Shown: one piece after another, positions 1 through 64,000 of the stretch
Layout: the number at the start of each line of letters is the position of its first letter
Numbering within the stretch: the stretch's first letter is position 1
IMG/VR virus record: IMGVR_UViG_3300032334_001259
Coordinates: 274,436 to 338,435 of that record
Length of the DNA stretch: 64,000 nucleotides
Reading direction: 5' to 3' (one strand)
The notes under the pieces: generated by a model
Database searches by the model: none
What the model was told of the DNA's origin: nothing
Seen by the model: the letters and a program-made list of their open reading frames with translations, nothing else
Program-made: the position numbers and the translations under genes

Positions 1-8
1 ACACGTTA

Positions 9-107
9 TAAGCTAGTTATTACATCTTATATTTTGTAAGTTTTTTAATTTTTAAGCTAGTTATTTTTCTAAAGTTAGTTTTCTACTGTTTCTATTTTAA
101 GCTAGTT
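9..107. repeat. Three direct copies of TAAGCTAGTT at about 45-bp period
   Basis: Copies at 9-18, 53-62 and 98-107, plus variant AAGTTAGTT at 72-80, in an AT-rich intergenic stretch. Confidence 0.55.
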
Positions 108-140
108 GTAGGGGAGTTCCGCACTCGCCTACATTTTTAT

Positions 141-353
141 TTAGCACTTAATACCGATATCACTCAACATTTCTTTCGCTTCACTACATTCTTGTTCTGT
201 CAGTTCATCACTCATTGCACTTAAAAACAACAATTCAAGTTCAGTTTCATCAAGATTTGTTGTCCAATCAACAGGTTCTTCTTTTTGTGGCCAAGTTTGT
301 TGAAAAGTAAACTTATAATTCCAAAAGTTTTGTTTATCGTTTTCCATTACCAT
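141..353 (-). CDS. hypothetical protein
   Basis: ORF packed head-to-tail with neighbours. Confidence 0.55.
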   Translation of the reverse strand: MVMENDKQNFWNYKFTFQQTWPQKEEPVDWTTNLDETELELLFLSAMSDELTEQECSEAKEMLSDIGIKC

Positions 354-613
354 GCCTCATAATCAGTTACATCTTTTTTAGCGATTTGTTGACCATCGTC
401 ATCAAAAGCGATAGCATTAATACTTTGACCAATGCCAGTAACATTTTCAGAAATAATCTTTACACTTCTGGCAGTCATCATTAAATCACCATCAAGCCAC
501 TCTTTAATTTTAAAGAGTTCGTTAGTGAGAATGTGAACGCCAGTAGTGTTACGTTTTCTTTTAGTCACGATCCATTGCAGCCGCTTCGTTGATAAGTTCA
601 ACAAGTTCTTCAA
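347..613 (-). CDS. hypothetical protein (true start probably near 568)
   Basis: ORF in minus-strand run; 5' part overlaps upstream gene. Confidence 0.5.
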   Translation of the reverse strand: MKNLLNLSTKRLQWIVTKRKRNTTGVHILTNELFKIKEWLDGDLMMTARSVKIISENVTGIGQSINAIAFDDDGQQIAKKDVTDYEAW

Positions 614-767
614 CTGAACTTACAAGAATCTTTGCACTCTTCCAATCTTCGTTACTATCACGACCACTAATTTCAAACATATAACCATTGTCATACATTC
701 TAATAGTAATATCTTCATTTACCTTTGCAAGTTTATCACCGATCTTCATAGTTTTTCCTTTTGCCAT
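561..767 (-). CDS. hypothetical phage protein
   Basis: MAKGK start with AAGGAGAG SD and sigma70-like promoter directly upstream. Confidence 0.75.
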   Translation of the reverse strand: MAKGKTMKIGDKLAKVNEDITIRMYDNGYMFEISGRDSNEDWKSAKILVSSVEELVELINEAAAMDRD

Positions 768-787
768 TTCTCTCTCCTTATAAACAT

Positions 788-816
788 AGTATAGCATTAA
801 ATTAGCATATGTCAAG
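788..816 (-). promoter_or_regulatory. sigma70-type early promoter
   Basis: CTTGACA-N16-TATACT with TG extension; similar elements at about 7011-7039, 14195-14222, 19012-19040, 20375-20403, 26560-26586, 43505-43533, 45058-45088, 48058-48086, 52395-52424, 55555-55582. Confidence 0.7.
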
Positions 817-818
817 TA

Positions 819-1181
819 TTATTTTAACGAATATTTTTCTAACATATACAGCATATAATGAAAGACTTTTGCACCATATCTTATTTTAAACGTATAAGTT
901 CCAGGTGTATCCATATATCCATAGTGATTATAAAGAATTTTGTTATCAGATGACCTATATACCCCAAATCTATCCAATAAAACTAAATGTGTATCATCAC
1001 ACATGATTTTTTTAATAATTACTTTACCATAATCTAATTTGACACAAATGTTTGTTATAGTTTTAGGATCATGTTCAAACACATATACTTTGACCCCATC
1101 ATCTGATTCTTCAATACAGTTAGGAGTTAAAGAATATTTTGAATTATCAAATGTTTCGAGATATAATTTTATTTTTTGCAT
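819..1181 (-). CDS. hypothetical protein
   Basis: 120-aa ORF overlapping end of radical SAM gene. Confidence 0.6.
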   Translation of the reverse strand: MQKIKLYLETFDNSKYSLTPNCIEESDDGVKVYVFEHDPKTITNICVKLDYGKVIIKKIMCDDTHLVLLDRFGVYRSSDNKILYNHYGYMDTPGTYTFKIRYGAKVFHYMLYMLEKYSLK

Positions 1182-2682
1182 TGGTTTCTTTATATATTTT
1201 CATCAAGTTATCAACTTCGGCAACCCATTTATTAATTACAAAAGCATCATGTCTTTCATAATTTAAACTATCTGCAAATTCAATTAGTCTATACCAACGG
1301 TCAATTCTTACATCAAAAGTATTTTCTGGGTTAACAGTGCTTGTCCAAAATTTTTGATATAAGTGTAAATCAACATTATGTGTTAACCCATGAGATTTCA
1401 TTATTTCTCGATTGGTAAAAAGAGGTGCATTTTCATTTAACATGAGTGTTGGACTTGCAACCCATGTTATCATCTTATTTGCAGCAAGATGTGAATGTCT
1501 TTTAAACATTTCTAAAGTTTGTTGAAAATCTTCTTCGGTTTCTGTTGGATAACCAACAATCATTAACCATATTTGTTTAATGCCAACCCTGTGCAAATTT
1601 TGAATACTATAATCAAGATCGTCATTATTGAATTTCTTTTTCATATCAAACCTTACACGTTCACTACCGCTCTCTACACCAATGCTCCACCGTTTGCAAC
1701 CTGCTCTTGCAGCCAAGTCAAAATCTTCTTCTGGCATTTGATGTTTTCCACGGAAAATAGCATAGCCTTGATAACTAATTTCATTGGGAATTTCTTTTGC
1801 TAAAATTTCATTGATGCGTCTATAATTGGTGACACTACCGTTTATTAAGTTATCTGTAAACTCTACATTACGAATACCAGTATTTCTATAATAAGAAATT
1901 ATTTCGTTTGCTACTTTTTCAGGATCTCTATATATAAATTTTGGCCAAAAACTTTCAACATCACAAAATGTGCATTTTCTTATACAACCTTTACTTCCTG
2001 TTACAACAAAATAAGGTTCTTGAACTATTCTCTCTAGGGTAGGATGGTTTTCAAGTTTTTTGTATTTAGTTAAATCATAATCACTATATTTTGGAAGTGG
2101 AACTAAATCTAAATCTTCTTTAGTTTGTTGTGGAGATTCATAAATTCCTGTAATATTTTCTTTTATTACTGTTATAATACTACTTTCCGCATCACCTACT
2201 ACAACAGTGTCAGCAATACCATTCTCAATAAAATTGACATAGTGTTTTTTAGAATTTGTAGTTAAACCACTTGTAACTTCTAAACCCTTACCACCAGCAA
2301 TAATTTTAATATGGGGGTAATATCTTCTTATCAAATAACTTATAATAAAAGAAAAATCTAAACTTTCACTTGTAAAAATACTTAAACCAATCCATTCTGG
2401 ATTATGTGTGATTACTAAATTGTTTAAAAATTTTTTAGTAAATTTTAATATATCTAAAAATAATCTACGTGGAAGTTTAAAGTCATACACATATCCAATG
2501 CAAAAAGTATTTTTTACCCCGATCCAATGGGGATTATCTATAAATTTTTCAAGAAAAAGTGTATTAAAATCAACAGCAGTTGCAGTTATGCCTGCATCAT
2601 TTAAGCAAGCACTTAATAAAATCGGCGCAACTTGAGGATGTGGGTGTATATAAGGAACACTTAATATTACTACTTTAGACAT
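1147..2682 (-). CDS. B12-binding radical SAM protein (class B methyltransferase-like)
   Basis: GCIRKCTFC CxxxCxxC; N-terminal B12-binding-like segment (IIAGG, VVGDAE); GVESGSERV; IVGYPTET. Confidence 0.9.
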   Translation of the reverse strand: MSKVVILSVPYIHPHPQVAPILLSACLNDAGITATAVDFNTLFLEKFIDNPHWIGVKNTFCIGYVYDFKLPRRLFLDILKFTKKFLNNLVITHNPEWIGLSIFTSESLDFSFIISYLIRRYYPHIKIIAGGKGLEVTSGLTTNSKKHYVNFIENGIADTVVVGDAESSIITVIKENITGIYESPQQTKEDLDLVPLPKYSDYDLTKYKKLENHPTLERIVQEPYFVVTGSKGCIRKCTFCDVESFWPKFIYRDPEKVANEIISYYRNTGIRNVEFTDNLINGSVTNYRRINEILAKEIPNEISYQGYAIFRGKHQMPEEDFDLAARAGCKRWSIGVESGSERVRFDMKKKFNNDDLDYSIQNLHRVGIKQIWLMIVGYPTETEEDFQQTLEMFKRHSHLAANKMITWVASPTLMLNENAPLFTNREIMKSHGLTHNVDLHLYQKFWTSTVNPENTFDVRIDRWYRLIEFADSLNYERHDAFVINKWVAEVDNLMKIYKETNAKNKIISRNI

Positions 2683-2687
2683 TGACC

Positions 2688-3005
2688 TTATTTAAACGCA
2701 CAAAATAATGGTTTAACATCTTTAGAACCATCACTCATTGTAAAAAATCCCCAAGCCTCTTTTGTTTTAACATTCCAAACAACCTTAAACATATTGCCAT
2801 TTGCATATTGTACAACTGTGAGATTAGGGTCATCCCAATAAGTTTTAGCGGGTTGAAAATCTCTATCACCCCACTGTATCATAGCAGTGCTTCCACCTTC
2901 AACGACAGTGAAATTTTCACCAGTTTGAAAAGCACATACAATACTATTTGTTTTAGCCACTGCAGGCGTAGCAAAAAGCAACGCTGCTAATAAAATCTTC
3001 TTCAT
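2688..3005 (-). CDS. secreted hypothetical protein
   Basis: Signal peptide MKKILLAALLFATPAVA. Confidence 0.7.
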   Translation of the reverse strand: MKKILLAALLFATPAVAKTNSIVCAFQTGENFTVVEGGSTAMIQWGDRDFQPAKTYWDDPNLTVVQYANGNMFKVVWNVKTKEAWGFFTMSDGSKDVKPLFCAFK

Positions 3006-3364
3006 GCTACGCTCCATGTATAATCATCAACTGTCATAACAGTTTCCATACCATCATATTCATCAATCCGATACTTTGTGCCAGATGGTAATTCACGGAT
3101 TTGCAAATCACTAAAACGGTCACTTGCCTTATCACCCAATTCTTCTACAACCTGCACAAGGTTAGGATCAGTGCGTGAAATATCATGGTCGGACCAGTAT
3201 TCGCCATCACGTTTCCAATGGCTAAAAAACTCGTTATCATTATCTTCACCAAGTGTCATTTTGGCACTTTCCAAAGTAAAGCCACTCAATTCAGCATACC
3301 GAAGAATTGCCTCTTTAGACAATCCAAATCCACCATAACATGCATTATATACAATTTTGGTCAT
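3002..3364 (-). CDS. conserved hypothetical phage protein
   Basis: CYGGFGLS...RTDPNLVQVVEELG...EYDGMETV pattern familiar from phage ORFs. Confidence 0.75.
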   Translation of the reverse strand: MTKIVYNACYGGFGLSKEAILRYAELSGFTLESAKMTLGEDNDNEFFSHWKRDGEYWSDHDISRTDPNLVQVVEELGDKASDRFSDLQIRELPSGTKYRIDEYDGMETVMTVDDYTWSVA

Positions 3365-3633
3365 ATGCCTACTGCCTCTGCTCTTTCACGATCTATACTC
3401 ATAATAACACTGTTACCAATATCTGTCAAGTCATTATTTGGGAAGAAAATGTAAGCATTTGGGTCATTTACCTTGGTGCCGTTTAGCCGTATGCCGCCGC
3501 TATCTACCAAACGGTTGAACTCACCTTTACTTTTAGCAAGTTTAGCATCTACGCCAATCTGTGCCAAGTCAATAGCACGAGCATATTCTGCCAGTGGAAT
3601 ATATTGCCAAGTTGTCAAGATTTCTTCTAACAC
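3361..3633 (-). CDS. stand-alone S4 RNA-binding domain (TyrRS C-terminal-like)
   Basis: LAKSKGEFNRLVDSGGIRLNGTKVND matches S4 consensus S(K/R)xEARRLIxxGGVxxNG. Confidence 0.7.
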   Translation of the reverse strand: MLEEILTTWQYIPLAEYARAIDLAQIGVDAKLAKSKGEFNRLVDSGGIRLNGTKVNDPNAYIFFPNNDLTDIGNSVIMSIDRERAEAVGI

Positions 3634-3914
3634 TATACGTAATCCTCACTACATGTTGGACACAACAGTGTGCGTGTCATTTCTTTTATATCTGGGTTAT
3701 CAAATCTTGAAAATGCATCCCATACTGGTTCCATCTTGTAATAAGAATAGTTCCAACCACGCAACTGTTCTTTGCGCTTTGCTGCACGGTTTTCAATATT
3801 ATCAGCAAGGTTATCCCGCTCGCTTTCCTCATGTGCGTGTTCTTCTGTATGGCTACACGCATCACACGTAAGCGTAAGATGATATGTTTTAACTGTGAAG
3901 GTATCTAAACCCAT
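3633..3914 (-). CDS. hypothetical protein with two CxxC motifs
   Basis: CDAC and CPTC; ATG overlaps stop of upstream ORF. Confidence 0.6.
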   Translation of the reverse strand: MGLDTFTVKTYHLTLTCDACSHTEEHAHEESERDNLADNIENRAAKRKEQLRGWNYSYYKMEPVWDAFSRFDNPDIKEMTRTLLCPTCSEDYV

Positions 3915-4090
3915 CAGTAAGTCTCTACTTCTTTCAACAACCGCTGACAGCGTTTGCGCCAATCATCACGCTGCTGTTGTGCCTTTTCATAACTCAATTC
4001 ATGCGAGTCATTAGCAATAAACCATACCAAATCACGATACTTCTCTAACTTGGCAATCTTTTCACGGATTGCGGTAATTTCCGCTTCCAT
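3914..4090 (-). CDS. 58-aa hypothetical protein (absent from ORF track)
   Basis: MEAEITAIREKIAKLEKYRDLVWFIANDSHELSYEKAQQQRDDWRKRCQRLLKEVETY; stop/start overlaps on both sides. Confidence 0.7.
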   Translation of the reverse strand: MEAEITAIREKIAKLEKYRDLVWFIANDSHELSYEKAQQQRDDWRKRCQRLLKEVETY

Positions 4091-4539
4091 TACCGATACA
4101 CTCCTGATCCAGCAATATCTTTTAAGGTATGACCATGCAAGTCCTTGCGGAAGTTATCACGACCTTCTGCACTCATTTCAGCATAATCTAATTTGTATGC
4201 CAACCGACCACATCCAAAATACACGCAAATGTGGGTTTCGTGCCTGACCACTACCGTGTAGGCACCCGAAATTGCAGCACCACCCATGCCACCATAACCA
4301 AGTGCAGTGCTGCCCCAAGTCTGTGGGAACATTACTACTTCAACTTCATCTGCCTGAACACGGCGAGTTTTAGTAACTCTTGGTACGGTGTCGGTCTTCA
4401 TTGCCGCACCTTGTTGTTCCTTGCTCAAAGCACGGTAAGCATCCCAATCTCGGTCTTGGTAGGTAATTTCAGGCAAGTCACGATGCACAGCAGCGGCTAC
4501 GGCTTCATGCAGTGCATCAAATGGTGTTCCTAATCTCAT
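4090..4539 (-). CDS. hypothetical phage protein
   Basis: Gly-rich PQTWGSTALGYGGMGG motif; coupled to neighbours. Confidence 0.7.
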   Translation of the reverse strand: MRLGTPFDALHEAVAAAVHRDLPEITYQDRDWDAYRALSKEQQGAAMKTDTVPRVTKTRRVQADEVEVVMFPQTWGSTALGYGGMGGAAISGAYTVVVRHETHICVYFGCGRLAYKLDYAEMSAEGRDNFRKDLHGHTLKDIAGSGVYR

Positions 4540-4772
4540 TATTCAACTCCAAAATATTTCTTTATATCATCACGAATCTTTTGAGCAGTGCCATCAATTG
4601 TAGCATGAACATCACACCATTCCATACATTCACGCACAATCAACTGCGCAAACTTCTCAACATCTTCTTGTTCGGCATGTCCATTAATAAAGTAGTGTCT
4701 AGGTGTTTCATGATCTACATAGTTCAACAGACCAGCATCTAACGCAAGTTCTTTAATTCGCTCGTTCATCAT
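4539..4772 (-). CDS. hypothetical phage protein
   Basis: MNERIKELA...EKFAQLIVREC pattern of small phage ORFs. Confidence 0.7.
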   Translation of the reverse strand: MMNERIKELALDAGLLNYVDHETPRHYFINGHAEQEDVEKFAQLIVRECMEWCDVHATIDGTAQKIRDDIKKYFGVE

Positions 4773-5061
4773 CCCAATTTTCCCAACACTCATACTCATC
4801 GTCCCAATGACGATTATCATATAATTTAATACTAACATAGAACCATAGTATTGTCAAGTCAAATTCTGGACCAGCATGATCACGACCAAACCACCAAGTG
4901 TCAAGATTGATGCTAAAAAATTCATCTAAACCGCTCCAAAATGAAACTTGTATTTCAAAATGTTTATGTCTGGTAATGCGGTAATTTCGTAAAAAAACAT
5001 TACGAGTTGATACCCAAGACTTGGCAAATGGATTGCCTATTCTCAAATGAAATCCTATCAT
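4753..5061 (-). CDS. hypothetical protein
   Basis: Aromatic-rich ORF (DHAGPEF...YDNRHWD). Confidence 0.65.
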   Translation of the reverse strand: MIGFHLRIGNPFAKSWVSTRNVFLRNYRITRHKHFEIQVSFWSGLDEFFSINLDTWWFGRDHAGPEFDLTILWFYVSIKLYDNRHWDDEYECWENWDDERAN

Positions 5062-5303
5062 TCTGCCCACCTCATTGCAAATAGTGTTGCATGTTCTGGA
5101 TTATTAAACCTTATCTTTGTTTGTTTATACGTTGGTTTAGTTCTACTATCTGTATGCCACATTTCCCAACCATATGCTTTTAATCGTCGTTCATACGTTT
5201 TAACTTGACCTACATTTTCAACAAGCCAAATTACAATCTGCGACCACTCTTCGCCACCACGCCCATACAAACCAGGTATTGTAATTGTTTTGCTCATGAC
5301 CAA
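5058..5303 (-). CDS. small protein, C-terminal 'F..RW' family
   Basis: Ends FNNPEHATLFAMRWAE. Confidence 0.65.
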   Translation of the reverse strand: MVMSKTITIPGLYGRGGEEWSQIVIWLVENVGQVKTYERRLKAYGWEMWHTDSRTKPTYKQTKIRFNNPEHATLFAMRWAE

Positions 5304-5494
5304 CGAACCAAAAATAAAATATACGCCTCTTTATCAAAAAAGTCAATAGTTTCCCAACCACGATAGCCAAATGAATTGTTTGGTAAGTTATCCAAGCACC
5401 ATTTTAGTATTTCTTCAAAAGAAGCAATACCATTATATTGCCATTCATTATACCATTGCCAATTCTCTGCTTTTATGCCCATCGTACTGCCCAC
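5294..5494 (-). CDS. small protein, C-terminal 'F..RW' family
   Basis: Ends FFDKEAYILFLVRWS. Confidence 0.65.
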   Translation of the reverse strand: MGSTMGIKAENWQWYNEWQYNGIASFEEILKWCLDNLPNNSFGYRGWETIDFFDKEAYILFLVRWS

Positions 5495-5697
5495 AATAAA
5501 AAATCTTCCTCACTGGCAAATTCAAGTGATACAAATCTTCCTTGGTCTCTGCCTATCGTTATACCTTGATCCTCATGCCACACTTCTGCTAATTGAATTA
5601 AGTGTTTTGGGTATTTTAGTTTACCATTATATTTTTTTACAATATAGGTATTACAACGATCAAACTGCCGTGAAACTTGGTTTATATCAATTATCAT
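5473..5697 (-). CDS. small protein, C-terminal 'F..RW' family
   Basis: Ends FASEEDFLLWAVRWA; GAGGT SD before MIIDIN. Confidence 0.65.
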   Translation of the reverse strand: MIIDINQVSRQFDRCNTYIVKKYNGKLKYPKHLIQLAEVWHEDQGITIGRDQGRFVSLEFASEEDFLLWAVRWA

Positions 5698-5725
5698 ACC
5701 TACCTCAAAAAAGTAGTGGGCAACA

Positions 5726-6997
5726 TCAGTCGCCCACTGCACCATCATAGTTCCACTTAAATGAACCCCATAGTGAACGGGCTTCATCTACTTTGGTCTG
5801 GCTACCAAGATGCTTGCGGATCAAATCCATAACCATCTTACGAGTATTCTTACCATCAAACTTACCAAACACAATACCAGGTGCAAACTGGTCTTGTGCC
5901 TTGATAGTAGGCATCCACTCTAACGCATAACGCTTGCGGTCAAGACCATGAGCAACAACCGTGTCAAAATAGTGATCATATGACTTCACGGTTTGGTTTA
6001 CACCAATCCAAAAATCGGTTTCAAAATCTTCAACACGCTTGCGGTCATCATCCAACATAAACGCCTTTGCATCATCCATCTTTTCTTCAACAAGAAGTTC
6101 AATGATGTTCTTCTCGTGAAGCAGATGATCCTTGGTCTTATGAATACGCAAATACCACTCACCCTTGCACTTGACCATGTGACCATCGTCAAAGCGTATG
6201 ATATAACCTTCAATGCCTTCTGCATCTTTGGTTTCATCCATAAGGTGTGACATAGATTGTGCAGAACCTTGGTAAGTCTGCACCACTTCTATGTCAAACA
6301 TATCACCGTATTCTTGCAACCATTGTAGGCTTGCATACACGCCGCTATCCTTACGACGAGCAGCAATCAACACAAGACGATCTACAGGATAGTCCACAAC
6401 AATACGTTGCTTACGTGAACACCATTCAAAGATAGGAGTGTAACCTGTCTTGTTTTCACACCAACGAGCAAATTGCTCATACTGTGGATGACGAGCAACA
6501 AACTCTTCTGCTTGCATAGAGACTTCGGTCAAACCCATCTTGGTTCCCCAACGGATGCTACCATCAGGCATGTAGACAGGCGTGATCATAGAGCCGTCTA
6601 ACTTCTCCAAGATAACATGTGGCTGCGTGAAGTCAATCACACCAAACTGCGTTTCATCACGTTCACCAATGTTGAAGAACTTGTGCAGACGGCGTGACAT
6701 GATAGAGCCGTCCTTGTGGAACAGCATACCACGACACTCACGACGAATAGCCGCAAGGTTGACAGATTCAGGGCAACGCTGTGAACCACAGTGATCAATA
6801 TCCTTGATCAATTGCTTGCAACCAGGACACCAGTATTCATCTTCCGTAACAGGAGGAAAGGTATCGGTCATGGATACCATGTAGTTGACTACATAGCCCC
6901 AATCACGTTCTGCAATGATAAACTCATCACGACCTTCAATCGCAGGACGAACCTGATCAAGGTGGGTGATGCGTGGGAAATCATACTTCATAGCCAT
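5726..6997 (-). CDS. rnl1: RNA ligase, T4 Rnl1 family
   Basis: RECRG, HKFFN, motif I EKLDGS, FEW, EGYII, KCKGEWY. Confidence 0.9.
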   Translation of the reverse strand: MAMKYDFPRITHLDQVRPAIEGRDEFIIAERDWGYVVNYMVSMTDTFPPVTEDEYWCPGCKQLIKDIDHCGSQRCPESVNLAAIRRECRGMLFHKDGSIMSRRLHKFFNIGERDETQFGVIDFTQPHVILEKLDGSMITPVYMPDGSIRWGTKMGLTEVSMQAEEFVARHPQYEQFARWCENKTGYTPIFEWCSRKQRIVVDYPVDRLVLIAARRKDSGVYASLQWLQEYGDMFDIEVVQTYQGSAQSMSHLMDETKDAEGIEGYIIRFDDGHMVKCKGEWYLRIHKTKDHLLHEKNIIELLVEEKMDDAKAFMLDDDRKRVEDFETDFWIGVNQTVKSYDHYFDTVVAHGLDRKRYALEWMPTIKAQDQFAPGIVFGKFDGKNTRKMVMDLIRKHLGSQTKVDEARSLWGSFKWNYDGAVGD

Positions 6998-7023
6998 TCT
7001 CCATTAGGCTATAATACCACAAT

Positions 7024-7236
7024 TTAGCGGTTTGTCAAGAGATCAATTCGGGTCTTAAGTACTTCTAATTCAAAGAGTTTTCCAAAGGCTTTACGGGCTT
7101 CCCGTTCACATTGGTCCTCTAACCTGTCAAAATGGTCTACTAACAGGTAGGCTTGATAGGAATAAAATACTAAAATAGCACATATTCCCATGCCCAATAA
7201 CCAAGCCAAAAATAGCGACAAATAATATAATATCAT
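7024..7236 (-). CDS. small membrane protein
   Basis: Hydrophobic N-terminal helix; ATG overlaps upstream stop. Confidence 0.5.
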   Translation of the reverse strand: MILYYLSLFLAWLLGMGICAILVFYSYQAYLLVDHFDRLEDQCEREARKAFGKLFELEVLKTRIDLLTNR

Positions 7237-9215
7237 GCTGCTATCATAGCATGATCTTGGGGTTTGTCAACCTTTAAATTTTCGGTTTTAATATGGGCAA
7301 TACCAAAGTTTTCACGGCGTTTCCAGTAGATATATTCCAAATACTGTGCTTCGGTAAGATTAACATCGCCATTATACTTGAATGTTACATGAACTGGTGT
7401 TTCAAGTTTAGTATTGTGCAGTAGATAATTGTAGAAATCGTAGTTGTATGTTCCAGTTACAGGATAGTTTTTAAGTGTATGATAATCAATTACACTCTTG
7501 CGTTGGAAGTCAATCAATTCATCAATAAACTTCTTGTCAACTTTGTATGTCTTACGCACAAATGCTTCAACCAAATTAAGAACATGTTCGATCTTATTAT
7601 TAGCAACAATACTAATAATAATCTTCCACATCAAACTCATGCGACGAATAGTAAAGTTATTAACCATCATCTTTTCATTACCACCAGTCCAACTATCATA
7701 GAAGTCAGCGATAGATTGGAACTCATTGCGCATAAACTCATCGCCTTGAAAATATTCATACAAGTTTTCATAGAAGTCAGCATAACTTACGCCAAACTTT
7801 TTGTTCAATACACGTGCAACATAACTTGTAATACCATTGGTATGCAGACCCATAAGATAACAACTGAATATAAGTGACTTCTTAAAATCTTCTGGTGGCA
7901 TATCTTTTGTTGCAACAGTGATTTCCACGCTCTCTTGCAAATCATCAAAGTTGTTTACACCATGGAAATAATCTGGTGCAAGGATTGTTTTAATTTGGAA
8001 CTCATCACGTTGCGCCAAGTTAAGTTCAGCATTTTCAAGCAACATACTGATCCATACTTCAATACCGTTGTGATTACCTGCTTCAAAGATGCGATAGAAG
8101 TTCTTGCGCCAAGTATCATATGTTTCACCTGGCAAACCAAGAATGAGTTCACTATAAACAGGAATATTTGCTTCTTCACAAAGTTTATAAATTTCACCTA
8201 CACGGTTGATTTCAAGGTTCTTACGCTTAATATTAGCCAACACATCTTCATCAAGACTTTGGAATGATACTGTTAAACCATAATTTGGGAAGTTACTGTT
8301 GATAAACTTGCTTACGATCTCAACAACTTCTTTCTTCTGGTTCTTGGCATAGTTAATAACATAGTTACGTGGATAACCATACTTGTAATTGGTTTCAATA
8401 AGTTTATCCGCAATCAACAAATCACGTTCTGGAAAAATACCAAAGTTAGCATCACAAATTGTAAAATGGTCTAACTTGTTTTGTCCCATCCATTCAATTT
8501 CAGCAAATACACGTTCTAAATCAAACTGCTTAATCTTGCTTTGTGTGATACTACCCCAATCACAGAATGTGCACATATATGGGCAACCACGATTGGTTTC
8601 TAACATACCATTCCAAGTAACAAGTGGATTGTCTGCCATAATCTTTTGGAATAATCCGCTTGTATATGGACTTGGAATTTCATCAAGTTTATCAATACGT
8701 TTGCTTACACCAGTATCAACACGTTTACCATTATCGTTTACAAGAATACCCTTGACACTTTTTAAATCGTCACGGTTAAGTAACATGTTTTTAAAACTGA
8801 TTTCACCTTCATTCTTAATGACTACATCCATAAATGGATAACGTTCAAAGATGTCCATCTTTTCAATCTGTGGTTCTGGACCACCAAATACAATCAATAT
8901 ATGCGGATATAATTTCTTAATAGTTTTAGCCAGTTTGTAATTATAATTACGATTCCAAATATATGTAGAGAAACCTACAATATCTGCATCTTTAAGTTTT
9001 TCAACAGCGACATCAATATCGTCTCGTCTCCATAACATTTCACCAAGTTCATATTGGTCAGTTACTTCACTAAACTGACTTACATAACTCCACAGCAGTC
9101 CTACGCTGTAGGGTAGATAAAATGCGTTAAGGTGTGTTGGACCTTGTTGGAAGTTGACACTTACGAAGCTGATTTTCTTTTTCATGATAAAATATTTATT
9201 GTCCTGTGATTTCAC
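7233..9215 (-). CDS. B12-binding radical SAM protein
   Basis: GFSTYIWN and VFGGPE (B12 domain); ETNRGCPYMCTFCDWG; ILGLPGET. Confidence 0.9.
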   Translation of the reverse strand: MKSQDNKYFIMKKKISFVSVNFQQGPTHLNAFYLPYSVGLLWSYVSQFSEVTDQYELGEMLWRRDDIDVAVEKLKDADIVGFSTYIWNRNYNYKLAKTIKKLYPHILIVFGGPEPQIEKMDIFERYPFMDVVIKNEGEISFKNMLLNRDDLKSVKGILVNDNGKRVDTGVSKRIDKLDEIPSPYTSGLFQKIMADNPLVTWNGMLETNRGCPYMCTFCDWGSITQSKIKQFDLERVFAEIEWMGQNKLDHFTICDANFGIFPERDLLIADKLIETNYKYGYPRNYVINYAKNQKKEVVEIVSKFINSNFPNYGLTVSFQSLDEDVLANIKRKNLEINRVGEIYKLCEEANIPVYSELILGLPGETYDTWRKNFYRIFEAGNHNGIEVWISMLLENAELNLAQRDEFQIKTILAPDYFHGVNNFDDLQESVEITVATKDMPPEDFKKSLIFSCYLMGLHTNGITSYVARVLNKKFGVSYADFYENLYEYFQGDEFMRNEFQSIADFYDSWTGGNEKMMVNNFTIRRMSLMWKIIISIVANNKIEHVLNLVEAFVRKTYKVDKKFIDELIDFQRKSVIDYHTLKNYPVTGTYNYDFYNYLLHNTKLETPVHVTFKYNGDVNLTEAQYLEYIYWKRRENFGIAHIKTENLKVDKPQDHAMIAA

Positions 9216-9867
9216 ATAATTGTTTTATTGTAGTTATTTTACTATCTTGATTACATAAGTCAATATACTTTTGTGTATCACGACTCCATTCAGCACCTGT
9301 CCACCATTCAAAACCTGATAACTTTGCTTTGTAAATAGAACCTTTTTCATATCCACTACCTATATAGAGATAATTTAATCCTAATTGTGCTGCGCAGTTT
9401 ACTTCAAAGTTTAACATATCTAATCCAAACTTATTTTTTGGATGCGGTATGTAGGCATTAAATTGACTTTCTAATCCACCCGTATATTTTGCAAACTTTG
9501 TGAAACCAACTAATTCATCATTTACATAATACTCCATCCAACGATCACGTTCATTTGTTACAAATGGGTCATAGATTGGTGGATATTTTTTGCTTGTAAT
9601 ATAAGTTTGCCAGATTTGTTTGTATAATTCTATATTTGGATTATTTTCTATAAAAAATATACGGCAGTTTTGTTGTTGATAATTTAGTTTCCAATTCGCA
9701 ATACAAATACGTGTGCTACGTGACTGATACCATAGGTCATTATATAGCAACCAACCATTCGCTAATGCTTCACCTTCTTCATGTGGTTCACATTGCAGAT
9801 TTACATTATATAATTGTATACTGTTGTTTTCTTGTTGACCGTAATAGTGGTCATAAGTAATCTTCAT
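9196..9867 (-). CDS. aminoacyl-tRNA--protein transferase, ATE1/Bpt-like
   Basis: LANGW..WYQSRSTRI N-part; YLYIGSGY..GSIYKA..GFEWW C-part resembles ATE_C (YYYLGYYI..xMxYK). Confidence 0.65.
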   Translation of the reverse strand: MKITYDHYYGQQENNSIQLYNVNLQCEPHEEGEALANGWLLYNDLWYQSRSTRICIANWKLNYQQQNCRIFFIENNPNIELYKQIWQTYITSKKYPPIYDPFVTNERDRWMEYYVNDELVGFTKFAKYTGGLESQFNAYIPHPKNKFGLDMLNFEVNCAAQLGLNYLYIGSGYEKGSIYKAKLSGFEWWTGAEWSRDTQKYIDLCNQDSKITTIKQLCEITGQ

Positions 9868-9881
9868 ACAGGTAATTATAG

Positions 9882-10376
9882 ATGGTTGACATAGATATCG
9901 CAAAAAGTAAAATCAGCGATTGGATAATTAATTTTTTAGATGTTCCGCAAGAAACACTTAATAACATTGCTCCTTGTCCTTATGCTAAAAATGCATTATT
10001 GGGTAATAAAATAAAGTTTGTTGCTGGTGGTGAAAACATAATAGATGATATGTTATATTTTCATTATCGTTGGGATTTTAATTATGACGGTGTAGTTATA
10101 GTATATCCAAAAACAATTGATGCTGACCGTTTTGTAAACAGTGTGGCAGAAGTCAATACTGGGTATTATACTTTTAGTGGATTGCTTGCACTTGAAGATC
10201 ATCCACAAATAGATGAAACTATTGCTGGTGTTAATTTAAATAATGGCGATTATGCATTGGTCATTATTCAACCAGCAGTTAAGCTACAAAAAGCTATGAA
10301 AATTTTACAAACCAAAGGTTATTATAAAAACTGGACACAGCAAGATTTAGACAATGTTGTTAATTGGAGATGGTAA
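9882..10376 (+). CDS. hypothetical protein, DUF1415-like
   Basis: W..FL......LNNIAPCPYAK and EDHP motifs. Confidence 0.5.
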   Translation: MVDIDIAKSKISDWIINFLDVPQETLNNIAPCPYAKNALLGNKIKFVAGGENIIDDMLYFHYRWDFNYDGVVIVYPKTIDADRFVNSVAEVNTGYYTFSGLLALEDHPQIDETIAGVNLNNGDYALVIIQPAVKLQKAMKILQTKGYYKNWTQQDLDNVVNWRW

Positions 10377-11429
10377 TTGTATAGCGTTTACCAACATTGG
10401 GACAAACTTAAAACGTGTGTAGTTGGTCAAAGTTATCCACCAGAATTTTATAGTTATATTACTAATCCCCGTGTTCGCAACGTTATGGAACGTATTGCCA
10501 TTGAGACAGAAGAAGACTATCAAAAATTAATTACATTATTAAAAAGTTTTGATGTTAAAATATTACGTCCTGAATTGAAAGATTCAATTGAATTTTATAA
10601 AATTGAAAATAAAAAATACTCACCTCCACCAATGAATCCACGTGATGATTCTGGCATGTTTGGAAATACTTTTTACATCAACAACCATTTTGATTTTTAT
10701 ACTAACATTATTAAAGATATACAAAATACTAATACAGTAATACAAGGTAAAAATATTAACACAGCCTCAATAACAAGAATAGGCAAAGATTTGTATTTTG
10801 GAACACCATCTGAAAAAGATTTATACAAATTTATTGAACCTAAGTTTGCACATAAAGAAAAATTTTTAAAACAAAAAGAAAAAATTTTAAAACAACATAT
10901 GGTAAAACAAACAGAGAATTTTCCATCTTATAGATGTCATGTTGTTAAAAGTGAAGGACACATTGATGGATGTTTTTGTCCAGTTGTTCCAGGTCTTATT
11001 GTAAGTTTATATAATGTTCAAACTTACAGTAAATCATTTCCTAAATGGGAAGTTATATATTTGCCAAATCAAAGTTTTAATGTAATTGAGTCTTTTAGAA
11101 AACTAAAAAATAAAAATAATGGTAAATGGTGGATACCAGGTGAAGAATTAAATGATGATTTAACTGATTTTATTGAATCATGGTTAAATCATTGGGTAGG
11201 ATATGTTGAAGAAACAGTTTTTGATGTTAATATGTTGGTAATTGATAAAAAAAATGTAGTTTGTAACAACTACAACAAAACTGTGTTTGATGCTTTTGAT
11301 AGGCATGGTATAACACCTCATGTAATCAATTTTAGACATCGTTATTTTTGGGATGGTGGTCTACATTGTATTACAAGCGATTTAGACCGTGATGGTGTTA
11401 TGGAAGATTATTTTCCAGAAAGACTTTGA
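10377..11429 (+). CDS. amidinotransferase (glycine/inosamine-phosphate family)
   Basis: WDKLKTCVVG, PRD, GHIDGCF, DVNML, GGLHCIT catalytic Cys. Confidence 0.85.
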   Translation: MYSVYQHWDKLKTCVVGQSYPPEFYSYITNPRVRNVMERIAIETEEDYQKLITLLKSFDVKILRPELKDSIEFYKIENKKYSPPPMNPRDDSGMFGNTFYINNHFDFYTNIIKDIQNTNTVIQGKNINTASITRIGKDLYFGTPSEKDLYKFIEPKFAHKEKFLKQKEKILKQHMVKQTENFPSYRCHVVKSEGHIDGCFCPVVPGLIVSLYNVQTYSKSFPKWEVIYLPNQSFNVIESFRKLKNKNNGKWWIPGEELNDDLTDFIESWLNHWVGYVEETVFDVNMLVIDKKNVVCNNYNKTVFDAFDRHGITPHVINFRHRYFWDGGLHCITSDLDRDGVMEDYFPERL

Positions 11430-11887
11430 TATTCATTATATAAATCATAATAAGCATCGCTTACTTGTTGCGGTGTAATACCAGCATGACGAAATCCATT
11501 TAAGATAGACCTTACATAACTCATACTTGGTAAATCACCATCTAAACTTTCACGTGCTACAGGTGTCATATAATATACCCATGCTTCATAACGTTTTCCA
11601 CCACTTATAACTGGAACAGTTTTACGACCATAAAAACGTGGGTAACCTTCAACTGCATCTAACTCACGAATATAATCAGTTGGCAATTCCCAAAGAACAC
11701 CATCTACACTGCTACCACCACGTTCATAAACATTTGCAAATCTTGCAAATTCATAAGCATAATTTTGTAGCACTGCAGGTCCAATAAATTTAGCACCAGG
11801 CATCATTTGTGGATCAGTAAGCATACCATAAGCGAAGTAATAAATTGGTTCACCACCTGCTTCTGTAATAATATCTTTTACTTGCAT
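11408..11887 (-). CDS. gamma-glutamylcyclotransferase (GGCT/AIG2-like)
   Basis: YYFAYG, VDGVLW, LDAVEGYP, AWVYYM. Confidence 0.85.
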   Translation of the reverse strand: MQVKDIITEAGGEPIYYFAYGMLTDPQMMPGAKFIGPAVLQNYAYEFARFANVYERGGSSVDGVLWELPTDYIRELDAVEGYPRFYGRKTVPVISGGKRYEAWVYYMTPVARESLDGDLPSMSYVRSILNGFRHAGITPQQVSDAYYDLYNEYQSLSGK

Positions 11888-11890
11888 ATG

Positions 11891-12289
11891 TTATTTATTG
11901 CGGTCTTTCCAGACTTCATCATTGGCAATGGGTTGCAAAAAATGTATTAGTGCACCTTCCATTGCACTTAACTCAGTTTCTTTTTGCAGTGGAATATAAT
12001 ATGTTTTCCAAAATTCAGTAGGATAATTAGAATTTTCCAATAAAGTTTTCCAACCTTCTGGCATGTAGATATTTTTATTACCAATAGTTTTTTGATAGTG
12101 CATATCTTGACGGGTTCTAATATTACCTTTGCCTATATAGACAATATCAGTATTATTATGAACAATAATATAAACACCACGCATTTTTTGTCTTGGTATT
12201 TTACGCCAATCTAAAAAAGATATTTCTTTTATTTCACAATCAATATTAAAAAAATCAGAGCATTTTTTTACTGTATCTAATATTTTCAT
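11891..12289 (-). CDS. GIY-YIG domain protein
   Basis: GVYII...VYIGKG..R and E..LI..LQP..N. Confidence 0.7.
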   Translation of the reverse strand: MKILDTVKKCSDFFNIDCEIKEISFLDWRKIPRQKMRGVYIIVHNNTDIVYIGKGNIRTRQDMHYQKTIGNKNIYMPEGWKTLLENSNYPTEFWKTYYIPLQKETELSAMEGALIHFLQPIANDEVWKDRNK

Positions 12290-12303
12290 AAATCACCTGT
12301 TAA

Positions 12304-12380
12304 TGGCGATCTCACGTGGACTCGAACCACGACTCTGCCGCTTAGAAGGCGGCCGCTTTGTCCAGTTAAGCTATGAGACC
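12304..12380 (-). tRNA. tRNA-Arg(TCT)
   Basis: Cloverleaf GGTCTCA...GCCGC-CTTCTAA-GCGGC...GGTTCGAGTCC...TGAGATCGCCA. Confidence 0.93.
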
Positions 12381-12737
12381 ATCTAAATTAAATTCATCTT
12401 CCAAATATATTTTATCTACTTTTTGTATAAAGCTATTTGATAATCTTTTTGGTATAATTGTTTTACATATTCTTATACTAACATCATGTGTTATTTTGTC
12501 AACTGCATTATTATGTCTTTGATCAATTACTAAACATAAAGTTTTACTAGCCTTATATATTTTACTAAAAGTTGCCACACGGTTAGTAATGTATTCACTA
12601 TAACCTACTTGAATTACTCCACCTTTGTAGGGTGTGTCTTGTGATACTTCAAACTCATCAATAACTTTTAGATTTGTATCTTGACGAAGTAATTGTGAAA
12701 TTTTTTCTATATCTTCAACAAGAAATAAAATTTTCAT
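12366..12737 (-). CDS. hypothetical protein; stop codon inside tRNA-Arg
   Basis: Start overlaps mtnN stop; last codons GLIA* are the tRNA 5' end. Confidence 0.6.
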   Translation of the reverse strand: MKILFLVEDIEKISQLLRQDTNLKVIDEFEVSQDTPYKGGVIQVGYSEYITNRVATFSKIYKASKTLCLVIDQRHNNAVDKITHDVSIRICKTIIPKRLSNSFIQKVDKIYLEDEFNLDGLIA

Positions 12738-13267
12738 ACTAATATTTCTAAAAATTTTTCCGCACCCTTGTGCATATTTTCTTTCCAGTGTGCACTTGCA
12801 TCTTCATCTGCAAAATCAGTCATGTATTTGTAGCATTCAAATTGTTTATTAAATCTTTTACATACTTTTGCAATAGCATATGCTTCCATATCAACAGCGT
12901 CAGTTAATAATTCAGGTTTAGATTTTACAAAGTTATCACCAGTGCTCAATGTGAACACACTATCATTCAGAACAATAGGACCACCATCATCTTCAAATGG
13001 TGTATAACCTAACTGTGTAAGTGGTCTTGTATCCATATCACGTTGATAAACAGTTCCAATATTGATTAACCGTCCAATAATATCTTTATTAAGTGCACCC
13101 GCTGTTCCATAGTTTATAATTTTAGAACAATTAGGATCTAATGCACAAATCTTCGTTGCGGCAATAGTTGCATTTATTTTTCCAACACCAGTATAAACTA
13201 TGCTTATACCAAGTGAATCAAACTTAATTGGAAATTCTGGTTCAAGTGCAACTAATATGTAAATCAT
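12734..13267 (-). CDS. mtnN: MTA/SAH nucleosidase (PNP_UDP_1 family)
   Basis: GVGKINAT, GTAGAL, STGDNFV, VDMEAYAIA, TDFAD. Confidence 0.85.
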   Translation of the reverse strand: MIYILVALEPEFPIKFDSLGISIVYTGVGKINATIAATKICALDPNCSKIINYGTAGALNKDIIGRLINIGTVYQRDMDTRPLTQLGYTPFEDDGGPIVLNDSVFTLSTGDNFVKSKPELLTDAVDMEAYAIAKVCKRFNKQFECYKYMTDFADEDASAHWKENMHKGAEKFLEILV

Positions 13268-13281
13268 AATAAAAAAAATAA

Positions 13282-13367
13282 TGGCGGAGCGTATAGGAAT
13301 CGAACCTATTCAACCTTTCGGTTGTACACATTAGCAGTGTGCTGCATTACCGGCCTGCCCACGCTCC
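13282..13367 (-). tRNA. tRNA-Ser(GCT)
   Basis: GGAGCGT acceptor, CTGCTAA loop, long variable arm CAACCGAAAGGTTG, GGTTCGATTCC, GCCA end. Confidence 0.93.
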
Positions 13368-14062
13368 ATTATTTTACTTATATCATCCTTTTTCCATACT
13401 GTCAACTTATTTTTAAACTGTTGCCATTTACAACGGTCTAAATCTGTTTCATAACCCTTAACTTCTAAATACCCACCCAATTCTTCAACATAAAAGTCTG
13501 GAGTATAGTGACTTATTTTACCAGATAAATTTACATAAGCAAATCTTTCAGTGTTTCTTTTCCAATTCCAATTTTGGGAATCCATATATTGTGCAGCTTT
13601 AAGTTCCCAAGTTCCATCTAACAAAACTTCACCAGCAATAGGACTAATGTATTTTATTTTTTTGCATCTACCCGCTTTTGGCATCCATCCAGTTTCATAT
13701 CTTGATAAAATAATTTCTCTATGCCTGTCTCTAAATTTTTGTTTTTTTTCTTCGCTAAAAGTATGCCAATTTGTTTTTCCTAAATTTGCATTACGTAATT
13801 TTTCTTTTTGAATTATAGCACCTTGCGGTCCAAATATTTCATCGTATGTTTTTCCTTTAAGACTTGTTCCATTCGATGAACCTTTAGGATGTCCATTTTT
13901 CCAATAATTATTGCCTAAATCTTTTCTTAAATTTTTTATTTTTGAACGATTTATTTCTTTCATTCCATTACAGGAACTTGTAGATTTACAACAACAATTT
14001 TTTCCATTTTTTAATTTGTATTTTGCTTCTGTTCCGCAACCATAATCACATAAATCTGTCAT
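13331..14062 (-). CDS. putative homing endonuclease, PD-(D/E)XK with basic DNA-binding N-terminus
   Basis: CDYGCG N-terminus, KGKTYDEIFG, GTWELK, YTPDFYV..YLEVKGY. Confidence 0.75.
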   Translation of the reverse strand: MTDLCDYGCGTEAKYKLKNGKNCCCKSTSSCNGMKEINRSKIKNLRKDLGNNYWKNGHPKGSSNGTSLKGKTYDEIFGPQGAIIQKEKLRNANLGKTNWHTFSEEKKQKFRDRHREIILSRYETGWMPKAGRCKKIKYISPIAGEVLLDGTWELKAAQYMDSQNWNWKRNTERFAYVNLSGKISHYTPDFYVEELGGYLEVKGYETDLDRCKWQQFKNKLTVWKKDDISKIMERGQAGNAAHC

Positions 14063-14110
14063 ATAATTATTTATACAAAATAATTAAAAAGGTGCTTTTA
14101 ACCTCTAAAT

Positions 14111-14184
14111 TGGTAGGCGATGACAGAATCGAACTGCCGTAGCCGCCGTGTAAAAGCGGAGTTTTACCATTAAACTAATCGCCC
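14111..14184 (-). tRNA. tRNA-Val(TAC)
   Basis: CCGCT-TTTACAC-GGCGG anticodon arm, AGTTCGATTCT T-arm, ACCA end. Confidence 0.9.
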
Positions 14185-14205
14185 CAATAGTTTATATATA
14201 TCATA

Positions 14206-14793
14206 TTATCCAATTTTGTCAACTATTATTTTAAATAATTTTTCTGCCATTATTTCATGTGCAATTTCATCAGGATGACCATCAGGCAGTTTATGTGGAT
14301 ATGTTATGCTACACATGTTTTCACTATTAAACCAAATATAATTGTTGTCAATATTTTGACAGTAATGGTTAATAGGCATTACATCAAAGAATACATAAGG
14401 AACTTTATTGTGATTAAGATATGCAGAAAAAAGTTTTACTTGATTTATGAACTTTTCATAATAATATAATTCATCATAATAATCATGCCAGAATATATTT
14501 TCAAACTCTGTTAAACCACGGCGATTTGGAATGGTTGTAAATTTTTTACCAGTTTTATTATCTTTAAATTCTACACGACTTGGCTGTGTAAATCCGCAGA
14601 CAACAAAGCTATTATGTAAATCTTTTTCAATTATACTTTGTATAATATGTTCATTACCCATGCCCTCTCGTGCAAGATTAATGACACTTAAGTTTAATTT
14701 TTCAGCCAGCAAATACGGCCAAGAATTAATTGCGTTCTTTAATCCATATCCACTGGTAAAACTACAACCACTACATATTAATTTTGAAAACAT
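14206..14793 (-). CDS. SGNH/GDSL-like protein
   Basis: GCSFTSG, NLAREGMGN, DGHPDEIAH. Confidence 0.7.
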   Translation of the reverse strand: MFSKLICSGCSFTSGYGLKNAINSWPYLLAEKLNLSVINLAREGMGNEHIIQSIIEKDLHNSFVVCGFTQPSRVEFKDNKTGKKFTTIPNRRGLTEFENIFWHDYYDELYYYEKFINQVKLFSAYLNHNKVPYVFFDVMPINHYCQNIDNNYIWFNSENMCSITYPHKLPDGHPDEIAHEIMAEKLFKIIVDKIG

Positions 14794-15587
14794 TCAACAA
14801 TCTTTGGTAATATAAGTTGTAACCAATCAATATGTGCATTGTGACCAGGATGATTACCACATTTTGGATAATCTTTTGCCCATTCGTTAAATGCTGCATC
14901 ACGATACCAATGAGTCCAGTCTAGATCATATAATCCACTATTGATAATATCATTTGGCTGTGGTTTAAAAAGTTCGTCACTAGCACTGCAAAAGAAATAC
15001 GGTATGTTTCTTTGTTTACAAAACATTTCTAGAAACATCATTTCTTTTAATGAATTATAATTATGATAGCTGTAATCACCAGTTACTTTATAAAAACTGT
15101 CACTTGCATGTACAATTCCAATTTCATTTAATTTATTATGTTGTTCAAGAAAAAATTTTCTTTGTTTTTCATCTAATCCGTTTGGGAAAAATTCCATCTT
15201 TTCATCAAAAGATAAACCATGCCATGCGTTAAAATTTATCCAATAATCGTCAATATCAAAACGTGCTGCAACAATTGGATTTTTAACTATAGTATTGTAT
15301 GGGTGCATGTTGCGAATTCGTATTTCACTGCGATGAGTGTATGTCCACATAACCGCAACACATAATTCTTTATCTTTATTATCATTAATTGCTTTTATAA
15401 TACGGCGGCTAATAGTATTATTTGCACCACCTGGTTTAGCAACACAAATATATTCCATATTATACTGCCTTGCTAAAAGAGCACTCCAAGTTTGTTGACT
15501 TGGAGTGTGTTCTGTGCTACTAAATTTATCATCACCTAGTTCACTTCCCCAAGTGAAACTATCACCGCCTGCAATAAGGGTTGGCAT
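14778..15587 (-). CDS. SGNH/GDSL-like protein
   Basis: GDSFTWG, AKPGGAN, NHPGHNAH. Confidence 0.7.
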   Translation of the reverse strand: MPTLIAGGDSFTWGSELGDDKFSSTEHTPSQQTWSALLARQYNMEYICVAKPGGANNTISRRIIKAINDNKDKELCVAVMWTYTHRSEIRIRNMHPYNTIVKNPIVAARFDIDDYWINFNAWHGLSFDEKMEFFPNGLDEKQRKFFLEQHNKLNEIGIVHASDSFYKVTGDYSYHNYNSLKEMMFLEMFCKQRNIPYFFCSASDELFKPQPNDIINSGLYDLDWTHWYRDAAFNEWAKDYPKCGNHPGHNAHIDWLQLILPKIVECFQN

Positions 15588-16201
15588 TAGTCACCTAATA
15601 CTGAACGTGCTTTTTCCCAAAGATGTGTACGTTCTTCAAGACCAATGGTTCCACCATTAATAATCTTTGTGCACTTTACAATGTCACCAGTATCAGCTAC
15701 TTCATTGCAACCATTTTGTTGAAAGAACCAACCAGCACTACGTGCTGCACCTTCTGGTGTAGCAAGATAATCACTGTTTTCTACAAGGTCCATGCCTAAT
15801 GCTTCACCACATGCAGTGTAGTTATTCTTACCAGTTAACTGAATTAAACCACGACCACGAAAACGGAAACCATCGCCGCTGTGTTCATCACCATTACCCA
15901 TACGTGAAGCATAAACACGATTAGCAATCTTTTCTGGTTGCTTTGCAAAATCATTTGGATCTACATCACGGAAATATTTTGGAAATATCTTTGTAAGTGT
16001 TTCTGCTTTGTAGTTTAAATTTTCACTTACAGCACTGAACATACCACTTTCATGTGCACACTGTGCAAGAAACATAGCACAACGAGCGGGTGTATTAATT
16101 TCAAATTCATGCATTGCTTCATTAAGTGCATCACAATATTTCTCTAAATTCTCACCTTTTGCTTGTGGAAAAATTTCTTGTAGTTGTTCAAAAGTTGCCA
16201 T
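15587..16201 (-). CDS. GH19 chitinase-like endolysin
   Basis: FLAQCAHESG, FRGRGLIQLTGKNNY, TKIINGG..GLEER. Confidence 0.92.
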   Translation of the reverse strand: MATFEQLQEIFPQAKGENLEKYCDALNEAMHEFEINTPARCAMFLAQCAHESGMFSAVSENLNYKAETLTKIFPKYFRDVDPNDFAKQPEKIANRVYASRMGNGDEHSGDGFRFRGRGLIQLTGKNNYTACGEALGMDLVENSDYLATPEGAARSAGWFFQQNGCNEVADTGDIVKCTKIINGGTIGLEERTHLWEKARSVLGD

Positions 16202-16254
16202 TTTATATTTCCTTTTTGATTGTTATCAGTATTTACCATTCACCAACCTTCATA

Positions 16255-16260
16255 TAAATA
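16255..16260 (+). promoter_or_regulatory. T4-late-like promoter box (TA)TAAATA, 5 nt before ATG
   Basis: TATAAATA-TCATT-ATG; same spacing at 22622, 23540, 31681(-), 14068(-). Confidence 0.65.
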
Positions 16261-16265
16261 TCATT

Positions 16266-17147
16266 ATGTGTGTTATAGTTGCAAAATATTTTGATAATGT
16301 AGGTTGGGTTGGTGTAAAAAATCGTGATCGCAACTATGTTCCTGATTTAAGTTTTCGTAAAAAGAAAAATAAAAATACAGAAGTATTATATTTTTGGGAT
16401 GATATTACACAATACTGTGAAGGCATGAATGACAGCGGAGTTTGTGTGTTATCTGCAAGCCTTATGGTGCTAGATGATGAAAAAGAAATCACTGTTCGCA
16501 CCAAGACACCAAGCAAAGATGGCGTAAAGATTCAAAAGGCATTGCGACTAACTGATATTAAAGCAGTAGCAATGAGTTTAATTAAACAAAAGCTACCAGG
16601 ATGCACAATTATATTTGATCGTGAAACTTGTTATCTACTTGAAGGTGCATGGGCACCTGGTGGATATGAAGATAAAGATTACAAATATAAGATAGAAGAA
16701 ATACCACATGACGAAACTGTTGCAAGAACTAATCACGGCGTATGGTTAAAGTGGGCAGGATATCAATATAGCAGTGATGACAGTGAAACTGCCAGTGCTA
16801 TAAGCAGTCGCAGTCGTTTAATCATTGCAGAACATATTGCAAAAAATGCTGAAACACCTGCACAACTTATTGATTGGTTAACTAAAAAATATGTTGATAA
16901 CTGGCAATTAAATGCACTACGTCTTACAGATGAAAAGAAAATGATGCGAACAACAGCACAACTTATGTTAGTTCCAAAAGAAAATACAATGTTTGTTCGT
17001 CCAATTCAAAGTAATATTACTTTTAATTTTTGGAAACTTAATGGTAGTGATAGTAAACTTTGGGTAGAATTATTAAGTAATCGTGTGCTACGCAGTGGTG
17101 AAGATGATCCAAGTATTCCTACTAATTTAGGTCATATCACAGACTAA
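16266..17147 (+). CDS. Ntn-hydrolase-like protein (N-terminal Cys)
   Basis: MCVIV...KNRDRNY, EGMNDSG, RTNHG, SRSR. Confidence 0.65.
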   Translation: MCVIVAKYFDNVGWVGVKNRDRNYVPDLSFRKKKNKNTEVLYFWDDITQYCEGMNDSGVCVLSASLMVLDDEKEITVRTKTPSKDGVKIQKALRLTDIKAVAMSLIKQKLPGCTIIFDRETCYLLEGAWAPGGYEDKDYKYKIEEIPHDETVARTNHGVWLKWAGYQYSSDDSETASAISSRSRLIIAEHIAKNAETPAQLIDWLTKKYVDNWQLNALRLTDEKKMMRTTAQLMLVPKENTMFVRPIQSNITFNFWKLNGSDSKLWVELLSNRVLRSGEDDPSIPTNLGHITD

Positions 17148-17392
17148 ACTGGATGCCACATCATACCCCAATCACTATCTACCCAACGTAGGGTAAAGTG
17201 AGTTGCATCTTCTGCTTTATCAAATTCAAAAACGACTTGAAATTTTCCTACAAGCGTTCCATCTTCAAAATATGAAAGTTCTGGATACTTAAAAACATAA
17301 TTATTTTCAAGACAAAATCGTATCATTTCATCAATCCAATAATCTTTAGCTAAAACATGTTGATGTGGAATGTGAACTTTTACTTCTGTCAT
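17144..17392 (-). CDS. small protein, C-terminal 'F..RW' family
   Basis: FEFDKAEDATHFTLRW. Confidence 0.6.
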   Translation of the reverse strand: MTEVKVHIPHQHVLAKDYWIDEMIRFCLENNYVFKYPELSYFEDGTLVGKFQVVFEFDKAEDATHFTLRWVDSDWGMMWHPV

Positions 17393-17408
17393 TTTAAAAC
17401 TTTTTAAT

Positions 17409-17485
17409 TGGTGCCCACGGTCGGATTTGAACCGACACTGTGGCGATTTTAAGTCGCCTTTCTCTACCTGTTGGAATACGTGGGC
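17409..17485 (-). tRNA. tRNA-Leu(TAA) with short variable loop
   Basis: GCCCACG acceptor, GGCGA-CTTAAAA-TCGCC, 5-nt variable region ACAGT, GGTTCAAATCC, ACCA. Confidence 0.88.
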
Positions 17486-17491
17486 ATTAAC

Positions 17492-17908
17492 TTAATCTAC
17501 CACATCCATAGTGGCTTTACCTAATTCTTTATAACCTTTTGCAGTAGGATGGATTTTATCTTTACTCAACCAATCTTTATGTAGTTTAATTGTGCCATCA
17601 TTAAAATCTCTGGCAAGTGCTTCAATATATTCTATGGTTTCAGCACGAGTATCATTAGGTAGTATCCAAATAACATATTGTGCGTCGATACGTTGACGGA
17701 TCAACCAAAGATTTTCATGTGTGTGCATATCTTTAGAATCATTGGTGCTTAAACTTATAATAACAATATTACTTGTCGGAAGTTTTGTGCTGTATGTCCC
17801 AAGAAAATCTTGTGAATTGATACCAACTTTAGCAATAGTCATGCAGTCACGACGAACATCACCAAGACCCTTTGCAATACTGTCACCTATAATCAAACAA
17901 TCTATCAT
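17492..17908 (-). CDS. SGNH/GDSL hydrolase
   Basis: IGDSIA, SLSTND, DKIHPTAKGY. Confidence 0.8.
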   Translation of the reverse strand: MIDCLIIGDSIAKGLGDVRRDCMTIAKVGINSQDFLGTYSTKLPTSNIVIISLSTNDSKDMHTHENLWLIRQRIDAQYVIWILPNDTRAETIEYIEALARDFNDGTIKLHKDWLSKDKIHPTAKGYKELGKATMDVVD

Positions 17909-17925
17909 AATACTTCCTTAATTTA

Positions 17926-18001
17926 TGGTAGGCGTGGCCCGACTCGAACGGACACTAGTGCTCTTATGAGGAGCAGGTACTAACCATTATACGACACGCC
18001 C
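17926..18001 (-). tRNA. tRNA with CAT anticodon (elongator Met or Ile2)
   Basis: TGCTC-CTCATAA-GAGCA; G1-U72; no initiator GGG/CCC stem. Confidence 0.88.
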
Positions 18002-18469
18002 ATGTTTTTTTAACCAAGATTCCCTTAATGCCTTTTTATGTTCTTCACTTTTTGGTTTACCCTTCAATGCAATTCCACCTTTACGACCATTTTCCTTAAG
18101 TTGTTCTGTTGTGAATTTTTTGACATTTTGCCTTCCATTTTCTGCCAATAATTCTTTAGACCAATTTGCTGCATCGTAACCTTTTTTTGCATTTTCTTTT
18201 GTAAAACCACCAACACCACCAAGTTTCATATTATAGTTGTTTCTATTATAAAAGTCAAGTGTTAATTCTTTTTCTTTATTGAACGCTTCATTTTTATTTT
18301 CAGTAGTGAAAAGAATTTCTTTTTTAAAATTTTCCTTACCATAATTTTTAATTGCATTTTTAATAGCAATGCCACTTCCCATATATGAATCATTTACATT
18401 TTCAGTTTTATGAACCCCAATATAATATTTTTCATTAATAGTATTAGTTATTTTATATACAATATACAT
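17987..18469 (-). CDS. Seg-like GIY-YIG homing endonuclease with NUMOD3-like tail
   Basis: YIVYKITN..KYYIGVH..YMGSG..YGKENFKKEIL..YNMKLGG; KPKSEEHKKAL. Confidence 0.85.
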   Translation of the reverse strand: MYIVYKITNTINEKYYIGVHKTENVNDSYMGSGIAIKNAIKNYGKENFKKEILFTTENKNEAFNKEKELTLDFYNRNNYNMKLGGVGGFTKENAKKGYDAANWSKELLAENGRQNVKKFTTEQLKENGRKGGIALKGKPKSEEHKKALRESWLKKHGRVV

Positions 18470-18527
18470 ATGAAACTCTCCATATGTATTTATATAGCGG
18501 CTGGCTTTACTGTCCATTAACTATATA

Positions 18528-18986
18528 TTAACTTTTTTTGACCGTTTTGTCAACTATATTTTTATTTTCTATGAACATTCTATATAATCCAAGTTCACGA
18601 CCAAATGCTTCAATTTCCCAAGGCATGTCCCAATAATTCATATTTGCTTCTTTATAAACTTGCCCCTTATACCGACTTACTTTTTTTCTTTCGTTATATG
18701 ACAATTCACGCTTAACATATTGCTTAACATGAACCATTTCATGTGCAAGAGCAATCAAAATTTTACGTTTGCTAAATGAGGAGTCAACAGTAATAGTATA
18801 TTTTCCACCACCCTCGTTGACACAATATGCTTCGTCACCATGTTTTTTCTGTAGATTGCGTTCAAAGTCAAGCCATAGGTCAACTTTATTTTTTGTTATA
18901 TTAAGATAATCGGCGTAGAACGCCACTGCCCTCTTAATAATATCACGGTTAACATTTTTACATTTACCAGTAATAGTAAGTTGCAT
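18528..18986 (-). CDS. zinc metallopeptidase-like protein (HExxH)
   Basis: LAHEMVHVKQY...PWEIEAFGRE. Confidence 0.75.
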   Translation of the reverse strand: MQLTITGKCKNVNRDIIKRAVAFYADYLNITKNKVDLWLDFERNLQKKHGDEAYCVNEGGGKYTITVDSSFSKRKILIALAHEMVHVKQYVKRELSYNERKKVSRYKGQVYKEANMNYWDMPWEIEAFGRELGLYRMFIENKNIVDKTVKKS

Positions 18987-19035
18987 AGTGAACTCCCCAG
19001 ACACTAACAAAATATAAACATAAATTTGGGCTTTG

Positions 19036-19497
19036 TCAAGCCCAAATTATCTCATCCCAACCTTCTTTCAAATCAGGAACTTCCAAGTTGTCAATCATAG
19101 ACTTCATAACATCCTTTGGAATGCTCTTGCCTACACGACTATCAAGACGGCGTTGCAATTCCTCTGGTTCAGGAGTTGCAAAGAATACACAAATCTTACG
19201 CCATTCTTTTGGAATACGACCAAGTTTAACCTTACGACCTTTGGCAGTCGTGTTGGTTTGATCCCATATAAGGGTCTTGTCCAAGTTGATAGCACTTTGC
19301 ACTTGACCATCCACAAACTTTTGTGCATAGCCAATAGCACGGCTGAAAATCTCGTTATAGGTCTTGTTGCTTTGTGCTGCAACACGGTCAATATAATCAT
19401 CGCTTGATGCAATAATTACATCATCAAAGTCTTGGTTCTTTATCCATGTTGACTTACCAGAACCTGGTACACCAACTAACATATAAAGCGTGGTCAT
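19036..19497 (-). CDS. polynucleotide kinase-like P-loop protein (PseT kinase half)
   Basis: GVPGSGKST, SSDD, WDQTN...R, RRLDSR..K.IP. Confidence 0.8.
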   Translation of the reverse strand: MTTLYMLVGVPGSGKSTWIKNQDFDDVIIASSDDYIDRVAAQSNKTYNEIFSRAIGYAQKFVDGQVQSAINLDKTLIWDQTNTTAKGRKVKLGRIPKEWRKICVFFATPEPEELQRRLDSRVGKSIPKDVMKSMIDNLEVPDLKEGWDEIIWA

Positions 19498-19736
19498 TTT
19501 AACACCTTGATTTCACCAATAAATTCTACTTCACTTTCAGTTTCAATCCAAACCTTTGCACCACAACTTAATGGTTTATCTGGACTGTAAACAACCTTGC
19601 TTGGTCCATGAATAGCAACCTCGTGAGCGTAAGTATTCTTACGACCTTGTTTGACCGTAAGAGTAGGCTCACGCTCACCAGTTTTACTATTGCGTTTAAT
19701 CACATGTTGATTTACATGTATAATAGATTTAGTCAT
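19494..19736 (-). CDS. conserved hypothetical phage protein
   Basis: IHVNQHVIKRN...YSPDKPLSCGAKVWIET. Confidence 0.7.
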   Translation of the reverse strand: MTKSIIHVNQHVIKRNSKTGEREPTLTVKQGRKNTYAHEVAIHGPSKVVYSPDKPLSCGAKVWIETESEVEFIGEIKVLK

Positions 19737-19888
19737 ATTGTATTCCACTTATCTATAATTGCTGTTACAATCAAATAGATAAAAGAAGTAATTCCAAGAA
19801 TAAAGAACGCTTCAACCGTATTATATTTTAATGCAGTAAGAATACCATCTGCAATAAAAACTGCCAACACACTTGTCCAAAAGTTCAT
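19733..19888 (-). CDS. small membrane protein
   Basis: Two hydrophobic segments; 4-nt overlaps with neighbours. Confidence 0.55.
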   Translation of the reverse strand: MNFWTSVLAVFIADGILTALKYNTVEAFFILGITSFIYLIVTAIIDKWNTI

Positions 19889-20355
19889 ATGAAATTTCCT
19901 TCTGCTACTTGTAACACACGAACACCACACGCACGGATTGCATCAACAACCTGCTGACGATCATCAAACCATAGATAAGGCTCGCCATAATCCTTGCGGA
20001 TTTGTTCAAGCAATTCTACCTTGACGATGCTATCCTTGCGATAGTCTTTCTCTGCTCGCATATACAGTTTGTCCCAATAGAAATCGTTATCACGCAACCA
20101 CTTTTCAGTAACTTCACGATTTTCTTCACCACGTCCACTACAAAATAAACGAATAATTTTATCTTCATACTTAGGGTGGTTCACATTCAAAAATGTCAGT
20201 GCATCCCAGATAAACTTAATATCAGCATGGACTGTATCGTTAGCCATGCCAGCGTTCCAAGCTGCCCAATTTTTAGGCTTACTTGCAACATACTGACGAC
20301 GATGGTCAACGTTAGCCATAGTGCCATCAATGTCAAAAACGATAACTTTGTTCAT
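19885..20355 (-). CDS. HAD polynucleotide 3'-phosphatase (PseT phosphatase half)
   Basis: FDIDGT, SGR, LYMR..D.RKDSIVK, FDDRQQVV, LQVAEGNF. Confidence 0.85.
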   Translation of the reverse strand: MNKVIVFDIDGTMANVDHRRQYVASKPKNWAAWNAGMANDTVHADIKFIWDALTFLNVNHPKYEDKIIRLFCSGRGEENREVTEKWLRDNDFYWDKLYMRAEKDYRKDSIVKVELLEQIRKDYGEPYLWFDDRQQVVDAIRACGVRVLQVAEGNFI

Positions 20356-20465
20356 AATTGCCTCCATCTAACCCAATATAACACAAAAATAGTGATTGTC
20401 AAGGGTTATTTTTCACTTGACAAAGCCTAAAAATGTGTTATTTTACAGGTATATAGGAGAACCAT

Positions 20466-20681
20466 ATGAATCAACGTGCTGGTAAAACCCATAAAGCTGC
20501 CCTTGTGGACAGTGATAAAATCCGTTATACTGACCTCGTAGAGTTTTGTAAACGTGCAAGGACTGATCTTGAAAGCGAAGGTGACGGTGATGCCGCCCTA
20601 CGTTTTGAAATCCTTGAAGACTGGCTACGTAATGAGTTTCGTGGTAATTTCAAGTATAATTCAAAAATGATTGGGTTATGA
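20466..20681 (+). CDS. hypothetical protein
   Basis: AGGAGA SD and upstream TTGACA promoter. Confidence 0.7.
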   Translation: MNQRAGKTHKAALVDSDKIRYTDLVEFCKRARTDLESEGDGDAALRFEILEDWLRNEFRGNFKYNSKMIGL

Positions 20682-21355
20682 TGAAAAATATATTAGTTTG
20701 TGGTGATAGTTTTTGCGCAAATTATGATAAAAAATATTCTTGGACTAACATTTTAGCTGAATTGCTAAATGTTAATGTAAAATCAGTAGGAATACGTGGA
20801 TGTAGCAATTATTTAATTTATAATCAATTTTTAAAATTTAATTCTGATGAATATGATTATGTGATCGTAATAAAGACTGCAGAAAGCAGAATTCCAATAG
20901 TAAACAAACATCCTCATATGTGCGCCACTCTTGATTGGAAAAAAATAAATTTTGATAGAATCAAATTTAAAAATTATGAAAAAGCCTTAGAATATTATTA
21001 CTATTACTATTATGATTTAGATTTTGTAAAATGGACAAGCTATAATGCGTTTAGAAGTATTGAAAATTTACAATTAAAAAATCAAAAAATTATTTGGATT
21101 AATGCCTTTGAAAGTTCGTATGTTCATGAAAAAAAAGCAAATAATATAATTGTAAATGGTTACTTATCTTATGTAAGCACAATGTCTATTGATAATAAAC
21201 ATATCACAAATTATCATGGTGATCACGACATAAATGGAAGTGCAAATCATCTCTCACCAATAGACAATCATAATTTGGCAATTTTTTTAAAAGAACTTAT
21301 AAATGATAATAATGGGAATAATGATTTAAATAAACATAATTGGTCTTGGATGTAA
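20678..21355 (+). CDS. SGNH/GDSL-like protein
   Basis: CGDSF, GCSN, ANHLS. Confidence 0.65.
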   Translation: MMKNILVCGDSFCANYDKKYSWTNILAELLNVNVKSVGIRGCSNYLIYNQFLKFNSDEYDYVIVIKTAESRIPIVNKHPHMCATLDWKKINFDRIKFKNYEKALEYYYYYYYDLDFVKWTSYNAFRSIENLQLKNQKIIWINAFESSYVHEKKANNIIVNGYLSYVSTMSIDNKHITNYHGDHDINGSANHLSPIDNHNLAIFLKELINDNNGNNDLNKHNWSWM

Positions 21356-21409
21356 AAATAAAAAAATTAAAACTTTTATTTACAGTTACAATATTATATA
21401 ATTACCTTT

Positions 21410-22624
21410 ATGAATAATTGCAAACCACTTCGTAAATGTCTTTGCTGTGATAGTAATGACCTCAAACTTACATTAGATTTAGGTTCTCAACCTCTTGCCA
21501 ATAGTTTCAAGGCAACAGCAATAGAACGTGAAGAAACATATCCACTTGCTGTAAATTACTGTCCACATTGCCATCATCTGCAATTAACCCATGCAGTTGA
21601 TGCTAATATAATTTTTAAAGATTATGTATATGTAAGTGGAACATCACTTACTATGCAAGAATATTTTAAGTGGTTTGCTGCATTTGTTATGGAATATTTT
21701 CAAGATGTTCCGCCAAAGCGTGTGCTTGAAATTGGCTGTAATGATGGCACACAGTTAAACTATTTTAAGAAATATGGATTAGAAACGTGGGGCATTGATC
21801 CTGCGGAAAACATTTATCCAATCAGCAGCAAAAATCATAACATTATTTGTGACTTTTTATCTCAACATGCTTTGGATAAACTCAAGCGTCCAGTAGATAT
21901 TATATACGCACAAAATGTTTTTGCGCATCAAGACAATCCACAACAATTCCTTGAACTTTGCAAATCTGTGATGAACCCTAACACACTGTTGTTCATACAG
22001 AATAGTCAAAGTGATATGATTCAAAATAATGAATTTGATACAATCTATCATGAACATAGAAATTTCTTTAGCATTAGTAGCCTTAATACCCTTGCTAACC
22101 ATGTTGGACTACACCTTATTGATGTAGTAAAGGGTACAATTCACGGTGGTAGTAATATCTTTGTGTTCAGCATAGATGATGAATGTCCTGCACGTGTCAA
22201 GGGTTATATGGATTGGGAACGTATCCAAGGATTATATAATTACAAAACCTATCAGAATTGGGCAGATGGTGCTAAACGTACAGTTAATGATTTAAGCATT
22301 GTGTTAGATGCACAGCGCAAAGCACACAATCGTGTGATTGTAGGTTATGGTGCGCCAGCCAAAGGTAATACGCTATTGAACTTTGGTAATATATCACTTG
22401 ATTTTATTATAGATGATAATCCATTAAAGCAACACAAATATACACCTGGTATGAGTATTCCTGTTGTTCCTATTGAACACTTACAGAAGTATGTTGGTGT
22501 AGACATTTGTTTTGTGCCGCTTGCATGGAACTTTTTTGATGAAATTGTAGATCGTCTTAAAAAGGTTCGTAATAATAGTGGTGATGTATTTGTAAGATAC
22601 TTTCCAAGTATCCAGATACAATAA
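21410..22624 (+). CDS. NDP-sugar C-methyltransferase (TcaB9/NovU-like)
   Basis: CxxC...LDLGSQPLAN...CxxC, EIGCNDG, FDTIYHEH, HGGS, GYGAPAKGNTLL, LAWNF. Confidence 0.9.
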   Translation: MNNCKPLRKCLCCDSNDLKLTLDLGSQPLANSFKATAIEREETYPLAVNYCPHCHHLQLTHAVDANIIFKDYVYVSGTSLTMQEYFKWFAAFVMEYFQDVPPKRVLEIGCNDGTQLNYFKKYGLETWGIDPAENIYPISSKNHNIICDFLSQHALDKLKRPVDIIYAQNVFAHQDNPQQFLELCKSVMNPNTLLFIQNSQSDMIQNNEFDTIYHEHRNFFSISSLNTLANHVGLHLIDVVKGTIHGGSNIFVFSIDDECPARVKGYMDWERIQGLYNYKTYQNWADGAKRTVNDLSIVLDAQRKAHNRVIVGYGAPAKGNTLLNFGNISLDFIIDDNPLKQHKYTPGMSIPVVPIEHLQKYVGVDICFVPLAWNFFDEIVDRLKKVRNNSGDVFVRYFPSIQIQ

Positions 22625-22632
22625 ATATCTAC

Positions 22633-23529
22633 ATGCGAATTAGTGAAATTATTGTTGAAGCACCAACTGATGTAAGTCGTCGTGGATTTCTTAAAGGATT
22701 AGCAAGCATTGCTGCATCTACTGCAATGCCACAAAATGCTGTTGCAAAAATATTAAAGGCAGTTCCTAAATCACAAATTGAAATATTAGACGATCTTTTT
22801 AAAAATGTACATCCAATTGTACTAGACACCGTAGGCAGTGAATATGGCAGGGTGGGAGTACACGGAGAACACGCTATAAGTGCTTTTACTAACTCAGAAT
22901 ATGATGCTTTACATAGATTGGTAAGACCTCTTTATAAAGAACAAGGTTTTGCAACTGAACGTGATGCAGTAAATGCATTAAAAAAAATAGCAACTATGAG
23001 CAGCAAAACTACTAATGAATATTACAAGGTATTTGAATACCTACTTGGAAGACCACTTGAAGTAAGAAAATTAGAAAACATACTGGCATCACATGGCACC
23101 AATGTAGACAGTTTTTTTGGTCAAATGATGAAGAATGAACCATTTGAAGAAGCGTTTATGCAATTATCAAATGAGGCTTATATGAATATTGGTGGCACAC
23201 GTTATTTTGAACCTATCGCAAATTTAAAACCGCTACCACCAAATTGGGCAACGGCACTTGGACAGTCAGTAAAACGATTTGCAAATAATGCAGGACAAGT
23301 AGCAAGATTTACAGGTAAAAACTATCTTGATAAAAAACTTCCTGATTTATCCCCTCAACAACTTGACCAGAGAAACGCAACTCAAGACAGGGTAGATAAA
23401 GAAAAAAAAGAACCACAAAAACCAAAAGAACTTGAAAAACCAAAAGATGATGAAAAGAAAATTACATCATATGGCGGTAGTGCAACTGGTAAGTTTGTAA
23501 AACCAATTGCTGCAAAAGTTAACGCTTAA
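22633..23529 (+). CDS. hypothetical late protein with Tat-like motif
   Basis: MRISEIIVEA then SRRGFLKGLASIAA; TAAATA box. Confidence 0.7.
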   Translation: MRISEIIVEAPTDVSRRGFLKGLASIAASTAMPQNAVAKILKAVPKSQIEILDDLFKNVHPIVLDTVGSEYGRVGVHGEHAISAFTNSEYDALHRLVRPLYKEQGFATERDAVNALKKIATMSSKTTNEYYKVFEYLLGRPLEVRKLENILASHGTNVDSFFGQMMKNEPFEEAFMQLSNEAYMNIGGTRYFEPIANLKPLPPNWATALGQSVKRFANNAGQVARFTGKNYLDKKLPDLSPQQLDQRNATQDRVDKEKKEPQKPKELEKPKDDEKKITSYGGSATGKFVKPIAAKVNA

Positions 23530-23550
23530 TAATATTCCATAAATATCTGT

Positions 23551-24264
23551 ATGCGTTTTACACAATTCAAACCAATAATTCTCGAAGGTGGAAATATGTT
23601 TAAGGGAACAACATCCTATGATCAGGCTGTTGTTCCACAAGTATTAAAGATAATTAATGATGCGCTAAGTGGTGCAAGACTTAAAGTTACGCCAGTTGGT
23701 AGTGGTGCAAATCCTGTCAAGGGTAAAATCAGTAACGATTTTGATGTTATGACAGATGAAGATGCTGTTAAGGCTTTCTTTAAAACCAATGATGCCAAGG
23801 AAGCACGTAAGAAATTAGCAGAATATCTTAAGAATCTTGGATTTCAAACTGCACAAAGTGGAATAATTGTGCATGTGTTGGTTCCTGTAGCCAATATGGG
23901 TGTGCAAGCTGATATTATGGTAACACCACAAGCAGATGCAATTGCCAAGTTTCATACTCATAATATTCCACAAAATAGCCCATTCAAAGGTAAGAACAAA
24001 GTTCTGACCATGGGAGCAATCGCTAAGGCCAAAGGTTATATGTTTAGCCCATGGCAAGGGTTGTTTAAACGCACACCAGATGGTAAAAAAGGTGAACTTG
24101 TAAGTAATGATATTGAAACAGTTGCTAAAGTATTACTTGGCAATTCCGCAACTGCCGCTGACTTGGGTAGTGTAGAAAGCATTCTTAAAAAACTTCCACG
24201 TGCAGATGCAGATAAACTTCTCGCAACTCTACGTGCTGATCCAAATTGGGAAGAACTTAAATGA
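23551..24264 (+). CDS. hypothetical late protein, possible Pol-beta-type nucleotidyltransferase fold
   Basis: VGSG...SNDFDVM and QADIM (GS, DxD, third D). Confidence 0.5.
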   Translation: MRFTQFKPIILEGGNMFKGTTSYDQAVVPQVLKIINDALSGARLKVTPVGSGANPVKGKISNDFDVMTDEDAVKAFFKTNDAKEARKKLAEYLKNLGFQTAQSGIIVHVLVPVANMGVQADIMVTPQADAIAKFHTHNIPQNSPFKGKNKVLTMGAIAKAKGYMFSPWQGLFKRTPDGKKGELVSNDIETVAKVLLGNSATAADLGSVESILKKLPRADADKLLATLRADPNWEELK

Positions 24265-25613
24265 GAGCCTCGCAGTTTATTTCAGAGTCTAGAGGCATGT
24301 TTGGTCGTAAAAAGGGCGATCTGTATATAAATGACAATGGTCAAACAGCAACGTTTAATCATGCTGAAATGTTTCCAAATACTAAAACAAATGATGCTTA
24401 TAAAGATCATCCTACTGCTTTAATAGAAATAAATCGTATTGAAGCAAGAGAAGGTTCAAAAATTAGTTGGGTTAATGCTGAAAAACAAAATACCAATGCT
24501 TTTGCTATAGTTTATATGGATAGTGATGATGGCAGTAAAATGCTATGGGGTAGATGGTATAACGTTGTGCCAGCAAATGTAGATTCTACTTGGAAAAATG
24601 ATCAATTACCACAAGGTTGGGTATGGAGTAGTAAAACTGCTACAAAAGCAAAAAGTGGTATGACCCCACAAGATTTGATTAAAACTGAAAAAACATTTAA
24701 TAGTTCCGAAGAACTGCTACAAACTATTTCAAATAATGGTGCAAGTCCTGAAATTATGGAAGGATTGCAGATGGTTAGTGCAGGTTCAAAAGTTGTTGTA
24801 TTTAAAGGATTAGGTGATAAACTAACTAGTGTTCGTGATCATCTTGGTGAAATTATAACACCCCTTGCCCTCATTAGTGAAGTTATCAATGATACAAATG
24901 CAATTAATGCTAAAAAAGATATTTTAAAAACAGAATATAGTAGTTGTGCTATAAGATTTCCACAAAATAAAAATAATAATCTTGTTGATAGTGAATTTAT
25001 TGCTCCAAGTGGTGAAATTTTAGGAATAAGCACTAAAGGTAATAAAGGTGCAGATGCAAGTATTATTAATATATGGAATGCAATGAACAAACAAGAAAAT
25101 GTTTCTCTTGCAAAAAAATACAAGTATGCAGTAGACGTTGTTAGAATTATTGCAGATAACGGTCAAAAATTAGGTCCGCTTGTTCTTGGTGAACAATTAG
25201 GCATCATTGACAAATATTTAAAAGATGAAATATTACATCATATTGATAATAAAACAAATAAACCAGAAGAAATGAGTGAAAATGCTCAAAGATTGTTTAT
25301 TGCTTATAAAAGTGAAAGCGATACACCTGGTTTCAATATTGGATATGTATTATTAGCAAATTGCGCAAAAAAAGTTGCAGAAGAAATTAATAAAGATAAA
25401 AGATTTGAAGAAGCGTGTCGTGCTTTCTTAAATCAAGCAAGTATCATACAAGTTTATACTGATGCTAAAGCATCTGGCAATGATGTTCAAATTACAGGAT
25501 TTAGAAGTGTATATCCACCAAAATTTGAAGGTTCAATTAAACTTGAGGCCGGTAAAACTTATATGAGTACCGGCATCAAGGGTAAATTTGTTTTTAAAAT
25601 TGGTAAAGGTTAA
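24261..25613 (+). CDS. hypothetical late protein, possible PD-(D/E)XK nuclease fold
   Basis: LVDS...ISTKG; MRASQFISE N-terminus. Confidence 0.45.
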   Translation: MRASQFISESRGMFGRKKGDLYINDNGQTATFNHAEMFPNTKTNDAYKDHPTALIEINRIEAREGSKISWVNAEKQNTNAFAIVYMDSDDGSKMLWGRWYNVVPANVDSTWKNDQLPQGWVWSSKTATKAKSGMTPQDLIKTEKTFNSSEELLQTISNNGASPEIMEGLQMVSAGSKVVVFKGLGDKLTSVRDHLGEIITPLALISEVINDTNAINAKKDILKTEYSSCAIRFPQNKNNNLVDSEFIAPSGEILGISTKGNKGADASIINIWNAMNKQENVSLAKKYKYAVDVVRIIADNGQKLGPLVLGEQLGIIDKYLKDEILHHIDNKTNKPEEMSENAQRLFIAYKSESDTPGFNIGYVLLANCAKKVAEEINKDKRFEEACRAFLNQASIIQVYTDAKASGNDVQITGFRSVYPPKFEGSIKLEAGKTYMSTGIKGKFVFKIGKG

Positions 25614-25972
25614 GCATCACGACTGATGTAATGCATACGAACCTTTTGTGGTTTAAAGTATTTGTCAACAGTTTCAATTACTGTTTCATTAACAAATGGC
25701 TTGCATGAAAATACATCAATATAGAAGTTACCATCATTATCACAGAAATGTCCAGTGATGTTTGATGTCTCAATCATCTGGCAAAATGAAATACCAGCTT
25801 TATCTGCTGAATGAGTAGCAAAACGTTCAATCCATGGTTCACCAAATGCAACCATATCAATTGCTATAACCAATTCCTTGATGAAATTGTAGATGTTTTC
25901 TTTTGAACCAATAAGTTCTTTGTCACCCGCAGTGCAGTCAAGCAACAAATGATAACCCCATGTCTTGTTCAT
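25610..25972 (-). CDS. speD: pyruvoyl-dependent S-adenosylmethionine decarboxylase homologue
   Basis: WGYHLLLD, QMIETSNITGH cleavage region, YIDVFSCK. Confidence 0.85.
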   Translation of the reverse strand: MNKTWGYHLLLDCTAGDKELIGSKENIYNFIKELVIAIDMVAFGEPWIERFATHSADKAGISFCQMIETSNITGHFCDNDGNFYIDVFSCKPFVNETVIETVDKYFKPQKVRMHYISRDA

Positions 25973-26002
25973 TCTTTTCTCCTATAAAGACAATTTAAGA
26001 AA

Positions 26003-26551
26003 TTATTTATTAGGATATCTTCCTAATTTTTCAAAACATTCAGTCAATCTTTGGATTTGATTAAGACAATCCCAAAGCGCATGATGTTTACTATTACCAG
26101 GTATAAAATGTTCTGGAACCATCTTATAAATGGTTCTTGCATCTAAAACTTGCCAGAACTTCCATGGACTTTGTAATCCAAGTTCACGATTACAATCTTC
26201 TAAAATTACATAATCAAAGCCAGCACCATTTGCCCAATAACGGTCTGTTCCACTTGCCCAACTATTCAATGCAATCATTGCATCACGAAGTGGCAATCTA
26301 TCATCAGGATGAAATGCTTCATCACGGGTTTCTTTTGCTTGTTCAGCCCACCATTGAACTGTATCATCGTTTATTTCACGATTTTGATTATCTACTTCAA
26401 CACGACAATAAAAATAGTCTAAATCTCTTGGGTCAGCAATAGTTCTGTAATCAGCATAGCGGTCAAAAGTTACGCCAGCAATGGTTAACACCGTGGCTTT
26501 TGGAGTATTACCAAGTGTTTCAATATCAATCATAATGTCACGATGTTTCAT
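26003..26551 (-). CDS. DEDDh 3'-5' exonuclease (Rv2179c/DexA-like)
   Basis: DIETLG, WANGAGFD, DARTI, HHALWDC. Confidence 0.85.
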   Translation of the reverse strand: MKHRDIMIDIETLGNTPKATVLTIAGVTFDRYADYRTIADPRDLDYFYCRVEVDNQNREINDDTVQWWAEQAKETRDEAFHPDDRLPLRDAMIALNSWASGTDRYWANGAGFDYVILEDCNRELGLQSPWKFWQVLDARTIYKMVPEHFIPGNSKHHALWDCLNQIQRLTECFEKLGRYPNK

Positions 26552-26637
26552 AGTCCAAATATACCATAGTTCAGGTATTTGTCAAGCTATTTTTTACATA
26601 TTTTTGGTAAATATATACAGGTATTCTTGGAGCCAAC

Positions 26638-26778
26638 ATGACCACGCAAGAGTGGCAACTTATTAGAAAGTATATGCCAAATTATTTTAGTTGTGTTTAT
26701 ACTTGGTCAGGAGTAGTTCTTGGCTCACTTGTTGGTGTGATATTATTAGAATCAATTATAAGAATGATAGGTCAATGA
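26638..26778 (+). CDS. 46-aa membrane peptide (absent from ORF track)
   Basis: GGAG SD; MTTQEWQLIRKYMPNYFSCVYTWSGVVLGSLVGVILLESIIRMIGQ. Confidence 0.55.
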   Translation: MTTQEWQLIRKYMPNYFSCVYTWSGVVLGSLVGVILLESIIRMIGQ

Positions 26779-26779
26779 A

Positions 26780-27058
26780 ATGGATTTTTTCAAATTAGTT
26801 GGTGAAGTTGGATTTCCTATTGCAGCCGCCTGTGCAGGCGGTTATTTTGTTTTTTTAACCTTAAAATTTATATTAGCTGGTGTTACTGGCAGTGTTAATG
26901 GTATCAAGGGTATCATTATGGCACTTGATAATCGTGTAAAAACAATGAACCACGATGTTATAAGAATTGATACACTTATGAGTAATGCTCTTGGTGTTCG
27001 TCCCGATCTTGACCGTATTGCACGTGCAGACGGTAAAAATGATGCAAGGAGAGATTAA
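26780..27058 (+). CDS. small membrane protein (paralogue of 28992..29363)
   Basis: VGFPIAAA TM segment; RVKTMNHDVIRI. Confidence 0.7.
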   Translation: MDFFKLVGEVGFPIAAACAGGYFVFLTLKFILAGVTGSVNGIKGIIMALDNRVKTMNHDVIRIDTLMSNALGVRPDLDRIARADGKNDARRD

Positions 27059-27537
27059 TGAAAAAGACAACTATATTACTTCTAACACTATTTTCTACTT
27101 CTGCATTTGCAGGTAATAATATAATGAATTTATCACCACATAATGTTTATAATTTAACACCATCAGGAGCAAATAATATAGCATTTGAAAGTGTTGCTGT
27201 TTTATCAGACCATAATAAAGTAAAAGAACACAAGCCAAATATTGATAAAGTAGCAAAAGGTAAACTAACTGGTAAAATTATTGGTAAACCAATTAATAAA
27301 TTAGAAGCCATTGATGAGTTTCCTATAGATGAACCAGGTGATGGTGTAATTATTGATGATAATGATGAAGTGGTAGTAATTACTACTGATCCTAGAGAGT
27401 GGAAAGGTATTGAAGAGGGTGGATGGGTACCAGAACTAGAACCAAGATGTGCTTGTATTGGTATTGATCATATACCTTTTGATGATCTACAACACGAATT
27501 ACCTGTTGATGACTCAAGTAATAATATAATTTATTAA
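27058..27537 (+). CDS. secreted hypothetical protein
   Basis: Signal peptide ending SAFA. Confidence 0.65.
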   Translation: MKKTTILLLTLFSTSAFAGNNIMNLSPHNVYNLTPSGANNIAFESVAVLSDHNKVKEHKPNIDKVAKGKLTGKIIGKPINKLEAIDEFPIDEPGDGVIIDDNDEVVVITTDPREWKGIEEGGWVPELEPRCACIGIDHIPFDDLQHELPVDDSSNNIIY

Positions 27538-27553
27538 AGTTTCGGAGAAAAAA

Positions 27554-27790
27554 ATGAAGAAGATTATTTTAGTAGCAACAATGTTAGCATTTAGCACAAG
27601 TGCATTTGCTGCAGAAAAACCAAAAGCAAAAGCAAAAGAACCATATAAGCCAAAGACAGAATTTTCAAAGTGTGATCCTGTAAATCATCCAGAACTTTGC
27701 AAGTCAAAAGTTCATAAGAAAGCACCAAAGAAACCTAAAGTTGAAGCGTGTGATCCAAAGAAAACTCCAAAAACTTGTAAAAAGAAATAA
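27554..27790 (+). CDS. secreted Lys/Cys-rich small protein
   Basis: Signal peptide SAFAA; two CDP...C units. Confidence 0.65.
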   Translation: MKKIILVATMLAFSTSAFAAEKPKAKAKEPYKPKTEFSKCDPVNHPELCKSKVHKKAPKKPKVEACDPKKTPKTCKKK

Positions 27791-27828
27791 TTAACTATTT
27801 GTTAAGTATTTGGTGGTAGAATAATGAA

Positions 27829-27996
27829 GTGGAAAATAAACAGTATCCTTACCTGATTCAAGAATACCGTGGTTTCAACGGTAATAGGTATTTTTCTGTT
27901 TATTGTGGTGGTAGATTAGTAGCAAGATTAAGAACAAAACGGGCAGCAGAAGAATATATAATTTTAAACGAAAAGTATAAAAATGAAAATGGATAA
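27829..27996 (+). CDS. 55-aa hypothetical protein (absent from ORF track)
   Basis: GTG start; MENKQYPYLIQEYRGFNGNRYFSVYCGGRLVARLRTKRAAEEYI... fills the gap. Confidence 0.5.
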   Translation: MENKQYPYLIQEYRGFNGNRYFSVYCGGRLVARLRTKRAAEEYIILNEKYKNENG

Positions 27997-28005
27997 GGAT
28001 TTGAT

Positions 28006-28989
28006 ATGCCCTTTTATGTATGGAACGGAACAGAGTTTACTAAAGATATCAAGTGGGTACCGAGTCAAGATGGTTCAGTGTTTCAAGCCGTTCCTCATGG
28101 TGACTATCAGAATATAGAGGAAGAAATTGTGAATCAGGAAACTATATTAAACTATTATGAAACACTGAATATAAGTGAACGTTCGGCGTTGATTGCAGCA
28201 CTACGCACAGATGAAGTGGCTATATTAGCACGTGAACGTGCTGAACTTATAGCACGTAATCTAGCACTTGGTGTACCTAATGGCAAGACTAGAGAAGAAT
28301 ATAGCACCAGTGCTTGGCAAATAAAACAAGACTATCCAGACAGCGAAGATGGTGTATACTGGATTCGTAATGATAACTTTAACAACGGCAACCCAGTACA
28401 AGTCTATTGCGATATGACTACATTAGGTGGTGGTTGGACATTGGTTGTTCAAAATACTTATTGTAATTGGACAGAAGAACAAGTGTTTAGTCGCAACGCT
28501 ACTACTTGTCCTACTCAACTAGCCACCTATGAAAATAGATCTAGTGAACAGAATTACAGTATTCTATCTTGGGCAGACAAGATCAAACGTGCAGAGTCAG
28601 GATTTGATTTTATGATTTGTGCTCGTGAACATGGATCAGCTGGTGGTGCATGGACTGCTAACGAATCATATTCATTTGTGCAAACTCTTGAAGAAGGTAG
28701 TTTGGGCGATCCAGATTTAGGAACAGCAGGTTGGCGTAAGAACATTACAGAATTGGCACGTTGGGGCTACAATGGTAACACATGGAACTATACGTCAGAA
28801 GCCATGGAAGCACGTATGCCTTGGGTAGGTATTGGTATTAACTATGGTTGGCTAACTACAGATGGATTCCGTGGCGGATGGTGGGGCACAATAATCAGCA
28901 ATCCCAATGGTGGGTTTGATCCAGCACCTTGGTTAAGCAATCTCCAAGACTGTGGAAGTCCAGGTGTCATCTGGTATTGGGTAAGGTAA
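28006..28989 (+). CDS. fibrinogen C-terminal-like domain protein
   Basis: SAWQIK..YPDSEDGVYWI...VYCDMTTLGGGWTLV. Confidence 0.8.
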   Translation: MPFYVWNGTEFTKDIKWVPSQDGSVFQAVPHGDYQNIEEEIVNQETILNYYETLNISERSALIAALRTDEVAILARERAELIARNLALGVPNGKTREEYSTSAWQIKQDYPDSEDGVYWIRNDNFNNGNPVQVYCDMTTLGGGWTLVVQNTYCNWTEEQVFSRNATTCPTQLATYENRSSEQNYSILSWADKIKRAESGFDFMICAREHGSAGGAWTANESYSFVQTLEEGSLGDPDLGTAGWRKNITELARWGYNGNTWNYTSEAMEARMPWVGIGINYGWLTTDGFRGGWWGTIISNPNGGFDPAPWLSNLQDCGSPGVIWYWVR

Positions 28990-28991
28990 GA

Positions 28992-29363
28992 ATGGAAATG
29001 GATTTAGTAGCAAACATCAACAAATATGGGTTTCCTATTGTAGCAGCAGGTGGAGTAGGTTATATGATCTACTTCGTATGGAAATGGGCAACCACAGAAG
29101 TTAAACCTGTATTAAGTGAAGCAAACACAGTTCTTATTGCACTTATAGATCGTATCCGTATGCTTGACAATGACTTAATACGCCTAAATCAAAAACTTAA
29201 TATTGTCCTCATGTTACGTGGCAAAGAGATTGAAAGTCAACGTCATCTTGATGATGCAAAAGCCGCAGTAGCTGCACAACAAGTAGAGTTGGAAGCAGAA
29301 AAAACTCTTAAAGAAGCTGCTGACAAGTTAAGTGAAGCAAATCAACAAAAGGATAAAAAATAA
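28992..29363 (+). CDS. membrane protein with coiled-coil tail
   Basis: YGFPIVAAGG TM segment; RIRMLDNDLIRL. Confidence 0.7.
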   Translation: MEMDLVANINKYGFPIVAAGGVGYMIYFVWKWATTEVKPVLSEANTVLIALIDRIRMLDNDLIRLNQKLNIVLMLRGKEIESQRHLDDAKAAVAAQQVELEAEKTLKEAADKLSEANQQKDKK

Positions 29364-29629
29364 TGGCTATAGATGCAATACAAAAACAAGATTTAACAGA
29401 AGCACGTAATCGTGAAGTAGAACTACTTAAAAGTGGTGATAAAACAGCAAGTCACTTCTTATATTGGTATGCTTGGTTTTGGGCTGTAACCAGTGCGGCA
29501 TACTTCTTTACAGTTACTCTTGTTCCAATTACTGATAATGGTCAGCACTTTGCAGATATTATTCTTGGATTCTTGCTTGGAACAGCAGTAGCAACTATAA
29601 TTGGTTACTTCTACGGTAGTAGTAAGTAA
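29363..29629 (+). CDS. small 2-TM membrane protein (holin-like)
   Basis: ILGFLLGTAVATIIGYFYGSS. Confidence 0.55.
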   Translation: MAIDAIQKQDLTEARNREVELLKSGDKTASHFLYWYAWFWAVTSAAYFFTVTLVPITDNGQHFADIILGFLLGTAVATIIGYFYGSSK

Positions 29630-31675
29630 TTACTTGGTGCTGGTTCTGTAAACAGTATCCCAACCAGCGCCTGGTGGGTTTGCAGCCATTTCTTCACAAC
29701 GTTCAATCCACATATCATAATATCCATCCATTTGCCCGTCAAATTGACCTTTAATTTTTTTACAAATTTCTATTGCACTTGTAAATCTTTGAGCACGATA
29801 GTCATCCATCATGTGTTTATGATTAGTTTTAGCAGCAAGATATGCAATTCTATCACTGCGTTGTTCTAATACTGTAAAGATATCAACACCTTCTTTTTTA
29901 CCTTTAACCGCAATGCAGTCTAATTCAAGTGTAAAGTAATCATCTTTTACATATTCATTTGTCTTTGGTCCAATAACCATAGCAACATGATATGGTTTAC
30001 TTTGCCCTTCTAAACGTGAAGCAAGATTAACGCCATCACCAAGACAAGTATAATCAAATCGCTGGCTACTACCCATGTTACCAACGACGACAGTAGCAGT
30101 GTTGATACCAAGTCCCATTCCAAAAGGTGGGACTCCCTCTTTGGCAACTTCTTCATTAAACGCATTTAAACTTCCTAACATTTGTAGTGCTGTCTTTACA
30201 GCGTTCTTGGCATGATCTGCATCATCAAGTGGTGCGTTCCAAAATGCCATTTGTGCATCACCGATATATTTGTCAAGTGTGCCTTCATTCTCTAATATCT
30301 TAGCAGTCATCGCTGTCATATAGCGGTTCATTATTTTGGTAAGACCTTGAACGTCACTACCGTAATGCTCAGAAATGCTAGTAAAACCCCTAACATCGGT
30401 AAATATAATTGATAACTCACGTGACTCTCCTCCCAATGCTAATAGTTCTGGATTCTTTTGAAGTTTTTCAACCATTGCAGGTGAAAGATAAGTTCCAAAT
30501 TGTTTCTTTATTTGTTGCTTTTGTAAGAACTCACTGACGAACTTAACACCGTAGGCATGCAAAGCGACCAAGATGATTCCAGCAACAGGAGCGGTTGCGT
30601 CCCATAACTGTAAAGCGTGATTAAACTGATAGAAAGAAAAAGCAATACTGCCGCCGACCAATACAATAACCGAACCAAGCCCAACATATACCCACCTCGT
30701 CAAGAATAATAATAACAGTCCACCAATTACGAGTGCAATAAGTTCTGCACCTTCTGCATAACTTGGACGTTCAATGTTAACCTTATTTGCCAACGTAGCA
30801 ATAATCTTTGCTTGTATATCTTGTGGATATACTGCACCAACAGCAGTAGGAACAGGGTTTGCAATACCAGCAGCACTAACACCAACAATAACAATTGCGC
30901 CATCAAACTTTTCTGGCATATTTGTAACGCTTACTTGTTTGTGTTGTTGACTTAAATCAATCCATACACGACCTAAACTATCAGTTGTGAATATATTTTT
31001 ACCAATACCAAGTTTATCAATTCCAAGTTCATTTAACTTAACTTTCATATTCTTTTCATTATAAAGAACACGAAGTGTTTCAAGACCGATTGTAGGATAA
31101 AGTTTACCACCACTGCCAACAAGCAGCGGAATACGACGATTAACACCATCTATTTCAGGAAATACGTTTGTTGTTCCAACACCAATTGCACTATTTTCTA
31201 AATCTGGAATGTTGGCAATAACACCAGGATAATTGTAAATTCTATCAATAAAATTACTGTTGACAATGGCGGCACCATTTGGGCGTGGTGTGTTCTTGCC
31301 TACGCTACTTGGAATATTACTTAAAATTACTGGATGATTTTTAAGAGTTTCAGCAAGTGCAGCGTCACCACCTTGGCGGTCTGCTTCTGGCATTAACACT
31401 GTCCAAACAACAATGCTTGCACCACGTGCATAAATGTCGTTAATTATATCCGCATATATCTGTCTATTAAACGGCCATTGTCCATACTTGTTAAGTGCGG
31501 CTTCATCAATATTAACTGTATAAATTGGGTTTTCAGTTTGTGTTTTATTTGTGATAAGTTGGTCAAAGTATTTTAACTTGACGCTTTCAACAAATGTAGG
31601 TGATGAAACTTTTATGGCAACTACGATTGCCAATGTTATGAGTGCAGTCCATGGGCTTAATAGAATTTTTTTCAT
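29630..31675 (-). CDS. CHASE2-domain class III adenylate/guanylate cyclase
   Basis: IDEAAL..GQWPFNR and DGVNRRIPL (CHASE2); 3 TM; FTDVRGFT, DKYIGDAQMAFWNAP, GNMGS..RFDYT..GDGVNLASRLEG, VKGK. Confidence 0.93.
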   Translation of the reverse strand: MKKILLSPWTALITLAIVVAIKVSSPTFVESVKLKYFDQLITNKTQTENPIYTVNIDEAALNKYGQWPFNRQIYADIINDIYARGASIVVWTVLMPEADRQGGDAALAETLKNHPVILSNIPSSVGKNTPRPNGAAIVNSNFIDRIYNYPGVIANIPDLENSAIGVGTTNVFPEIDGVNRRIPLLVGSGGKLYPTIGLETLRVLYNEKNMKVKLNELGIDKLGIGKNIFTTDSLGRVWIDLSQQHKQVSVTNMPEKFDGAIVIVGVSAAGIANPVPTAVGAVYPQDIQAKIIATLANKVNIERPSYAEGAELIALVIGGLLLLFLTRWVYVGLGSVIVLVGGSIAFSFYQFNHALQLWDATAPVAGIILVALHAYGVKFVSEFLQKQQIKKQFGTYLSPAMVEKLQKNPELLALGGESRELSIIFTDVRGFTSISEHYGSDVQGLTKIMNRYMTAMTAKILENEGTLDKYIGDAQMAFWNAPLDDADHAKNAVKTALQMLGSLNAFNEEVAKEGVPPFGMGLGINTATVVVGNMGSSQRFDYTCLGDGVNLASRLEGQSKPYHVAMVIGPKTNEYVKDDYFTLELDCIAVKGKKEGVDIFTVLEQRSDRIAYLAAKTNHKHMMDDYRAQRFTSAIEICKKIKGQFDGQMDGYYDMWIERCEEMAANPPGAGWDTVYRTSTK

Positions 31676-31698
31676 GGTAATATTTACCCAAGAAAAAA

Positions 31699-31722
31699 CC
31701 CCGTAAATTTCTTTACGGGGTC
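31699..31722. terminator. intrinsic terminator-like hairpin
   Basis: ACCCCGTAAA-TTTC-TTTACGGGGT with U-tract on minus strand. Confidence 0.7.
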
Positions 31723-31730
31723 TTATTAAA

Positions 31731-33608
31731 TTAAAATTCAAAGACTTTTTCTAAATTATCAGAAATTAAAATACCATCTTCAATTTCTTTAACTTTTACT
31801 TTAAGTTGCTTTGTGCAGTCAGTTAAATCATAAATTAAACTATCCGCATGAGTAGTAAGTGAAACTGGGTGCAATGCCTTTTCAATTTCTTCTTGATCAT
31901 ACCCAATTCGTTTCTTTTTTGCCATTGAGTAAACCACCGCACGAGTAACTAACCATGCCATTTCATTAGATGCAATTTCTTTTGCTGCATCTTTTATTTT
32001 TTCAAATATTTCTTCTTCTCTGGTTTGATATTCTGCAACTAGTTCTTCTACTGCCTTATCTACAACTTCATACATGCAATTTACATAAATTGCCTGATCT
32101 TCAATATATTCTGCAGCACGATGTTCTAAACTTGTAGCACTTGCTTTTTCTAAATCATCTTCTGTTCTAATAAATTGAATTGCAGGCACTGTGGCGGCAA
32201 TTTGAAAATTACTGCCTGGCACATATGGAATTTGTTTTGTTTTAGGACTTTTTACAGCGTTGAAACTATTGCCAGCACCTTTTTTCTTACTAGGTGCCAA
32301 GAATCCTGTTTGCCCTTTATCTCTTGTTACGGTAACCATAAGTTCATCAAGTAATTGTTGTGCACGTTTAGTAATATCTTCACTACTGACATTTGATGGT
32401 GCATATTCTCTAATTTTTTCTTTAAACCATTCAGGCATATTTTCACGAATTTCACGTGCATATTCTAACATTTGAATTTCAGTTTTTTCAGCATTTGGTT
32501 TTAATATTTTTTGACGATACTGATCTGGTTGTACATTGCTTTCGTCTGGCAACTCAACAAAAATGCGAAAATATCTAGCACTGTATAAAACACCTAATGC
32601 ACCTGCAATCTTTTTCCATTTACTATCAGTTGCAACATCATAAATTTCATTTTTATAAACAAGACCACTAAAGGAAGCAACAGTAGCATAACCTAATGCA
32701 GTAGTAGTTGGTTTATCTTGGTTAGCATATCCTGAAAAACCACTTGGACCATCATAAACATACCAAATTTTTATACCACTTCCATTTTTGTCATTAACAA
32801 ATTCTTGAATAACCTTATCGGGTTTTGACATAGAAGTATGTGTAATATGTTCTAAAATTGTTAAGAATCGTATATTAAGATGTTTATGTTTTGAAAAACC
32901 AACTTCTAATCGCAAACTGACGGTATTTGGAATTCGGAAAAAACGACGATACATTTGATTGATTAACCATGCACTAGGTTTCTGTTCTTCACCATCATAG
33001 GGACGTTCAACCGTATTTTGATTAGGATTATTACCACAAAGCACAATTGCTGTCCAATCTTCATTGGTATCCCATGGTATTGTTGCAAGTCCAGTAATAT
33101 CCCAAACATCCTTATACCCAGTTGGACTTTCACCATCTGTTTCTACAAAATCATAACGGCAATAATTTGCTTGTCCTTTGCTATTAATTTCTTTTCGTAA
33201 AAGTGAAATGGAAACTTTCTTATTCTTACATGAAATCCAAATCATTCCTTCTTGATTTACACCCATTGCTGTAACTTTTGCGCCGATACCAAAATTTTGA
33301 TCAAGGCGTTGAATTTTGTTGAGTGATGATGATAAATTAGTAACTTCTCGCAATTCTTTGGCAGACATACCAGTGCCATTATTCCAGAAAGTAAGTTTTT
33401 TTATATTAAAACCAAAATCACCAAAAACATTTTCGTTAAATCCAAAAACAGAAGGATCAGTTTCTAGTATTTGAATTTTTGGTTCTTTTGCTGTGATAGA
33501 TGCTTCAATGGAATTTTGAATTAATTCTCGTATCATCATTTCACTTGGGGCTTGTTCAATTGTACGAGTAATAAGATAAGACGTATTTGTAACGTTTAAT
33601 GCAGTCAT
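31731..33608 (-). CDS. GHKL (Hsp90/MORC-like) ATPase domain protein
   Basis: IRELIQNSIEA, NNGTGMS, FGIGAK, WTAIVL. Confidence 0.8.
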   Translation of the reverse strand: MTALNVTNTSYLITRTIEQAPSEMMIRELIQNSIEASITAKEPKIQILETDPSVFGFNENVFGDFGFNIKKLTFWNNGTGMSAKELREVTNLSSSLNKIQRLDQNFGIGAKVTAMGVNQEGMIWISCKNKKVSISLLRKEINSKGQANYCRYDFVETDGESPTGYKDVWDITGLATIPWDTNEDWTAIVLCGNNPNQNTVERPYDGEEQKPSAWLINQMYRRFFRIPNTVSLRLEVGFSKHKHLNIRFLTILEHITHTSMSKPDKVIQEFVNDKNGSGIKIWYVYDGPSGFSGYANQDKPTTTALGYATVASFSGLVYKNEIYDVATDSKWKKIAGALGVLYSARYFRIFVELPDESNVQPDQYRQKILKPNAEKTEIQMLEYAREIRENMPEWFKEKIREYAPSNVSSEDITKRAQQLLDELMVTVTRDKGQTGFLAPSKKKGAGNSFNAVKSPKTKQIPYVPGSNFQIAATVPAIQFIRTEDDLEKASATSLEHRAAEYIEDQAIYVNCMYEVVDKAVEELVAEYQTREEEIFEKIKDAAKEIASNEMAWLVTRAVVYSMAKKKRIGYDQEEIEKALHPVSLTTHADSLIYDLTDCTKQLKVKVKEIEDGILISDNLEKVFEF

Positions 33609-33723
33609 AATGTTTTCCTTTTATAAGTTCTTAAAACTAACCAACTATGTGGTAACTATGTTTTAGGTAATAATACTTATTATACACACTCTGCATAAAA
33701 AAATAAAATTAATTTTTTTAAAA

Positions 33724-33857
33724 AAGTGCGGGTAGGATTTATACCTACAATTTGATGGTATTAACAAGCTACAGATTTAACAGACCCTTGCTTTCTAGTT
33801 CCTTTATTTCCATCATGCCGATACTCCAATACGTGTCCTGCCCACGCCGCCGCACTT
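33724..33857 (-). ncRNA. tRNA-like structured ncRNA A (134 nt, no anticodon arm)
   Basis: Terminal stem AAGTGCGG/CCGCACTT, D-like arm CGTG-GGCAGGA-CACG, T-like arm GTAGG-TATAAAT-CCTAC; own TTGACA-N17-TATAAA promoter; T-tract after. Confidence 0.7.
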
Positions 33858-33887
33858 ATCTCTTTATATATTATTGTATTAGTGCTG

Positions 33888-34889
33888 TCAATGTATTTGT
33901 TGTAAGTTTTTTAAAAAACTATTTGTGCATTTTTCCCAAGTATAATCTTTGCTTATTTTATGTACATTTTTGCGATTACAGTCTAGTGCATATTCAATGG
34001 CAATTTGTAAATTGTCATCCATAGCACCATTTACACCATTTATTATAATATCAGTTGGACCTGTAACTGGATATGCTGCAATTGGTGTTCCACATGCCAT
34101 TGCTTCTAACATTACCACACCAAAGGTATCAGTCTTACTTGGAAATACAAATACATCTGAGTTAGCATAATATTCAGCAAGTGCATCACCATGTTTATAA
34201 CCTGTAAAAATTACGTCGTTATATTTCTTTTTTAATTCTGCCAAGTATGGACCATCACCAACTAATATTTTTGTTCCGTCAGTTTTTAGACTGCAAAAAT
34301 CATCTAAACCTTTTTCTATGCTTGCACGACTTACGCAAAGTAATATAGGTTTAGTTGCTTGATTTGACTTACGTTTTTTGGGATTAAATATTTTAGTATC
34401 AACTCCACGATTCCATACAGCAAGACGTTCAAATCCACGTCCTTGTAATTCTTGTCGCATAGTTTCATTTGTAACTAAAACCCGTGTGCTAAACTTATGA
34501 AACCAACGAATAAACCAATAACCCCAATCTACGGGTATATTAAAATATTTGTTAAAGTATTCTGGAAATTTTGTATGATAACTTGTGTTATGTGGAATAC
34601 TGCGCTTATCTACTTTGCAATACCAACGTGCGGCAAATCCTAATGGACCCTCTGTAGCAATATGAATAGCATCTGGCTTAAACGATTCAATCATGGGACC
34701 AACACGCCAAATATTAAGTGTAAGTTTTATTTCTGGATAACCTGGCGCTGGCACAGTCTTAAATTGACTAGGTTCAATAACCTGAACTATATGTCCAAGT
34801 CGTTCTAACTCTGCAACAGTGTTTATAAGAGTTGTAACAACACCATTTACACTTGGTGCGTATGTATCAGTTACCAGTGAGATTCGCAT
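33888..34889 (-). CDS. GT4 glycosyltransferase
   Basis: TDTYAPSVNGVV, HIATEGPLG, RGVD, VFPSKTDTFGVVMLEAMACG. Confidence 0.92.
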   Translation of the reverse strand: MRISLVTDTYAPSVNGVVTTLINTVAELERLGHIVQVIEPSQFKTVPAPGYPEIKLTLNIWRVGPMIESFKPDAIHIATEGPLGFAARWYCKVDKRSIPHNTSYHTKFPEYFNKYFNIPVDWGYWFIRWFHKFSTRVLVTNETMRQELQGRGFERLAVWNRGVDTKIFNPKKRKSNQATKPILLCVSRASIEKGLDDFCSLKTDGTKILVGDGPYLAELKKKYNDVIFTGYKHGDALAEYYANSDVFVFPSKTDTFGVVMLEAMACGTPIAAYPVTGPTDIIINGVNGAMDDNLQIAIEYALDCNRKNVHKISKDYTWEKCTNSFLKNLQQIH

Positions 34890-35616
34890 TTTTATATTTA
34901 ATTATAAACCAATGACCATTATAATCTTCAACTAATGCTGTGCAACTTTCAACCCAATCACCGCAATTCATATATTTTATATCACCTATTTCACGTATAT
35001 TTGCGTGATGTATATGTCCGCATATAATTCCATTTGCACCACGTGTTCTCGCAAAACTAGCAAGATTATCTTCAAAATCACCAATAAAGTTTACTGCCTT
35101 TTTAACTTTATATTTTGCCCAAGCACTTAAACTCCAATATGGTAACTTAAATAAATTTCTAATTCTTGCTATAACAACATTTAATGCAATTGTTAAATCA
35201 TATGCCCAACTACCAATATGACTTAACCATTTCATATTTTTAATAACAACATCAAACTGGTCTCCATGCATAACAATATATTTTTTACCATCTAAGCTGG
35301 CATGTGTAATATTATCCACGAGACAAATATTACCAAAGCTATACTCTCCAAATGTTCGTAAAAATTCATCGTGATTTCCTGGCAAATAATAGACTTGAAC
35401 GCCTTTTCTTGCCAAACGCATAAGTTTTTGGATTACATCATTATGATGTTGCGGCCAGTAAAAACTTTTAGCCATTGCCCAACCATCAATTATGTCACCA
35501 ACAAGATACAGACGTTCACACTCAAAAGTTTTAATAAATTCAAGCAAATCATTTGCTTGACTCATACGAGTGCCTAAATGCACATCGCTTATAAAGACAC
35601 TACGATAATAATTCAT
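34867..35616 (-). CDS. LpxH-like (UDP-2,3-diacylglucosamine hydrolase family) metallophosphoesterase
   Basis: SDVHLG, GDIIDGW, PGNHD, HGDQFD, CGHIH, NCGDWVES. Confidence 0.88.
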   Translation of the reverse strand: MNYYRSVFISDVHLGTRMSQANDLLEFIKTFECERLYLVGDIIDGWAMAKSFYWPQHHNDVIQKLMRLARKGVQVYYLPGNHDEFLRTFGEYSFGNICLVDNITHASLDGKKYIVMHGDQFDVVIKNMKWLSHIGSWAYDLTIALNVVIARIRNLFKLPYWSLSAWAKYKVKKAVNFIGDFEDNLASFARTRGANGIICGHIHHANIREIGDIKYMNCGDWVESCTALVEDYNGHWFIIKYKNANLTGN

Positions 35617-35660
35617 ATAAAATATTTACCTGACCATTTATGTAAGTTTTATGATGCTTT

Positions 35661-36191
35661 TTAGTGTTTAGTATAAGAATAACCACTACAAGGAGGAGTT
35701 AAACATTGTATATTCATATTGCTACTATCTGGTGTATTAAGGTTATCTTGCACAACAGTTGCACCAATATCACTACCACTCAAATTAAGAACAAAACTTT
35801 TATTAGCATCGCCAGTTTGGGTAATACTTGCATTATTATTGTTGTTTTGTGTTGTAGCATCCAAATTAATGGCGGCAGTATGATTACCGCTACCATTTTG
35901 TAAAATAGTAAGTGTGTTGTTATTGTTATTTGAAGCATTTGTATTAGTATTGTAAGTCCCATCATAATTTTTTCCTACTGGTGGTGTTCCAATAAAAGCA
36001 AGATGATCTCCGCTTCCTTCTTGAACTATTGTATGATTATTACTATCGCCTTTGTTTAGTAGAATTGCTTCACTATTTCCACTTGAACTTTGGTCTAGGT
36101 AAAAAATATTTCCATTTCCAACTTGATCAATATAAACACTGCCTGCGTAACAAGGTGTGGTAATCATTAGTAAGAATAATAATTTTTTCAT
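35661..36191 (-). CDS. secreted curlin-like repeat protein
   Basis: Signal peptide; VYIDQVGNGN, QEGSGDH, QNGSGNH, QTGDAN repeats. Confidence 0.7.
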   Translation of the reverse strand: MKKLLFLLMITTPCYAGSVYIDQVGNGNIFYLDQSSSGNSEAILLNKGDSNNHTIVQEGSGDHLAFIGTPPVGKNYDGTYNTNTNASNNNNNTLTILQNGSGNHTAAINLDATTQNNNNNASITQTGDANKSFVLNLSGSDIGATVVQDNLNTPDSSNMNIQCLTPPCSGYSYTKH

Positions 36192-37306
36192 TGTGATTGT
36201 GCAATCCTTATCAAGCTACCGCCAGCATGTTGAACATTTTGAATAAGTGTAGTTCCATCTTGTGTTAATTGTATAGTTGTTGCACTATCCTTATCAACTC
36301 CAATTTGGCTAAAACTATTTGCGCCAACACGATATAGCACAACGGTTTGGTCTTGTTTATAATATAATAAACCAGCAGCTTTATTAGGTTTATAATTTGG
36401 CAACATTTGATTTTCACCACCCAACATACTTTCAAGTAGTGCAGCATTTAGCAAGTCAAGTTGATTTACCAATAATACAGAATCAAGTTGGTTAATATCA
36501 AGTTTGTTGAATCCCATAAGATAATTCATATCAAGTTCATCAAACTTTAGAAAATCTTTATCAAGAAAATTAATATCAAGTGCAGTTTTTTGTGTTGTTT
36601 CATTTTCTGCTGATTTCTTTGGTGGGGTTAAAATTAACATATTATTAATTTGTTCTTGATTTAACACAAGTATAACGGGTTTAGTTGGATTCTGTTCTTT
36701 TGCACTTGTAGTTGTTGCTTGAAATGGTTTATCAAGATGAACTGTACCCATATCAGTAGTGACATCAATCTTTCCAGTAACACAATCTTTTTCAATATTT
36801 TTGTAACCTACAGGACAGCTTGGCAACAGAACTACAAGACTGCGACCTAATTCATCAACTGTCATACTAAAGTCAGTTCCACGAACACCAATGACAGCAG
36901 TTGGTGTTTCAATTTTAACTTGCTGTGGATTTTCTTTTGCTATTTGTCCACTGGCATAGGTTGCAGTTCCAATAGCAACTTTAATACCAAGTTTGCTTGC
37001 ACTTGCATTATTTGGATCATATACAAAGTCATCAATTACAAGTTTACTTTGTTCAGTGATTTGCACTTTGGTATCATCTTCGAAAGTAATACCTACACGT
37101 GCACGAGCGGTGACAACGGCATCATTCATTTCAACGCCGCTGTTCACCGCACTTGGTATACTTTCTTTATCTCGTTGAATTTCAGTTGGTCCAGTTTGTT
37201 CAGTTACTTTACCAACAGCCGCCCAACAATCAGTTACTGCTGTTAACAGTAATACTGTTGTTAGAACCGTTGCTCTTGATATCAACTTTACTATCGATTG
37301 TGCCAC
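36188..37306 (-). CDS. FecR-domain periplasmic protein
   Basis: FEDDTKVQI..QSKLVIDDFVYDP, IETPTAVIGVRGTDF. Confidence 0.85.
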   Translation of the reverse strand: MAQSIVKLISRATVLTTVLLLTAVTDCWAAVGKVTEQTGPTEIQRDKESIPSAVNSGVEMNDAVVTARARVGITFEDDTKVQITEQSKLVIDDFVYDPNNASASKLGIKVAIGTATYASGQIAKENPQQVKIETPTAVIGVRGTDFSMTVDELGRSLVVLLPSCPVGYKNIEKDCVTGKIDVTTDMGTVHLDKPFQATTTSAKEQNPTKPVILVLNQEQINNMLILTPPKKSAENETTQKTALDINFLDKDFLKFDELDMNYLMGFNKLDINQLDSVLLVNQLDLLNAALLESMLGGENQMLPNYKPNKAAGLLYYKQDQTVVLYRVGANSFSQIGVDKDSATTIQLTQDGTTLIQNVQHAGGSLIRIAQSQ

Positions 37307-37916
37307 CTTGTGTCACTCCAACGTTATTTGAACTACCTGTTACATCAACTTTTGCATCAAAACCAGTAGCGCCAGCAGGACCACTTTGTTGAACGCTTAC
37401 TACATTACTGTCACCAGTTGCTTTAATATCAGCCTTTGCACCTAACATATTAGTAGTGCTACTGTTGATACTTGCATTATTATTGTCACCAGTTACAGCA
37501 ATACCCATAGTGCTTTTTGCACTTGCAGTCACACTTAATGTATTTCCACTACCAGTTGCGTTTGCAGTAATGCTTGTATCAGTACAAGTTGTTGTTGGTG
37601 CGGCACCGCAAGCAACATTCACAGTGTTGCTATCACCAGTTACAGTGCTGTTTAAACTACTACTTGCACCTTGCATATTAACATTATGTGTATTTTGGCT
37701 TCCTACTTGATCAATGCTTACAGTTTGCGTATTACCATTAAAAGTGGCACGAGTCGTGTCATTACCGACTTCATTACCACTACCTGTTTGAGTGATGCCG
37801 ATAGTGCTTCCACTACCAACTTGGTCGATATACACGTTATTGGTTGTACCTGCAAACACATTGCTTGCATACAGCAACCCAACAGCCATTAATGCTGTTC
37901 TTAATACCTTATTCAA
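37230..37916 (-). CDS. secreted curlin-like repeat protein (CsgA/B-like)
   Basis: Signal peptide; repeated (Q/T)xGxxN units; AGGAG SD. Confidence 0.75.
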   Translation of the reverse strand: MNKVLRTALMAVGLLYASNVFAGTTNNVYIDQVGSGSTIGITQTGSGNEVGNDTTRATFNGNTQTVSIDQVGSQNTHNVNMQGASSSLNSTVTGDSNTVNVACGAAPTTTCTDTSITANATGSGNTLSVTASAKSTMGIAVTGDNNNASINSSTTNMLGAKADIKATGDSNVVSVQQSGPAGATGFDAKVDVTGSSNNVGVTQGGTIDSKVDIKSNGSNNSITVNSSN

Positions 37917-37941
37917 ATGCCTACTCCTTTAGGAGTATTGC

Positions 37942-38751
37942 TTACTTTTTATCGGAAGCAAAACCCCATAAACCTTTATTTGCACCCTGTTTGATCATAT
38001 CCACAACGGCTGCTTCTGTTGCCAGACGCACAGCATATGTGGTGGGTTCGTTGACATTTGCACCTGCTTCTAATTGAATACTCATAGTTCCTTGGTCAAG
38101 AAATGTTAGTGCATTTCCATTTCCACCAGTGCTTAAAATAGTTTTTGTGGCACCAGCACTTACAAGGACTTCACCTGTATGAACACTGATTAATCGTAAA
38201 ACAACTGTGACTACATCAGTTCTATATTGTTGACTTATTCCAATACCTAACATGGCAGCTCCTGCACCACCACTTTGAACATTCGTATCGTAACCTACGA
38301 TACCACCTTCTACCATTACACCAGCAATAAGCATTGGTGATAATGGTTTTGCATCTTTACCTTCATAAGTTTCACGTTGATTACGAATAAGTTGACGTTC
38401 TTTAATAAGATCATCTAAACCCACACGTTCTACAACTTGAAACCATTTACCACGACCAGCATCTTGCAATGCTTTAATTAAAAATACTTCACCACCTTGT
38501 GTTACTGCACTGCTTAATACACTAAATTTGTCATTTTCTTTACGTTGTCCAGTCTTATCATTAAAACCATACATGGCAATAGTGATAGGTGGACCCGCTG
38601 GTGGTGGCATACTTGATAATTCATTATATGTACTTTTTTTAATTATTTGTGGCATGGGCGTAGCCTTTTCAGGAACCTTTGCCTCATATGGTATGGTTGT
38701 ATTACAACCAGCTAACATCATTGCCATAATTGAAAATACTATCTTACGCAT
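37942..38751 (-). CDS. csgG: curli secretion channel CsgG
   Basis: Lipobox LAGC; F.DKTGQRK, AVTQGG, WFQVVERVGL..L.KERQLIR, GGIVGYDTN..SGG.GA. Confidence 0.93.
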   Translation of the reverse strand: MRKIVFSIMAMMLAGCNTTIPYEAKVPEKATPMPQIIKKSTYNELSSMPPPAGPPITIAMYGFNDKTGQRKENDKFSVLSSAVTQGGEVFLIKALQDAGRGKWFQVVERVGLDDLIKERQLIRNQRETYEGKDAKPLSPMLIAGVMVEGGIVGYDTNVQSGGAGAAMLGIGISQQYRTDVVTVVLRLISVHTGEVLVSAGATKTILSTGGNGNALTFLDQGTMSIQLEAGANVNEPTTYAVRLATEAAVVDMIKQGANKGLWGFASDKK

Positions 38752-39200
38752 TAGAACTTGAAACTCCCTATTGGAACTGTGACATCAGTCCGATTACCAG
38801 TAGCATCAATGACAGTAAGAGTAATAGTTTGGTTAACAGTATCTTTTAACCATGTTAAAGTGCTACCCTCAAACTGCATTGTACCAGTGGTTGCCCCATC
38901 AGCAAACATAGCATTGCTTAATTGCAAACTTAATTGTGCATAGATACGGCTTTCCAGATTGTTGAGAAACTTATTTAAATTTGTGTTATTTGCCTTTGAT
39001 TCAGCTGCTTCTTTTGCAGCTTTTTCTTCTGCTTCACGTGCTTTACGACGAGTGTATTCTTCATTTTCAATAGTCAGTGCATGACTACTGTAACCATCGC
39101 CGCTAAACTCTGGATTTTTAAAACCAAAAACCATTCCACTTGCAAAGACAGGTGTAGAAAACATCATTCCAGTGATGAAAAAAGGCACAATTTTACGCAT
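38751..39200 (-). CDS. csgF: curli assembly protein CsgF
   Basis: Signal peptide then MVFGFKNPEFSG; LESRIYAQLS; adjacent to csgG. Confidence 0.8.
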   Translation of the reverse strand: MRKIVPFFITGMMFSTPVFASGMVFGFKNPEFSGDGYSSHALTIENEEYTRRKAREAEEKAAKEAAESKANNTNLNKFLNNLESRIYAQLSLQLSNAMFADGATTGTMQFEGSTLTWLKDTVNQTITLTVIDATGNRTDVTVPIGSFKF

Positions 39201-39243
39201 ATTAATCCTCTTTTTTATTTATTATGAGGATTTTTTAATAATA

Positions 39244-39774
39244 TTAAGACAATTTCTTTATAGGTCTGCGAAATTCAACTATTGATGCTACAGGATATGC
39301 GCTTATGTTAACACTGTCGTCTTGGTTTCCACCAAGAAGTTGAACATACTTTATACCATTATCAAATGTCCAACCATAAAAGAAAGCGACATGGCGACCA
39401 CTTCCACCGCTACGGCGCATTAAGACAATATCGCCTGGTTGGGGGTCTGTAACTTTTATTCCGTAGTTATGATAACTTGCTGCACTTAAATTACCAGTGG
39501 AATCATAACCAGCACGTTCTAATACATAGTTTATAAAACCAGCACACCAAGGAATTTTTACAGGATCAATATCTAATATGGCTTGTAATTCTTTACGATT
39601 CTTTTTTGCATCATAACCATTATAATTCATGGCTATTTGCATTATATCACCACGTGTTTCACCAAATGTTAAACCATTGGAGTCCCAATTAAATGGAATC
39701 GTTAATTCAAATGCGCTTGCACTATTGAAAGGTATTAGACAAATACCAATTATTGCTAATAATCTTTTCATCAT
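39244..39774 (-). CDS. NlpC/P60-CHAP (TIGR02594-like) peptidoglycan hydrolase
   Basis: PWCAGF, PGDIV, HVAF, LGGNQ. Confidence 0.85.
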   Translation of the reverse strand: MMKRLLAIIGICLIPFNSASAFELTIPFNWDSNGLTFGETRGDIMQIAMNYNGYDAKKNRKELQAILDIDPVKIPWCAGFINYVLERAGYDSTGNLSAASYHNYGIKVTDPQPGDIVLMRRSGGSGRHVAFFYGWTFDNGIKYVQLLGGNQDDSVNISAYPVASIVEFRRPIKKLS

Positions 39775-39793
39775 ATATTTATTTTAGGCTGGC

Positions 39794-39869
39794 TGGCTGG
39801 GGAGCCAGGGATCGAACCTGGAATCTCTTGAGTCAAAGTCAAGCGTGTTGCCAATTCCACCACTCCCCA
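39794..39869 (-). tRNA. tRNA-Gln(TTG)
   Basis: TGGGGAG acceptor (U1-A72), CTTGA-CTTTGAC-TCAAG, GGTTCGATCCC, GCCA. Confidence 0.93.
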
Positions 39870-39947
39870 ATCGTTTTTATAATTTAGCATTAAATTATTG
39901 ACCTGTCAAGAAATATCCTATATATTATTAAAATACACGGAGAAAAT

Positions 39948-40982
39948 ATGTCAAAGAACGTTCTTATTACTGGCGGCGCAGGATTTATTGCACACCATGT
40001 TATTGATCATATCCTTAAAACTACAGATTGGAATATTGTCAGTCTTGACCGCTTGGACTTTAGCGGTAACCTAAATCGTCTGCATGATATGATGCAAGAT
40101 CATGATCCACAAACACAAAAACGTGTAAAGGTAATATTTCATGATCTCAAAGCAGAAATTAACCCTCTTACTAAAACTCGTATCGGTCCTGTTGATATTA
40201 TTCTTCACTTGGCCGCTGGTTCTCACGTTGATCGTAGTATTGATTACCCTATGGAGTTCGTTCTTGATAATGTTGTTGGAACTTGTAATATTCTTGAATT
40301 TGCTCGTAAATGTGATAATTTAGAACGTTTTGTATATTTCTCAACTGATGAAGTATTTGGTCCTGCACCGCATGGCGTAAACTATGGTGAGTATGATCGC
40401 TATAACAGCGGTAATCCATATAGTGCTACCAAGGCTGGCGGTGAAGAATTAGCAGTATGTTATGAAAACACTTATGGTCTTCCAGTTTATGTGACACATA
40501 CCATGAACGTATTTGGTGAGCGTCAGCATCCAGAGAAGTTTATTCCTATGTGTATCCGCAAAGCTCGTGATGGTGAAACTATTACAGTTCATAGTGATAG
40601 AACTCGCACTATTCCTGGTTCACGTCACTATATTCATGCCAAGGATGTTGCCAGTGCACTTATGTTTATTCTTGGTCTTAAGGATTTTGTAATGCCACCA
40701 GAGTTTGGTGGTGCAAAATGTCCAAAGTTCAACATTGTAGGTAAACAGGAAATCAATAACCTAGAACTAGCACAGATTATTGCCGATAGTCAAGGCAAAC
40801 CCCTTAACTATGAAATGGTTGACTTCCATAGCAGCCGTCCTGGTCATGATCTTCGTTACGCACTTAGCGGTGAGTTTATGAAGAACCTTGGTTGGGAACC
40901 TACTATTGAACTTACAGAACGTATTAAACAAGTTGTAGATTGGACCCTTGCTCGTCCAGATTGGTTGAACTTAGATGTCTAA
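39948..40982 (+). CDS. rfbB: dTDP-glucose 4,6-dehydratase
   Basis: TGGAGFI, AAGSHVDRSI, STDEVFG, PYSATK, QHPEKFIP, RPGHDLRY. Confidence 0.9.
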   Translation: MSKNVLITGGAGFIAHHVIDHILKTTDWNIVSLDRLDFSGNLNRLHDMMQDHDPQTQKRVKVIFHDLKAEINPLTKTRIGPVDIILHLAAGSHVDRSIDYPMEFVLDNVVGTCNILEFARKCDNLERFVYFSTDEVFGPAPHGVNYGEYDRYNSGNPYSATKAGGEELAVCYENTYGLPVYVTHTMNVFGERQHPEKFIPMCIRKARDGETITVHSDRTRTIPGSRHYIHAKDVASALMFILGLKDFVMPPEFGGAKCPKFNIVGKQEINNLELAQIIADSQGKPLNYEMVDFHSSRPGHDLRYALSGEFMKNLGWEPTIELTERIKQVVDWTLARPDWLNLDV

Positions 40983-41709
40983 GAAAAAAGAAAAGAAATA
41001 TGGTGTTTTTATCACCAGTGCAATTAATGCAAAGTTTTCACTTTATAGTCCAGCAGAGCGACTAGAACAAACACTTGAAACTATTGCAAGTGTTCGTGAA
41101 CGTATTCCAAATGCTGTTATTTGTTTAACAGATTGTGGTATTCCTGGCTTGACTGATGAACAAATTGAAACATTAACAAAAGATGTAGATCATTTTATTG
41201 ATTTTAGTCTTGATGATAATGTTGTTGAAATTCATAAAAATATTCAAGTTCAGGATATTGTAAAAAATCTTACTGAAATGTGTGTAGTTCGTAGCTTTTT
41301 CACATATGCACTTGAAGAAGGTTGGTTTGATGGTTGCGACCGCATTTTTAAAGTAAGTGGTCGTTACACACTCACTGACCGCTTTAATACTAAAGATTAT
41401 GAAAATGATATAATTGGTGACAAATATGTTGTAAGCAAACGCTTGTTAAGTCAGTTTGCTCACGGTATCACTGGTATTGACCAACAATATATGTTACGTG
41501 TTTATAGCTTTGGTGCAAACCGTCAACGTGAATTTTTAATGCTTCTTGAAGATATGATTAACCATATGCAAGAACGTGTAAGCGTTGGTGGATATATTGA
41601 TATAGAACATCTTTGGCATAAGTTTTTACCTCGTGATGCAATCATTGAATTTGATCGCACAGGTGTTCGTGGACACGTAGCACCAAACGGAACCTTTATT
41701 GAGAATTAA
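40975..41709 (+). CDS. hypothetical protein, possibly glycosyltransferase-related
   Basis: ITSAIN..RLEQT..TI.SVR, FKVSGRY, DIEH; next to rfbB. Confidence 0.5.
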   Translation: MSKKKEKKYGVFITSAINAKFSLYSPAERLEQTLETIASVRERIPNAVICLTDCGIPGLTDEQIETLTKDVDHFIDFSLDDNVVEIHKNIQVQDIVKNLTEMCVVRSFFTYALEEGWFDGCDRIFKVSGRYTLTDRFNTKDYENDIIGDKYVVSKRLLSQFAHGITGIDQQYMLRVYSFGANRQREFLMLLEDMINHMQERVSVGGYIDIEHLWHKFLPRDAIIEFDRTGVRGHVAPNGTFIEN

Positions 41710-42652
41710 TAACTTTTTCTATTTCTGGAAAAAACACATTTTCTGAATATTGATTTATTTGTTTTTTTTGATAGAAATTATTATAATTTAATTCTAGTTT
41801 TTCTTTTGTTATAGAATCATATGGTGAATAATTAAAGTTTTCAATATTATCTTGTATAATTTTAACTTTTTTAATAAAATCTTCTTCTTCATCATATGAT
41901 TCATCAAATAAATTTTCAAAGGTTTGGAAGCCCCAATCCTTCATAAGTTTAAGAGAATTTTTCGAACCCATAACCATGTATGGATGAAAATATTGTATTG
42001 GTTTAAATGTTTTTTCCGTTATAAAAATTGAGTTATTGTTTATATTTGTTTCAAGAACTAACGAAAAAAATGTAGAATCATACCAACTTGGATTAAAAAA
42101 TCTATCATTAAAACTATTATTAGATCCATCATTGGGAAGATATATTTTTTTGTATACTTGACTATAAATTGCATCTTTTAAATAAAATGTCATATAGTGG
42201 ATAAATCTTTCTCTCCATTTTTTATATTGTGCAACTGGCATTAAAAACTTTTTCTCGTAGTTTTTTTGAGGTATATAAGTTTTTTTACAAATTGACTCAA
42301 TCAACCACCAGTAAAAAGGAAAATAAAAATAATTTTGTTTTTTGATTGATGGGTAATTTCCATAAAGAAAATACAAATTACTATGTTCAATCTTAATATT
42401 AAAATCTTCTTCACCAATTAAATCATAAAAAATAAAATTATTTGGATATTTTTCTATAATTTTTTGAATACGGTAAGGTTCGTTTTTTAAATCTAAAGAA
42501 AAATTTTTAGAGTTAAGAGTTAATACTAAAATATCTTCATCTTTAATTTTATATTCTTCACTAAAATTAACAAATTGATAATTTTTATTAGAGTAAAAAC
42601 ATACAGTTTCAAAAGATGAAATTTTTGAATCAAATTTTATAAATTTTTTCAT
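41696..42652 (-). CDS. hypothetical protein, GT10-like C-terminus
   Basis: FSLVLET...FITEKTFKPI..HPYMV.G...GFQTFENLFDESYD. Confidence 0.55.
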   Translation of the reverse strand: MKKFIKFDSKISSFETVCFYSNKNYQFVNFSEEYKIKDEDILVLTLNSKNFSLDLKNEPYRIQKIIEKYPNNFIFYDLIGEEDFNIKIEHSNLYFLYGNYPSIKKQNYFYFPFYWWLIESICKKTYIPQKNYEKKFLMPVAQYKKWRERFIHYMTFYLKDAIYSQVYKKIYLPNDGSNNSFNDRFFNPSWYDSTFFSLVLETNINNNSIFITEKTFKPIQYFHPYMVMGSKNSLKLMKDWGFQTFENLFDESYDEEEDFIKKVKIIQDNIENFNYSPYDSITKEKLELNYNNFYQKKQINQYSENVFFPEIEKVINSQ

Positions 42653-42656
42653 TTTT

Positions 42657-42884
42657 TTATTTAATATTATAAATTTTTTCAATATCATATTCACGCAAAT
42701 CAAGCAGTTTTGATGTACCATCAGTGGTAACAATAGCAACGCCAAGACCACTTTCTTGGCGTTCATCAGGATAAGTCACTGCACTTACATAATCAGCATA
42801 ATCAGTATTAGCAATAATACGCTTAATATGATTAAGAATTTTAAGATGTTTGAATTTATTTGAACAATCGATAACTTCGGACAT
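42657..42884 (-). CDS. hypothetical protein
   Basis: MSEVID start overlaps upstream stop. Confidence 0.55.
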   Translation of the reverse strand: MSEVIDCSNKFKHLKILNHIKRIIANTDYADYVSAVTYPDERQESGLGVAIVTTDGTSKLLDLREYDIEKIYNIK

Positions 42885-43228
42885 TATGCAGCCTCTACGA
42901 CATGACGACAGTTGCGACGAAATTGAAAACCACTGCAAGTGCAAGATTTATACTTACCATCAATGGTTACAAGATATGTGTTACCTTTGCTACCACTAAC
43001 TTTAATCGTGCGTTTTGCAACAGGTTCAGCAACAAACTTTTGTTCAACAAGTTCATTGTCAATTTTAGTAATATGCTCACGTGCGATGATACGAACAGGA
43101 AATTGGCGATCACCCGTTGATAATGCGATGGCAGGATAATCTACCCATTTAGGAAGTGGCATTTCCTCACCACTATACACAATTTTGGTTTTACGACCAT
43201 AAAGGGTGTTTTGGACTGTAACGTTCAT
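42884..43228 (-). CDS. SWIM zinc-finger protein
   Basis: GSKGNTY.V...SCTCSGFQFRRNCRH. Confidence 0.8.
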   Translation of the reverse strand: MNVTVQNTLYGRKTKIVYSGEEMPLPKWVDYPAIALSTGDRQFPVRIIAREHITKIDNELVEQKFVAEPVAKRTIKVSGSKGNTYLVTIDGKYKSCTCSGFQFRRNCRHVVEAA

Positions 43229-43238
43229 ATCGCACCTA

Positions 43239-43475
43239 TCAAGCCGCTTGACGTTTTTCTTGCATCATTTCGGCAAGAATAAACTTGGCGATATTCATCT
43301 GTTTGCGGATGCGTTCTTTGGTATCGACGCCGTAGTTCTGCATTTCTTGGCAATCGCTCAAAATACCCATAACAACCATTTCCAAACCTGACAACTTGGC
43401 GGTAATATTATTGATATATTGGTCACGGATATCGGCTTTGGACATACCAAACATGGCAAAATCAGTGTCAGTCAT
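43239..43475 (-). CDS. hypothetical early protein
   Basis: GGAGA SD and sigma70-like promoter. Confidence 0.7.
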   Translation of the reverse strand: MTDTDFAMFGMSKADIRDQYINNITAKLSGLEMVVMGILSDCQEMQNYGVDTKERIRKQMNIAKFILAEMMQEKRQAA

Positions 43476-43535
43476 ATTGTTTCTCCATCAACAATCTATG
43501 ACTTATAATATCATATATTTGGGGTCTGTCAAGCA

Positions 43536-43566
43536 AAAAAAGCACCGTAAAAAACGGTGCTTTTTC
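43536..43566. terminator. bidirectional terminator-like hairpin
   Basis: AAAAAGCACCGT-AAAAA-ACGGTGCTTTTT. Confidence 0.75.
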
Positions 43567-43591
43567 AATGGGTTAGCAATTATATAATATA

Positions 43592-44527
43592 TTATTTCTT
43601 ATAAGTTGCCTTGGTAGCTTCAAAATACTGCTTAACTTCCTCTACGGTCAAGGCTCTGTTATAGACAGTTACCATACCAACAGAACCAGTTAAACTTTCG
43701 TTAAACTTTGCTTCTGTATTAGTAGTTACTGGTTGACGACCAATATAGAATAAGTCTGGTATTGTATTAAGTTGTGTTCTTGGAACCCATGACTGTTTAG
43801 TTTCACCATCGTCAATATAAATTGTGTTGGTTGTGCCATCAAATGTAGCAACCATCAATATCCATTGATCAACAAATGCTGTTGACATTTCTTGTTTTTG
43901 GTAATTATTAGTTCCTACTTGAGGATCTGTAAATGAAGTCCAGCCATCATAGTTACCATTGTATAGCATTGGACGAGCATCCCAAGTACTACCTAATGAG
44001 TATAGATAACCTGATTCATTACGGCCAAAACCGAGAACATACTGACTAACAATTTTACCGTATCCAGGAATAACTGATTGTCCAAATGGTTTAAACTTTA
44101 CCCATGTTGCAAAGGTACGAGGCTTCTTAGCATTTAACTGATAACCTAATTGTTGTGTTCCGTTAGGATCACTCATTTTAGCAAAGTCAGCTGCACTCAT
44201 ACCAGGTATACTGGTAACATGCTTCTTTGTATCAATTTTAAATGCGTTATGATTAACAACGTCAAAATTGAAACATTTATTTACTGCATCATAAGTTGGA
44301 GTGTTTGTCGCTGCTACGGGAACAGCATCTAAACCACGACCTGTTTGATCAATCCAATTACCAGTGCCATTATATTTTGAACCATCAAGATGTAAAAATG
44401 GGTCTTTTGGTATTTCTACTTTAGGAACAAATGTGCAATAATCACTTAAAATTGTTCCAACTGCACATAATTTTGCTTTTATATCGTTTATTTCAGCTTG
44501 TAATGAATCTAATGTAGGTGCTGCCAT
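43592..44527 (-). CDS. LamG/concanavalin-A-like domain protein
   Basis: LHLDG..W.DQTG.G, TFATWVK, W..MVATFDG...IYIDD, VYNRALT.EEVKQ.F. Confidence 0.8.
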   Translation of the reverse strand: MAAPTLDSLQAEINDIKAKLCAVGTILSDYCTFVPKVEIPKDPFLHLDGSKYNGTGNWIDQTGRGLDAVPVAATNTPTYDAVNKCFNFDVVNHNAFKIDTKKHVTSIPGMSAADFAKMSDPNGTQQLGYQLNAKKPRTFATWVKFKPFGQSVIPGYGKIVSQYVLGFGRNESGYLYSLGSTWDARPMLYNGNYDGWTSFTDPQVGTNNYQKQEMSTAFVDQWILMVATFDGTTNTIYIDDGETKQSWVPRTQLNTIPDLFYIGRQPVTTNTEAKFNESLTGSVGMVTVYNRALTVEEVKQYFEATKATYKK

Positions 44528-44601
44528 CTATGTCTCCTTTTGAGTGTGAAATACGCTGCACCAATATTTACCTAAAGGACGCTTCATAAAAACGTCAAAG
44601 A

Positions 44602-44625
44602 AAAAGACCGCCGAAGCGGTCTTTT
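44602..44625. terminator. terminator hairpin
   Basis: AAAAGACCGC-CGAA-GCGGTCTTTT (UUCG loop on minus strand). Confidence 0.8.
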
Positions 44626-44627
44626 AA

Positions 44628-45023
44628 TTACTTTGCTTTTTTAGCCTTGGGCTTTTTAGGCTTTTCAGCGGCTTCTGTCGCTTTTTTTGGCTTTGCGGCA
44701 CGTGCCTTCTTTGGGGCAGATGCGGCTTCGGTGGTGGTGCTTGGTGTATCGGCAGTTACAACTACTGGTGCAACTTCAACACGGTTTGGGTTCTTATCGC
44801 TTATAGCCCATTCAGCATCACTCAACTTATGCAATCCAACACAATAACCAGTTGAACTGCGACCACAACCACACTTTGGTGGTTCCTTCTTTGCTGCTTG
44901 CTCAACAATTTCATCAACTTTTAAAGTTTCAGATTGTTCAGAAGCATCATCTTTGTGACTTAAGAGTTTGTAAATTAATGCAACTCCAGCGGCCACTACT
45001 AGTAGAACGAGAATAGTTCCCAT
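44628..45023 (-). CDS. membrane-anchored CDGSH-type [2Fe-2S] protein
   Basis: N-terminal TM; CGCGRSSTGYCVGLH; Lys/Ala-rich tail. Confidence 0.65.
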   Translation of the reverse strand: MGTILVLLVVAAGVALIYKLLSHKDDASEQSETLKVDEIVEQAAKKEPPKCGCGRSSTGYCVGLHKLSDAEWAISDKNPNRVEVAPVVVTADTPSTTTEAASAPKKARAAKPKKATEAAEKPKKPKAKKAK

Positions 45024-45089
45024 TGATATCTCCTTGGTATTACTATTTACGTTCTATAGTATGCCATAAAACAAAATACTTGTCAAGTA

Positions 45090-45461
45090 TTATTTGTAGC
45101 TTGGAGTATAATATTTAAATGCTTCTTTCCAGAAAGTGCTGTAAAGGTCATTACTAACCTGTTCTTGCATCTTCTTGAAATGCTTGCCACTGTAAATCTG
45201 ATCAGCAGTCTTTTGGATTTCGCTTGCAATTGTACCAGCTGCGGCTGATGTTGCCTTTACTGCTTCTTTTGTATAAGTTGTTTGAGCATCAATAAATTCA
45301 TTCATAGTCTTTGAAACATTATCACTATAAACAAACATCTTTACCCAATCTTTCTTTGCTTTTTGTACTGTATCAATAAATTCATCCGCATTGTTAAACA
45401 TTTCTTTATCCTTTTCTATGTTGTAAAGCGTATCCGCTTCTTCGTTTGTGTAAGGCCACAT
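45090..45461 (-). CDS. helical protein, possibly phasin-like
   Basis: Ala/Gln/Lys-rich amphipathic sequence; alternative start 45401. Confidence 0.5.
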   Translation of the reverse strand: MWPYTNEEADTLYNIEKDKEMFNNADEFIDTVQKAKKDWVKMFVYSDNVSKTMNEFIDAQTTYTKEAVKATSAAAGTIASEIQKTADQIYSGKHFKKMQEQVSNDLYSTFWKEAFKYYTPSYK

Positions 45462-45526
45462 TTTTACTTCCTTATTGCACTGCATATATTTATACCGCAG
45501 TGCAACAATTATGTCAATATATTATT

Positions 45527-46618
45527 TTAGAAAAGATCAACAGTTTCCCATGGCAATCCATCCTTACCAAAGTGACCATAGTTTGTAGTAGAACTATAGA
45601 TAGGACGGAACAGGTCAAACTTATTGATAATACCAAGTGGTGTTAGATCAACATTATCACGTATCCATTTTGTCAAACCACGACTATCGCCATTGCTTTC
45701 AACATAGAAACTCATTGGTTGTTCAAGACCAATAGCATAAGATACCTGAACTGTTGCCCAATCTGCACGACCACTTGCTACAATATTCTTGGCAAGATAA
45801 CGCATCATATAAGCTGCAGAACGGTCAACCTTTGTAGGGTCTTTACCACTAAATGCACCACCACCATGTGGAGCATAACCACCATAAGTATCAACAATAA
45901 TCTTACGACCAGTTAGACCAGTATCACCATCTGGACCACCAATAACAAAGCGTCCAGTAGGATTGATATGAAACTCTGTGCGAGTATCAACTAAGCGGTC
46001 AGGAAGAACACTACGAATAAGTTGTTCTACTCGTGTGCGAACCGCATACATATCAGTATCTTCACTGTGTTGCGTGGAACAAACTACCTTGTCAATACGA
46101 TAAGGAAGATTATCATCATTGTATTCAACAGTAATTTGGCTTTTGGCATCTGGACCAAGCCAATCACGACCGCTTTTACGATGTTCAGCAAGTGCCTTTA
46201 CAACTTCATGGCTGTAATGAATAGCACTTGGCATGAAGTTTGGTGTTTCATTAGAAGCATAACCAAACATTAAGCCTTGGTCACCAGCACCAAATGTATC
46301 AGTGCCAAGTGCAATATCAGCACTTTGTCCATGCATTAGATTAAGAATATTGACCGTGCGCCAATTAAATCCATTTTGCTCGTAACCAATATCTTTAATA
46401 GTATTGATAACAGCGGCATCAACTAATTGTGGATCAAGTTCGCCTTTATATTCACCTGCGATTACCACTTGATTAGTAGTAACAAGTGTTTCACACGCAC
46501 ACCGATAAGATTTATCCTGTGGTGCCATCATCAAATCCAGAATCGCATCACTGATTGCATCAGCGACCTTATCTGGATGTCCTTCACTTACGCTTTCACT
46601 AGTAAACAGATAACTCAT
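45527..46618 (-). CDS. metK: S-adenosylmethionine synthetase
   Basis: FTSESVSEGHPDK, GAGDQG, GGGAFSGKDPTKVDRS, YGHFG. Confidence 0.97.
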   Translation of the reverse strand: MSYLFTSESVSEGHPDKVADAISDAILDLMMAPQDKSYRCACETLVTTNQVVIAGEYKGELDPQLVDAAVINTIKDIGYEQNGFNWRTVNILNLMHGQSADIALGTDTFGAGDQGLMFGYASNETPNFMPSAIHYSHEVVKALAEHRKSGRDWLGPDAKSQITVEYNDDNLPYRIDKVVCSTQHSEDTDMYAVRTRVEQLIRSVLPDRLVDTRTEFHINPTGRFVIGGPDGDTGLTGRKIIVDTYGGYAPHGGGAFSGKDPTKVDRSAAYMMRYLAKNIVASGRADWATVQVSYAIGLEQPMSFYVESNGDSRGLTKWIRDNVDLTPLGIINKFDLFRPIYSSTTNYGHFGKDGLPWETVDLF

Positions 46619-46640
46619 TATGTATTTTTCCTTTTTAATA

Positions 46641-47030
46641 CTATTTTCCGTATTTGTAGTCTAATTTTTTATAAAAACTTTTTCGTAATCTAACGATAGG
46701 TTCTGGTTCTTTTATATTTCTTTTATTAGCAGAACCTTTTCCACCATCTGTGTAATTTTCTAATATTCCTGTATTGTTGTCTAATCTACCATAATGTTTT
46801 ATCAAACCTTTTTCAATTTCATATGCTTCATCTTCTGATAAATCATCAATGATAATATTAATTCTATCGTTATAGCGAGGAACTAAAATGTCATCATGCT
46901 TACGAAAAGCACGACTTCCTTTTCCTTTCCCAATGTAATAAGGAGTTCCATCTTCACGAAGATATTCGTAAACATAATATCTCCTATATACATTTCCTGT
47001 TGCTGTGTGTGTTCTAAAAGATTTATGCAT
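46641..47030 (-). CDS. GIY-YIG-like endonuclease (short)
   Basis: YYVYEYLREDGTPYYIGKGKG.R; E..LI..YGR...G.L.N.TDGG. Confidence 0.75.
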   Translation of the reverse strand: MHKSFRTHTATGNVYRRYYVYEYLREDGTPYYIGKGKGSRAFRKHDDILVPRYNDRINIIIDDLSEDEAYEIEKGLIKHYGRLDNNTGILENYTDGGKGSANKRNIKEPEPIVRLRKSFYKKLDYKYGK

Positions 47031-48051
47031 TTGTCAGATATTTGTATAATTCAGTGCTTGCAAGGTTCTTGGCTTTACTTTCTACTTGAATATCAAAGTT
47101 TTCCCAAAACTCTGCAACATATTGGTTGACAGCAGTATTCCACATGAAATCACTGTGAGCACGAAGTTTTTGTTTTTTATGTCCACTTTCAAGTAGTGTT
47201 GTCATGGTAGGACGAACGCTATTGTCATGATTAATAAGAATAGACTCACTGCTGACGCTATAATGCATAGTTGGGCGCACACCACGCCAACTGTCAATAA
47301 CACGCTTGATTTTGTCATCAGTAGGTTCAATATACTCTCCCGTTTTAACCCAATGATGGTGACAATCAAAAACAGTAGGAATGATATCTGCAAGAGATAA
47401 AGTGTCATCCAAACCATAACTATTCTCCTCGTTTTCTATTGTGACGAGGTTTCTGGCTTCTGTTGAAAGTTGGTTCCAAATGGCTCTAATACCGTCTGGA
47501 CCTTTACGACCCGATATATGGACATTAATTTTAAAACCATGGTCGTGAAAGCTATTCCCATAACCCATCCATCTAGCCAAATCAGTGTGATACTCAAATT
47601 CACGGATTGAGTTGGTAACAATAGTTTCGTTATCACTAGCCAAAACGCAAAACTGACCAGGATGAAAACTAACCCGTACATCAAGCATACGAGCGGTCTC
47701 GCCAATAATAGCGCATTTTTTGGCAATGGCTTCTTTAACATCTGGTAACTGATAAAAATAAGAGTAAGTTGACTCAGTATAAACTGGAAACATATCGCTA
47801 GATAGCCTAACCATGCGTTGTCGTGGTTCCAAAGTTCCAACACGTTTGACCAATTCAAGTGTAGCATTTGTATTGTGCTCCATAATATCCCACAACCGTT
47901 GTTCGGCAACGGCACGTTCTTGGCGGTTAAGCCAAGCTACTGTGGTTGTTTTATTGTTAAGTTTCAGTGCTTCATCCTTGGGTTTAAACCCATCCACTTG
48001 GCGTGGAAGATCAAGCCATTTGCAGCAAAAACCGATACGTTTGTGTGTCAT
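47023..48051 (-). CDS. uvsE: UV damage endonuclease
   Basis: RIGFCCK, RLSSDMFP, SFHPGQF, NVHISG, IENEE, FDCHHH, AHSD, VESKAK. Confidence 0.92.
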   Translation of the reverse strand: MTHKRIGFCCKWLDLPRQVDGFKPKDEALKLNNKTTTVAWLNRQERAVAEQRLWDIMEHNTNATLELVKRVGTLEPRQRMVRLSSDMFPVYTESTYSYFYQLPDVKEAIAKKCAIIGETARMLDVRVSFHPGQFCVLASDNETIVTNSIREFEYHTDLARWMGYGNSFHDHGFKINVHISGRKGPDGIRAIWNQLSTEARNLVTIENEENSYGLDDTLSLADIIPTVFDCHHHWVKTGEYIEPTDDKIKRVIDSWRGVRPTMHYSVSSESILINHDNSVRPTMTTLLESGHKKQKLRAHSDFMWNTAVNQYVAEFWENFDIQVESKAKNLASTELYKYLTNA

Positions 48052-48081
48052 ATTACCACTATAACATAGTTTTTTACAGTG

Positions 48082-48648
48082 TCAAGAGAAAATTTCAGGG
48101 TATAAACTAGCAATATGGAATTGTTGGTCAGAATTAATATAATTTCTTATATGAGGAATTATATTGTTTGCCATTATTTCGTGCCCACGAGGACTAAAGT
48201 GATTTAGTCTTTTATCATTGTTTTTGTAATCCCATGTAGGATCATCAGCTTTACTGCAAATCATTAATCCACCAGGTGCAAGAAACCACAGACCATAATC
48301 TTTATCTAAAAAACCATGTTCAAAACAAGGAATATTAATCATTTTAATATTTCTTATTTTACATTGTTCTTGCATATCTTTGATTAGTAATCGTTGAATA
48401 GTTTTAGCAAATTCAATATCAGCCAATCCTTCATTATACAATCTTGTAAATTCAGTATGGCATACTATTATAACATCTGGTTGTGGGACTAAAGTTTTAA
48501 TAAAATTATCATAAATTTTATACTGACTTTGTCCTCTAAATCCATAACAACTTATCATTTCAAGATTAAGTTCATTACATACTCGTTCTATCCAAGTGTT
48601 TTTGTAACTGTATGTAAAACTATCACCTGTAATTAATATACGCATCAA
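48082..48648 (-). CDS. SGNH/GDSL-like protein
   Basis: TGDSF, GQSQ, NHFSPRGH. Confidence 0.65.
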   Translation of the reverse strand: MMRILITGDSFTYSYKNTWIERVCNELNLEMISCYGFRGQSQYKIYDNFIKTLVPQPDVIIVCHTEFTRLYNEGLADIEFAKTIQRLLIKDMQEQCKIRNIKMINIPCFEHGFLDKDYGLWFLAPGGLMICSKADDPTWDYKNNDKRLNHFSPRGHEIMANNIIPHIRNYINSDQQFHIASLYPEIFS

Positions 48649-50108
48649 AATATCCGCACATTATTCAACTGACTAAATCTTTGGGCATCTTCCCATGTAT
48701 TCACCAATGGTTCACCCTTGATATTCAAGCTAGTGTTTAGCAACATTGGACAACGAGTTCTACTATACCATGCTTCCAATATTTTATACATAATACTTGG
48801 AGTAGGTTGGTCAATAGTTTGAACACGTGAAGTGCCATCAACATGACAGATTGCTGGAAAAGATTGTGGGTCTATACACGCATCTGCCCATTGCATATAA
48901 TCGTGATTAACTTGCATCTTACTATAAAAGTATTCACTAAACCAAGATTTCAATATGATTGGAGCGAATGGACGAAATGGCTCACGTTTCTTAATTTGGT
49001 TTACACGGTCTTTTACATCTGGTCCACGAGGATCAGCAATCAGCGAACGATTGCCTAGCGCACGTGGTCCAAACTCTGCACGACCATTGGCGATACCAAC
49101 AACTTGACCTGCTTCTAATGCATCAACTACATCACGCACATTTATTGTGCGATTAATATCGTGACCAAGAAACGCATGTTCTAAATGCACATGTTTTTTA
49201 GTATGATAGGTAACTGCGCCTAAACTTAAACCAGCATCACCAGGATTTGGTGGCACCCATATTTTACTAAATCCAGTAAATGTTTTTAATCGGCTATTTG
49301 CTACACAGTTGAGAGCGCAACCACCAACCAATACAAGATTATCACTGCCAATTACTTCACGAGTATAACGACAAATTGCCATTAGGTATTGTTCATATAA
49401 TGCTTGTGCAGAAGCGGCAATATCTTCTGGTTTCCAATTTTCATCTTTAGGTTTAGTCCACCAACGCATACCACGATGTAGGTTATGCTTAAACTCTATA
49501 TCAGGTGGTGACCACTGCCCAAAAAACTCGTTAAGCATTTCTTTAAGATGTCTTGGTTCACCACATGCTGCCATACCCATGACAATATATTCTTCTTCAT
49601 TAGGTTTAAACCCAAGATAATCTGTTACCGCACTATAAAAAAGTCCGATACTTTGCGGATAAACATTGTGCCAAACTCTGCTAATTTTATCACCATGTCC
49701 ACGACATATACTAGTGCACTCTAACTCACCAATCGCATCAATAACCACAACTGCTGCATCACTAAACCCACTACTATAATAACCCATAGCAGCATGTGCA
49801 CCATGATGTGGCGTTGTCACAACTGAAATATTGCCTAACCCATTGTTTTTTAAGTATTTTTTTAAGTTATAGTGTAGTGGACGCTGACCACTTATAAGGT
49901 TACGTATTGTGCGCTTCCATGGTTGTTCATACCATACTATTTTATCTGGTATACCATATTGTAACGCATCGTCAATCAATGATTCATTTAGATGTGGATC
50001 ATTCTTTACTCTGCTATACCGTTCAGCGTGACCAGCAAACAGAATGTTAGAGCCATCAACAAGAGCGATACTTGCATCGTGATTATTAGCATTGATTCCA
50101 AGAAACAT
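48645..50108 (-). CDS. carbamoyltransferase (NodU/CmcH family)
   Basis: HDAS, ERYSRVK, HHGAHA, DAIGE, EYIVMGMA, GGCALN, EFGPRALGNRS, NTSLN. Confidence 0.93.
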   Translation of the reverse strand: MFLGINANNHDASIALVDGSNILFAGHAERYSRVKNDPHLNESLIDDALQYGIPDKIVWYEQPWKRTIRNLISGQRPLHYNLKKYLKNNGLGNISVVTTPHHGAHAAMGYYSSGFSDAAVVVIDAIGELECTSICRGHGDKISRVWHNVYPQSIGLFYSAVTDYLGFKPNEEEYIVMGMAACGEPRHLKEMLNEFFGQWSPPDIEFKHNLHRGMRWWTKPKDENWKPEDIAASAQALYEQYLMAICRYTREVIGSDNLVLVGGCALNCVANSRLKTFTGFSKIWVPPNPGDAGLSLGAVTYHTKKHVHLEHAFLGHDINRTINVRDVVDALEAGQVVGIANGRAEFGPRALGNRSLIADPRGPDVKDRVNQIKKREPFRPFAPIILKSWFSEYFYSKMQVNHDYMQWADACIDPQSFPAICHVDGTSRVQTIDQPTPSIMYKILEAWYSRTRCPMLLNTSLNIKGEPLVNTWEDAQRFSQLNNVRIF

Positions 50109-50116
50109 GTTTACCC

Positions 50117-50224
50117 TTAATAAATGAAAGGGTCACGTTTTTTAAGTTCTTTTAATAGTTGACGGCGTTTATGTTTGTAAACTAAATCATCAAAGAAGTT
50201 ATAAATCCAACGAAAAATACGCAT
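50117..50224 (-). CDS. 35-aa peptide ending KKRDPFIY (absent from ORF track)
   Basis: MRIFRWIYNFFDDLVYKHKRRQLLKELKKRDPFIY; TAATG-coupled. Confidence 0.7.
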   Translation of the reverse strand: MRIFRWIYNFFDDLVYKHKRRQLLKELKKRDPFIY

Positions 50225-51411
50225 TATAGAATCTTCCCCCAAATATTTTGACCACGGCAACTGTATATAGCACTACCATCACGCAATATGGCGATTTCAT
50301 TTGGCTCACCGATGCGTTCTGGTATACGATCTACTATGTCTAACAATAAACCATTCCAACGTATTTTTCCATTTAATTCTATAATATTATCAGTTTTAAG
50401 TACAATTTGATTTTGATTGTTACTGCCTAACGTAATATCATTACTACGAGTGCTACCAACAAACATATTTTTTTGTGCATATTTTACTATGCTTAATTCA
50501 CTGTCTTGATCCCAAATACTTAAAACACCAGCAGTTTCTTCTGTATTAATTCCAACTCTACCCATGTTAACTGTAAGAGTCTCACCTATAAGTGCTTGAC
50601 CACTTACAACTAATTCTTGTAGATTTCCTACCTTACGTAAGTTACTGTTAATAATATGTGGACCAAGTGAATTGTTACCTAATACGTGCTTGTCGCCATC
50701 AACAATATTACGGTTAGCAATATTGATATCTTGACTATTAACGTTTTCTATATTCTGTGTACTCGTAGTATGACTTACTTGTTGGATATAACGTTGTAAA
50801 CCTGGACTTTCTAAAATATTACCATTAACAGTTATATCACCATCTATTGTTACATTTTTTAAAAATGTATTATCTTCAATTAACAAGTTTTCAGCAGTGA
50901 TACTATTTGTAGTAATAATACCATCATCAGTAATTTCTAATTGTAACTTGCTTGCGCTATCTTTGATACCGCTGCTTGTAAAGTTTCTATAGATACCATT
51001 ATTAATCCAACCAGCATTAAATTCATTGCCATCCATACGAATACTTTCAAATGAAATACTTTGTGGCGGAAAATTGTAATTGCTTGCGGCACGATTAACT
51101 TCATTTTGAACACTGCTTACAATGACACGATTTAAATCACTGCCTTGAATATATTCATTAATTTGTTTACTACCAATTTCTATAAGTTGTTCAAGGACAA
51201 TACCTTTTACAAGTTGTGTGACTTCATCTGCAAAATCACGTTTAGTCGTGATTTCATTATAAACTCTACCAGTAAGATTAATAACAACATTGTTAATCTG
51301 TTTTTGCAGCGTATCAGCAATTACTGCTGACAAATCAGTGTTTTGTAGATATGTTTCTACGTTATTACGCACACTCTGTGCGATTGCTTCTTGAATATTA
51401 ATATCAACCAA
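50224..51411 (-). CDS. hypothetical protein, possibly virion fibre-related
   Basis: Helical N-half; SNLRKVGNL..L.V.G and RVGINT repeats. Confidence 0.55.
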   Translation of the reverse strand: MVDINIQEAIAQSVRNNVETYLQNTDLSAVIADTLQKQINNVVINLTGRVYNEITTKRDFADEVTQLVKGIVLEQLIEIGSKQINEYIQGSDLNRVIVSSVQNEVNRAASNYNFPPQSISFESIRMDGNEFNAGWINNGIYRNFTSSGIKDSASKLQLEITDDGIITTNSITAENLLIEDNTFLKNVTIDGDITVNGNILESPGLQRYIQQVSHTTSTQNIENVNSQDINIANRNIVDGDKHVLGNNSLGPHIINSNLRKVGNLQELVVSGQALIGETLTVNMGRVGINTEETAGVLSIWDQDSELSIVKYAQKNMFVGSTRSNDITLGSNNQNQIVLKTDNIIELNGKIRWNGLLLDIVDRIPERIGEPNEIAILRDGSAIYSCRGQNIWGKIL

Positions 51412-51420
51412 TTGGCGTCC

Positions 51421-52119
51421 TCAAAATTGCACGGTTATAATATGTTCATAATTTCTTTTAAAAAACCCACGATATAACATGTTCTTTTGTATAACATAAT
51501 CGCTTCCACCAAGGTCGCTGCTGTATTTTGCAAGTTGCTTGAAATACATTGTGCGGCGTTCTACTGGACCGATAACTGTTAAATCACGGTTATTTTCTAT
51601 AAAGTATATATGATTTTGCCAATTCTGTTTATTATTTTTATCTACTTGACTTTGTTCAAGTATGATTGTATCACCATAAACACCACTTTCAACATGGTTG
51701 CGTTTATGTGGTGCACTATTTTTGTAATCTTGTAGGCTTGTAACAAGATAACCACGAGTTACACTTTTAATTTCACTTAATAATTGTCGCTGGTCATTTT
51801 CACTTGTAGCAAATGTAAAATATTCATCAAGTGCGATAGTAACATCTACTATATTTTTAACTTGTGTAATGTTATCAATAAATGTGCTACTGCTTTGATA
51901 AGCATATTTTACACTTTGGTCACCAACAACAATGCAATTATAGTGTTGTTCTAAAAGCAATACAATAGGATTAAAATGGGTAAAGAGTAGGGTTTTTGGT
52001 TGAATTTGTAATCCACCAAATAGTTTTTGTAATATTTCAACTTTTGCTTGTGCTTGTTCTAACCAACGGGTTGGATCTGCTACTGGTTGCAATTTTAACC
52101 AATAATCACCTAAAATCAT
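51421..52119 (-). CDS. hypothetical protein
   Basis: 232-aa ORF behind late box and hairpin. Confidence 0.65.
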   Translation of the reverse strand: MILGDYWLKLQPVADPTRWLEQAQAKVEILQKLFGGLQIQPKTLLFTHFNPIVLLLEQHYNCIVVGDQSVKYAYQSSSTFIDNITQVKNIVDVTIALDEYFTFATSENDQRQLLSEIKSVTRGYLVTSLQDYKNSAPHKRNHVESGVYGDTIILEQSQVDKNNKQNWQNHIYFIENNRDLTVIGPVERRTMYFKQLAKYSSDLGGSDYVIQKNMLYRGFFKRNYEHIITVQF

Positions 52120-52169
52120 TAAAGCCCACCTTTACCTAACATAATATTTAGGAAAAAGTGGGCTATTTC

Positions 52170-52367
52170 TTACTTGATAAGCAAACCAAGTTCCTTTAAG
52201 TCTTCATAAAGGATATGATCGTTAGGAATGGTTTCGGTTTTACCATCCTTGACATTCTTGACAATCTTCTCAATATCGGTTGCAGTCATTTCTGTGCAAC
52301 GCTTGATAGCTGCACGAACCTTACCCCACTCTACAGTTCCACGATAACCCATGATCAACATTGTCAT
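52170..52367 (-). CDS. small hypothetical protein
   Basis: Purine-rich SD, sigma70-like promoter. Confidence 0.65.
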   Translation of the reverse strand: MTMLIMGYRGTVEWGKVRAAIKRCTEMTATDIEKIVKNVKDGKTETIPNDHILYEDLKELGLLIK

Positions 52368-52428
52368 ATACTCTCTCTGTTATATTATTTTACCAATATA
52401 CTATATATGTTTTATTTTGTCAAGTAGT

Positions 52429-52624
52429 TTTTAACGGGTGGGACGCTACTCCCACGATGGTTTTAGGATGGCCAAATTTTGGGGTTTCAATTGCCTGACG
52501 CAATCACCATTACCTTCACAGGTCTCTCACCTGTCCAGCCCACTGATATAGGTCTGCAGCCCGCACAAATGGATTCTAGTTATACTCGCTCCAACCTTTA
52601 CGCACAGCCGTGCCGCCGTTAAAA
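52429..52624 (-). ncRNA. tRNA-like structured ncRNA B (196 nt)
   Basis: Terminal stem TTTTAACGG/CCGTTAAAA, arm GCAC-GGCT-GTGC, ACAGG-TGAGAGA-CCTGT, GTGGG-AGTAGCGT-CCCAC; GC-rich, no ORF. Confidence 0.7.
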
Positions 52625-52628
52625 TCTT

Positions 52629-53411
52629 TTACGTCCATAATGATTTACGAAGTTTAACAATGCGTGTCAGCATTTCTGTTTCTTCTTCATCATACTGTTT
52701 TTCAATTTCTATTAAACGCTTATGTGCAATTTTACCACGCTCACGTTCTTCATCTGTTTTTTCTTTGGAAAAAAATCCATCACCATTTGCATGTAACAAG
52801 TCGCAATGTTCACTCCAACCACTAACATCCATAGCATCTGGACGGCTAGGGAAATTCTTGCACCAATTATATAATTCTTCAATTTCTATTGCACTAATTG
52901 CTTGATGTGTTAGTTGTCCATGCTTTTCATCGGTTTTATCAACACCCCAACTTTCATCATAAGTTAAACCTTTTTCCCATGCAATATAATCTAAACCTGC
53001 TTCTGGACAACGCCCATTAACAAACTTCCATTTCTTTTTCCAAGTATTTTTCCAAGCAAGTTCAATTTCAACATGATCAATAATAAGTTGACGCATGCCA
53101 CTTACAAGACGACTATCACTGTCCCACCACTGACCAGGTTTTAAATCCGTTGGCATGATATGTGTGCGATCAATAAAACGATTACGAACATAACGTTTTG
53201 GTTTATTCCAAATTTCAGTTATGCTATAAACAACATCATCTAAAAAATTAGGAACTGTTTCAGTTAAAAAGAATCCAAGTGGTTTTGATTTTTTCAATTC
53301 ATCATCCCACTTTTTCCAACCACCCCATTCAAGAGCAGTTGGTTTTTCAATACCAAACTTTTTACGAAGCCAACGATTTGCTGCACAGTCCATAAAATAA
53401 TAGTTTTTCAT
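52629..53411 (-). CDS. hypothetical phage protein
   Basis: 260 aa, Trp-rich; GAGG SD. Confidence 0.75.
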   Translation of the reverse strand: MKNYYFMDCAANRWLRKKFGIEKPTALEWGGWKKWDDELKKSKPLGFFLTETVPNFLDDVVYSITEIWNKPKRYVRNRFIDRTHIMPTDLKPGQWWDSDSRLVSGMRQLIIDHVEIELAWKNTWKKKWKFVNGRCPEAGLDYIAWEKGLTYDESWGVDKTDEKHGQLTHQAISAIEIEELYNWCKNFPSRPDAMDVSGWSEHCDLLHANGDGFFSKEKTDEERERGKIAHKRLIEIEKQYDEEETEMLTRIVKLRKSLWT

Positions 53412-53427
53412 ATCTGCCTCTAAAAAA

Positions 53428-53502
53428 TGGTGCCCAAAGAGAGGATTGAACTCCCGACCTACGCATTACAAGTGCGTTGCACTACCGCTGTGCTATTTGG
53501 GC
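53428..53502 (-). tRNA. tRNA-Thr(TGT)
   Basis: ACGCA-CTTGTAA-TGCGT, AGTTCAATCCT, ACCA. Confidence 0.93.
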
Positions 53503-53503
53503 T

Positions 53504-53863
53504 TTATTGTTTAGGAACAGTATGTCTAATACCGTCCCACTTATTTCCTACTATATCATTTTTCTGGCAGAAGTCAATAATATTTTCATAAAAACTATCA
53601 AGTTCACCATTAAATTGTCCCATCAATCCACTGGTGAGTTCCATAGCACGTTGCCAGTTACCACTTTTATATTCACGAATCATATCAATATGCATTTCTC
53701 TAAAGAATGGTAGTGTAGCCAATTCATTTACATTGCTTACTTCAACCAATGCGTGTAGTATAACTGGTTCTGGTAAACCAGGTTGCATAACTGTATCAAG
53801 TTCAAGTATGGTATATTTGTCTGCCATGCTTTTAGCAGTTGCCGCATCAAAAATAATATTCAT
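53504..53863 (-). CDS. stand-alone homologue of the adenylate cyclase C-terminal region
   Basis: Aligns by eye to the last ~110 aa of 29630..31675. Confidence 0.7.
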   Translation of the reverse strand: MNIIFDAATAKSMADKYTILELDTVMQPGLPEPVILHALVEVSNVNELATLPFFREMHIDMIREYKSGNWQRAMELTSGLMGQFNGELDSFYENIIDFCQKNDIVGNKWDGIRHTVPKQ

Positions 53864-53904
53864 AACACAATTATATATAATTATTATTGGAAAACAATAA
53901 AAAA

Positions 53905-54681
53905 ATGCACTTTGATTTAGTTAGTGATCTACATGAAAATTTCTGGCCACCTGAAAAAAACTTGAAATGGGAAGGTCTTGGAACAAGTTTAGTATGCGTT
54001 GTTGCTGGTGATATCAGCAATGATTGGGATTATTCATATAATAAACTTGTAGAAATCGGTGAACATTACCGTCATGTTATATTTGTTGATGGCAATCATG
54101 AACATGGTCATAAGCCTGATTTACACCACCATAATAATGAATTTCAATTACGTATTGCTGAACATAATCATATTACATATTTGCATAAAAGTGTAATTGT
54201 ATTAGATGATGTTGCATTTGTTGGCTGTAACGGTTGGTGGACATATGATTTTTGTATGCCAGAAGTCACTAACTTTGAATGTTGGGATCACCTTATCAGT
54301 GAAGGTTGGAGTGATGATAAGTTAGCAGAAATTATGGCAGTTGCTAAAGTTGAAGCTAAAATGCTGTATACTCAAATAGAAACTTTTAATAATGACCCAA
54401 GAATAAATCATATTGTAGTTGTAACGCATACCTCACCAAAACGTAAATTTAGATACATTACTCCTGAAATGCATGTTGCACACTATGGTCGTGCTGGTAG
54501 TAGTATGATGCAAACAGTTCTATTAGCCAACATCAATAAGAAAATTAAAGCATGGTGTTTTGGTCATTGTCATCACGAAATAGATGAAACAATAGATGGT
54601 ATAAGATATATTTGCCATCCACGTGGTCGTAGTGATGAAGGTATTGGAAATATCTATTTTCCAAAATTAGTTCAATTTTAA
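53905..54681 (+). CDS. calcineurin-like metallophosphoesterase
   Basis: SDLH, AGDI, GNHEH, TH, FGHCH. Confidence 0.88.
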   Translation: MHFDLVSDLHENFWPPEKNLKWEGLGTSLVCVVAGDISNDWDYSYNKLVEIGEHYRHVIFVDGNHEHGHKPDLHHHNNEFQLRIAEHNHITYLHKSVIVLDDVAFVGCNGWWTYDFCMPEVTNFECWDHLISEGWSDDKLAEIMAVAKVEAKMLYTQIETFNNDPRINHIVVVTHTSPKRKFRYITPEMHVAHYGRAGSSMMQTVLLANINKKIKAWCFGHCHHEIDETIDGIRYICHPRGRSDEGIGNIYFPKLVQF

Positions 54682-55004
54682 GATTCTGGTTCTATCTTAA
54701 CAGCAAGAGGAAAGTTGTTTGTTCTTGCAAGTAGTGTTGTTTCTACTGCTTTACTTTCAGCAATCTCAAATGGTAATACAGCAACCATTGCACTACCTTC
54801 TTCATGAATCTTAACTGTTAATTCTTGTGCGCTATCAAAGTTATGATCAAAGATTTCTTGTAATACTGCGATAACAAAATCAACAGTAGTTACATTATCA
54901 TTCATAAAAATAACCTTAAACTTTGGTGGTGGAGTAAGGTCTTTTTTAGGTGTAATTTTAATTTTTGTGCGTGTTTGAACGTCTGCTGTCATTTTGCCCA
55001 TCAT
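54678..55004 (-). CDS. clpS: ClpS N-degron adaptor
   Basis: PPKFKVIFMNDNVTTVDFVI..L..IF, IHEEG, EIAESK, FPL. Confidence 0.92.
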   Translation of the reverse strand: MMGKMTADVQTRTKIKITPKKDLTPPPKFKVIFMNDNVTTVDFVIAVLQEIFDHNFDSAQELTVKIHEEGSAMVAVLPFEIAESKAVETTLLARTNNFPLAVKIEPES

Positions 55005-55014
55005 TTATATTTAC

Positions 55015-55038
55015 CACAGTGGGCTTTCGCCCACTGTG
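55015..55038. terminator. GNRA-capped hairpin after hsp20
   Basis: CACAGTGGGC-GAAA-GCCCACTGTG on minus strand. Confidence 0.55.
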
Positions 55039-55058
55039 ATTTTATATTACCATAACTA

Positions 55059-55493
55059 TTAAGATTTTGCAATAGCTATTTTCTTTGGCTTTTGTGACTC
55101 TGGAATATGAAATTCCAATTTAATCACAAGCAATCCATTCTGCATCTTGGCAGTTTTGACTTCCATATTGTCAGCCAAGTTAAATGTACGGACAAACTTG
55201 CGACTTGCAATACCACGGAAAATATAATCCGTAGGATTTTCATTCTTGATTTCACCAGTAATTACAAGTTGATTGTCCTTTAACGTGATGTCAATATCAT
55301 CATCGCTAAATCCACTTGCCGCAATTTCAATTTCGTAGTCAGTATCACTATTGCGGATAATGTTATATGGTGGATAACTTTGCTGAACTTGCACTGAATT
55401 TACACGAAGCATATCATCAAATAGGCGTTCAAAACCAATTGCAGTGCGATTAAAATGGTCAAAACCATCAAATACTTTAAGTAGATTACTCAT
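55059..55493 (-). CDS. ibpA: small heat-shock protein Hsp20 (IbpA-like)
   Basis: IGFERLFD, YPPYNI, AASGF, RGIASRKF.R.F.L, NGLL.I. Confidence 0.93.
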   Translation of the reverse strand: MSNLLKVFDGFDHFNRTAIGFERLFDDMLRVNSVQVQQSYPPYNIIRNSDTDYEIEIAASGFSDDDIDITLKDNQLVITGEIKNENPTDYIFRGIASRKFVRTFNLADNMEVKTAKMQNGLLVIKLEFHIPESQKPKKIAIAKS

Positions 55494-55552
55494 TTTGTTT
55501 CTCCTTCTAAAAGCGAGTAAGTTAGACGACCCAACTTTGGCATCGTCTAACC
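55494..55552 (-). promoter_or_regulatory. ROSE-like RNA thermometer in hsp20 5' UTR
   Basis: 5' hairpin, then CUCGCUU-UUAG-AAGGAG: U(U/C)GCU pairs SD with bulged G. Confidence 0.7.
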
Positions 55553-55577
55553 TTATATAGCATTTATTTTAAATTTG

Positions 55578-56678
55578 TCAAGGGGTTTTAGAAAAAATAT
55601 TATTAACTTGATTATTAACACTTATAAAAGTGCAACGCTTGCTTAATTCCTTAAGACGGCGGGCACCAACATAAGTTAATGTGCTACGAACACCACCAAG
55701 AACGTCTTGAATAACATCATTTACATCACCACGATAAGGAACTAATACTTCCTTGCCTTCTGCGGCACGGTATGTTTTAAGACCACCGCTATGCTTATCA
55801 TTAGCGGCACGACTGCTCATACCATAGAATTGAACAAACTTACGTTCTTCAATTACATGATTATGTCCATCCTGACTTATTTCATTTGTTTTATAATATT
55901 TGGTAATAACATCGCCGCCACCTTGATCACAGCCAGCTAACATTCCACCAAGCATTACGAAGTCAGCACCACCAGCAAAGGCTTTAGCAACATCACCAGG
56001 ACAAGTGCAACCACCATCACTAATAATATGTCCACCAAGACCGTGAGCAGCATCTGCACATTCAATAACCGCTGATAGTTGCGGATACCCCACTCCAGTT
56101 TTGATACGAGTAGTGCATACACTACCAGGACCAATACCAACTTTAACAATATCAACGCCACTTAAAATAAGTTCCTCTGTCATTTCTGGAGTAACAACAT
56201 TACCTGCAATAATGGTAACCCCTTGATTTTCTTGACGAAATTTACGAACAAATCCAATAAATCGTTCAGTATAACCATTGGCTACGTCAATGCATACAAT
56301 TTTAATATTACCTTCGGGTAACTTACTTTTTACAAGTTTATATTTTTCATAATCTTCATCTTTGATACCAAGACCATATGCCCAAAGGTCATTGATCTTG
56401 TATCCAGTGCGACCAATCCATAGGATAATTTCTTCTACAGTATAATTCTTGCGAAGTGCTGTCATCAAACCATGTTCAGCAAGTGCTTCTGCCATTGTAA
56501 ACGTACCAACACCATCCATATTCGCCGCAATAATTGGTTTGTTTGACCATTGCATACCACTATTACGAAAGATAAATTTACGGTCAAGACTAACTTCATC
56601 ACGACTTACCAGTGTGCTACGTTTTGGCACAATTAGAACATCACTAAAATCAAGTTTAGTGTCATTAATAATACGCAT
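55578..56678 (-). CDS. guaC: GMP reductase
   Basis: [53 protein letters not shown]. Confidence 0.95.
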
Positions 56679-56692
56679 TTTTCACCTATTGT

Positions 56693-56941
56693 TTAACGTG
56701 CAATACCAAGATTGCGAAGTTCTTTCAACTTTTTCTGCCAACGTTTTTGTGCACGTGCCTTGGCTTTCTTACGTTTCATGCTTGGTTGTTCAAAACGTTC
56801 ACGTTCACGAAGTGTTTGGAAGATACCATCTTGTTGTAGCATCTTCTTCATCTTGCGAAGTGCTTTATTAACATCATTATTGTGAACTTCTACAAAAAAT
56901 CCACGTTGTTTAACATTTTCAAGTTCTGGTCTGCTAGACAT
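56693..56941 (-). CDS. rpsU: ribosomal protein bS21
   Basis: VEVHNNDVNKALRKMKK....GIF..LRERERFEQPS.KRKK; GAGG SD. Confidence 0.88.
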   Translation of the reverse strand: MSSRPELENVKQRGFFVEVHNNDVNKALRKMKKMLQQDGIFQTLRERERFEQPSMKRKKAKARAQKRWQKKLKELRNLGIAR

Positions 56942-57323
56942 TATTTTCCTCTTTGATATAATTAGCATGTAGTTGAATAAGCCAAGAATATATATCAAAC
57001 GTTTCACGATGATTATATTTGGCAATATCATTGGAGCCATATCCCCAACAATTCTTTTGTGCAAGCAAATAACCTTTTAATAATTCTTTATTGCCGCTAA
57101 AACGTGTATTAACAAGTGTAGCATAACTGTGTTTGTGTGCATTTAAACACCAAACATCATCAGTTTCATTGCTACCATATAAGAATAATGTAATATCAAT
57201 GTCAAGATTGTTGATAGTATTTGACAGACGTTCTATGTCGCCCCATTCAACATCTACAAGTAGCACCTTGAATCGGTGATCTAAATCAAGATCAGGTGCG
57301 GTTACAATTCTACTTTGGTTCAT
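56934..57323 (-). CDS. hypothetical protein
   Basis: Coupled ORF (VTAPD N-terminus). Confidence 0.65.
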   Translation of the reverse strand: MNQSRIVTAPDLDLDHRFKVLLVDVEWGDIERLSNTINNLDIDITLFLYGSNETDDVWCLNAHKHSYATLVNTRFSGNKELLKGYLLAQKNCWGYGSNDIAKYNHRETFDIYSWLIQLHANYIKEENNV

Positions 57324-58960
57324 TTACTTAAATTATCTATAGCAACTTGTTCAGTTGGTGTCATATCGTCATATTCAACTTCACGACGACCTAATCTACC
57401 TAACTGCCAATTCTGCCAATTCACGTTATCAGTATAGCCAGTATTTTGGTTTCTGTCAACTAAAATCCACTCTGAACCATTCCATTTATACAAATTATTT
57501 GGTTCACGAACAAGTATAAAAAGTTGACCCATATATGGTTGTGTTGGTAAATTATGTCCAACAATATCATTATCTACATCAAGTAGATATGCTTTGTCAC
57601 CAATATCATCGCTTTCTGCAAGACGTTTATCTAGTTCACGTTCTGCTTTAAGTTGATTTATTTCATTATTTTTTGCATCAACTTCTTTAATAAGATGATC
57701 AAGTGCAACAGTCAAGTCCATAAGTGTTTTGTTATCTGTTTTATCAACTTCTACAATTCTATCAACAGGAACTTCAACTATCTTTTCAACAATAGTTTCA
57801 ACAGGGACTTCCACAATTTTTTCTACAATCTTTTCAACTTGAACTTCCTTGATAACTTCAACAGGAACTTCAATTCTATCTACTGTAGTGATGTAAACAG
57901 GTTTTTCAATCTCAACAATCTTTTCAATAGTTTCAACTGTAGGAACTTCTATAATTTTCTCCACAATTTTGTCACGGAATATTGGAACCGCCTGAACAAC
58001 TTCACGTTCAATTATTTCTGGTTCACGATTACGAAATGCTTCTAATTCTTCTTCCAATTCATTTACACGTAATATAGCTTCATTATTATAAACTGTTACT
58101 ACTTTTTCAATAGGCTTTTCAACAACAACTTCTTTAACAATTTCTTTTACAATTTCTTCTGTTTGCGCATCACGTTCTTTGCGACGATTACTGATACCCA
58201 TTGTCGCACCCAAAACCAAGCTGACTGCAAGGGGATCAAACACAGCAACAATAAAAATAATAACCCAACGGACTGCTCGTTCAAGTAATGACTTATCAAC
58301 ATTATCTCCATATATTAATTGTGCGATATACTTAATTGGTCCAACTTCTGCTTCTACCTTAAGTTGTGCTTGTTGAAGTTTTAACTTCTGTGAATTAAGG
58401 TCAGCAATACGCTTATTGGTTTCATCAATAGTTTGGTTTGCCGCAAGACGTTCTTTCTTTTGACTTTCACGTAGTTTAGTTGCTTGTGTAGTTAAAGTAG
58501 CTGTGCGGTTATTATCACGTGTTGCATTGCTTGCACCACTATTCAACAATCCATTTACAGCATCATCCATTTGCTTGATAAGTGCTTGATTATCCTTGAT
58601 TCTTTGCTGTTCTACGCCAAGATTTTGGTCAATCTGCTCAATGAGTAGAGTATTATCACCTACGCTACTTGTAGTTTCAATATGCGCACGTGATAGGAAT
58701 CCAAAGATACCCATACTTGTTACAAACATAAGAACAATAACGGCAAGTGCAAGATACCATTTTACAATGAAGTTTACACGGTTCCAGTTTTGGTGTAGCC
58801 AGACAGTGGTGATGATTTTACCAAACTCTAAGACACCGCCCATAATGATAATAGGGATTACAGCACCACTGAATATTGCTGTAAGACCAGCAATACTGTA
58901 ATATGCCGCCACGCCACTGATGCTGACTGCACTTAAAAGTGCTAAAATATTAAGAAACAT
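57320..58960 (-). CDS. membrane protein with coiled coil and V/E/K/I/P repeats
   Basis: 3 N-terminal TMs, coiled coil, EVGPIKYIA..VFDPLAV TM, EKIVEVP repeats. Confidence 0.8.
   Translation of the reverse strand: MFLNILALLSAVSISGVAAYYSIAGLTAIFSGAVIPIIIMGGVLEFGKIITTVWLHQNWNRVNFIVKWYLALAVIVLMFVTSMGIFGFLSRAHIETTSSVGDNTLLIEQIDQNLGVEQQRIKDNQALIKQMDDAVNGLLNSGASNATRDNNRTATLTTQATKLRESQKKERLAANQTIDETNKRIADLNSQKLKLQQAQLKVEAEVGPIKYIAQLIYGDNVDKSLLERAVRWVIIFIVAVFDPLAVSLVLGATMGISNRRKERDAQTEEIVKEIVKEVVVEKPIEKVVTVYNNEAILRVNELEEELEAFRNREPEIIEREVVQAVPIFRDKIVEKIIEVPTVETIEKIVEIEKPVYITTVDRIEVPVEVIKEVQVEKIVEKIVEVPVETIVEKIVEVPVDRIVEVDKTDNKTLMDLTVALDHLIKEVDAKNNEINQLKAERELDKRLAESDDIGDKAYLLDVDNDIVGHNLPTQPYMGQLFILVREPNNLYKWNGSEWILVDRNQNTGYTDNVNWQNWQLGRLGRREVEYDDMTPTEQVAIDNLSK
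57745..58160 (-). repeat. coding repeats (V/I)EKIVEVP-type
   Basis: e.g. VEKIVEKIVEVPVETIVEKIVEVPVDRIVEV. Confidence 0.7.
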
Positions 58961-58961
58961 A

Positions 58962-59324
58962 TCAAACTTCCACCGTATTTTCTACAACATACCAACCAAG
59001 TTTCTTGAAATCTTCACGTATTTCTTCTGTAATTGTGGCTTCACTAACATAAGAAGAATTATCTTCCATGTTACTTACATAATAACGCATGTAATCGCCA
59101 CTGAAACTACCATCATACAAACTAGCACCAATACCGCCAGCATGTCGCCAACTGCAAGACCAATGTTCTGCCGCTAAAATTGTAAGAACCTCTGCCTTGA
59201 TAAACTCATTGTTGCATAATGCCGCATAAAGATGTTGGCAATATGCATCATTGCCACGTGCTTTATTGCGTATATAATCACTATTATACAAATCTTTTTC
59301 CAAGTCTGGCGCAGTATTGTCCAT
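58962..59324 (-). CDS. conserved hypothetical phage protein
   Basis: LYAALCNNEF, WSCSWR.AGG, EIREDF..LGW. Confidence 0.75.
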   Translation of the reverse strand: MDNTAPDLEKDLYNSDYIRNKARGNDAYCQHLYAALCNNEFIKAEVLTILAAEHWSCSWRHAGGIGASLYDGSFSGDYMRYYVSNMEDNSSYVSEATITEEIREDFKKLGWYVVENTVEV

Positions 59325-59375
59325 TAAAAAGGCTCCGTGATATTTAATTTACCACGGAGCCACTATATTGTCAAT

Positions 59376-62231
59376 TTAGAAATTAATAGTTAAACCAGCC
59401 ATAATTGTGCCATTATTATAATTATTGCCAACATCAACACCAGCACTTATAAACATACTGGTATTGTCAGTAATTTTTTGTTTTACTATAGCCTTGCCAC
59501 TTACAACAGTGCCATAAATTGGGCTTTCACTTACTTTTGCTTGTAGTGCAACATTATCATTTACTTTATATTGTGCACCTGCATAAGGAGTTGCTGTTGT
59601 TTTACTGCCTGTGTCTGGAGTTTGAGCCAATAATGCGGTGCCACTGCTGCCTTTATCTTCTACATTACTGTTGTTTACAGTAACACCAGCAAATGGTGTC
59701 CATCCACCAATATCTACTGGTAGATAGTAAGCAACATCAGCATAAACATTAGTTTGGTGAAGTTTTTGTGCGTTACTTAAACCAAACTCTGGTATGCTTG
59801 TAACACTGGTATGATCTGTGCTTGCTATACCGCCAGCTACTTTCACTTTACCATTGCCTGTTTCTATTACTGCGTAAGTTGTGCCTGCCAATGTTTTACT
59901 ATCACTACTGCTATTGTTGTATCCACTTGTGCCTGTAGAGCCATAGTAACCTGCTACACCAAATGTGTTACCGTTTGCCTGTGTTTGGAAGCCAAAAGCA
60001 TAACCACTACTGCCAATATTGCCATTACCATTACTGCCTGCACTGTATGATGGTGTTGACCAAGTTCCATTTGGTGTGAAAGCAGGATCTACCATAAACA
60101 AGTTTTGGTTTGCATAGTTTACACTATCTTGTGCGCCTGTCACATTTGCAGTTTTTACTGTATTTGTACTGCTTGCGCTATAATTGTCAGTATAAACATC
60201 ACTACTTACAACTTGGTTAATTGTTGAATCAGTTGCAGTAGGTGCGCCAGTAGAAGTTCCAATTGCATTACCATTAGCATCTACAGTAGTGGTTGTAGGT
60301 GTTACAGTAGTAGTTGTAGTAATCGGTGTTGTTACTGTTGTAGTTGTTGTAGTTGGAGTATCAACTACTGTCACAACGTTTTTATTAATGCTTACAGTAT
60401 TACCACTCTTTGTGCCAGTAAATGTAACAGTATCTAAACTTGTTGAAGGCCAAGTAATAACGCTTGTAGTTGTAGTAGCTGTTCCAGATGATGTAGAAGT
60501 AGTTGTCACTGGTTCAGTAGTCGCTACACTTTGCACAGCAGGATCAGTTATAGATGTAGCAACGCTGTTTGTTACTACAGAAGTTGTTACTGGAGTTCCG
60601 TTAGTAGTAGTTGTGGAACCATCACTATAAGTTGTTACAGTAACAGGTGTTGTTACAGTTGTAGTAGTTGTTGGAGTAGTAGTTGTAGTTGTCACTGTGA
60701 AGTAAGTTGTTACTACAGGATTACCATTTCCATCAGTTGAGTTAACAAGATTTGTATTAGTTACAGTAGTTGTAACTGGTGTTCCATTAACACTGCTACT
60801 TGACACAATTGGTGTACCAGGCGCTGTGCTTACAACAGTTGGTGCGCTTGGTGTTGAATTATTGGGAGCACTTGAACCAGCATTAGGAGCAATAGGACCA
60901 AATGGTGTAGTAAAGTTAAGTGTTGTTCCAACTTCTTTAGTAACAAAAAGAATCGGACTCAATGCAGTATCACTTAAGTTAAATGCACCAAAACCAAGTC
61001 TATATGTGCCAGCTTCATTTGCTGTATATTCTGCTAACTGCCAACCTGTTGCACCATATGAACCAACTGAATAGTTACCTGTGCCTGGATTTGTAAATCC
61101 AAGTAGAGCATATTCTTTACTTTCACCGTTAACAGTTGCAATAATTGTGCCTGTCTTATTAACAAGTGTAGTTACACTACCATCATTAAATGGAACATAG
61201 TCAGTAGAAATATATTGCCATGCCATATGGAATGTTTGACCATTTGTTAGTGTAATGTCTTGGCGAATCCAAGCTGCATTAGTTGGTTGACCATTGCCAC
61301 TTGCTACCATAGCTGCAATAATTTCATTCTTGCTTGCGGTGCTGATACCAAGATCAGTAGCCATATCATCAAATGTATTAACACCTGATGTTTGCATAGC
61401 ATTTGGTTGAATACTTACCATATATGTTCCAGTTGGTGGTCTAACAGTCCATTGATATGGACTACCATTTGCAGTATAACTTGTCATTTCTTGAACAACA
61501 GCAACACCAACACCTACATCACCATATGCAGTTGTTGATTGTGTACCTGTTCCGCCACCTGCTGTCCATGGACCTAATGAACCTGTTGCAAAGTTTGCAT
61601 TTGAACCGCTATCAGTAATGTTATAAATTGTAGGTGTGCTTCCTCCACCACTACCACCACTACTTTGGGTTGCTGTTTGACCAGCAGTAAGAACTGTGGT
61701 GCTTGGTGGAGTATAACTTGCAATTGCAGTTGCATTTGGTGTTCCAGTTCCAACATTTAATGTTGCACTACTACCATACGCATAACCTGTGCTTGGTGTA
61801 ATAACTGTTCCGAAGAAACCACCACCAACATAAAAGATACCGTCTCCAGAAAGTTTGTAGAGATCACCAGTATCGTGAATTACATATGCTTGTGTGCCAT
61901 TGGCATTAAAAACTGCCATACCATATGTGCCAGGCACTGTTGTGCTATTAATAAATCCATAATATTGACCACTGGTAAGATTTGGGTGTTGAAAACTACC
62001 ACCTGGTCCAGTAGATTGATATGGTGCGATTAATCCACTTACATTAAGTGTATCGCAAGAACCTTCATTACCCCAACCGCAACTGGAATCATTTGTGGAA
62101 CTGCTCCAATAATATTGTACATCAAATATTTGTGCTGAACCAACTTTAAGGTCTAAAAGACCAGCATAAGCCGCAGAAGCAAAAGTTATACCTACCATCG
62201 CAGCGATGGTTTTCATAATATTCTTAAACAT
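59376..62231 (-). CDS. autotransporter-like outer-membrane protein with Thr-rich stalk
   Basis: Signal peptide, beta-rich passenger, ~200-aa Thr/Val/Pro linker, alternating beta-strands, terminal Phe (AGLTINF). Confidence 0.7.
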   Translation of the reverse strand: MFKNIMKTIAAMVGITFASAAYAGLLDLKVGSAQIFDVQYYWSSSTNDSSCGWGNEGSCDTLNVSGLIAPYQSTGPGGSFQHPNLTSGQYYGFINSTTVPGTYGMAVFNANGTQAYVIHDTGDLYKLSGDGIFYVGGGFFGTVITPSTGYAYGSSATLNVGTGTPNATAIASYTPPSTTVLTAGQTATQSSGGSGGGSTPTIYNITDSGSNANFATGSLGPWTAGGGTGTQSTTAYGDVGVGVAVVQEMTSYTANGSPYQWTVRPPTGTYMVSIQPNAMQTSGVNTFDDMATDLGISTASKNEIIAAMVASGNGQPTNAAWIRQDITLTNGQTFHMAWQYISTDYVPFNDGSVTTLVNKTGTIIATVNGESKEYALLGFTNPGTGNYSVGSYGATGWQLAEYTANEAGTYRLGFGAFNLSDTALSPILFVTKEVGTTLNFTTPFGPIAPNAGSSAPNNSTPSAPTVVSTAPGTPIVSSSSVNGTPVTTTVTNTNLVNSTDGNGNPVVTTYFTVTTTTTTPTTTTTVTTPVTVTTYSDGSTTTTNGTPVTTSVVTNSVATSITDPAVQSVATTEPVTTTSTSSGTATTTTSVITWPSTSLDTVTFTGTKSGNTVSINKNVVTVVDTPTTTTTTVTTPITTTTTVTPTTTTVDANGNAIGTSTGAPTATDSTINQVVSSDVYTDNYSASSTNTVKTANVTGAQDSVNYANQNLFMVDPAFTPNGTWSTPSYSAGSNGNGNIGSSGYAFGFQTQANGNTFGVAGYYGSTGTSGYNNSSSDSKTLAGTTYAVIETGNGKVKVAGGIASTDHTSVTSIPEFGLSNAQKLHQTNVYADVAYYLPVDIGGWTPFAGVTVNNSNVEDKGSSGTALLAQTPDTGSKTTATPYAGAQYKVNDNVALQAKVSESPIYGTVVSGKAIVKQKITDNTSMFISAGVDVGNNYNNGTIMAGLTINF

Positions 62232-62398
62232 AATTTTTCCTTGATTTGATTATTTTTTGAAATGCTTTTTTAAATCGAATCGTTGAAAAATAATGTTATT
62301 GAATAGTTGAAAATACTATTGCTGATAGATTGCATGATATTTAGGCGACTATTTCTGTAATAATGTTCCTATAAATATGTTTAAAAGGGAGTTCAACT

Positions 62399-63157
62399 AT
62401 GCTTGGTGATAAAACAATACAAGAATTAGCGGTAATATTTGCTGAAATTGCAAGTGCTGCTTATATTGATAATGATGATACTGTTTACAAAAATCTTGGT
62501 TTTACAAAAACAAAATTTATAGACCATGAAGGTGCGCAAGCATATGTTGCCGCAAGCAAAGATGAAGTAATTGTTGCTTGCCGTGGTACTCAACCAACAC
62601 AACCAAATGATTTGTTAGCAGACCTGAATACTATTCCAAAGCGTCATGGTAATGGTTGGGTTCACAGTGGATTTCGCACAGAAGCACGTAAAATTATTGA
62701 TGATGTTTTAGATTGGGCAAAGAAGAACAAAGGCAAAGACATTTACGTAACTGGTCATAGTCTTGGTGCTGCAATGGCACTTTATGTTACACAAGAGTTG
62801 GAATATGCTGGTTTTCCACCAAAGTTACTAATGAGTTATGGTCAGCCACGTTTGGGTAATGCAGATTATGTAGATGGAATTAAAGCCGCACATTATCGTT
62901 TTGTAAATTGCAATGATCTTGTAACACACGTTCCACCACGTGCACTATTATTCAAGCATCATGGCAAACTTTGCTATATCAACTTCTATGGTAATATCCG
63001 TCCTGTAACAAGCTGGCAACGTTTTAAGGATCAGCTACGTGGTCGTATTCGTGCTTGGAAAAAGGGTGAGTTCTTTGATGGTATTCGTGACCATGGCATG
63101 GACAAATATATTGCAAAACTAACAAATATTCGTGATACTGGTCAAGACATTGCGTAA
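62399..63157 (+). CDS. class 3 lipase
   Basis: CRGT, VHSGF, TGHSLGAA, YGQPRLG, NDLVTHVP, DH. Confidence 0.92.
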   Translation: MLGDKTIQELAVIFAEIASAAYIDNDDTVYKNLGFTKTKFIDHEGAQAYVAASKDEVIVACRGTQPTQPNDLLADLNTIPKRHGNGWVHSGFRTEARKIIDDVLDWAKKNKGKDIYVTGHSLGAAMALYVTQELEYAGFPPKLLMSYGQPRLGNADYVDGIKAAHYRFVNCNDLVTHVPPRALLFKHHGKLCYINFYGNIRPVTSWQRFKDQLRGRIRAWKKGEFFDGIRDHGMDKYIAKLTNIRDTGQDIA

Positions 63158-63548
63158 GTTATTGATTTCATTGAGTTTTTTAAGTTTAACTGGCTGTGTA
63201 AGTGTGGATAGTATGTATAAGTTTATTCCAAGTTTTTGGGATGACAACCAAAGTGCAGCCATTACAAACGTTCGCAACGATATTACCTATATTGATTGTA
63301 GCAAGCCACAACTACAACAAGCACAAAATATTGAGCGTGATGCAAATTGGTTTATATTATACAGTGAAAGCAAAGGCATTACTCAAGGTGATGTTATTGC
63401 TGTTGTAAAACCATTACGTGATACTGCAGCTGAATGGGTAGAACGTGCAAAGACAAAAGAACCAAGCAAAGCATATTGTAAAATCAAGAAAGATATACTT
63501 GATAGTCAAGCAGAGGCTGCGGCTAAAGCAGTATTAGGGAGATATTAA
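63132..63548 (+). CDS. lipoprotein
   Basis: Lipobox LTGC. Confidence 0.7.
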   Translation: MILVKTLRKLLISLSFLSLTGCVSVDSMYKFIPSFWDDNQSAAITNVRNDITYIDCSKPQLQQAQNIERDANWFILYSESKGITQGDVIAVVKPLRDTAAEWVERAKTKEPSKAYCKIKKDILDSQAEAAAKAVLGRY

Positions 63549-63778
63549 TGTTAGAAGATTTACAGAAACTACTAAATTGTGGTAAACCTTGGGCTGTCAA
63601 ACGTGCAAGTATTGCTAATGACTTGATTGACCAATATAAAAGTGGTGAACTTGCAGAAGATGAATATAAAGAATTAATGAGTGATTTAGTTGCAACTGAT
63701 AAGTTAAATGCAGAAGCAGATGACCTTAATGTTAAGTCTATGCTTATTGGTTGCATTAAAGCCGCAATGAAACTTTAA
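63548..63778 (+). CDS. hypothetical protein
   Basis: TAATG-coupled. Confidence 0.65.
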   Translation: MLEDLQKLLNCGKPWAVKRASIANDLIDQYKSGELAEDEYKELMSDLVATDKLNAEADDLNVKSMLIGCIKAAMKL

Positions 63779-64000
63779 TTAGCATCCGTATAAAACCAGT
63801 GGTTGCCTATCTTTTTAATAAATTTAAACCCTTTATTCTTGAATGGTTTGTTATTAAAATATAGTGCACCATCAGTTGGGTCATGCATATAAGCATCATA
63901 TAAAATATGACTTGCTAAAAGATATAATTCCATATATTTTTCACTTGTAATTTTTTCATATGGATAACATATAAATGTAAACTGACAGTCTTCTTTGCTA
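63775..64000 (-). CDS. cell-wall hydrolase, SleB/Hydrolase_2 family (3' part; truncated by window)
   Basis: CQFTF...DPTDGALYF...KIGNHWFY*. Confidence 0.8.
   Translation of the reverse strand, partial: SKEDCQFTFICYPYEKITSEKYMELYLLASHILYDAYMHDPTDGALYFNNKPFKNKGFKFIKKIGNHWFYTDAN

What the first reader, a model, noticed from the sequence alone, without database searches (positions are those of the whole stretch)
52429..52624. ncRNA B: larger paralogue of the tRNA-mimic with extra hairpins
Seen: 9-bp terminal stem, same CGG-CG-GCRY start, AGTA/GAA loop-E-like pair in TGGA..TCCA, T-loop-like TGAGAG hairpin, ATTGC/GCAAT and CCAAA/TTTGG helices, and a 3' arm stacked on the terminal stem. It begins 4 nt after an ORF stop, as the tRNAs here do, implying excision from a polycistron. 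The stems differ in sequence from ncRNA A but keep pairing, which is informal covariation.
Basis: partly seen in the sequence, partly recalled or inferred. Interest (0 to 1): 0.78.

Follow-up and report, generated by a model that had tools for sequence, protein, structure and literature searches.

The report
New pseudoknotted RNA of jumbo phages

Summary
Window 52429-52624, minus strand, encodes a structured non-coding RNA ("B"). It is the only GC-rich intergenic gap here (49% against 35%). I found 22 distinct variants in about 23 lake-water viral or metagenome contigs, always just upstream of the promoter of a 65-aa gene. On the 22-sequence alignment 94.8% of cells pair. Twenty-one of 51 pairs carry compensatory double changes, against 6.4 ± 1.7 in shuffles and at most 7 when partners are slid.

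Two deep-branching homologues (L120, L121) prove a pseudoknot: AGGUUGG (52597-52591) pairs with CCAUCCU (52471-52465), crossing helix AUGGU/ACCAU. The terminal stem, the 3' hairpin abutting it, the T-loop-like hairpin and the AUUGC/GCAAU hairpin are confirmed. The loop-E reading and the CCAAA/UUUGG helix are not conserved.

Rfam, ARAGORN and phage BLAST find nothing. Covariance models of B do not detect ncRNA A above noise, and sequence similarity equals shuffles (z 0.9), so "paralogue of A" is not shown. Only the junction signature is shared.

In one lineage B has a promoter-like site and a terminator-like 3' end of its own, which favours a trans-acting stable RNA. No RNA-seq run was listed. 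The mechanism is inferred: a tRNA-shaped core with expansions that binds an unknown partner.

The parts
52429..52624 (-). Whole ncRNA B (5' end at 52624, 3' end at 52429). The stem could extend by AGA/ACU to 52627 and 52426, with one A·A mismatch.
   Evidence: Covariance models R1 and R2 hit exactly this place (224.5 and 216 bits).
52616..52624 (-). P1, 5' strand: UUUUAACGG.
   Evidence: Pairs with 52429-52437. It is 9-11 bp in the family. L121 has UUGACGG/CCGUCAA, with an A-U to G-C compensatory change.
52429..52437 (-). P1, 3' strand: CCGUUAAAA. It ends 5 nt before the -35 hexamer of the next promoter.
52602..52613 (-). P2 hairpin GCAC-GGCU-GUGC, placed 2 nt (CG) after P1.
   Evidence: The stem is invariant in 22 of 22 variants. 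The loop varies (GGCU, GAGA, GAGU). The 2-nt linker length is kept in all lineages.
52591..52597 (-). Pseudoknot, 5' strand: AGGUUGG.
   Evidence: Pairs with 52465-52471. The partners elsewhere are L064 GGGGUGG/CCAACCC, L120 ACAUUGG/CCAAUGU and L121 AUCGG/CCGAU.
52573..52590 (-). Conserved, apparently single-stranded core: AGCGAG UAU AACU AGAAU. The motif GGAGCGAG-N2-3-AACU is kept in all three lineages (one main-clade variant, L032, has GGAUCGAG).
52540..52572 (-). P3 arm. Base CCA/UGG (52572-52570 with 52542-52540), an internal loop, and the apical hairpin P3a GG-CUGCAGA-CC (52561-52551).
   Evidence: Pair 60:88 is G-C in 15 and A-U in 5 variants. Pair 71:76 is A-U in 13 and C-G in 7. L120 has AACG/CGUU and L121 has GCCA/UGGU.
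52518..52534 (-). P4 hairpin ACAGG-UGAGAGA-CCUGU. The 7-nt loop is closed by G-C and has U at loop position 1 and A at position 5, which is compatible with a T-loop.
   Evidence: Present in 22 of 22 variants. C-G changes to U-A in L120 and L121. The loop is UG(A/U)GAGA.
52506..52510 (-). P6, 5' strand: AUGGU.
   Evidence: Pairs with 52457-52461. L120 and L121 have AGUGUU/AACACU, with two compensatory pairs. This helix crosses the pseudoknot.
52489..52505 (-). P5 hairpin GAUUGC-GUCAG-GCAAUU. It is variable and dispensable.
   Evidence: All 6 pairs show compensatory changes. The hairpin is absent in L064 and L105.
52465..52471 (-). Pseudoknot, 3' strand: CCAUCCU.
52457..52461 (-). P6, 3' strand: ACCAU.
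52438..52455 (-). P7 hairpin GUGGGA-GUAGCG-UCCCAC, which abuts the 3' strand of P1.
   Evidence: Loop core R-U-R-G-C-R. The stem is 3-6 bp in the family.
52395..52423 (-). Strong sigma-70-type promoter (TTGACA-17-TATATT, 11 of 12 matches) of the 65-aa gene 52170-52367(-). It is conserved next to B in every contig.
53550..53577 (-). Promoter-like site (10 of 12 matches, TG-extended) upstream of tRNA-Thr. It is the likely source of the read-through transcript tRNA-Thr, 260-aa ORF, B.
   Evidence: No terminator-like site was called on the minus strand between it and B.

Best explanation
B is a gene for a stable, independently folding, pseudoknotted non-coding RNA of about 190 nt (190-215 nt in relatives). 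It is specific to one clade of uncultivated freshwater jumbo phages.

Shown:
- Its ends close a four-way, cloverleaf-like core: P1, a 2-nt linker and P2 on the 5' side, then P6, 1-4 nt and P7 abutting P1 on the 3' side.
- About 90 nt are inserted between P2 and P6.
- The start of this insert pairs back into the interior of P6 and forms the pseudoknot.

Inferred:
- In this genome B is made as part of the transcript tRNA-Thr, 260-aa ORF, B and must be cut out. The stacked P1/P7 arm plausibly lets host tRNA-processing nucleases do this.
- In one lineage it appears to be a stand-alone transcription unit.
- It acts in trans. Its invariant elements, GGAGCGAG...AACU, the UG(A/U)GAGA hairpin and GGUAA, would bind a protein or RNA partner. 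Because the phage invests heavily in translation (23 tRNAs and a tmRNA), the partner is probably in tRNA or translation metabolism, with B acting as a decoy, sponge or RNP subunit.
- The partner and the effect are unknown.
For: It is real and structured:
- 22 variants, 94.8% of cells paired, 21 of 51 pairs with compensatory changes, against 6.4 ± 1.7 in 500 shuffles (0 of 500 reach the observed value) and at most 7 when partners are slid. The 20-sequence set points the same way.
- The pseudoknot and P6 are each kept by several double changes in L064, L120 and L121.
- G·U pairs (for example 156:174 G·U in 10 variants and 158:172 U·G in 6) and the fold energies fix the strand.

It is not coding:
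- Indels of 1, 2, 3 and about 20 nt occur among the variants.

It acts in trans rather than in cis:
- In L121, TTGACA-17-TATATA is placed so that transcription would start at P1. A terminator-like stem plus U6 ends the RNA; shuffles give 0.0 such sites.
- The downstream 65-aa gene has its own promoter, 11 of 12 matches, in all contigs.
- At least four different upstream contexts are seen.

Polycistronic context in this genome.

Translation-heavy genome: 23 tRNAs plus a permuted tmRNA.

No known family matches.
Against: - No expression data exist. No RNA run was listed and the 24 listed runs are all marked as probably DNA. Stability, ends and processing are therefore untested.
- tRNA-likeness is only architectural. 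The Rfam tRNA model and ARAGORN do not see it, and P7 has no T-loop signature.
- The family is always syntenic with the 65-aa gene, so a local cis role is not excluded.
- The family is narrow, about 23 contigs. Much of the covariation comes from three lineages, and related sequences can inflate shuffle statistics.
Confidence: 0.42

Rival explanations
1. One reading: B is an enlarged paralogue of ncRNA A (window 33724-33856, minus strand). Both would be tRNA-derived mimics that differ by added hairpins.
For: - Both RNAs share the junction signature...CGG-C(G/A)-GC(R)(Y)... at the 5' end and ...ACCA-(N)-hairpin-CCG... at the 3' end.
- The regular expression for the 5' signature hits only three places in the 338-kb genome, and two of them are A and B.
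- A and B co-occur in at least five contigs.
- A itself is clearly tRNA-shaped: a 7-bp acceptor, a 2-nt linker, a 5-bp arm with a GG-containing 7-nt loop, and a 5-bp arm with the 7-nt loop UAUAAAU abutting the acceptor. ARAGORN calls it at its 80% threshold.
- With filters off, model R1 puts A as the top hit of a 2-kb region with the right boundaries.
Against: - That hit is 8.8 bits, and an unrelated T4 region scores 10.1 bits.
- R1 and R2 find no A at E <= 10 in the genome or in five A loci.
- Sequence similarity is z = 0.9 for this genome's pair and -0.4 to 2.8 over all pairs.
- The interiors cannot be aligned. AACUAG lies 5' of P6 in B and inside P6 in A.
- The third hit of the regular expression is inside an ORF.
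Confidence: 0.2
2. B is a cis-acting element of the transcript. One version: a punctuation or processing site and 3'-end protector for the upstream mRNA. The other: a leader that controls read-through into the downstream operon of the 65-aa ClpS/L12-fold gene and the methyltransferase-like gene.
For: - B is invariably 5-7 nt upstream of the -35 of the promoter of the same 65-aa gene in all contigs.
- In this genome it has no terminator of its own and lies directly after an ORF stop.
Against: - A strong conserved promoter lies between B and the gene.
- The upstream neighbour differs between contigs.
- In L121, B looks like a separate unit with a promoter-like site and a terminator-like end.
- About 100 invariant bases and a pseudoknot are far more than a processing hairpin needs.
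Confidence: 0.15
3. B self-associates through a palindromic apical loop in P3a (CUGCAG or AUGCAU) and works as a dimeric or oligomeric RNA scaffold, as phi29 pRNA or the ROOL and GOLLD assemblies do.
For: - The 6-nt loop palindrome stays palindromic through the change C...G to A...U (71:76 is A-U in 13 and C-G in 7 variants).
- L120 and L121 also have palindromes in the same arm.
Against: - The same covariation is explained by one intraloop base pair.
- Palindromes of at least 6 nt occur by chance in 44-63% of shuffles of this AT-rich arm.
- The complex-prediction job was not folded, so it gives no evidence either way.
Confidence: 0.06
4. B is a self-cleaving or otherwise catalytic RNA that frees itself from the polycistronic transcript.
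For: - It is an embedded RNA that needs two ends made.
- It has a pseudoknotted, highly conserved core.
- Phages are rich in small ribozymes next to tRNAs (own knowledge).
Against: - No match to any Rfam ribozyme family even at E <= 10.
- No conserved candidate cleavage site was identified.
- L121 would not need a 5' cut.
Confidence: 0.05
5. It is not an RNA at all. It would be a DNA-level element such as an inverted-repeat mobile element or a protein-binding site, or a chance GC-rich spacer.
For: The 10-13-bp A/T-rich inverted repeat at the ends resembles the terminal repeats of a miniature inverted-repeat element. The 3' arm overlaps a possible UP element.
Against: - It is single-copy in the genome.
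- Its position relative to the downstream gene is fixed.
- Strand-specific G·U pairs and compensatory changes occur in eight helices and a pseudoknot.
Confidence: 0.02

Closest known systems
tRNA (Rfam RF00005)
   Same: - A terminal stem made from the two ends.
- A 2-nt linker and a short hairpin after the 5' strand.
- A hairpin stacked directly on the 3' strand.
- Placement right behind ORF stops in polycistronic transcripts, like the seven tRNAs of this window.
   Different: - 190-215 nt long.
- No anticodon arm.
- About 90 nt inserted after the first hairpin, and a pseudoknot.
- The P7 loop lacks the U...A T-loop signature, and P1 is 9-11 bp in most members.
- Not found by the Rfam tRNA model at E <= 10 or by ARAGORN.
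Phage T4 RNA C and RNA D (species 1 and 2 small stable RNAs)
   Same: - Phage-encoded small stable RNAs (139 and 119 nt) in a tRNA region, transcribed with the tRNAs.
- Their roles are still unknown (PMC3014915; PMC9697503).
- This is the closest analogue for what B most likely is.
   Different: - No detectable homology. R1 gives only a spurious AU-stem hit in the T4 region.
- T4 RNA C ends in a canonical GGGUUCGAAUCCC T-arm, and B does not.
- The shared 10-mer GAGUAGCGUC is not conserved in the B family.
tmRNA
   Same: A tRNA-like end domain combined with pseudoknotted RNA. The same phage genome carries a permuted tmRNA gene.
   Different: - No tag reading frame.
- No G3·U70.
- No T-loop.
- About half the size.
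- ARAGORN and Rfam are negative.
Bacterial Y RNA-like YrlA (a tRNA-mimicking module bound by Rsr)
   Same: A non-coding RNA with a long terminal stem and a tRNA-like multi-helix module (own knowledge of the family).
   Different: - No TROVE/Rsr gene in the phage genome, while the control genomes were positive.
- No Rfam hit.
ncRNA A of the same genome (window 33724-33856, minus strand)
   Same: - The same junction signature, CGG-CR-GC... and ...ACCA-hairpin-CCG.
- Both have a terminal stem with an abutting 3' hairpin.
- Both occur in the same phage clade.
   Different: - A is 132-144 nt and much more tRNA-like.
- No pseudoknot has been shown in A.
- The interiors cannot be aligned.
- Covariance-model and sequence similarity are at noise level.

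Membership tests
tRNA | Cloverleaf recognised by the Rfam tRNA covariance model or by ARAGORN. | tested here: not met
   No RF00005 hit on 52300-52750 at E <= 10. ARAGORN finds nothing at default or at 80% threshold, with introns of up to 150 nt allowed; it makes only junk calls at 60%.
tRNA | Anticodon arm (5-bp stem, 7-nt loop with U33). | tested here: not met
   No such arm exists. The position is taken by P6 together with the pseudoknot and P5.
tRNA | T-arm next to the acceptor stem: 5 bp and a 7-nt loop with U54...A58. | tested here: not met
   P7 abuts P1, but its loop is 6-8 nt with core RURGCR and has no U...A pair. A T-loop-compatible loop is found in P4 instead.
tRNA | Acceptor stem closed by the 5' and 3' ends, with a 2-nt linker to the next arm. 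| tested here: met
   P1 is 9-11 bp (7 bp in L121). The 2-nt linker is present in all lineages.
tmRNA | tRNA-like domain plus a tag-peptide reading frame. | tested here: not met
   ARAGORN tmRNA search is negative on B. There is no conserved ORF, and indels of 1-3 nt and about 20 nt occur.
Y RNA / YrlA | Partner Ro60/Rsr (TROVE) protein encoded nearby or in the genome. | tested here: not met
   PF05731 is absent from the 338-kb genome, while the control genomes were positive. A host copy cannot be tested.
Paralogue of ncRNA A | Similarity in sequence and structure above shuffled or unrelated controls. | tested here: not met
   - R1 and R2 do not find A.
- A scores 8.8 bits against 10.1 bits for a T4 control.
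- z = 0.9 for this genome's pair.
Paralogue of ncRNA A | Shared junction motif and co-occurrence. | tested here: met
   CGGCGGC(R)(Y) and CC(Y)ACCCG occur at equivalent places. Both RNAs are present in five contigs.
Conserved structured ncRNA (general) | Base pairs maintained by compensatory substitutions on one strand. | tested here: met
   21 pairs carry double changes, no shuffle of 500 reaches this, and 94.8% of cells are paired. G·U pairs are strand-specific.
Conserved structured ncRNA (general) | A discrete stable transcript. | not testable with these tools
   No RNA run was listed, and every listed run is marked as probably DNA.
Any Rfam 15 family (riboswitches, ribozymes, sRNAs) | Covariance-model match. 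| tested here: not met
   Nothing at gathering score. Only chance-level hits at E <= 10 on B and at E <= 5 on L120 and L121.
Repeated or mobile inverted-repeat element | Several copies or variable insertion sites. | tested here: not met
   One copy per genome. The downstream context is fixed in all contigs.

The most novel reading that the evidence does not exclude
B, perhaps together with A, is a new class of phage RNA effector. It would be a tRNA-shaped, pseudoknotted decoy or RNP subunit that captures a host protein acting on tRNAs. Candidates are a tRNA-targeting defence nuclease, a processing or modification enzyme, or a translation factor. B would thereby protect or retune translation during jumbo-phage infection. 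The neighbouring ClpS/L12-fold and methyltransferase-like genes could be functionally linked to it.
Probability: 0.15. Interest if true: 0.8.

Novelty: new variant of a known kind. Interest (0 to 1): 0.55.

Why it matters
Phage-encoded stable RNAs other than tRNAs are almost unexplored. The T4 examples, RNA C and RNA D, have had no assigned role for about 50 years (PMC3014915).

B is a well-supported new RNA fold: eight helices plus a pseudoknot, and about 100 invariant bases. It sits in jumbo phages that also carry 23 tRNAs and a tmRNA. If it manipulates tRNA or translation machinery, or counteracts a tRNA-directed defence, it would add an RNA-based layer to host takeover.

Even without a known function, the alignment and model are ready to seed a new RNA family and to guide probing or cryo-EM.

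Tried and rejected
Database and read searches that gave nothing:
- Rfam at gathering and at E-value thresholds on B and on the divergent homologues: nothing.
- BLAST of B and of 3.3 kb around it against 50,697 phage records: only the tRNA-Thr matches.
- GTDB genome scan with a two-block pattern: 0 hits.
- RNA-seq: no RNA run listed, and the 24 listed runs are all marked as probably DNA. Read laying was not used because it could not show expression.
- Complex prediction (65-aa protein plus B): not folded, so it is no evidence.
- TROVE/Rsr: absent from the genome.

Structural ideas rejected:
The CC covaries with P3 instead.
- Helix Y (AGGUAAUGG with CCANNCU). It was as good as the pseudoknot within the main clade but fails in L120 and L121, where the pseudoknot and P6 covary.
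- A kissing contact between the P2 loop (GCU) and the P7 loop (AGC). The loops change to GAGA or GAGU and GUGGCG without complementarity.
- A palindromic dimerisation loop: not beyond chance.

Relatedness ideas rejected:
- Homology to T4 RNA C: only a 10-mer that is not conserved in the family.
- A third paralogue at genome position 53835: it lies inside an ORF.

Other:
- Supplementary tables of the IMG/VR structured-RNA survey (PMC10690425) are not held, so I could not check whether B is among its 8,495 candidates.
- One search used letters copied from the output rather than references.

Full report
**Where it is**

The window is G000:C1:274436-338435 of a 338,435-bp IMG/VR virus record with direct terminal repeats and 35% G+C. 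Genes around the finding run on the minus strand. Read on that strand, 52624 to 52429 is a 196-nt spacer. It lies between the stop of a 260-aa ORF (52629-53411) and a strong promoter (TTGACA-17-TATATT, 52423 to 52395, 11 of 12 matches) that serves a 65-aa ORF (52170-52367). It is the only GC-rich intergenic gap of the window: 0.49, against 0.25-0.41 for the others.

The minus strand folds at -65.5 kcal/mol (z = -1.96). The plus strand folds at -50 kcal/mol (z = -0.46).

**Is it a known RNA?**

No.
- Rfam 15 at gathering score finds only six tRNAs and a borderline ROSE_3 hit elsewhere.
- At E <= 10 the region gives only chance-level snoRNA and CRISPR hits.
- ARAGORN finds seven tRNAs in the window, none here.
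- With introns allowed and lowered thresholds it still does not call B. It calls ncRNA A only at 80%.
- BLAST against 50,697 phage records finds nothing but the neighbouring tRNA-Thr.

**Relatives**

Several searches recovered the family:
- An exact 18-mer from the invariant core hit 20 IMG/VR contigs.
- The hairpin 15-mer added two more.
- A two-block pattern hit 18 JGI metagenome contigs.
- A search with the downstream 65-aa protein alignment recovered two contigs whose RNA is much more diverged, L120 and L121.

Together these give 22 distinct variants in about 23 viral contigs. DNA runs that hold the sequence are lake, pond and freshwater metagenomes. No bacterial or archaeal genome of GTDB holds it. 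A looser two-block pattern found no further lineage in IMG/VR.

In every contig the RNA lies 5-7 nt upstream of the -35 hexamer of the same 65-aa gene. At least four different upstream contexts occur: the 260-aa ORF stop, a tRNA plus a small ORF, other ORF ends, or a promoter-like site.

**Structure**

On the 20 main-clade variants (alignment A4), a model of eight nested helices plus one crossing helix gives 95.9% paired cells, against at most 47% when partners are slid. Model R1, built from it, scores L120 and L121 at 61 bits (E about 1e-18).

On the resulting 22-sequence alignment (A7):
- 94.8% of cells pair.
- 21 of 51 pairs carry compensatory double changes, against 6.4 ± 1.7 in 500 shuffles, none of which reaches 21.
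- At most 7 pairs do so in the slid controls.

That alignment was fitted to the model and the sequences are related, so these figures are generous. The per-helix evidence is explicit:

| Helix | Main clade | Divergent forms |
|---|---|---|
| P1 | AACGG/CCGUU | L121 GACGG/CCGUC |
| P3 | CCG/CGG or CCA/UGG | L120 AACG/CGUU; L121 GCCA/UGGU |
| P4 | ACAGG/CCUGU | L120, L121 AUAGG/CCUAU |
| P5 | six covarying pairs | absent in L064 and L105 |
| P6 | AUGGU/ACCAU | L120, L121 AGUGUU/AACACU |
| Pseudoknot | AGGUUGG/CCA(N)(N)CU | L064 GGGGUGG/CCAACCC; L120 ACAUUGG/CCAAUGU; L121 AUCGG/CCGAU |

The strands come in the order PK-5', P6-5', PK-3', P6-3'. The two helices therefore cross, which makes this a true pseudoknot.

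Frequent G·U pairs would be A·C on the other strand, so the minus strand is the functional one. Indels of 1, 2, 3 and about 20 nt rule out a coding reading.

Confirmed:
- The terminal stem.
- The CGG-CG-GCAC start.
- The UGAGAG hairpin (P4). Its 7-nt loop is closed by G-C with U at position 1 and A at position 5, so it is compatible with a T-loop in all 22 variants.
- AUUGC/GCAAU (P5).
- The 3' hairpin stacked on the terminal stem (P7).
- The 4-nt distance from the ORF stop.

Not conserved:
- UGGA/UCCA with an AGUA/GAA loop-E. GAA is AAA in 15 of the 20 main-clade variants (A4). AGUA is absent in L120 and L121. The CC pairs with GG of P3, where position 60:88 covaries.
- CCAAA/UUUGG, which exists only in this genome.

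- The pseudoknot.

**Relation to ncRNA A**

I located A at window 33724-33856, minus strand, and found five variants. A is convincingly tRNA-shaped:
- a 7-bp acceptor, with a G-C to A-U change at pair 1:72;
- a 2-nt linker;
- a 5-bp arm with a GG-containing 7-nt loop;
- a 5-bp arm with the loop UAUAAAU, abutting the acceptor.

A and B share the junction signature (CGG-CR-GC... and ...ACCA, hairpin, CCG) and co-occur in five contigs. Beyond that, nothing holds up:
- R1 and R2 find only B in the whole genome.
- R2 finds no A in five A loci.
- With filters off, R1 gives A 8.8 bits, while an unrelated T4 tRNA region gives 10.1 bits through its AU-rich stem alone.
- Global alignment of A and B of this genome is z = 0.9 against dinucleotide shuffles, with a range of -0.4 to 2.8 over 15 pairs.
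- The shared AACUAG sits 5' of P6 in B but inside P6 in A.

A common junction-binding partner or a very old common origin remains possible.

**How it is probably made**

In this genome a promoter-like site (53577 to 53550, 10 of 12 matches, TG-extended) precedes tRNA-Thr. No terminator-like site was called on the minus strand before B. B would therefore be part of a tRNA-Thr, ORF, B transcript and need excision. This is inferred.

In L121, TTGACA-17-TATATA is placed so that transcription would start at P1. The scan tool did not call this site because position 6 of the -10 hexamer is A. The RNA ends in a terminator-like stem followed by U6; shuffles give 0.0 such sites. That arrangement, the separate conserved promoter of the downstream gene and the changing upstream neighbours all argue for an independent, trans-acting RNA rather than a leader or trailer.

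**What it may do**

Nothing here tests function, so what follows is inference.
- The core is cloverleaf-like: P1, 2 nt, P2 ... P6, 1-4 nt, P7, 0-1 nt, P1. This could make B a substrate for host tRNA-processing enzymes.
- The invariant single-stranded GGAGCGAG-N2-3-AACU, the UG(A/U)GAGA loop and GGUAA are the likely contact surface.
- The genome carries 23 tRNAs and a permuted tmRNA.
- The genes after B encode a 65-aa protein and a 232-aa protein. The first has a predicted ClpS/L7-L12-CTD-like fold (pLDDT 89; Foldseek probability up to 0.98, but E 0.07-0.3). For the second, a language-model and structure lead points to class I methyltransferases. Neither link is established.

**Closest analogue**

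The nearest described analogue is the pair of T4 small stable RNAs C and D, which are transcribed from the tRNA region and still have no known role (PMC3014915; PMC9697503). There is no homology to them.

**Verdict**

This is a real, new structured RNA family with a pseudoknot, restricted to a clade of freshwater jumbo phages. Its 'paralogue of A / tRNA mimic' interpretation is unproven. The function is unknown. A trans-acting, tRNA-shaped binding RNA is the best guess, at about 0.4.

Noticed in passing
window 33724-33856 (-): ncRNA A is a 132-144-nt tRNA-shaped RNA: a 7-bp acceptor, a 2-nt linker, a D-like arm, and a T-like arm with loop UAUAAAU. It is followed by a U-run in four of the five variants. 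Five variants were found in seven IMG/VR contigs. ARAGORN calls it only at its 80% threshold, as a 'tRNA-Ile with a 59-nt intron'.
   Followed up: partly
genome G000:C1:330-694 (outside the window): ARAGORN predicts a permuted (two-piece) tmRNA with tag ANDNAPVEMRLAA. The genome has 23 tRNA genes in all.
   Followed up: no
window 52170-52367 (-): The 65-aa gene that always follows B has a confident AlphaFold2 model (pLDDT 89) with a beta-alpha-alpha-beta-alpha fold. The fold resembles ClpS and the C-terminal domain of ribosomal protein L7/L12 (TM 0.6-0.68, E 0.07-0.3). There is no sequence-level hit in Pfam, PHROGs or the PDB.
   Followed up: partly
window 51421-52119 (-): The 232-aa protein two genes after B has no significant Pfam or PHROG hit. 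Its nearest Atlas clusters, and the structure of its closest cluster, point to a class I SAM-dependent methyltransferase fold. This is a lead only.
   Followed up: no
L121 900-1146 (+) and L120 917-1146 (+): These are deep-branching B homologues, about 61-62% identical to this genome's B. In L121 the RNA has a promoter-like site of its own and a terminator-like 3' end with U6. In L120 it follows the 260-aa ORF stop, as it does here.
   Followed up: yes
L005 3790-4110 (+): In some relatives a tRNA gene and a small ORF of about 60 codons are inserted between the 260-aa gene and B, so the upstream side of B is a site of rearrangement.
   Followed up: no
L116 (phage T4) 1409-1547 (-): T4 RNA C contains the loop GUAGCG closed by A-U twice. 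It shares the 10-mer GAGUAGCGUC with the P7 loop of this genome's B. Most B-family members have GAUAGCAA instead, so this is probably coincidence.
   Followed up: partly
window 55488-55549 (-): An Rfam ROSE_3 thermoregulator hit lies just at the gathering score (43.5 against 43 bits).
   Followed up: no
window 31731-33608 (-): The 625-aa protein after ncRNA A carries an HSP90/GyrB/MutL-type ATPase domain (PF13589, E 6e-6).
   Followed up: no
genome G000:C1:~53780-53835 (-), outside the window: This is the third genomic match to the A/B start motif (CGGCAGCAUG). It begins a long hairpin but lies inside a 73-codon ORF, so it is probably unrelated.
   Followed up: partly

What the first reader, a model, noticed from the sequence alone, without database searches (positions are those of the whole stretch)
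53504..54681. Stand-alone copy of the cyclase C-terminal tail, divergent from a phosphoesterase
Seen: DKYTILELDTV vs DDYFTLELDCI; HIDMIREYKSGNWQRAMELTSGLMGQFNGELDSFYE vs HKHMMDDYRAQRFTSAIEICKKIKGQFDGQMDGYYD; WDGIRHTVPK vs WDTVYRTSTK. The catalytic core is absent. The neighbour is a calcineurin-like phosphoesterase, the fold of CpdA. Inference: an inhibitor or adaptor for phage or host cyclases plus a signal eraser, completing a cyclic-nucleotide circuit or countering cyclase-based defence.
Basis: partly seen in the sequence, partly recalled or inferred. Interest (0 to 1): 0.65.

Follow-up and report, generated by a model that had tools for sequence, protein, structure and literature searches.

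The report
Free-standing copy of cyclase tail module
A freshwater jumbo phage carries a conserved 119-residue gene that is a catalytically empty, self-folding copy of the last ~115 residues of its own membrane-bound nucleotide cyclase; it belongs to a large, unnamed, apparently phage-only protein family whose role (probably tuning cyclase signalling) is still untested.

Summary
ORF 53504..53863 (-), 119 aa, aligns over its whole length to residues 588-703 of the window's CHASE2 + class III cyclase (29630..31741, -): 26% identity, E = 6e-12. Profile, genome and structure searches confirm it.

It is more than a "tail". It comprises the last beta-alpha-beta-beta of the catalytic domain plus a three-helix C-terminal extension. 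All catalytic residues and the KGK phosphate loop are missing.

It is a real gene. It has a conserved start, dN/dS of 0.1-0.4 and 22 syntenic orthologues. A profile search gave 333 representatives, nearly all stand-alone proteins of 95-135 aa from viral contigs. AF2 pLDDT is 94. No Pfam, PHROG or PDB entry describes it.

In a sample of bacterial genomes the module was found essentially only as the C-terminal end of 650-1200 aa cyclases (113 of 301 sampled Alphaproteobacteria).

The neighbouring gene is a generic metallophosphoesterase, not CpdA (20 bits against a cut-off of 225). It also occurs in jumbo phages that show no cyclase match. In other lineages carrying the small gene, an exonuclease gene takes its place.

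The "inhibitor plus eraser circuit" is therefore unsupported. A role as a regulatory mimic of the cyclase tail is plausible but untested, and co-folding gave no verdict.

The parts
53504..53863 (-). Small gene (119 aa, P0001): stand-alone copy of the cyclase C-terminal module. Predicted elements: strand 2-4, helix 7-13, strands 18-26 and 34-40, helices 45-67, 70-80 and 89-105.
29630..31741 (-). CHASE2 + class III nucleotide cyclase (703 aa from TTG). The probable true start is the ATG at residue 23, about 31675, because relatives align from residues 20-23.
29633..29980 (-). The part of the cyclase gene (residues 588-703) that is homologous to the small gene: the end of the catalytic domain, including the KGK loop, plus the helical tail.
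53887..54681 (+). Metallophosphoesterase (264 aa from TTG; the conserved ATG at 53905 gives 258 aa). Motifs DxH, GD, GNHE, H and GHxH are all present. Substrate unknown.
53428..53502 (-). tRNA-Thr (anticodon TGT). It begins one base after the stop codon of the small gene, so it is probably on the same transcript.
53870..53881 (.). Perfect 12-bp AT palindrome in the 41-bp gap between the two divergent start codons. It is conserved in most related loci. It may be a shared promoter or operator element; this is an inference.

Best explanation
SHOWN: ORF 53504..53863 is a real, selected gene. It encodes an autonomously folding copy of the C-terminal module of CHASE2-type class III cyclases: the last strand-helix-strand-strand of the catalytic domain, packed against a three-helix tail. 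It lacks both metal-binding Asp residues, the substrate-specifying residues, the Asn/Arg pair and the KGK phosphate loop, so it cannot be a cyclase. It belongs to one large, unnamed family of 95-135 aa proteins. On the tree these form a single well-supported split from all cyclase tails. Their automatic taxon labels are mostly viral, and in 301 sampled bacterial genomes no intact stand-alone copy was seen. There the module sits essentially always at the end of full-length cyclases. What the small proteins keep is the structural core of the module (LELD on the second strand of the small protein, an invariant His, Tyr, Trp, the G-x-(F/W)-x-G...D-x-(F/Y)-Y stretch, and a C-terminal Trp). The small gene and a full-length cyclase with the same module lie together in this genome and in 9 of 12 other related contigs that carry the cyclase. 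INFERRED (most likely mechanism): the free module acts as a mimic or competitor of the cyclase tail. It would bind whatever the tail binds in cis or in trans: a regulatory partner, or the tail or catalytic domain of the phage or host cyclase. That would change cAMP/cGMP output during infection. The face of its small sheet that is buried against the catalytic core in the enzyme should be exposed in the free protein and is the natural docking surface. Confidence in identity and reality of the gene is about 0.95. Confidence in this mechanism is about 0.35, which is the figure given below.
For: Homology: (the only PHROG hit by family members is the phage cyclase phrog_35576). Real gene: conserved MNIIF start and no frame breaks in 22 loci; dN/dS 0.1-0.4 with dS near saturation. 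Size of the family and its stand-alone form: 333 hits at E<=1e-3 and 145 at 1e-10, nearly all 95-135 aa and matched from residue 1; nearest Atlas clusters are 55-98% Viruses among members with a taxon label. Fold: pLDDT 94.4, pTM 0.86. The cyclase fragment 430-703 has the same order of elements, with its tail at pLDDT 93-98. 41 residues fit CyaB 3R5G at rmsd 1.6 A. Loss of the KGK loop and retention of LELD/H/Y/W: group consensus. Single origin: the split of small proteins from all tails has SH-aLRT 98 on the quick tree. Bacteria: 113 of 301 Alphaproteobacteria have the module, almost all at the end of ORFs of several hundred to ~1750 aa (mostly 650-1200); the two ~120-aa hits in G319, the only short ones inspected, are a frameshifted cyclase and a relic. 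Co-occurrence with the cyclase: G000, G003, G004 and 7 of 10 large contigs, 7-13 kb apart.
Against: There is no direct evidence of binding. Co-occurrence may only reflect shared ancestry of collinear genomes. The cyclase exists without the small gene in Melnitz (a complete genome), in G007 (92% complete) and in G006, so the small protein is not needed for cyclase function. The conserved residues look structural rather than like an obvious binding site. The function of the tail in the full-length enzymes is itself unknown: no solved structure covers it, and two literature searches found no paper on it. The small family is far more divergent than the phage cyclase tails (branch lengths), which fits a drift away from the cyclase-linked role just as well.
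Confidence: 0.35

Rival explanations
1. The module has been co-opted for a job unrelated to cyclases. It would be a small protein-binding (TPR/MIT-like) adaptor working with its constant neighbours: the Hsp20-ClpS(-ClpX/Hsp70) proteostasis cluster and/or the divergent phosphoesterase.
For: In every lineage examined, including distant ones (about 25-32% identity to P0001), the gene lies just downstream of Hsp20-ClpS, often with ClpX, Hsp70 or S21 further upstream. The helical part resembles TPR/MIT three-helix units, Z 5-6.2. The family is very divergent from the cyclase tails and forms its own clade. Some cyclase-bearing phages lack it.
Against: These genomes are collinear over tens of kb, so constant neighbours are expected without any functional link. 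The genes between ClpS and the small gene differ between lineages (MPE versus exonuclease plus a short ORF). The TPR/MIT similarity is within the tool's stated background range for helical models. The strands inherited from the catalytic domain and the LELD motif are the best-conserved part, which points to a retained cyclase-type architecture.
Confidence: 0.3
2. One reading: the small protein inhibits or adapts cyclases, and the neighbouring phosphoesterase is a CpdA-like cNMP phosphodiesterase. Together they would erase cyclic-nucleotide signals or counter cyclase-based defence such as Pycsar.
For: The divergent MPE/small-gene pair is conserved down to 35-45% MPE identity. A conserved palindrome sits in the 41-bp gap, suggesting joint control. 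The MPE has an intact metal-binding motif set. One phage homologue is annotated by its depositors as a cAMP phosphodiesterase (H12).
Against: The CpdA equivalog model gives 20.2 bits against a cut-off of 225; the best NCBIfam match is 'putative phosphoesterase' TIGR03729, below its cut-off. No PDB relative is found by sequence. MPE homologues occur in 23 cultured phage records (Atu_ph07, phage G, Rak2-like phages and others), none of which is among the records with a cyclase match. The P0030 and P0060 lineages have an exonuclease gene at that position. P0001 has no PADLOC match, and its kin are sensor cyclases, not PycC.
Confidence: 0.1
3. It is a decaying 3' fragment of a duplicated cyclase gene with no function of its own.
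For: Such relics exist in bacteria (G319: a frameshifted cyclase and a 104-aa remnant), and short partial cyclases occur in the hit list (P0116, P0149).
Against: Conserved start codon and length in 22 loci, dN/dS 0.1-0.4, hundreds of divergent family members without frame breaks, a confident autonomous fold, and a single ancient origin.
Confidence: 0.02

Closest known systems
C-terminal module of CHASE2-type class III adenylate/guanylate cyclases. Phage examples: phrog_35576 and Melnitz gene MelnitzEXVC044M_104. Bacterial examples: many Alphaproteobacteria, such as Marivibrio, Aestuariispira, Tardiphaga and Pelagibacteraceae MAGs.
   Same: Same sequence family (E 1e-10 to 1e-26 with the small-protein profile), same order of secondary-structure elements, and same 3-D arrangement (TM 0.82 over 116 residues). 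LELD, His, Tyr, Trp and the C-terminal Trp are shared.
   Different: P0001 is free-standing. It lacks the sensor, the membrane segments and the catalytic core, and it has lost the KGK loop and the terminal W-D-G-V...K signature in much of the family. It forms its own clade.
Catalytic domain of solved class III cyclases (CyaB of P. aeruginosa 3R5G; CyaC of Spirulina 1WC0)
   Same: The first ~41 residues of P0001 superpose on the last strand-helix-strand-strand of CyaB at rmsd 1.6 A.
   Different: No solved cyclase contains the helical tail: all alignments stop at about 195-200 columns. P0001 has none of the catalytic residues.
CpdA/Icc class III cAMP phosphodiesterase (for the neighbouring gene)
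   Same: Same calcineurin-like metallophosphoesterase superfamily and the same metal-binding motif set.
   Different: It fails the CpdA equivalog model by a wide margin (20 against 225 bits). It belongs to a phage MPE group (phrog_1649) that is common in jumbo phages showing no cyclase match.
TPR / MIT three-helix protein-binding units
   Same: Helices 45-108 align with TPR and MIT domains, Z 5-6.2, rmsd 1.8-2.9 A over 55-62 residues.
   Different: The scores lie within the tool's stated background for helical models. There is no sequence match, and here the helices are packed on a small sheet.
Phage proteins that interfere with nucleotide signalling (Acb1 and Apyc1 nucleases, Tad/Acb2 sponges; from general knowledge, not tested here)
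   Same: The possible outcome is the same: a small phage protein altering a cyclic-nucleotide pathway.
   Different: Those proteins degrade or sequester the nucleotide. P0001 is a copy of part of the synthase itself, and no nucleotide-binding or hydrolytic feature is evident.

Membership tests
Class III nucleotidyl cyclase (Pfam PF00211), for P0001 | Two metal-binding Asp residues, the substrate-specifying Lys/Asp (or Glu/Cys) pair and the transition-state Asn/Arg pair in a ~180-residue domain | tested here: not met
   P0001 aligns only to residues 588-703 of the cyclase. The regions that carry these residues (about 441-585) have no counterpart. There is no Pfam match.
Class III nucleotidyl cyclase (Pfam PF00211), for P0001 | Phosphate-binding Lys in the loop between the last two strands of the catalytic domain (K-G-K) | tested here: not met
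   KGK is invariant in 59 phage tails and conserved in 69 bacterial tails. It is absent and variable in 107 small proteins; the corresponding stretch in P0001 reads QPGLPEP.
CHASE2 class III cyclase, for P0002 | N-terminal CHASE2 sensor domain plus a cyclase catalytic domain | tested here: met
   PF05226, E = 3.9e-37 (residues 38-342). PF00211, E = 2.2e-18 (441-617). phrog_35576, E = 1e-218.
Unnamed phage small-protein family (this report) | 95-135 aa, M-x-I-I-F start, L-E-L-D on the second strand, invariant His on the first long helix, G-x-(F/W)-x-G...D-x-F-Y, autonomous fold | tested here: met
   Alignments A1 and A2; profile search; AF2 pLDDT 94.4; Atlas structural neighbours at TM 0.84-0.88, all viral hypothetical proteins.
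CpdA/Icc 3',5'-cAMP phosphodiesterase, for P0003 | Score above the NCBIfam equivalog cut-off (NF008359, 225 bits) | tested here: not met
   20.2 bits, and only a 70-residue stretch is matched.
Calcineurin-like metallophosphoesterase superfamily, for P0003 | Motifs D-x-H, G-D, G-N-H-(D/E), H and G-H-x-H | tested here: met
   D14-x-H16, G41-D42, G69-N70-H71-E72, H181 and G226-H227-x-H229 in the translation. PF00149 scores above its cut-off.
CpdA/Icc, for P0003 | Hydrolysis of 3',5'-cyclic nucleotides | not testable with these tools
   This needs an enzyme assay.
Anti-phage defence or Pycsar-type cyclase context | Match to a defence-system model | tested here: not met
   P0001 has no PADLOC match. 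P0002 matches PycC models only through the shared catalytic domain (residues 439-611). P0003 has one weak match, PDC-S10, 23 bits.
TPR / MIT domains, for helices 45-108 of P0001 | Structural match clearly above background, or a sequence-profile match | tested here: inconclusive
   Z is at most 6.2, and the tool's guidance is that Z under about 13 for helical models may be a common arrangement. There is no Pfam TPR or MIT hit.

The most novel reading that the evidence does not exclude
The C-terminal ~115 residues of CHASE2 cyclases form a self-contained regulatory or partner-binding domain that nobody has described. A large clade of aquatic (jumbo) phages has released it as a free protein. The free protein would act as a decoy that reprogrammes host or phage cAMP/cGMP synthesis. 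That would be a new type of phage anti-signalling factor: it mimics part of the synthase rather than degrading or sequestering the nucleotide.
Probability: 0.25. Interest if true: 0.7.

Novelty: new variant of a known kind. Interest (0 to 1): 0.45.

Why it matters
The finding defines two things that have no entry in Pfam, PHROGs, NCBIfam or the PDB.

- **A conserved C-terminal module in bacterial sensor cyclases.** It was found in 113 of 301 sampled Alphaproteobacteria, including small Pelagibacteraceae-type genomes.
- **A large phage family that is this module on its own.** The profile search gave 333 cluster representatives.

If the free module regulates cyclases, it offers two openings. It gives a handle on how CHASE2 cyclases are controlled from the cytoplasmic side. 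It would also be an example of a phage tuning second-messenger synthesis by domain mimicry in abundant freshwater and marine hosts.

If the module has been co-opted for another job, it is still a clean case of a new small protein born from the 3' end of an enzyme gene.

The negative result also matters. The neighbouring phosphoesterase should not be annotated as a cAMP phosphodiesterase on present evidence.

Tried and rejected
- **Co-folding.** P0001 was co-folded with the cyclase fragment 430-703, using my own alignments A2 and A3. The score was 0.00, below the mark, and the controls were not run. This is no verdict and is used neither for nor against binding.
- **Family libraries for P0001.** Pfam, PHROGs, NCBIfam and PADLOC gave nothing meaningful. 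Scanning all 107 family members gave only phrog_35576 (the cyclase) for two members, plus stray single hits.
- **PDB by sequence profile and Foldseek.** No significant match.
- **VIA wide search.** Only generic TPR/MIT-like helices, within background.
- **tblastn of P0001 against 50,697 cultured phage records.** No match. A profile search of Melnitz and HTVC008M found only the Melnitz cyclase tail.
- **The search for related loci with alignment A2 in bacterial genomes.** The alignment was too divergent for the tool. It was replaced by a tail query and by genome searches.
- **Apparent stand-alone bacterial copies in G319.** On inspection these are a frameshifted cyclase and a relic fragment.
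- **Promoter/terminator scan.** There were fewer promoter-like sites than in shuffles, so it was not used.
- **The palindrome as a recurrent phage promoter motif.** 12 matches against 7.9 expected, so it is not recurrent.
- **Sequencing runs.** Only DNA (contig) holders from freshwater metagenomes, and none on record as RNA. Read laying was not run because contigs cannot show expression.
- **Literature.** Two searches found nothing on phage CHASE2 cyclases or their tail. The Melnitz paper (PMC9004378) contains no occurrence of the word 'cyclase'.
- **Restricted material.** No alternative genetic code was needed.

Full report
**Setting**

The window is the last 64 kb of a 338,435-bp virus record with direct terminal repeats, estimated 100% complete. 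It has about 35% G+C and seven tRNA genes. Its genes include ClpS, Hsp20, an IMPDH/GMP-reductase-family enzyme and a carbamoyltransferase. DNA runs that hold the stretch come from lake and other freshwater metagenomes in 12 studies; none is on record as RNA. The nearest cultured relatives of its cyclase are the OM43 phage Melnitz and the Pelagibacter phage HTVC008M.

**Check of the observation**

The region holds three features:
- A 119-aa ORF at 53504..53863 (-), here P0001.
- A divergent 264-aa ORF at 53887..54681 (+), here P0003. The ATG at 53905 is the conserved start.
- A tRNA-Thr that begins one base after the stop codon of P0001.

The cyclase, P0002 (29630..31741, -), has a CHASE2 domain (residues 38-342) and a class III catalytic domain (441-617).

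BLASTP aligns P0001 residues 3-118 with P0002 residues 588-703 at E = 6e-12. Three further results confirm the relation:
- A six-frame search of the whole genome finds only these two places.
- A profile of orthologues, searched against 1.84 billion proteins, recovers bacterial-type CHASE2 cyclases at their C-terminal ends.
- The predicted structure of P0001 superposes on the C-terminal end of an independently modelled 686-aa viral CHASE2 cyclase (TM 0.82 over 116 residues).

**What exactly is copied**

Solved CyaB (3R5G) aligns with the cyclase up to about residue 630. The first ~40 residues of P0001 therefore correspond to the last strand-helix-strand-strand of the catalytic domain. Foldseek fits 41 residues onto CyaB at 1.6 A rmsd. 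Only residues ~45-119 correspond to the tail proper.

AlphaFold2 with a 107-sequence alignment gives pLDDT 94.4 and pTM 0.86 for P0001. The elements are strand 2-4, helix 7-13, strands 18-26 and 34-40, and helices 45-67, 70-80 and 89-105. The cyclase fragment 430-703 shows the same order of elements at its end, with the tail at pLDDT 93-98.

No solved cyclase includes such a tail. The helical part resembles TPR/MIT three-helix units only at background level.

A three-group comparison covered 107 small proteins, 59 phage cyclase tails and 69 bacterial tails. All three groups share the L-E-L-D strand, an invariant His, a Tyr, a Trp, the glycine/aromatic stretch before the last helix and a C-terminal Trp. 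The K-G-K phosphate loop and the G..T stretch of the catalytic domain are kept only in the cyclases. P0001 also lacks everything upstream that carries the metal-binding and substrate-binding residues. It cannot be a cyclase.

**It is a real gene and a big family**

- Twenty-two viral contigs carry orthologues at 39-100% identity, with the same start (MNIIF) and the same length.
- Pairwise dN/dS is 0.1-0.4.
- The profile search returned 333 cluster representatives at E <= 1e-3 and 145 at 1e-10. Almost all of the best 150 are stand-alone proteins of 95-135 aa matched from residue 1.
- None of those looked up carries a name other than 'hypothetical protein'.
- Neither Pfam nor PHROGs covers them.
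- Atlas neighbours by sequence features and by structure are clusters of the same size, with 55-98% of labelled members from viruses.
- On a quick maximum-likelihood tree the small proteins are separated from all cyclase tails by one branch (SH-aLRT 98), with much longer internal branches than the phage cyclase tails. This indicates one old origin, not a recent duplication of this phage's own cyclase. Caveats: the tree uses 120 columns, it is the quick search, and the bacterial sample is limited to relatives of one query.

**Where the module occurs in cells**

A tail query found at least 554 stretches in bacterial genomes, mostly Alphaproteobacteria. With the small-protein profile, 113 of 301 sampled Alphaproteobacteria have the module, nearly always at the end of ORFs of 650-1200 aa. 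I inspected only the two ~120-aa hits, both in G319. One is a frameshifted cyclase and the other a 104-aa relic. I therefore describe the free form as phage-specific 'in what was searched'.

**Context**

In all 22 close loci the order is Hsp20 - ClpS - (MPE on the other strand) - small gene - a 260-aa unknown - and onwards. This is simply a collinear block.

Distant members keep the position after Hsp20-ClpS, with ClpX, Hsp70 or S21 further upstream. Two lineages keep the divergent MPE, at 35% and 45% identity to P0003. Two others have an Rv2179c-like exonuclease and a short ORF there instead.

A full-length cyclase with the tail is very common in this viral clade: at least 587 contigs. Of 10 large contigs chosen for having the cyclase, 7 also have the small gene, 7-13 kb away. 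G006, G007 (92% complete) and G009 do not. G003 and G004 have both. Melnitz has only the cyclase tail, and HTVC008M has neither tail nor small gene. The two genes often travel together, but the cyclase does not need the small gene.

**The phosphoesterase**

P0003 has the full metallophosphoesterase motif set and matches PF00149 and phrog_1649. Against NCBIfam it reaches 69 bits for 'putative phosphoesterase' TIGR03729 (cut-off 148). It reaches only 20 bits for the CpdA equivalog (cut-off 225).

It has no PDB relative by sequence. Its homologues in cultured phages are in 23 records (Atu_ph07, phage G, Rak2-like phages, Xanthomonas and Stenotrophomonas jumbo phages, a cyanophage). None of these is among the 9 records that match the cyclase.

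It is probably an active phosphoesterase of unknown substrate. Calling it a cyclic-nucleotide eraser is not justified.

**Mechanism**

What is shown is the anatomy: a free, folded, selected copy of the enzyme's C-terminal module without catalytic parts.

The predicted geometry is the same as in the enzyme. The side of its three-stranded sheet that leans on the catalytic core in the cyclase should therefore be open in the free protein. This is an inference; I could not inspect coordinates.

The most economical reading is that the free module competes with, or substitutes for, the tail module of phage and/or host cyclases in whatever interaction that module makes. That would alter cyclic-nucleotide output. 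I put this at about 0.35.

The rivals:
- Co-option to a cyclase-independent role with its constant neighbours (Hsp20/ClpS/ClpX or the MPE) is nearly as likely, at 0.3.
- A dead gene fragment is essentially excluded.
- The remainder is 'something else'.

The single co-folding job gave no verdict and is not used as evidence.

**Novelty**

The cyclase and the phosphoesterase are ordinary members of known families. The small protein is a new, unnamed family. The tail module it derives from is an undescribed domain of a widespread group of bacterial sensor cyclases. Catalytically dead, truncated paralogues acting as regulators are a known kind of thing, so I rate it a new variant of a known kind, with moderate interest.

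**Limits**

- No coordinates of the models were available to me, so surface properties were not analysed.
- The tree is a quick search on few columns.
- Co-occurrence counts come from incomplete contigs.
- No RNA data were found.

Noticed in passing
window 53428-53506: tRNA-Thr (TGT) starts one base after the TAA stop of the small gene on the same strand. It is probably co-transcribed and cut out of the 3' end of the mRNA. A near-identical 42-bp stretch matches a tRNA-Thr of Xanthomonas phage XaC1.
   Followed up: partly
window 53870-53881: Perfect 12-bp palindrome ATTATATATAAT in the 41-bp gap between the divergent start codons of the small gene and the phosphoesterase. It is conserved in most related loci and is not a recurrent motif in the window. 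It may be a shared promoter or operator element.
   Followed up: partly
window 31731-33608 (-): A 625-aa GHKL-type ATPase (HATPase_c_3, E = 6e-6) lies directly upstream of the cyclase gene and overlaps its annotated TTG start by 11 nt. In Melnitz and HTVC008M the cyclase instead follows FecR-domain and curlin-repeat genes. In a distant relative (L034) a CsgF-CsgG-FecR-curlin block lies about 2 kb downstream of the small gene.
   Followed up: no
window 54678-56678 (-) and 48645-50108 (-): Auxiliary-type genes in a row: ClpS adaptor, Hsp20, an IMPDH/GMP-reductase-family enzyme and, further on, a carbamoyltransferase. Relatives add ClpX, Hsp70 and ribosomal protein S21 in the same block.
   Followed up: no
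proteins P0093, P0127, P0147, P0149: Intermediate forms exist in metagenomes: catalytic domain plus tail without CHASE2 (299 aa); a membrane segment plus catalytic domain plus tail (344 aa); and a 178-aa protein with an N-terminal hydrophobic segment plus the module without the KGK loop. Trimming of these cyclases may therefore have happened more than once.
   Followed up: no
L027 (G003:C1:5663-7705): The orthologous cyclase of a related phage contig has one in-frame TGA in an otherwise intact 63%-identical gene. It could be a sequencing error, a pseudogene or recoding; this was not examined.
   Followed up: no
L203 and L204 (alphaproteobacterial genome G319): A CHASE2 cyclase is split by a frameshift just before the tail. 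Elsewhere in the same genome an isolated 104-aa tail remnant lies next to unrelated genes. These are bacterial examples of how a free tail ORF can arise.
   Followed up: partly
L034 5177-5971 (-): The phosphoesterase orthologue of a distant relative reads G-N-D-E-H where P0003 has G-N-H-E-H, so the usual motif III His is replaced. That orthologue may be inactive or use a shifted ligand.
   Followed up: no
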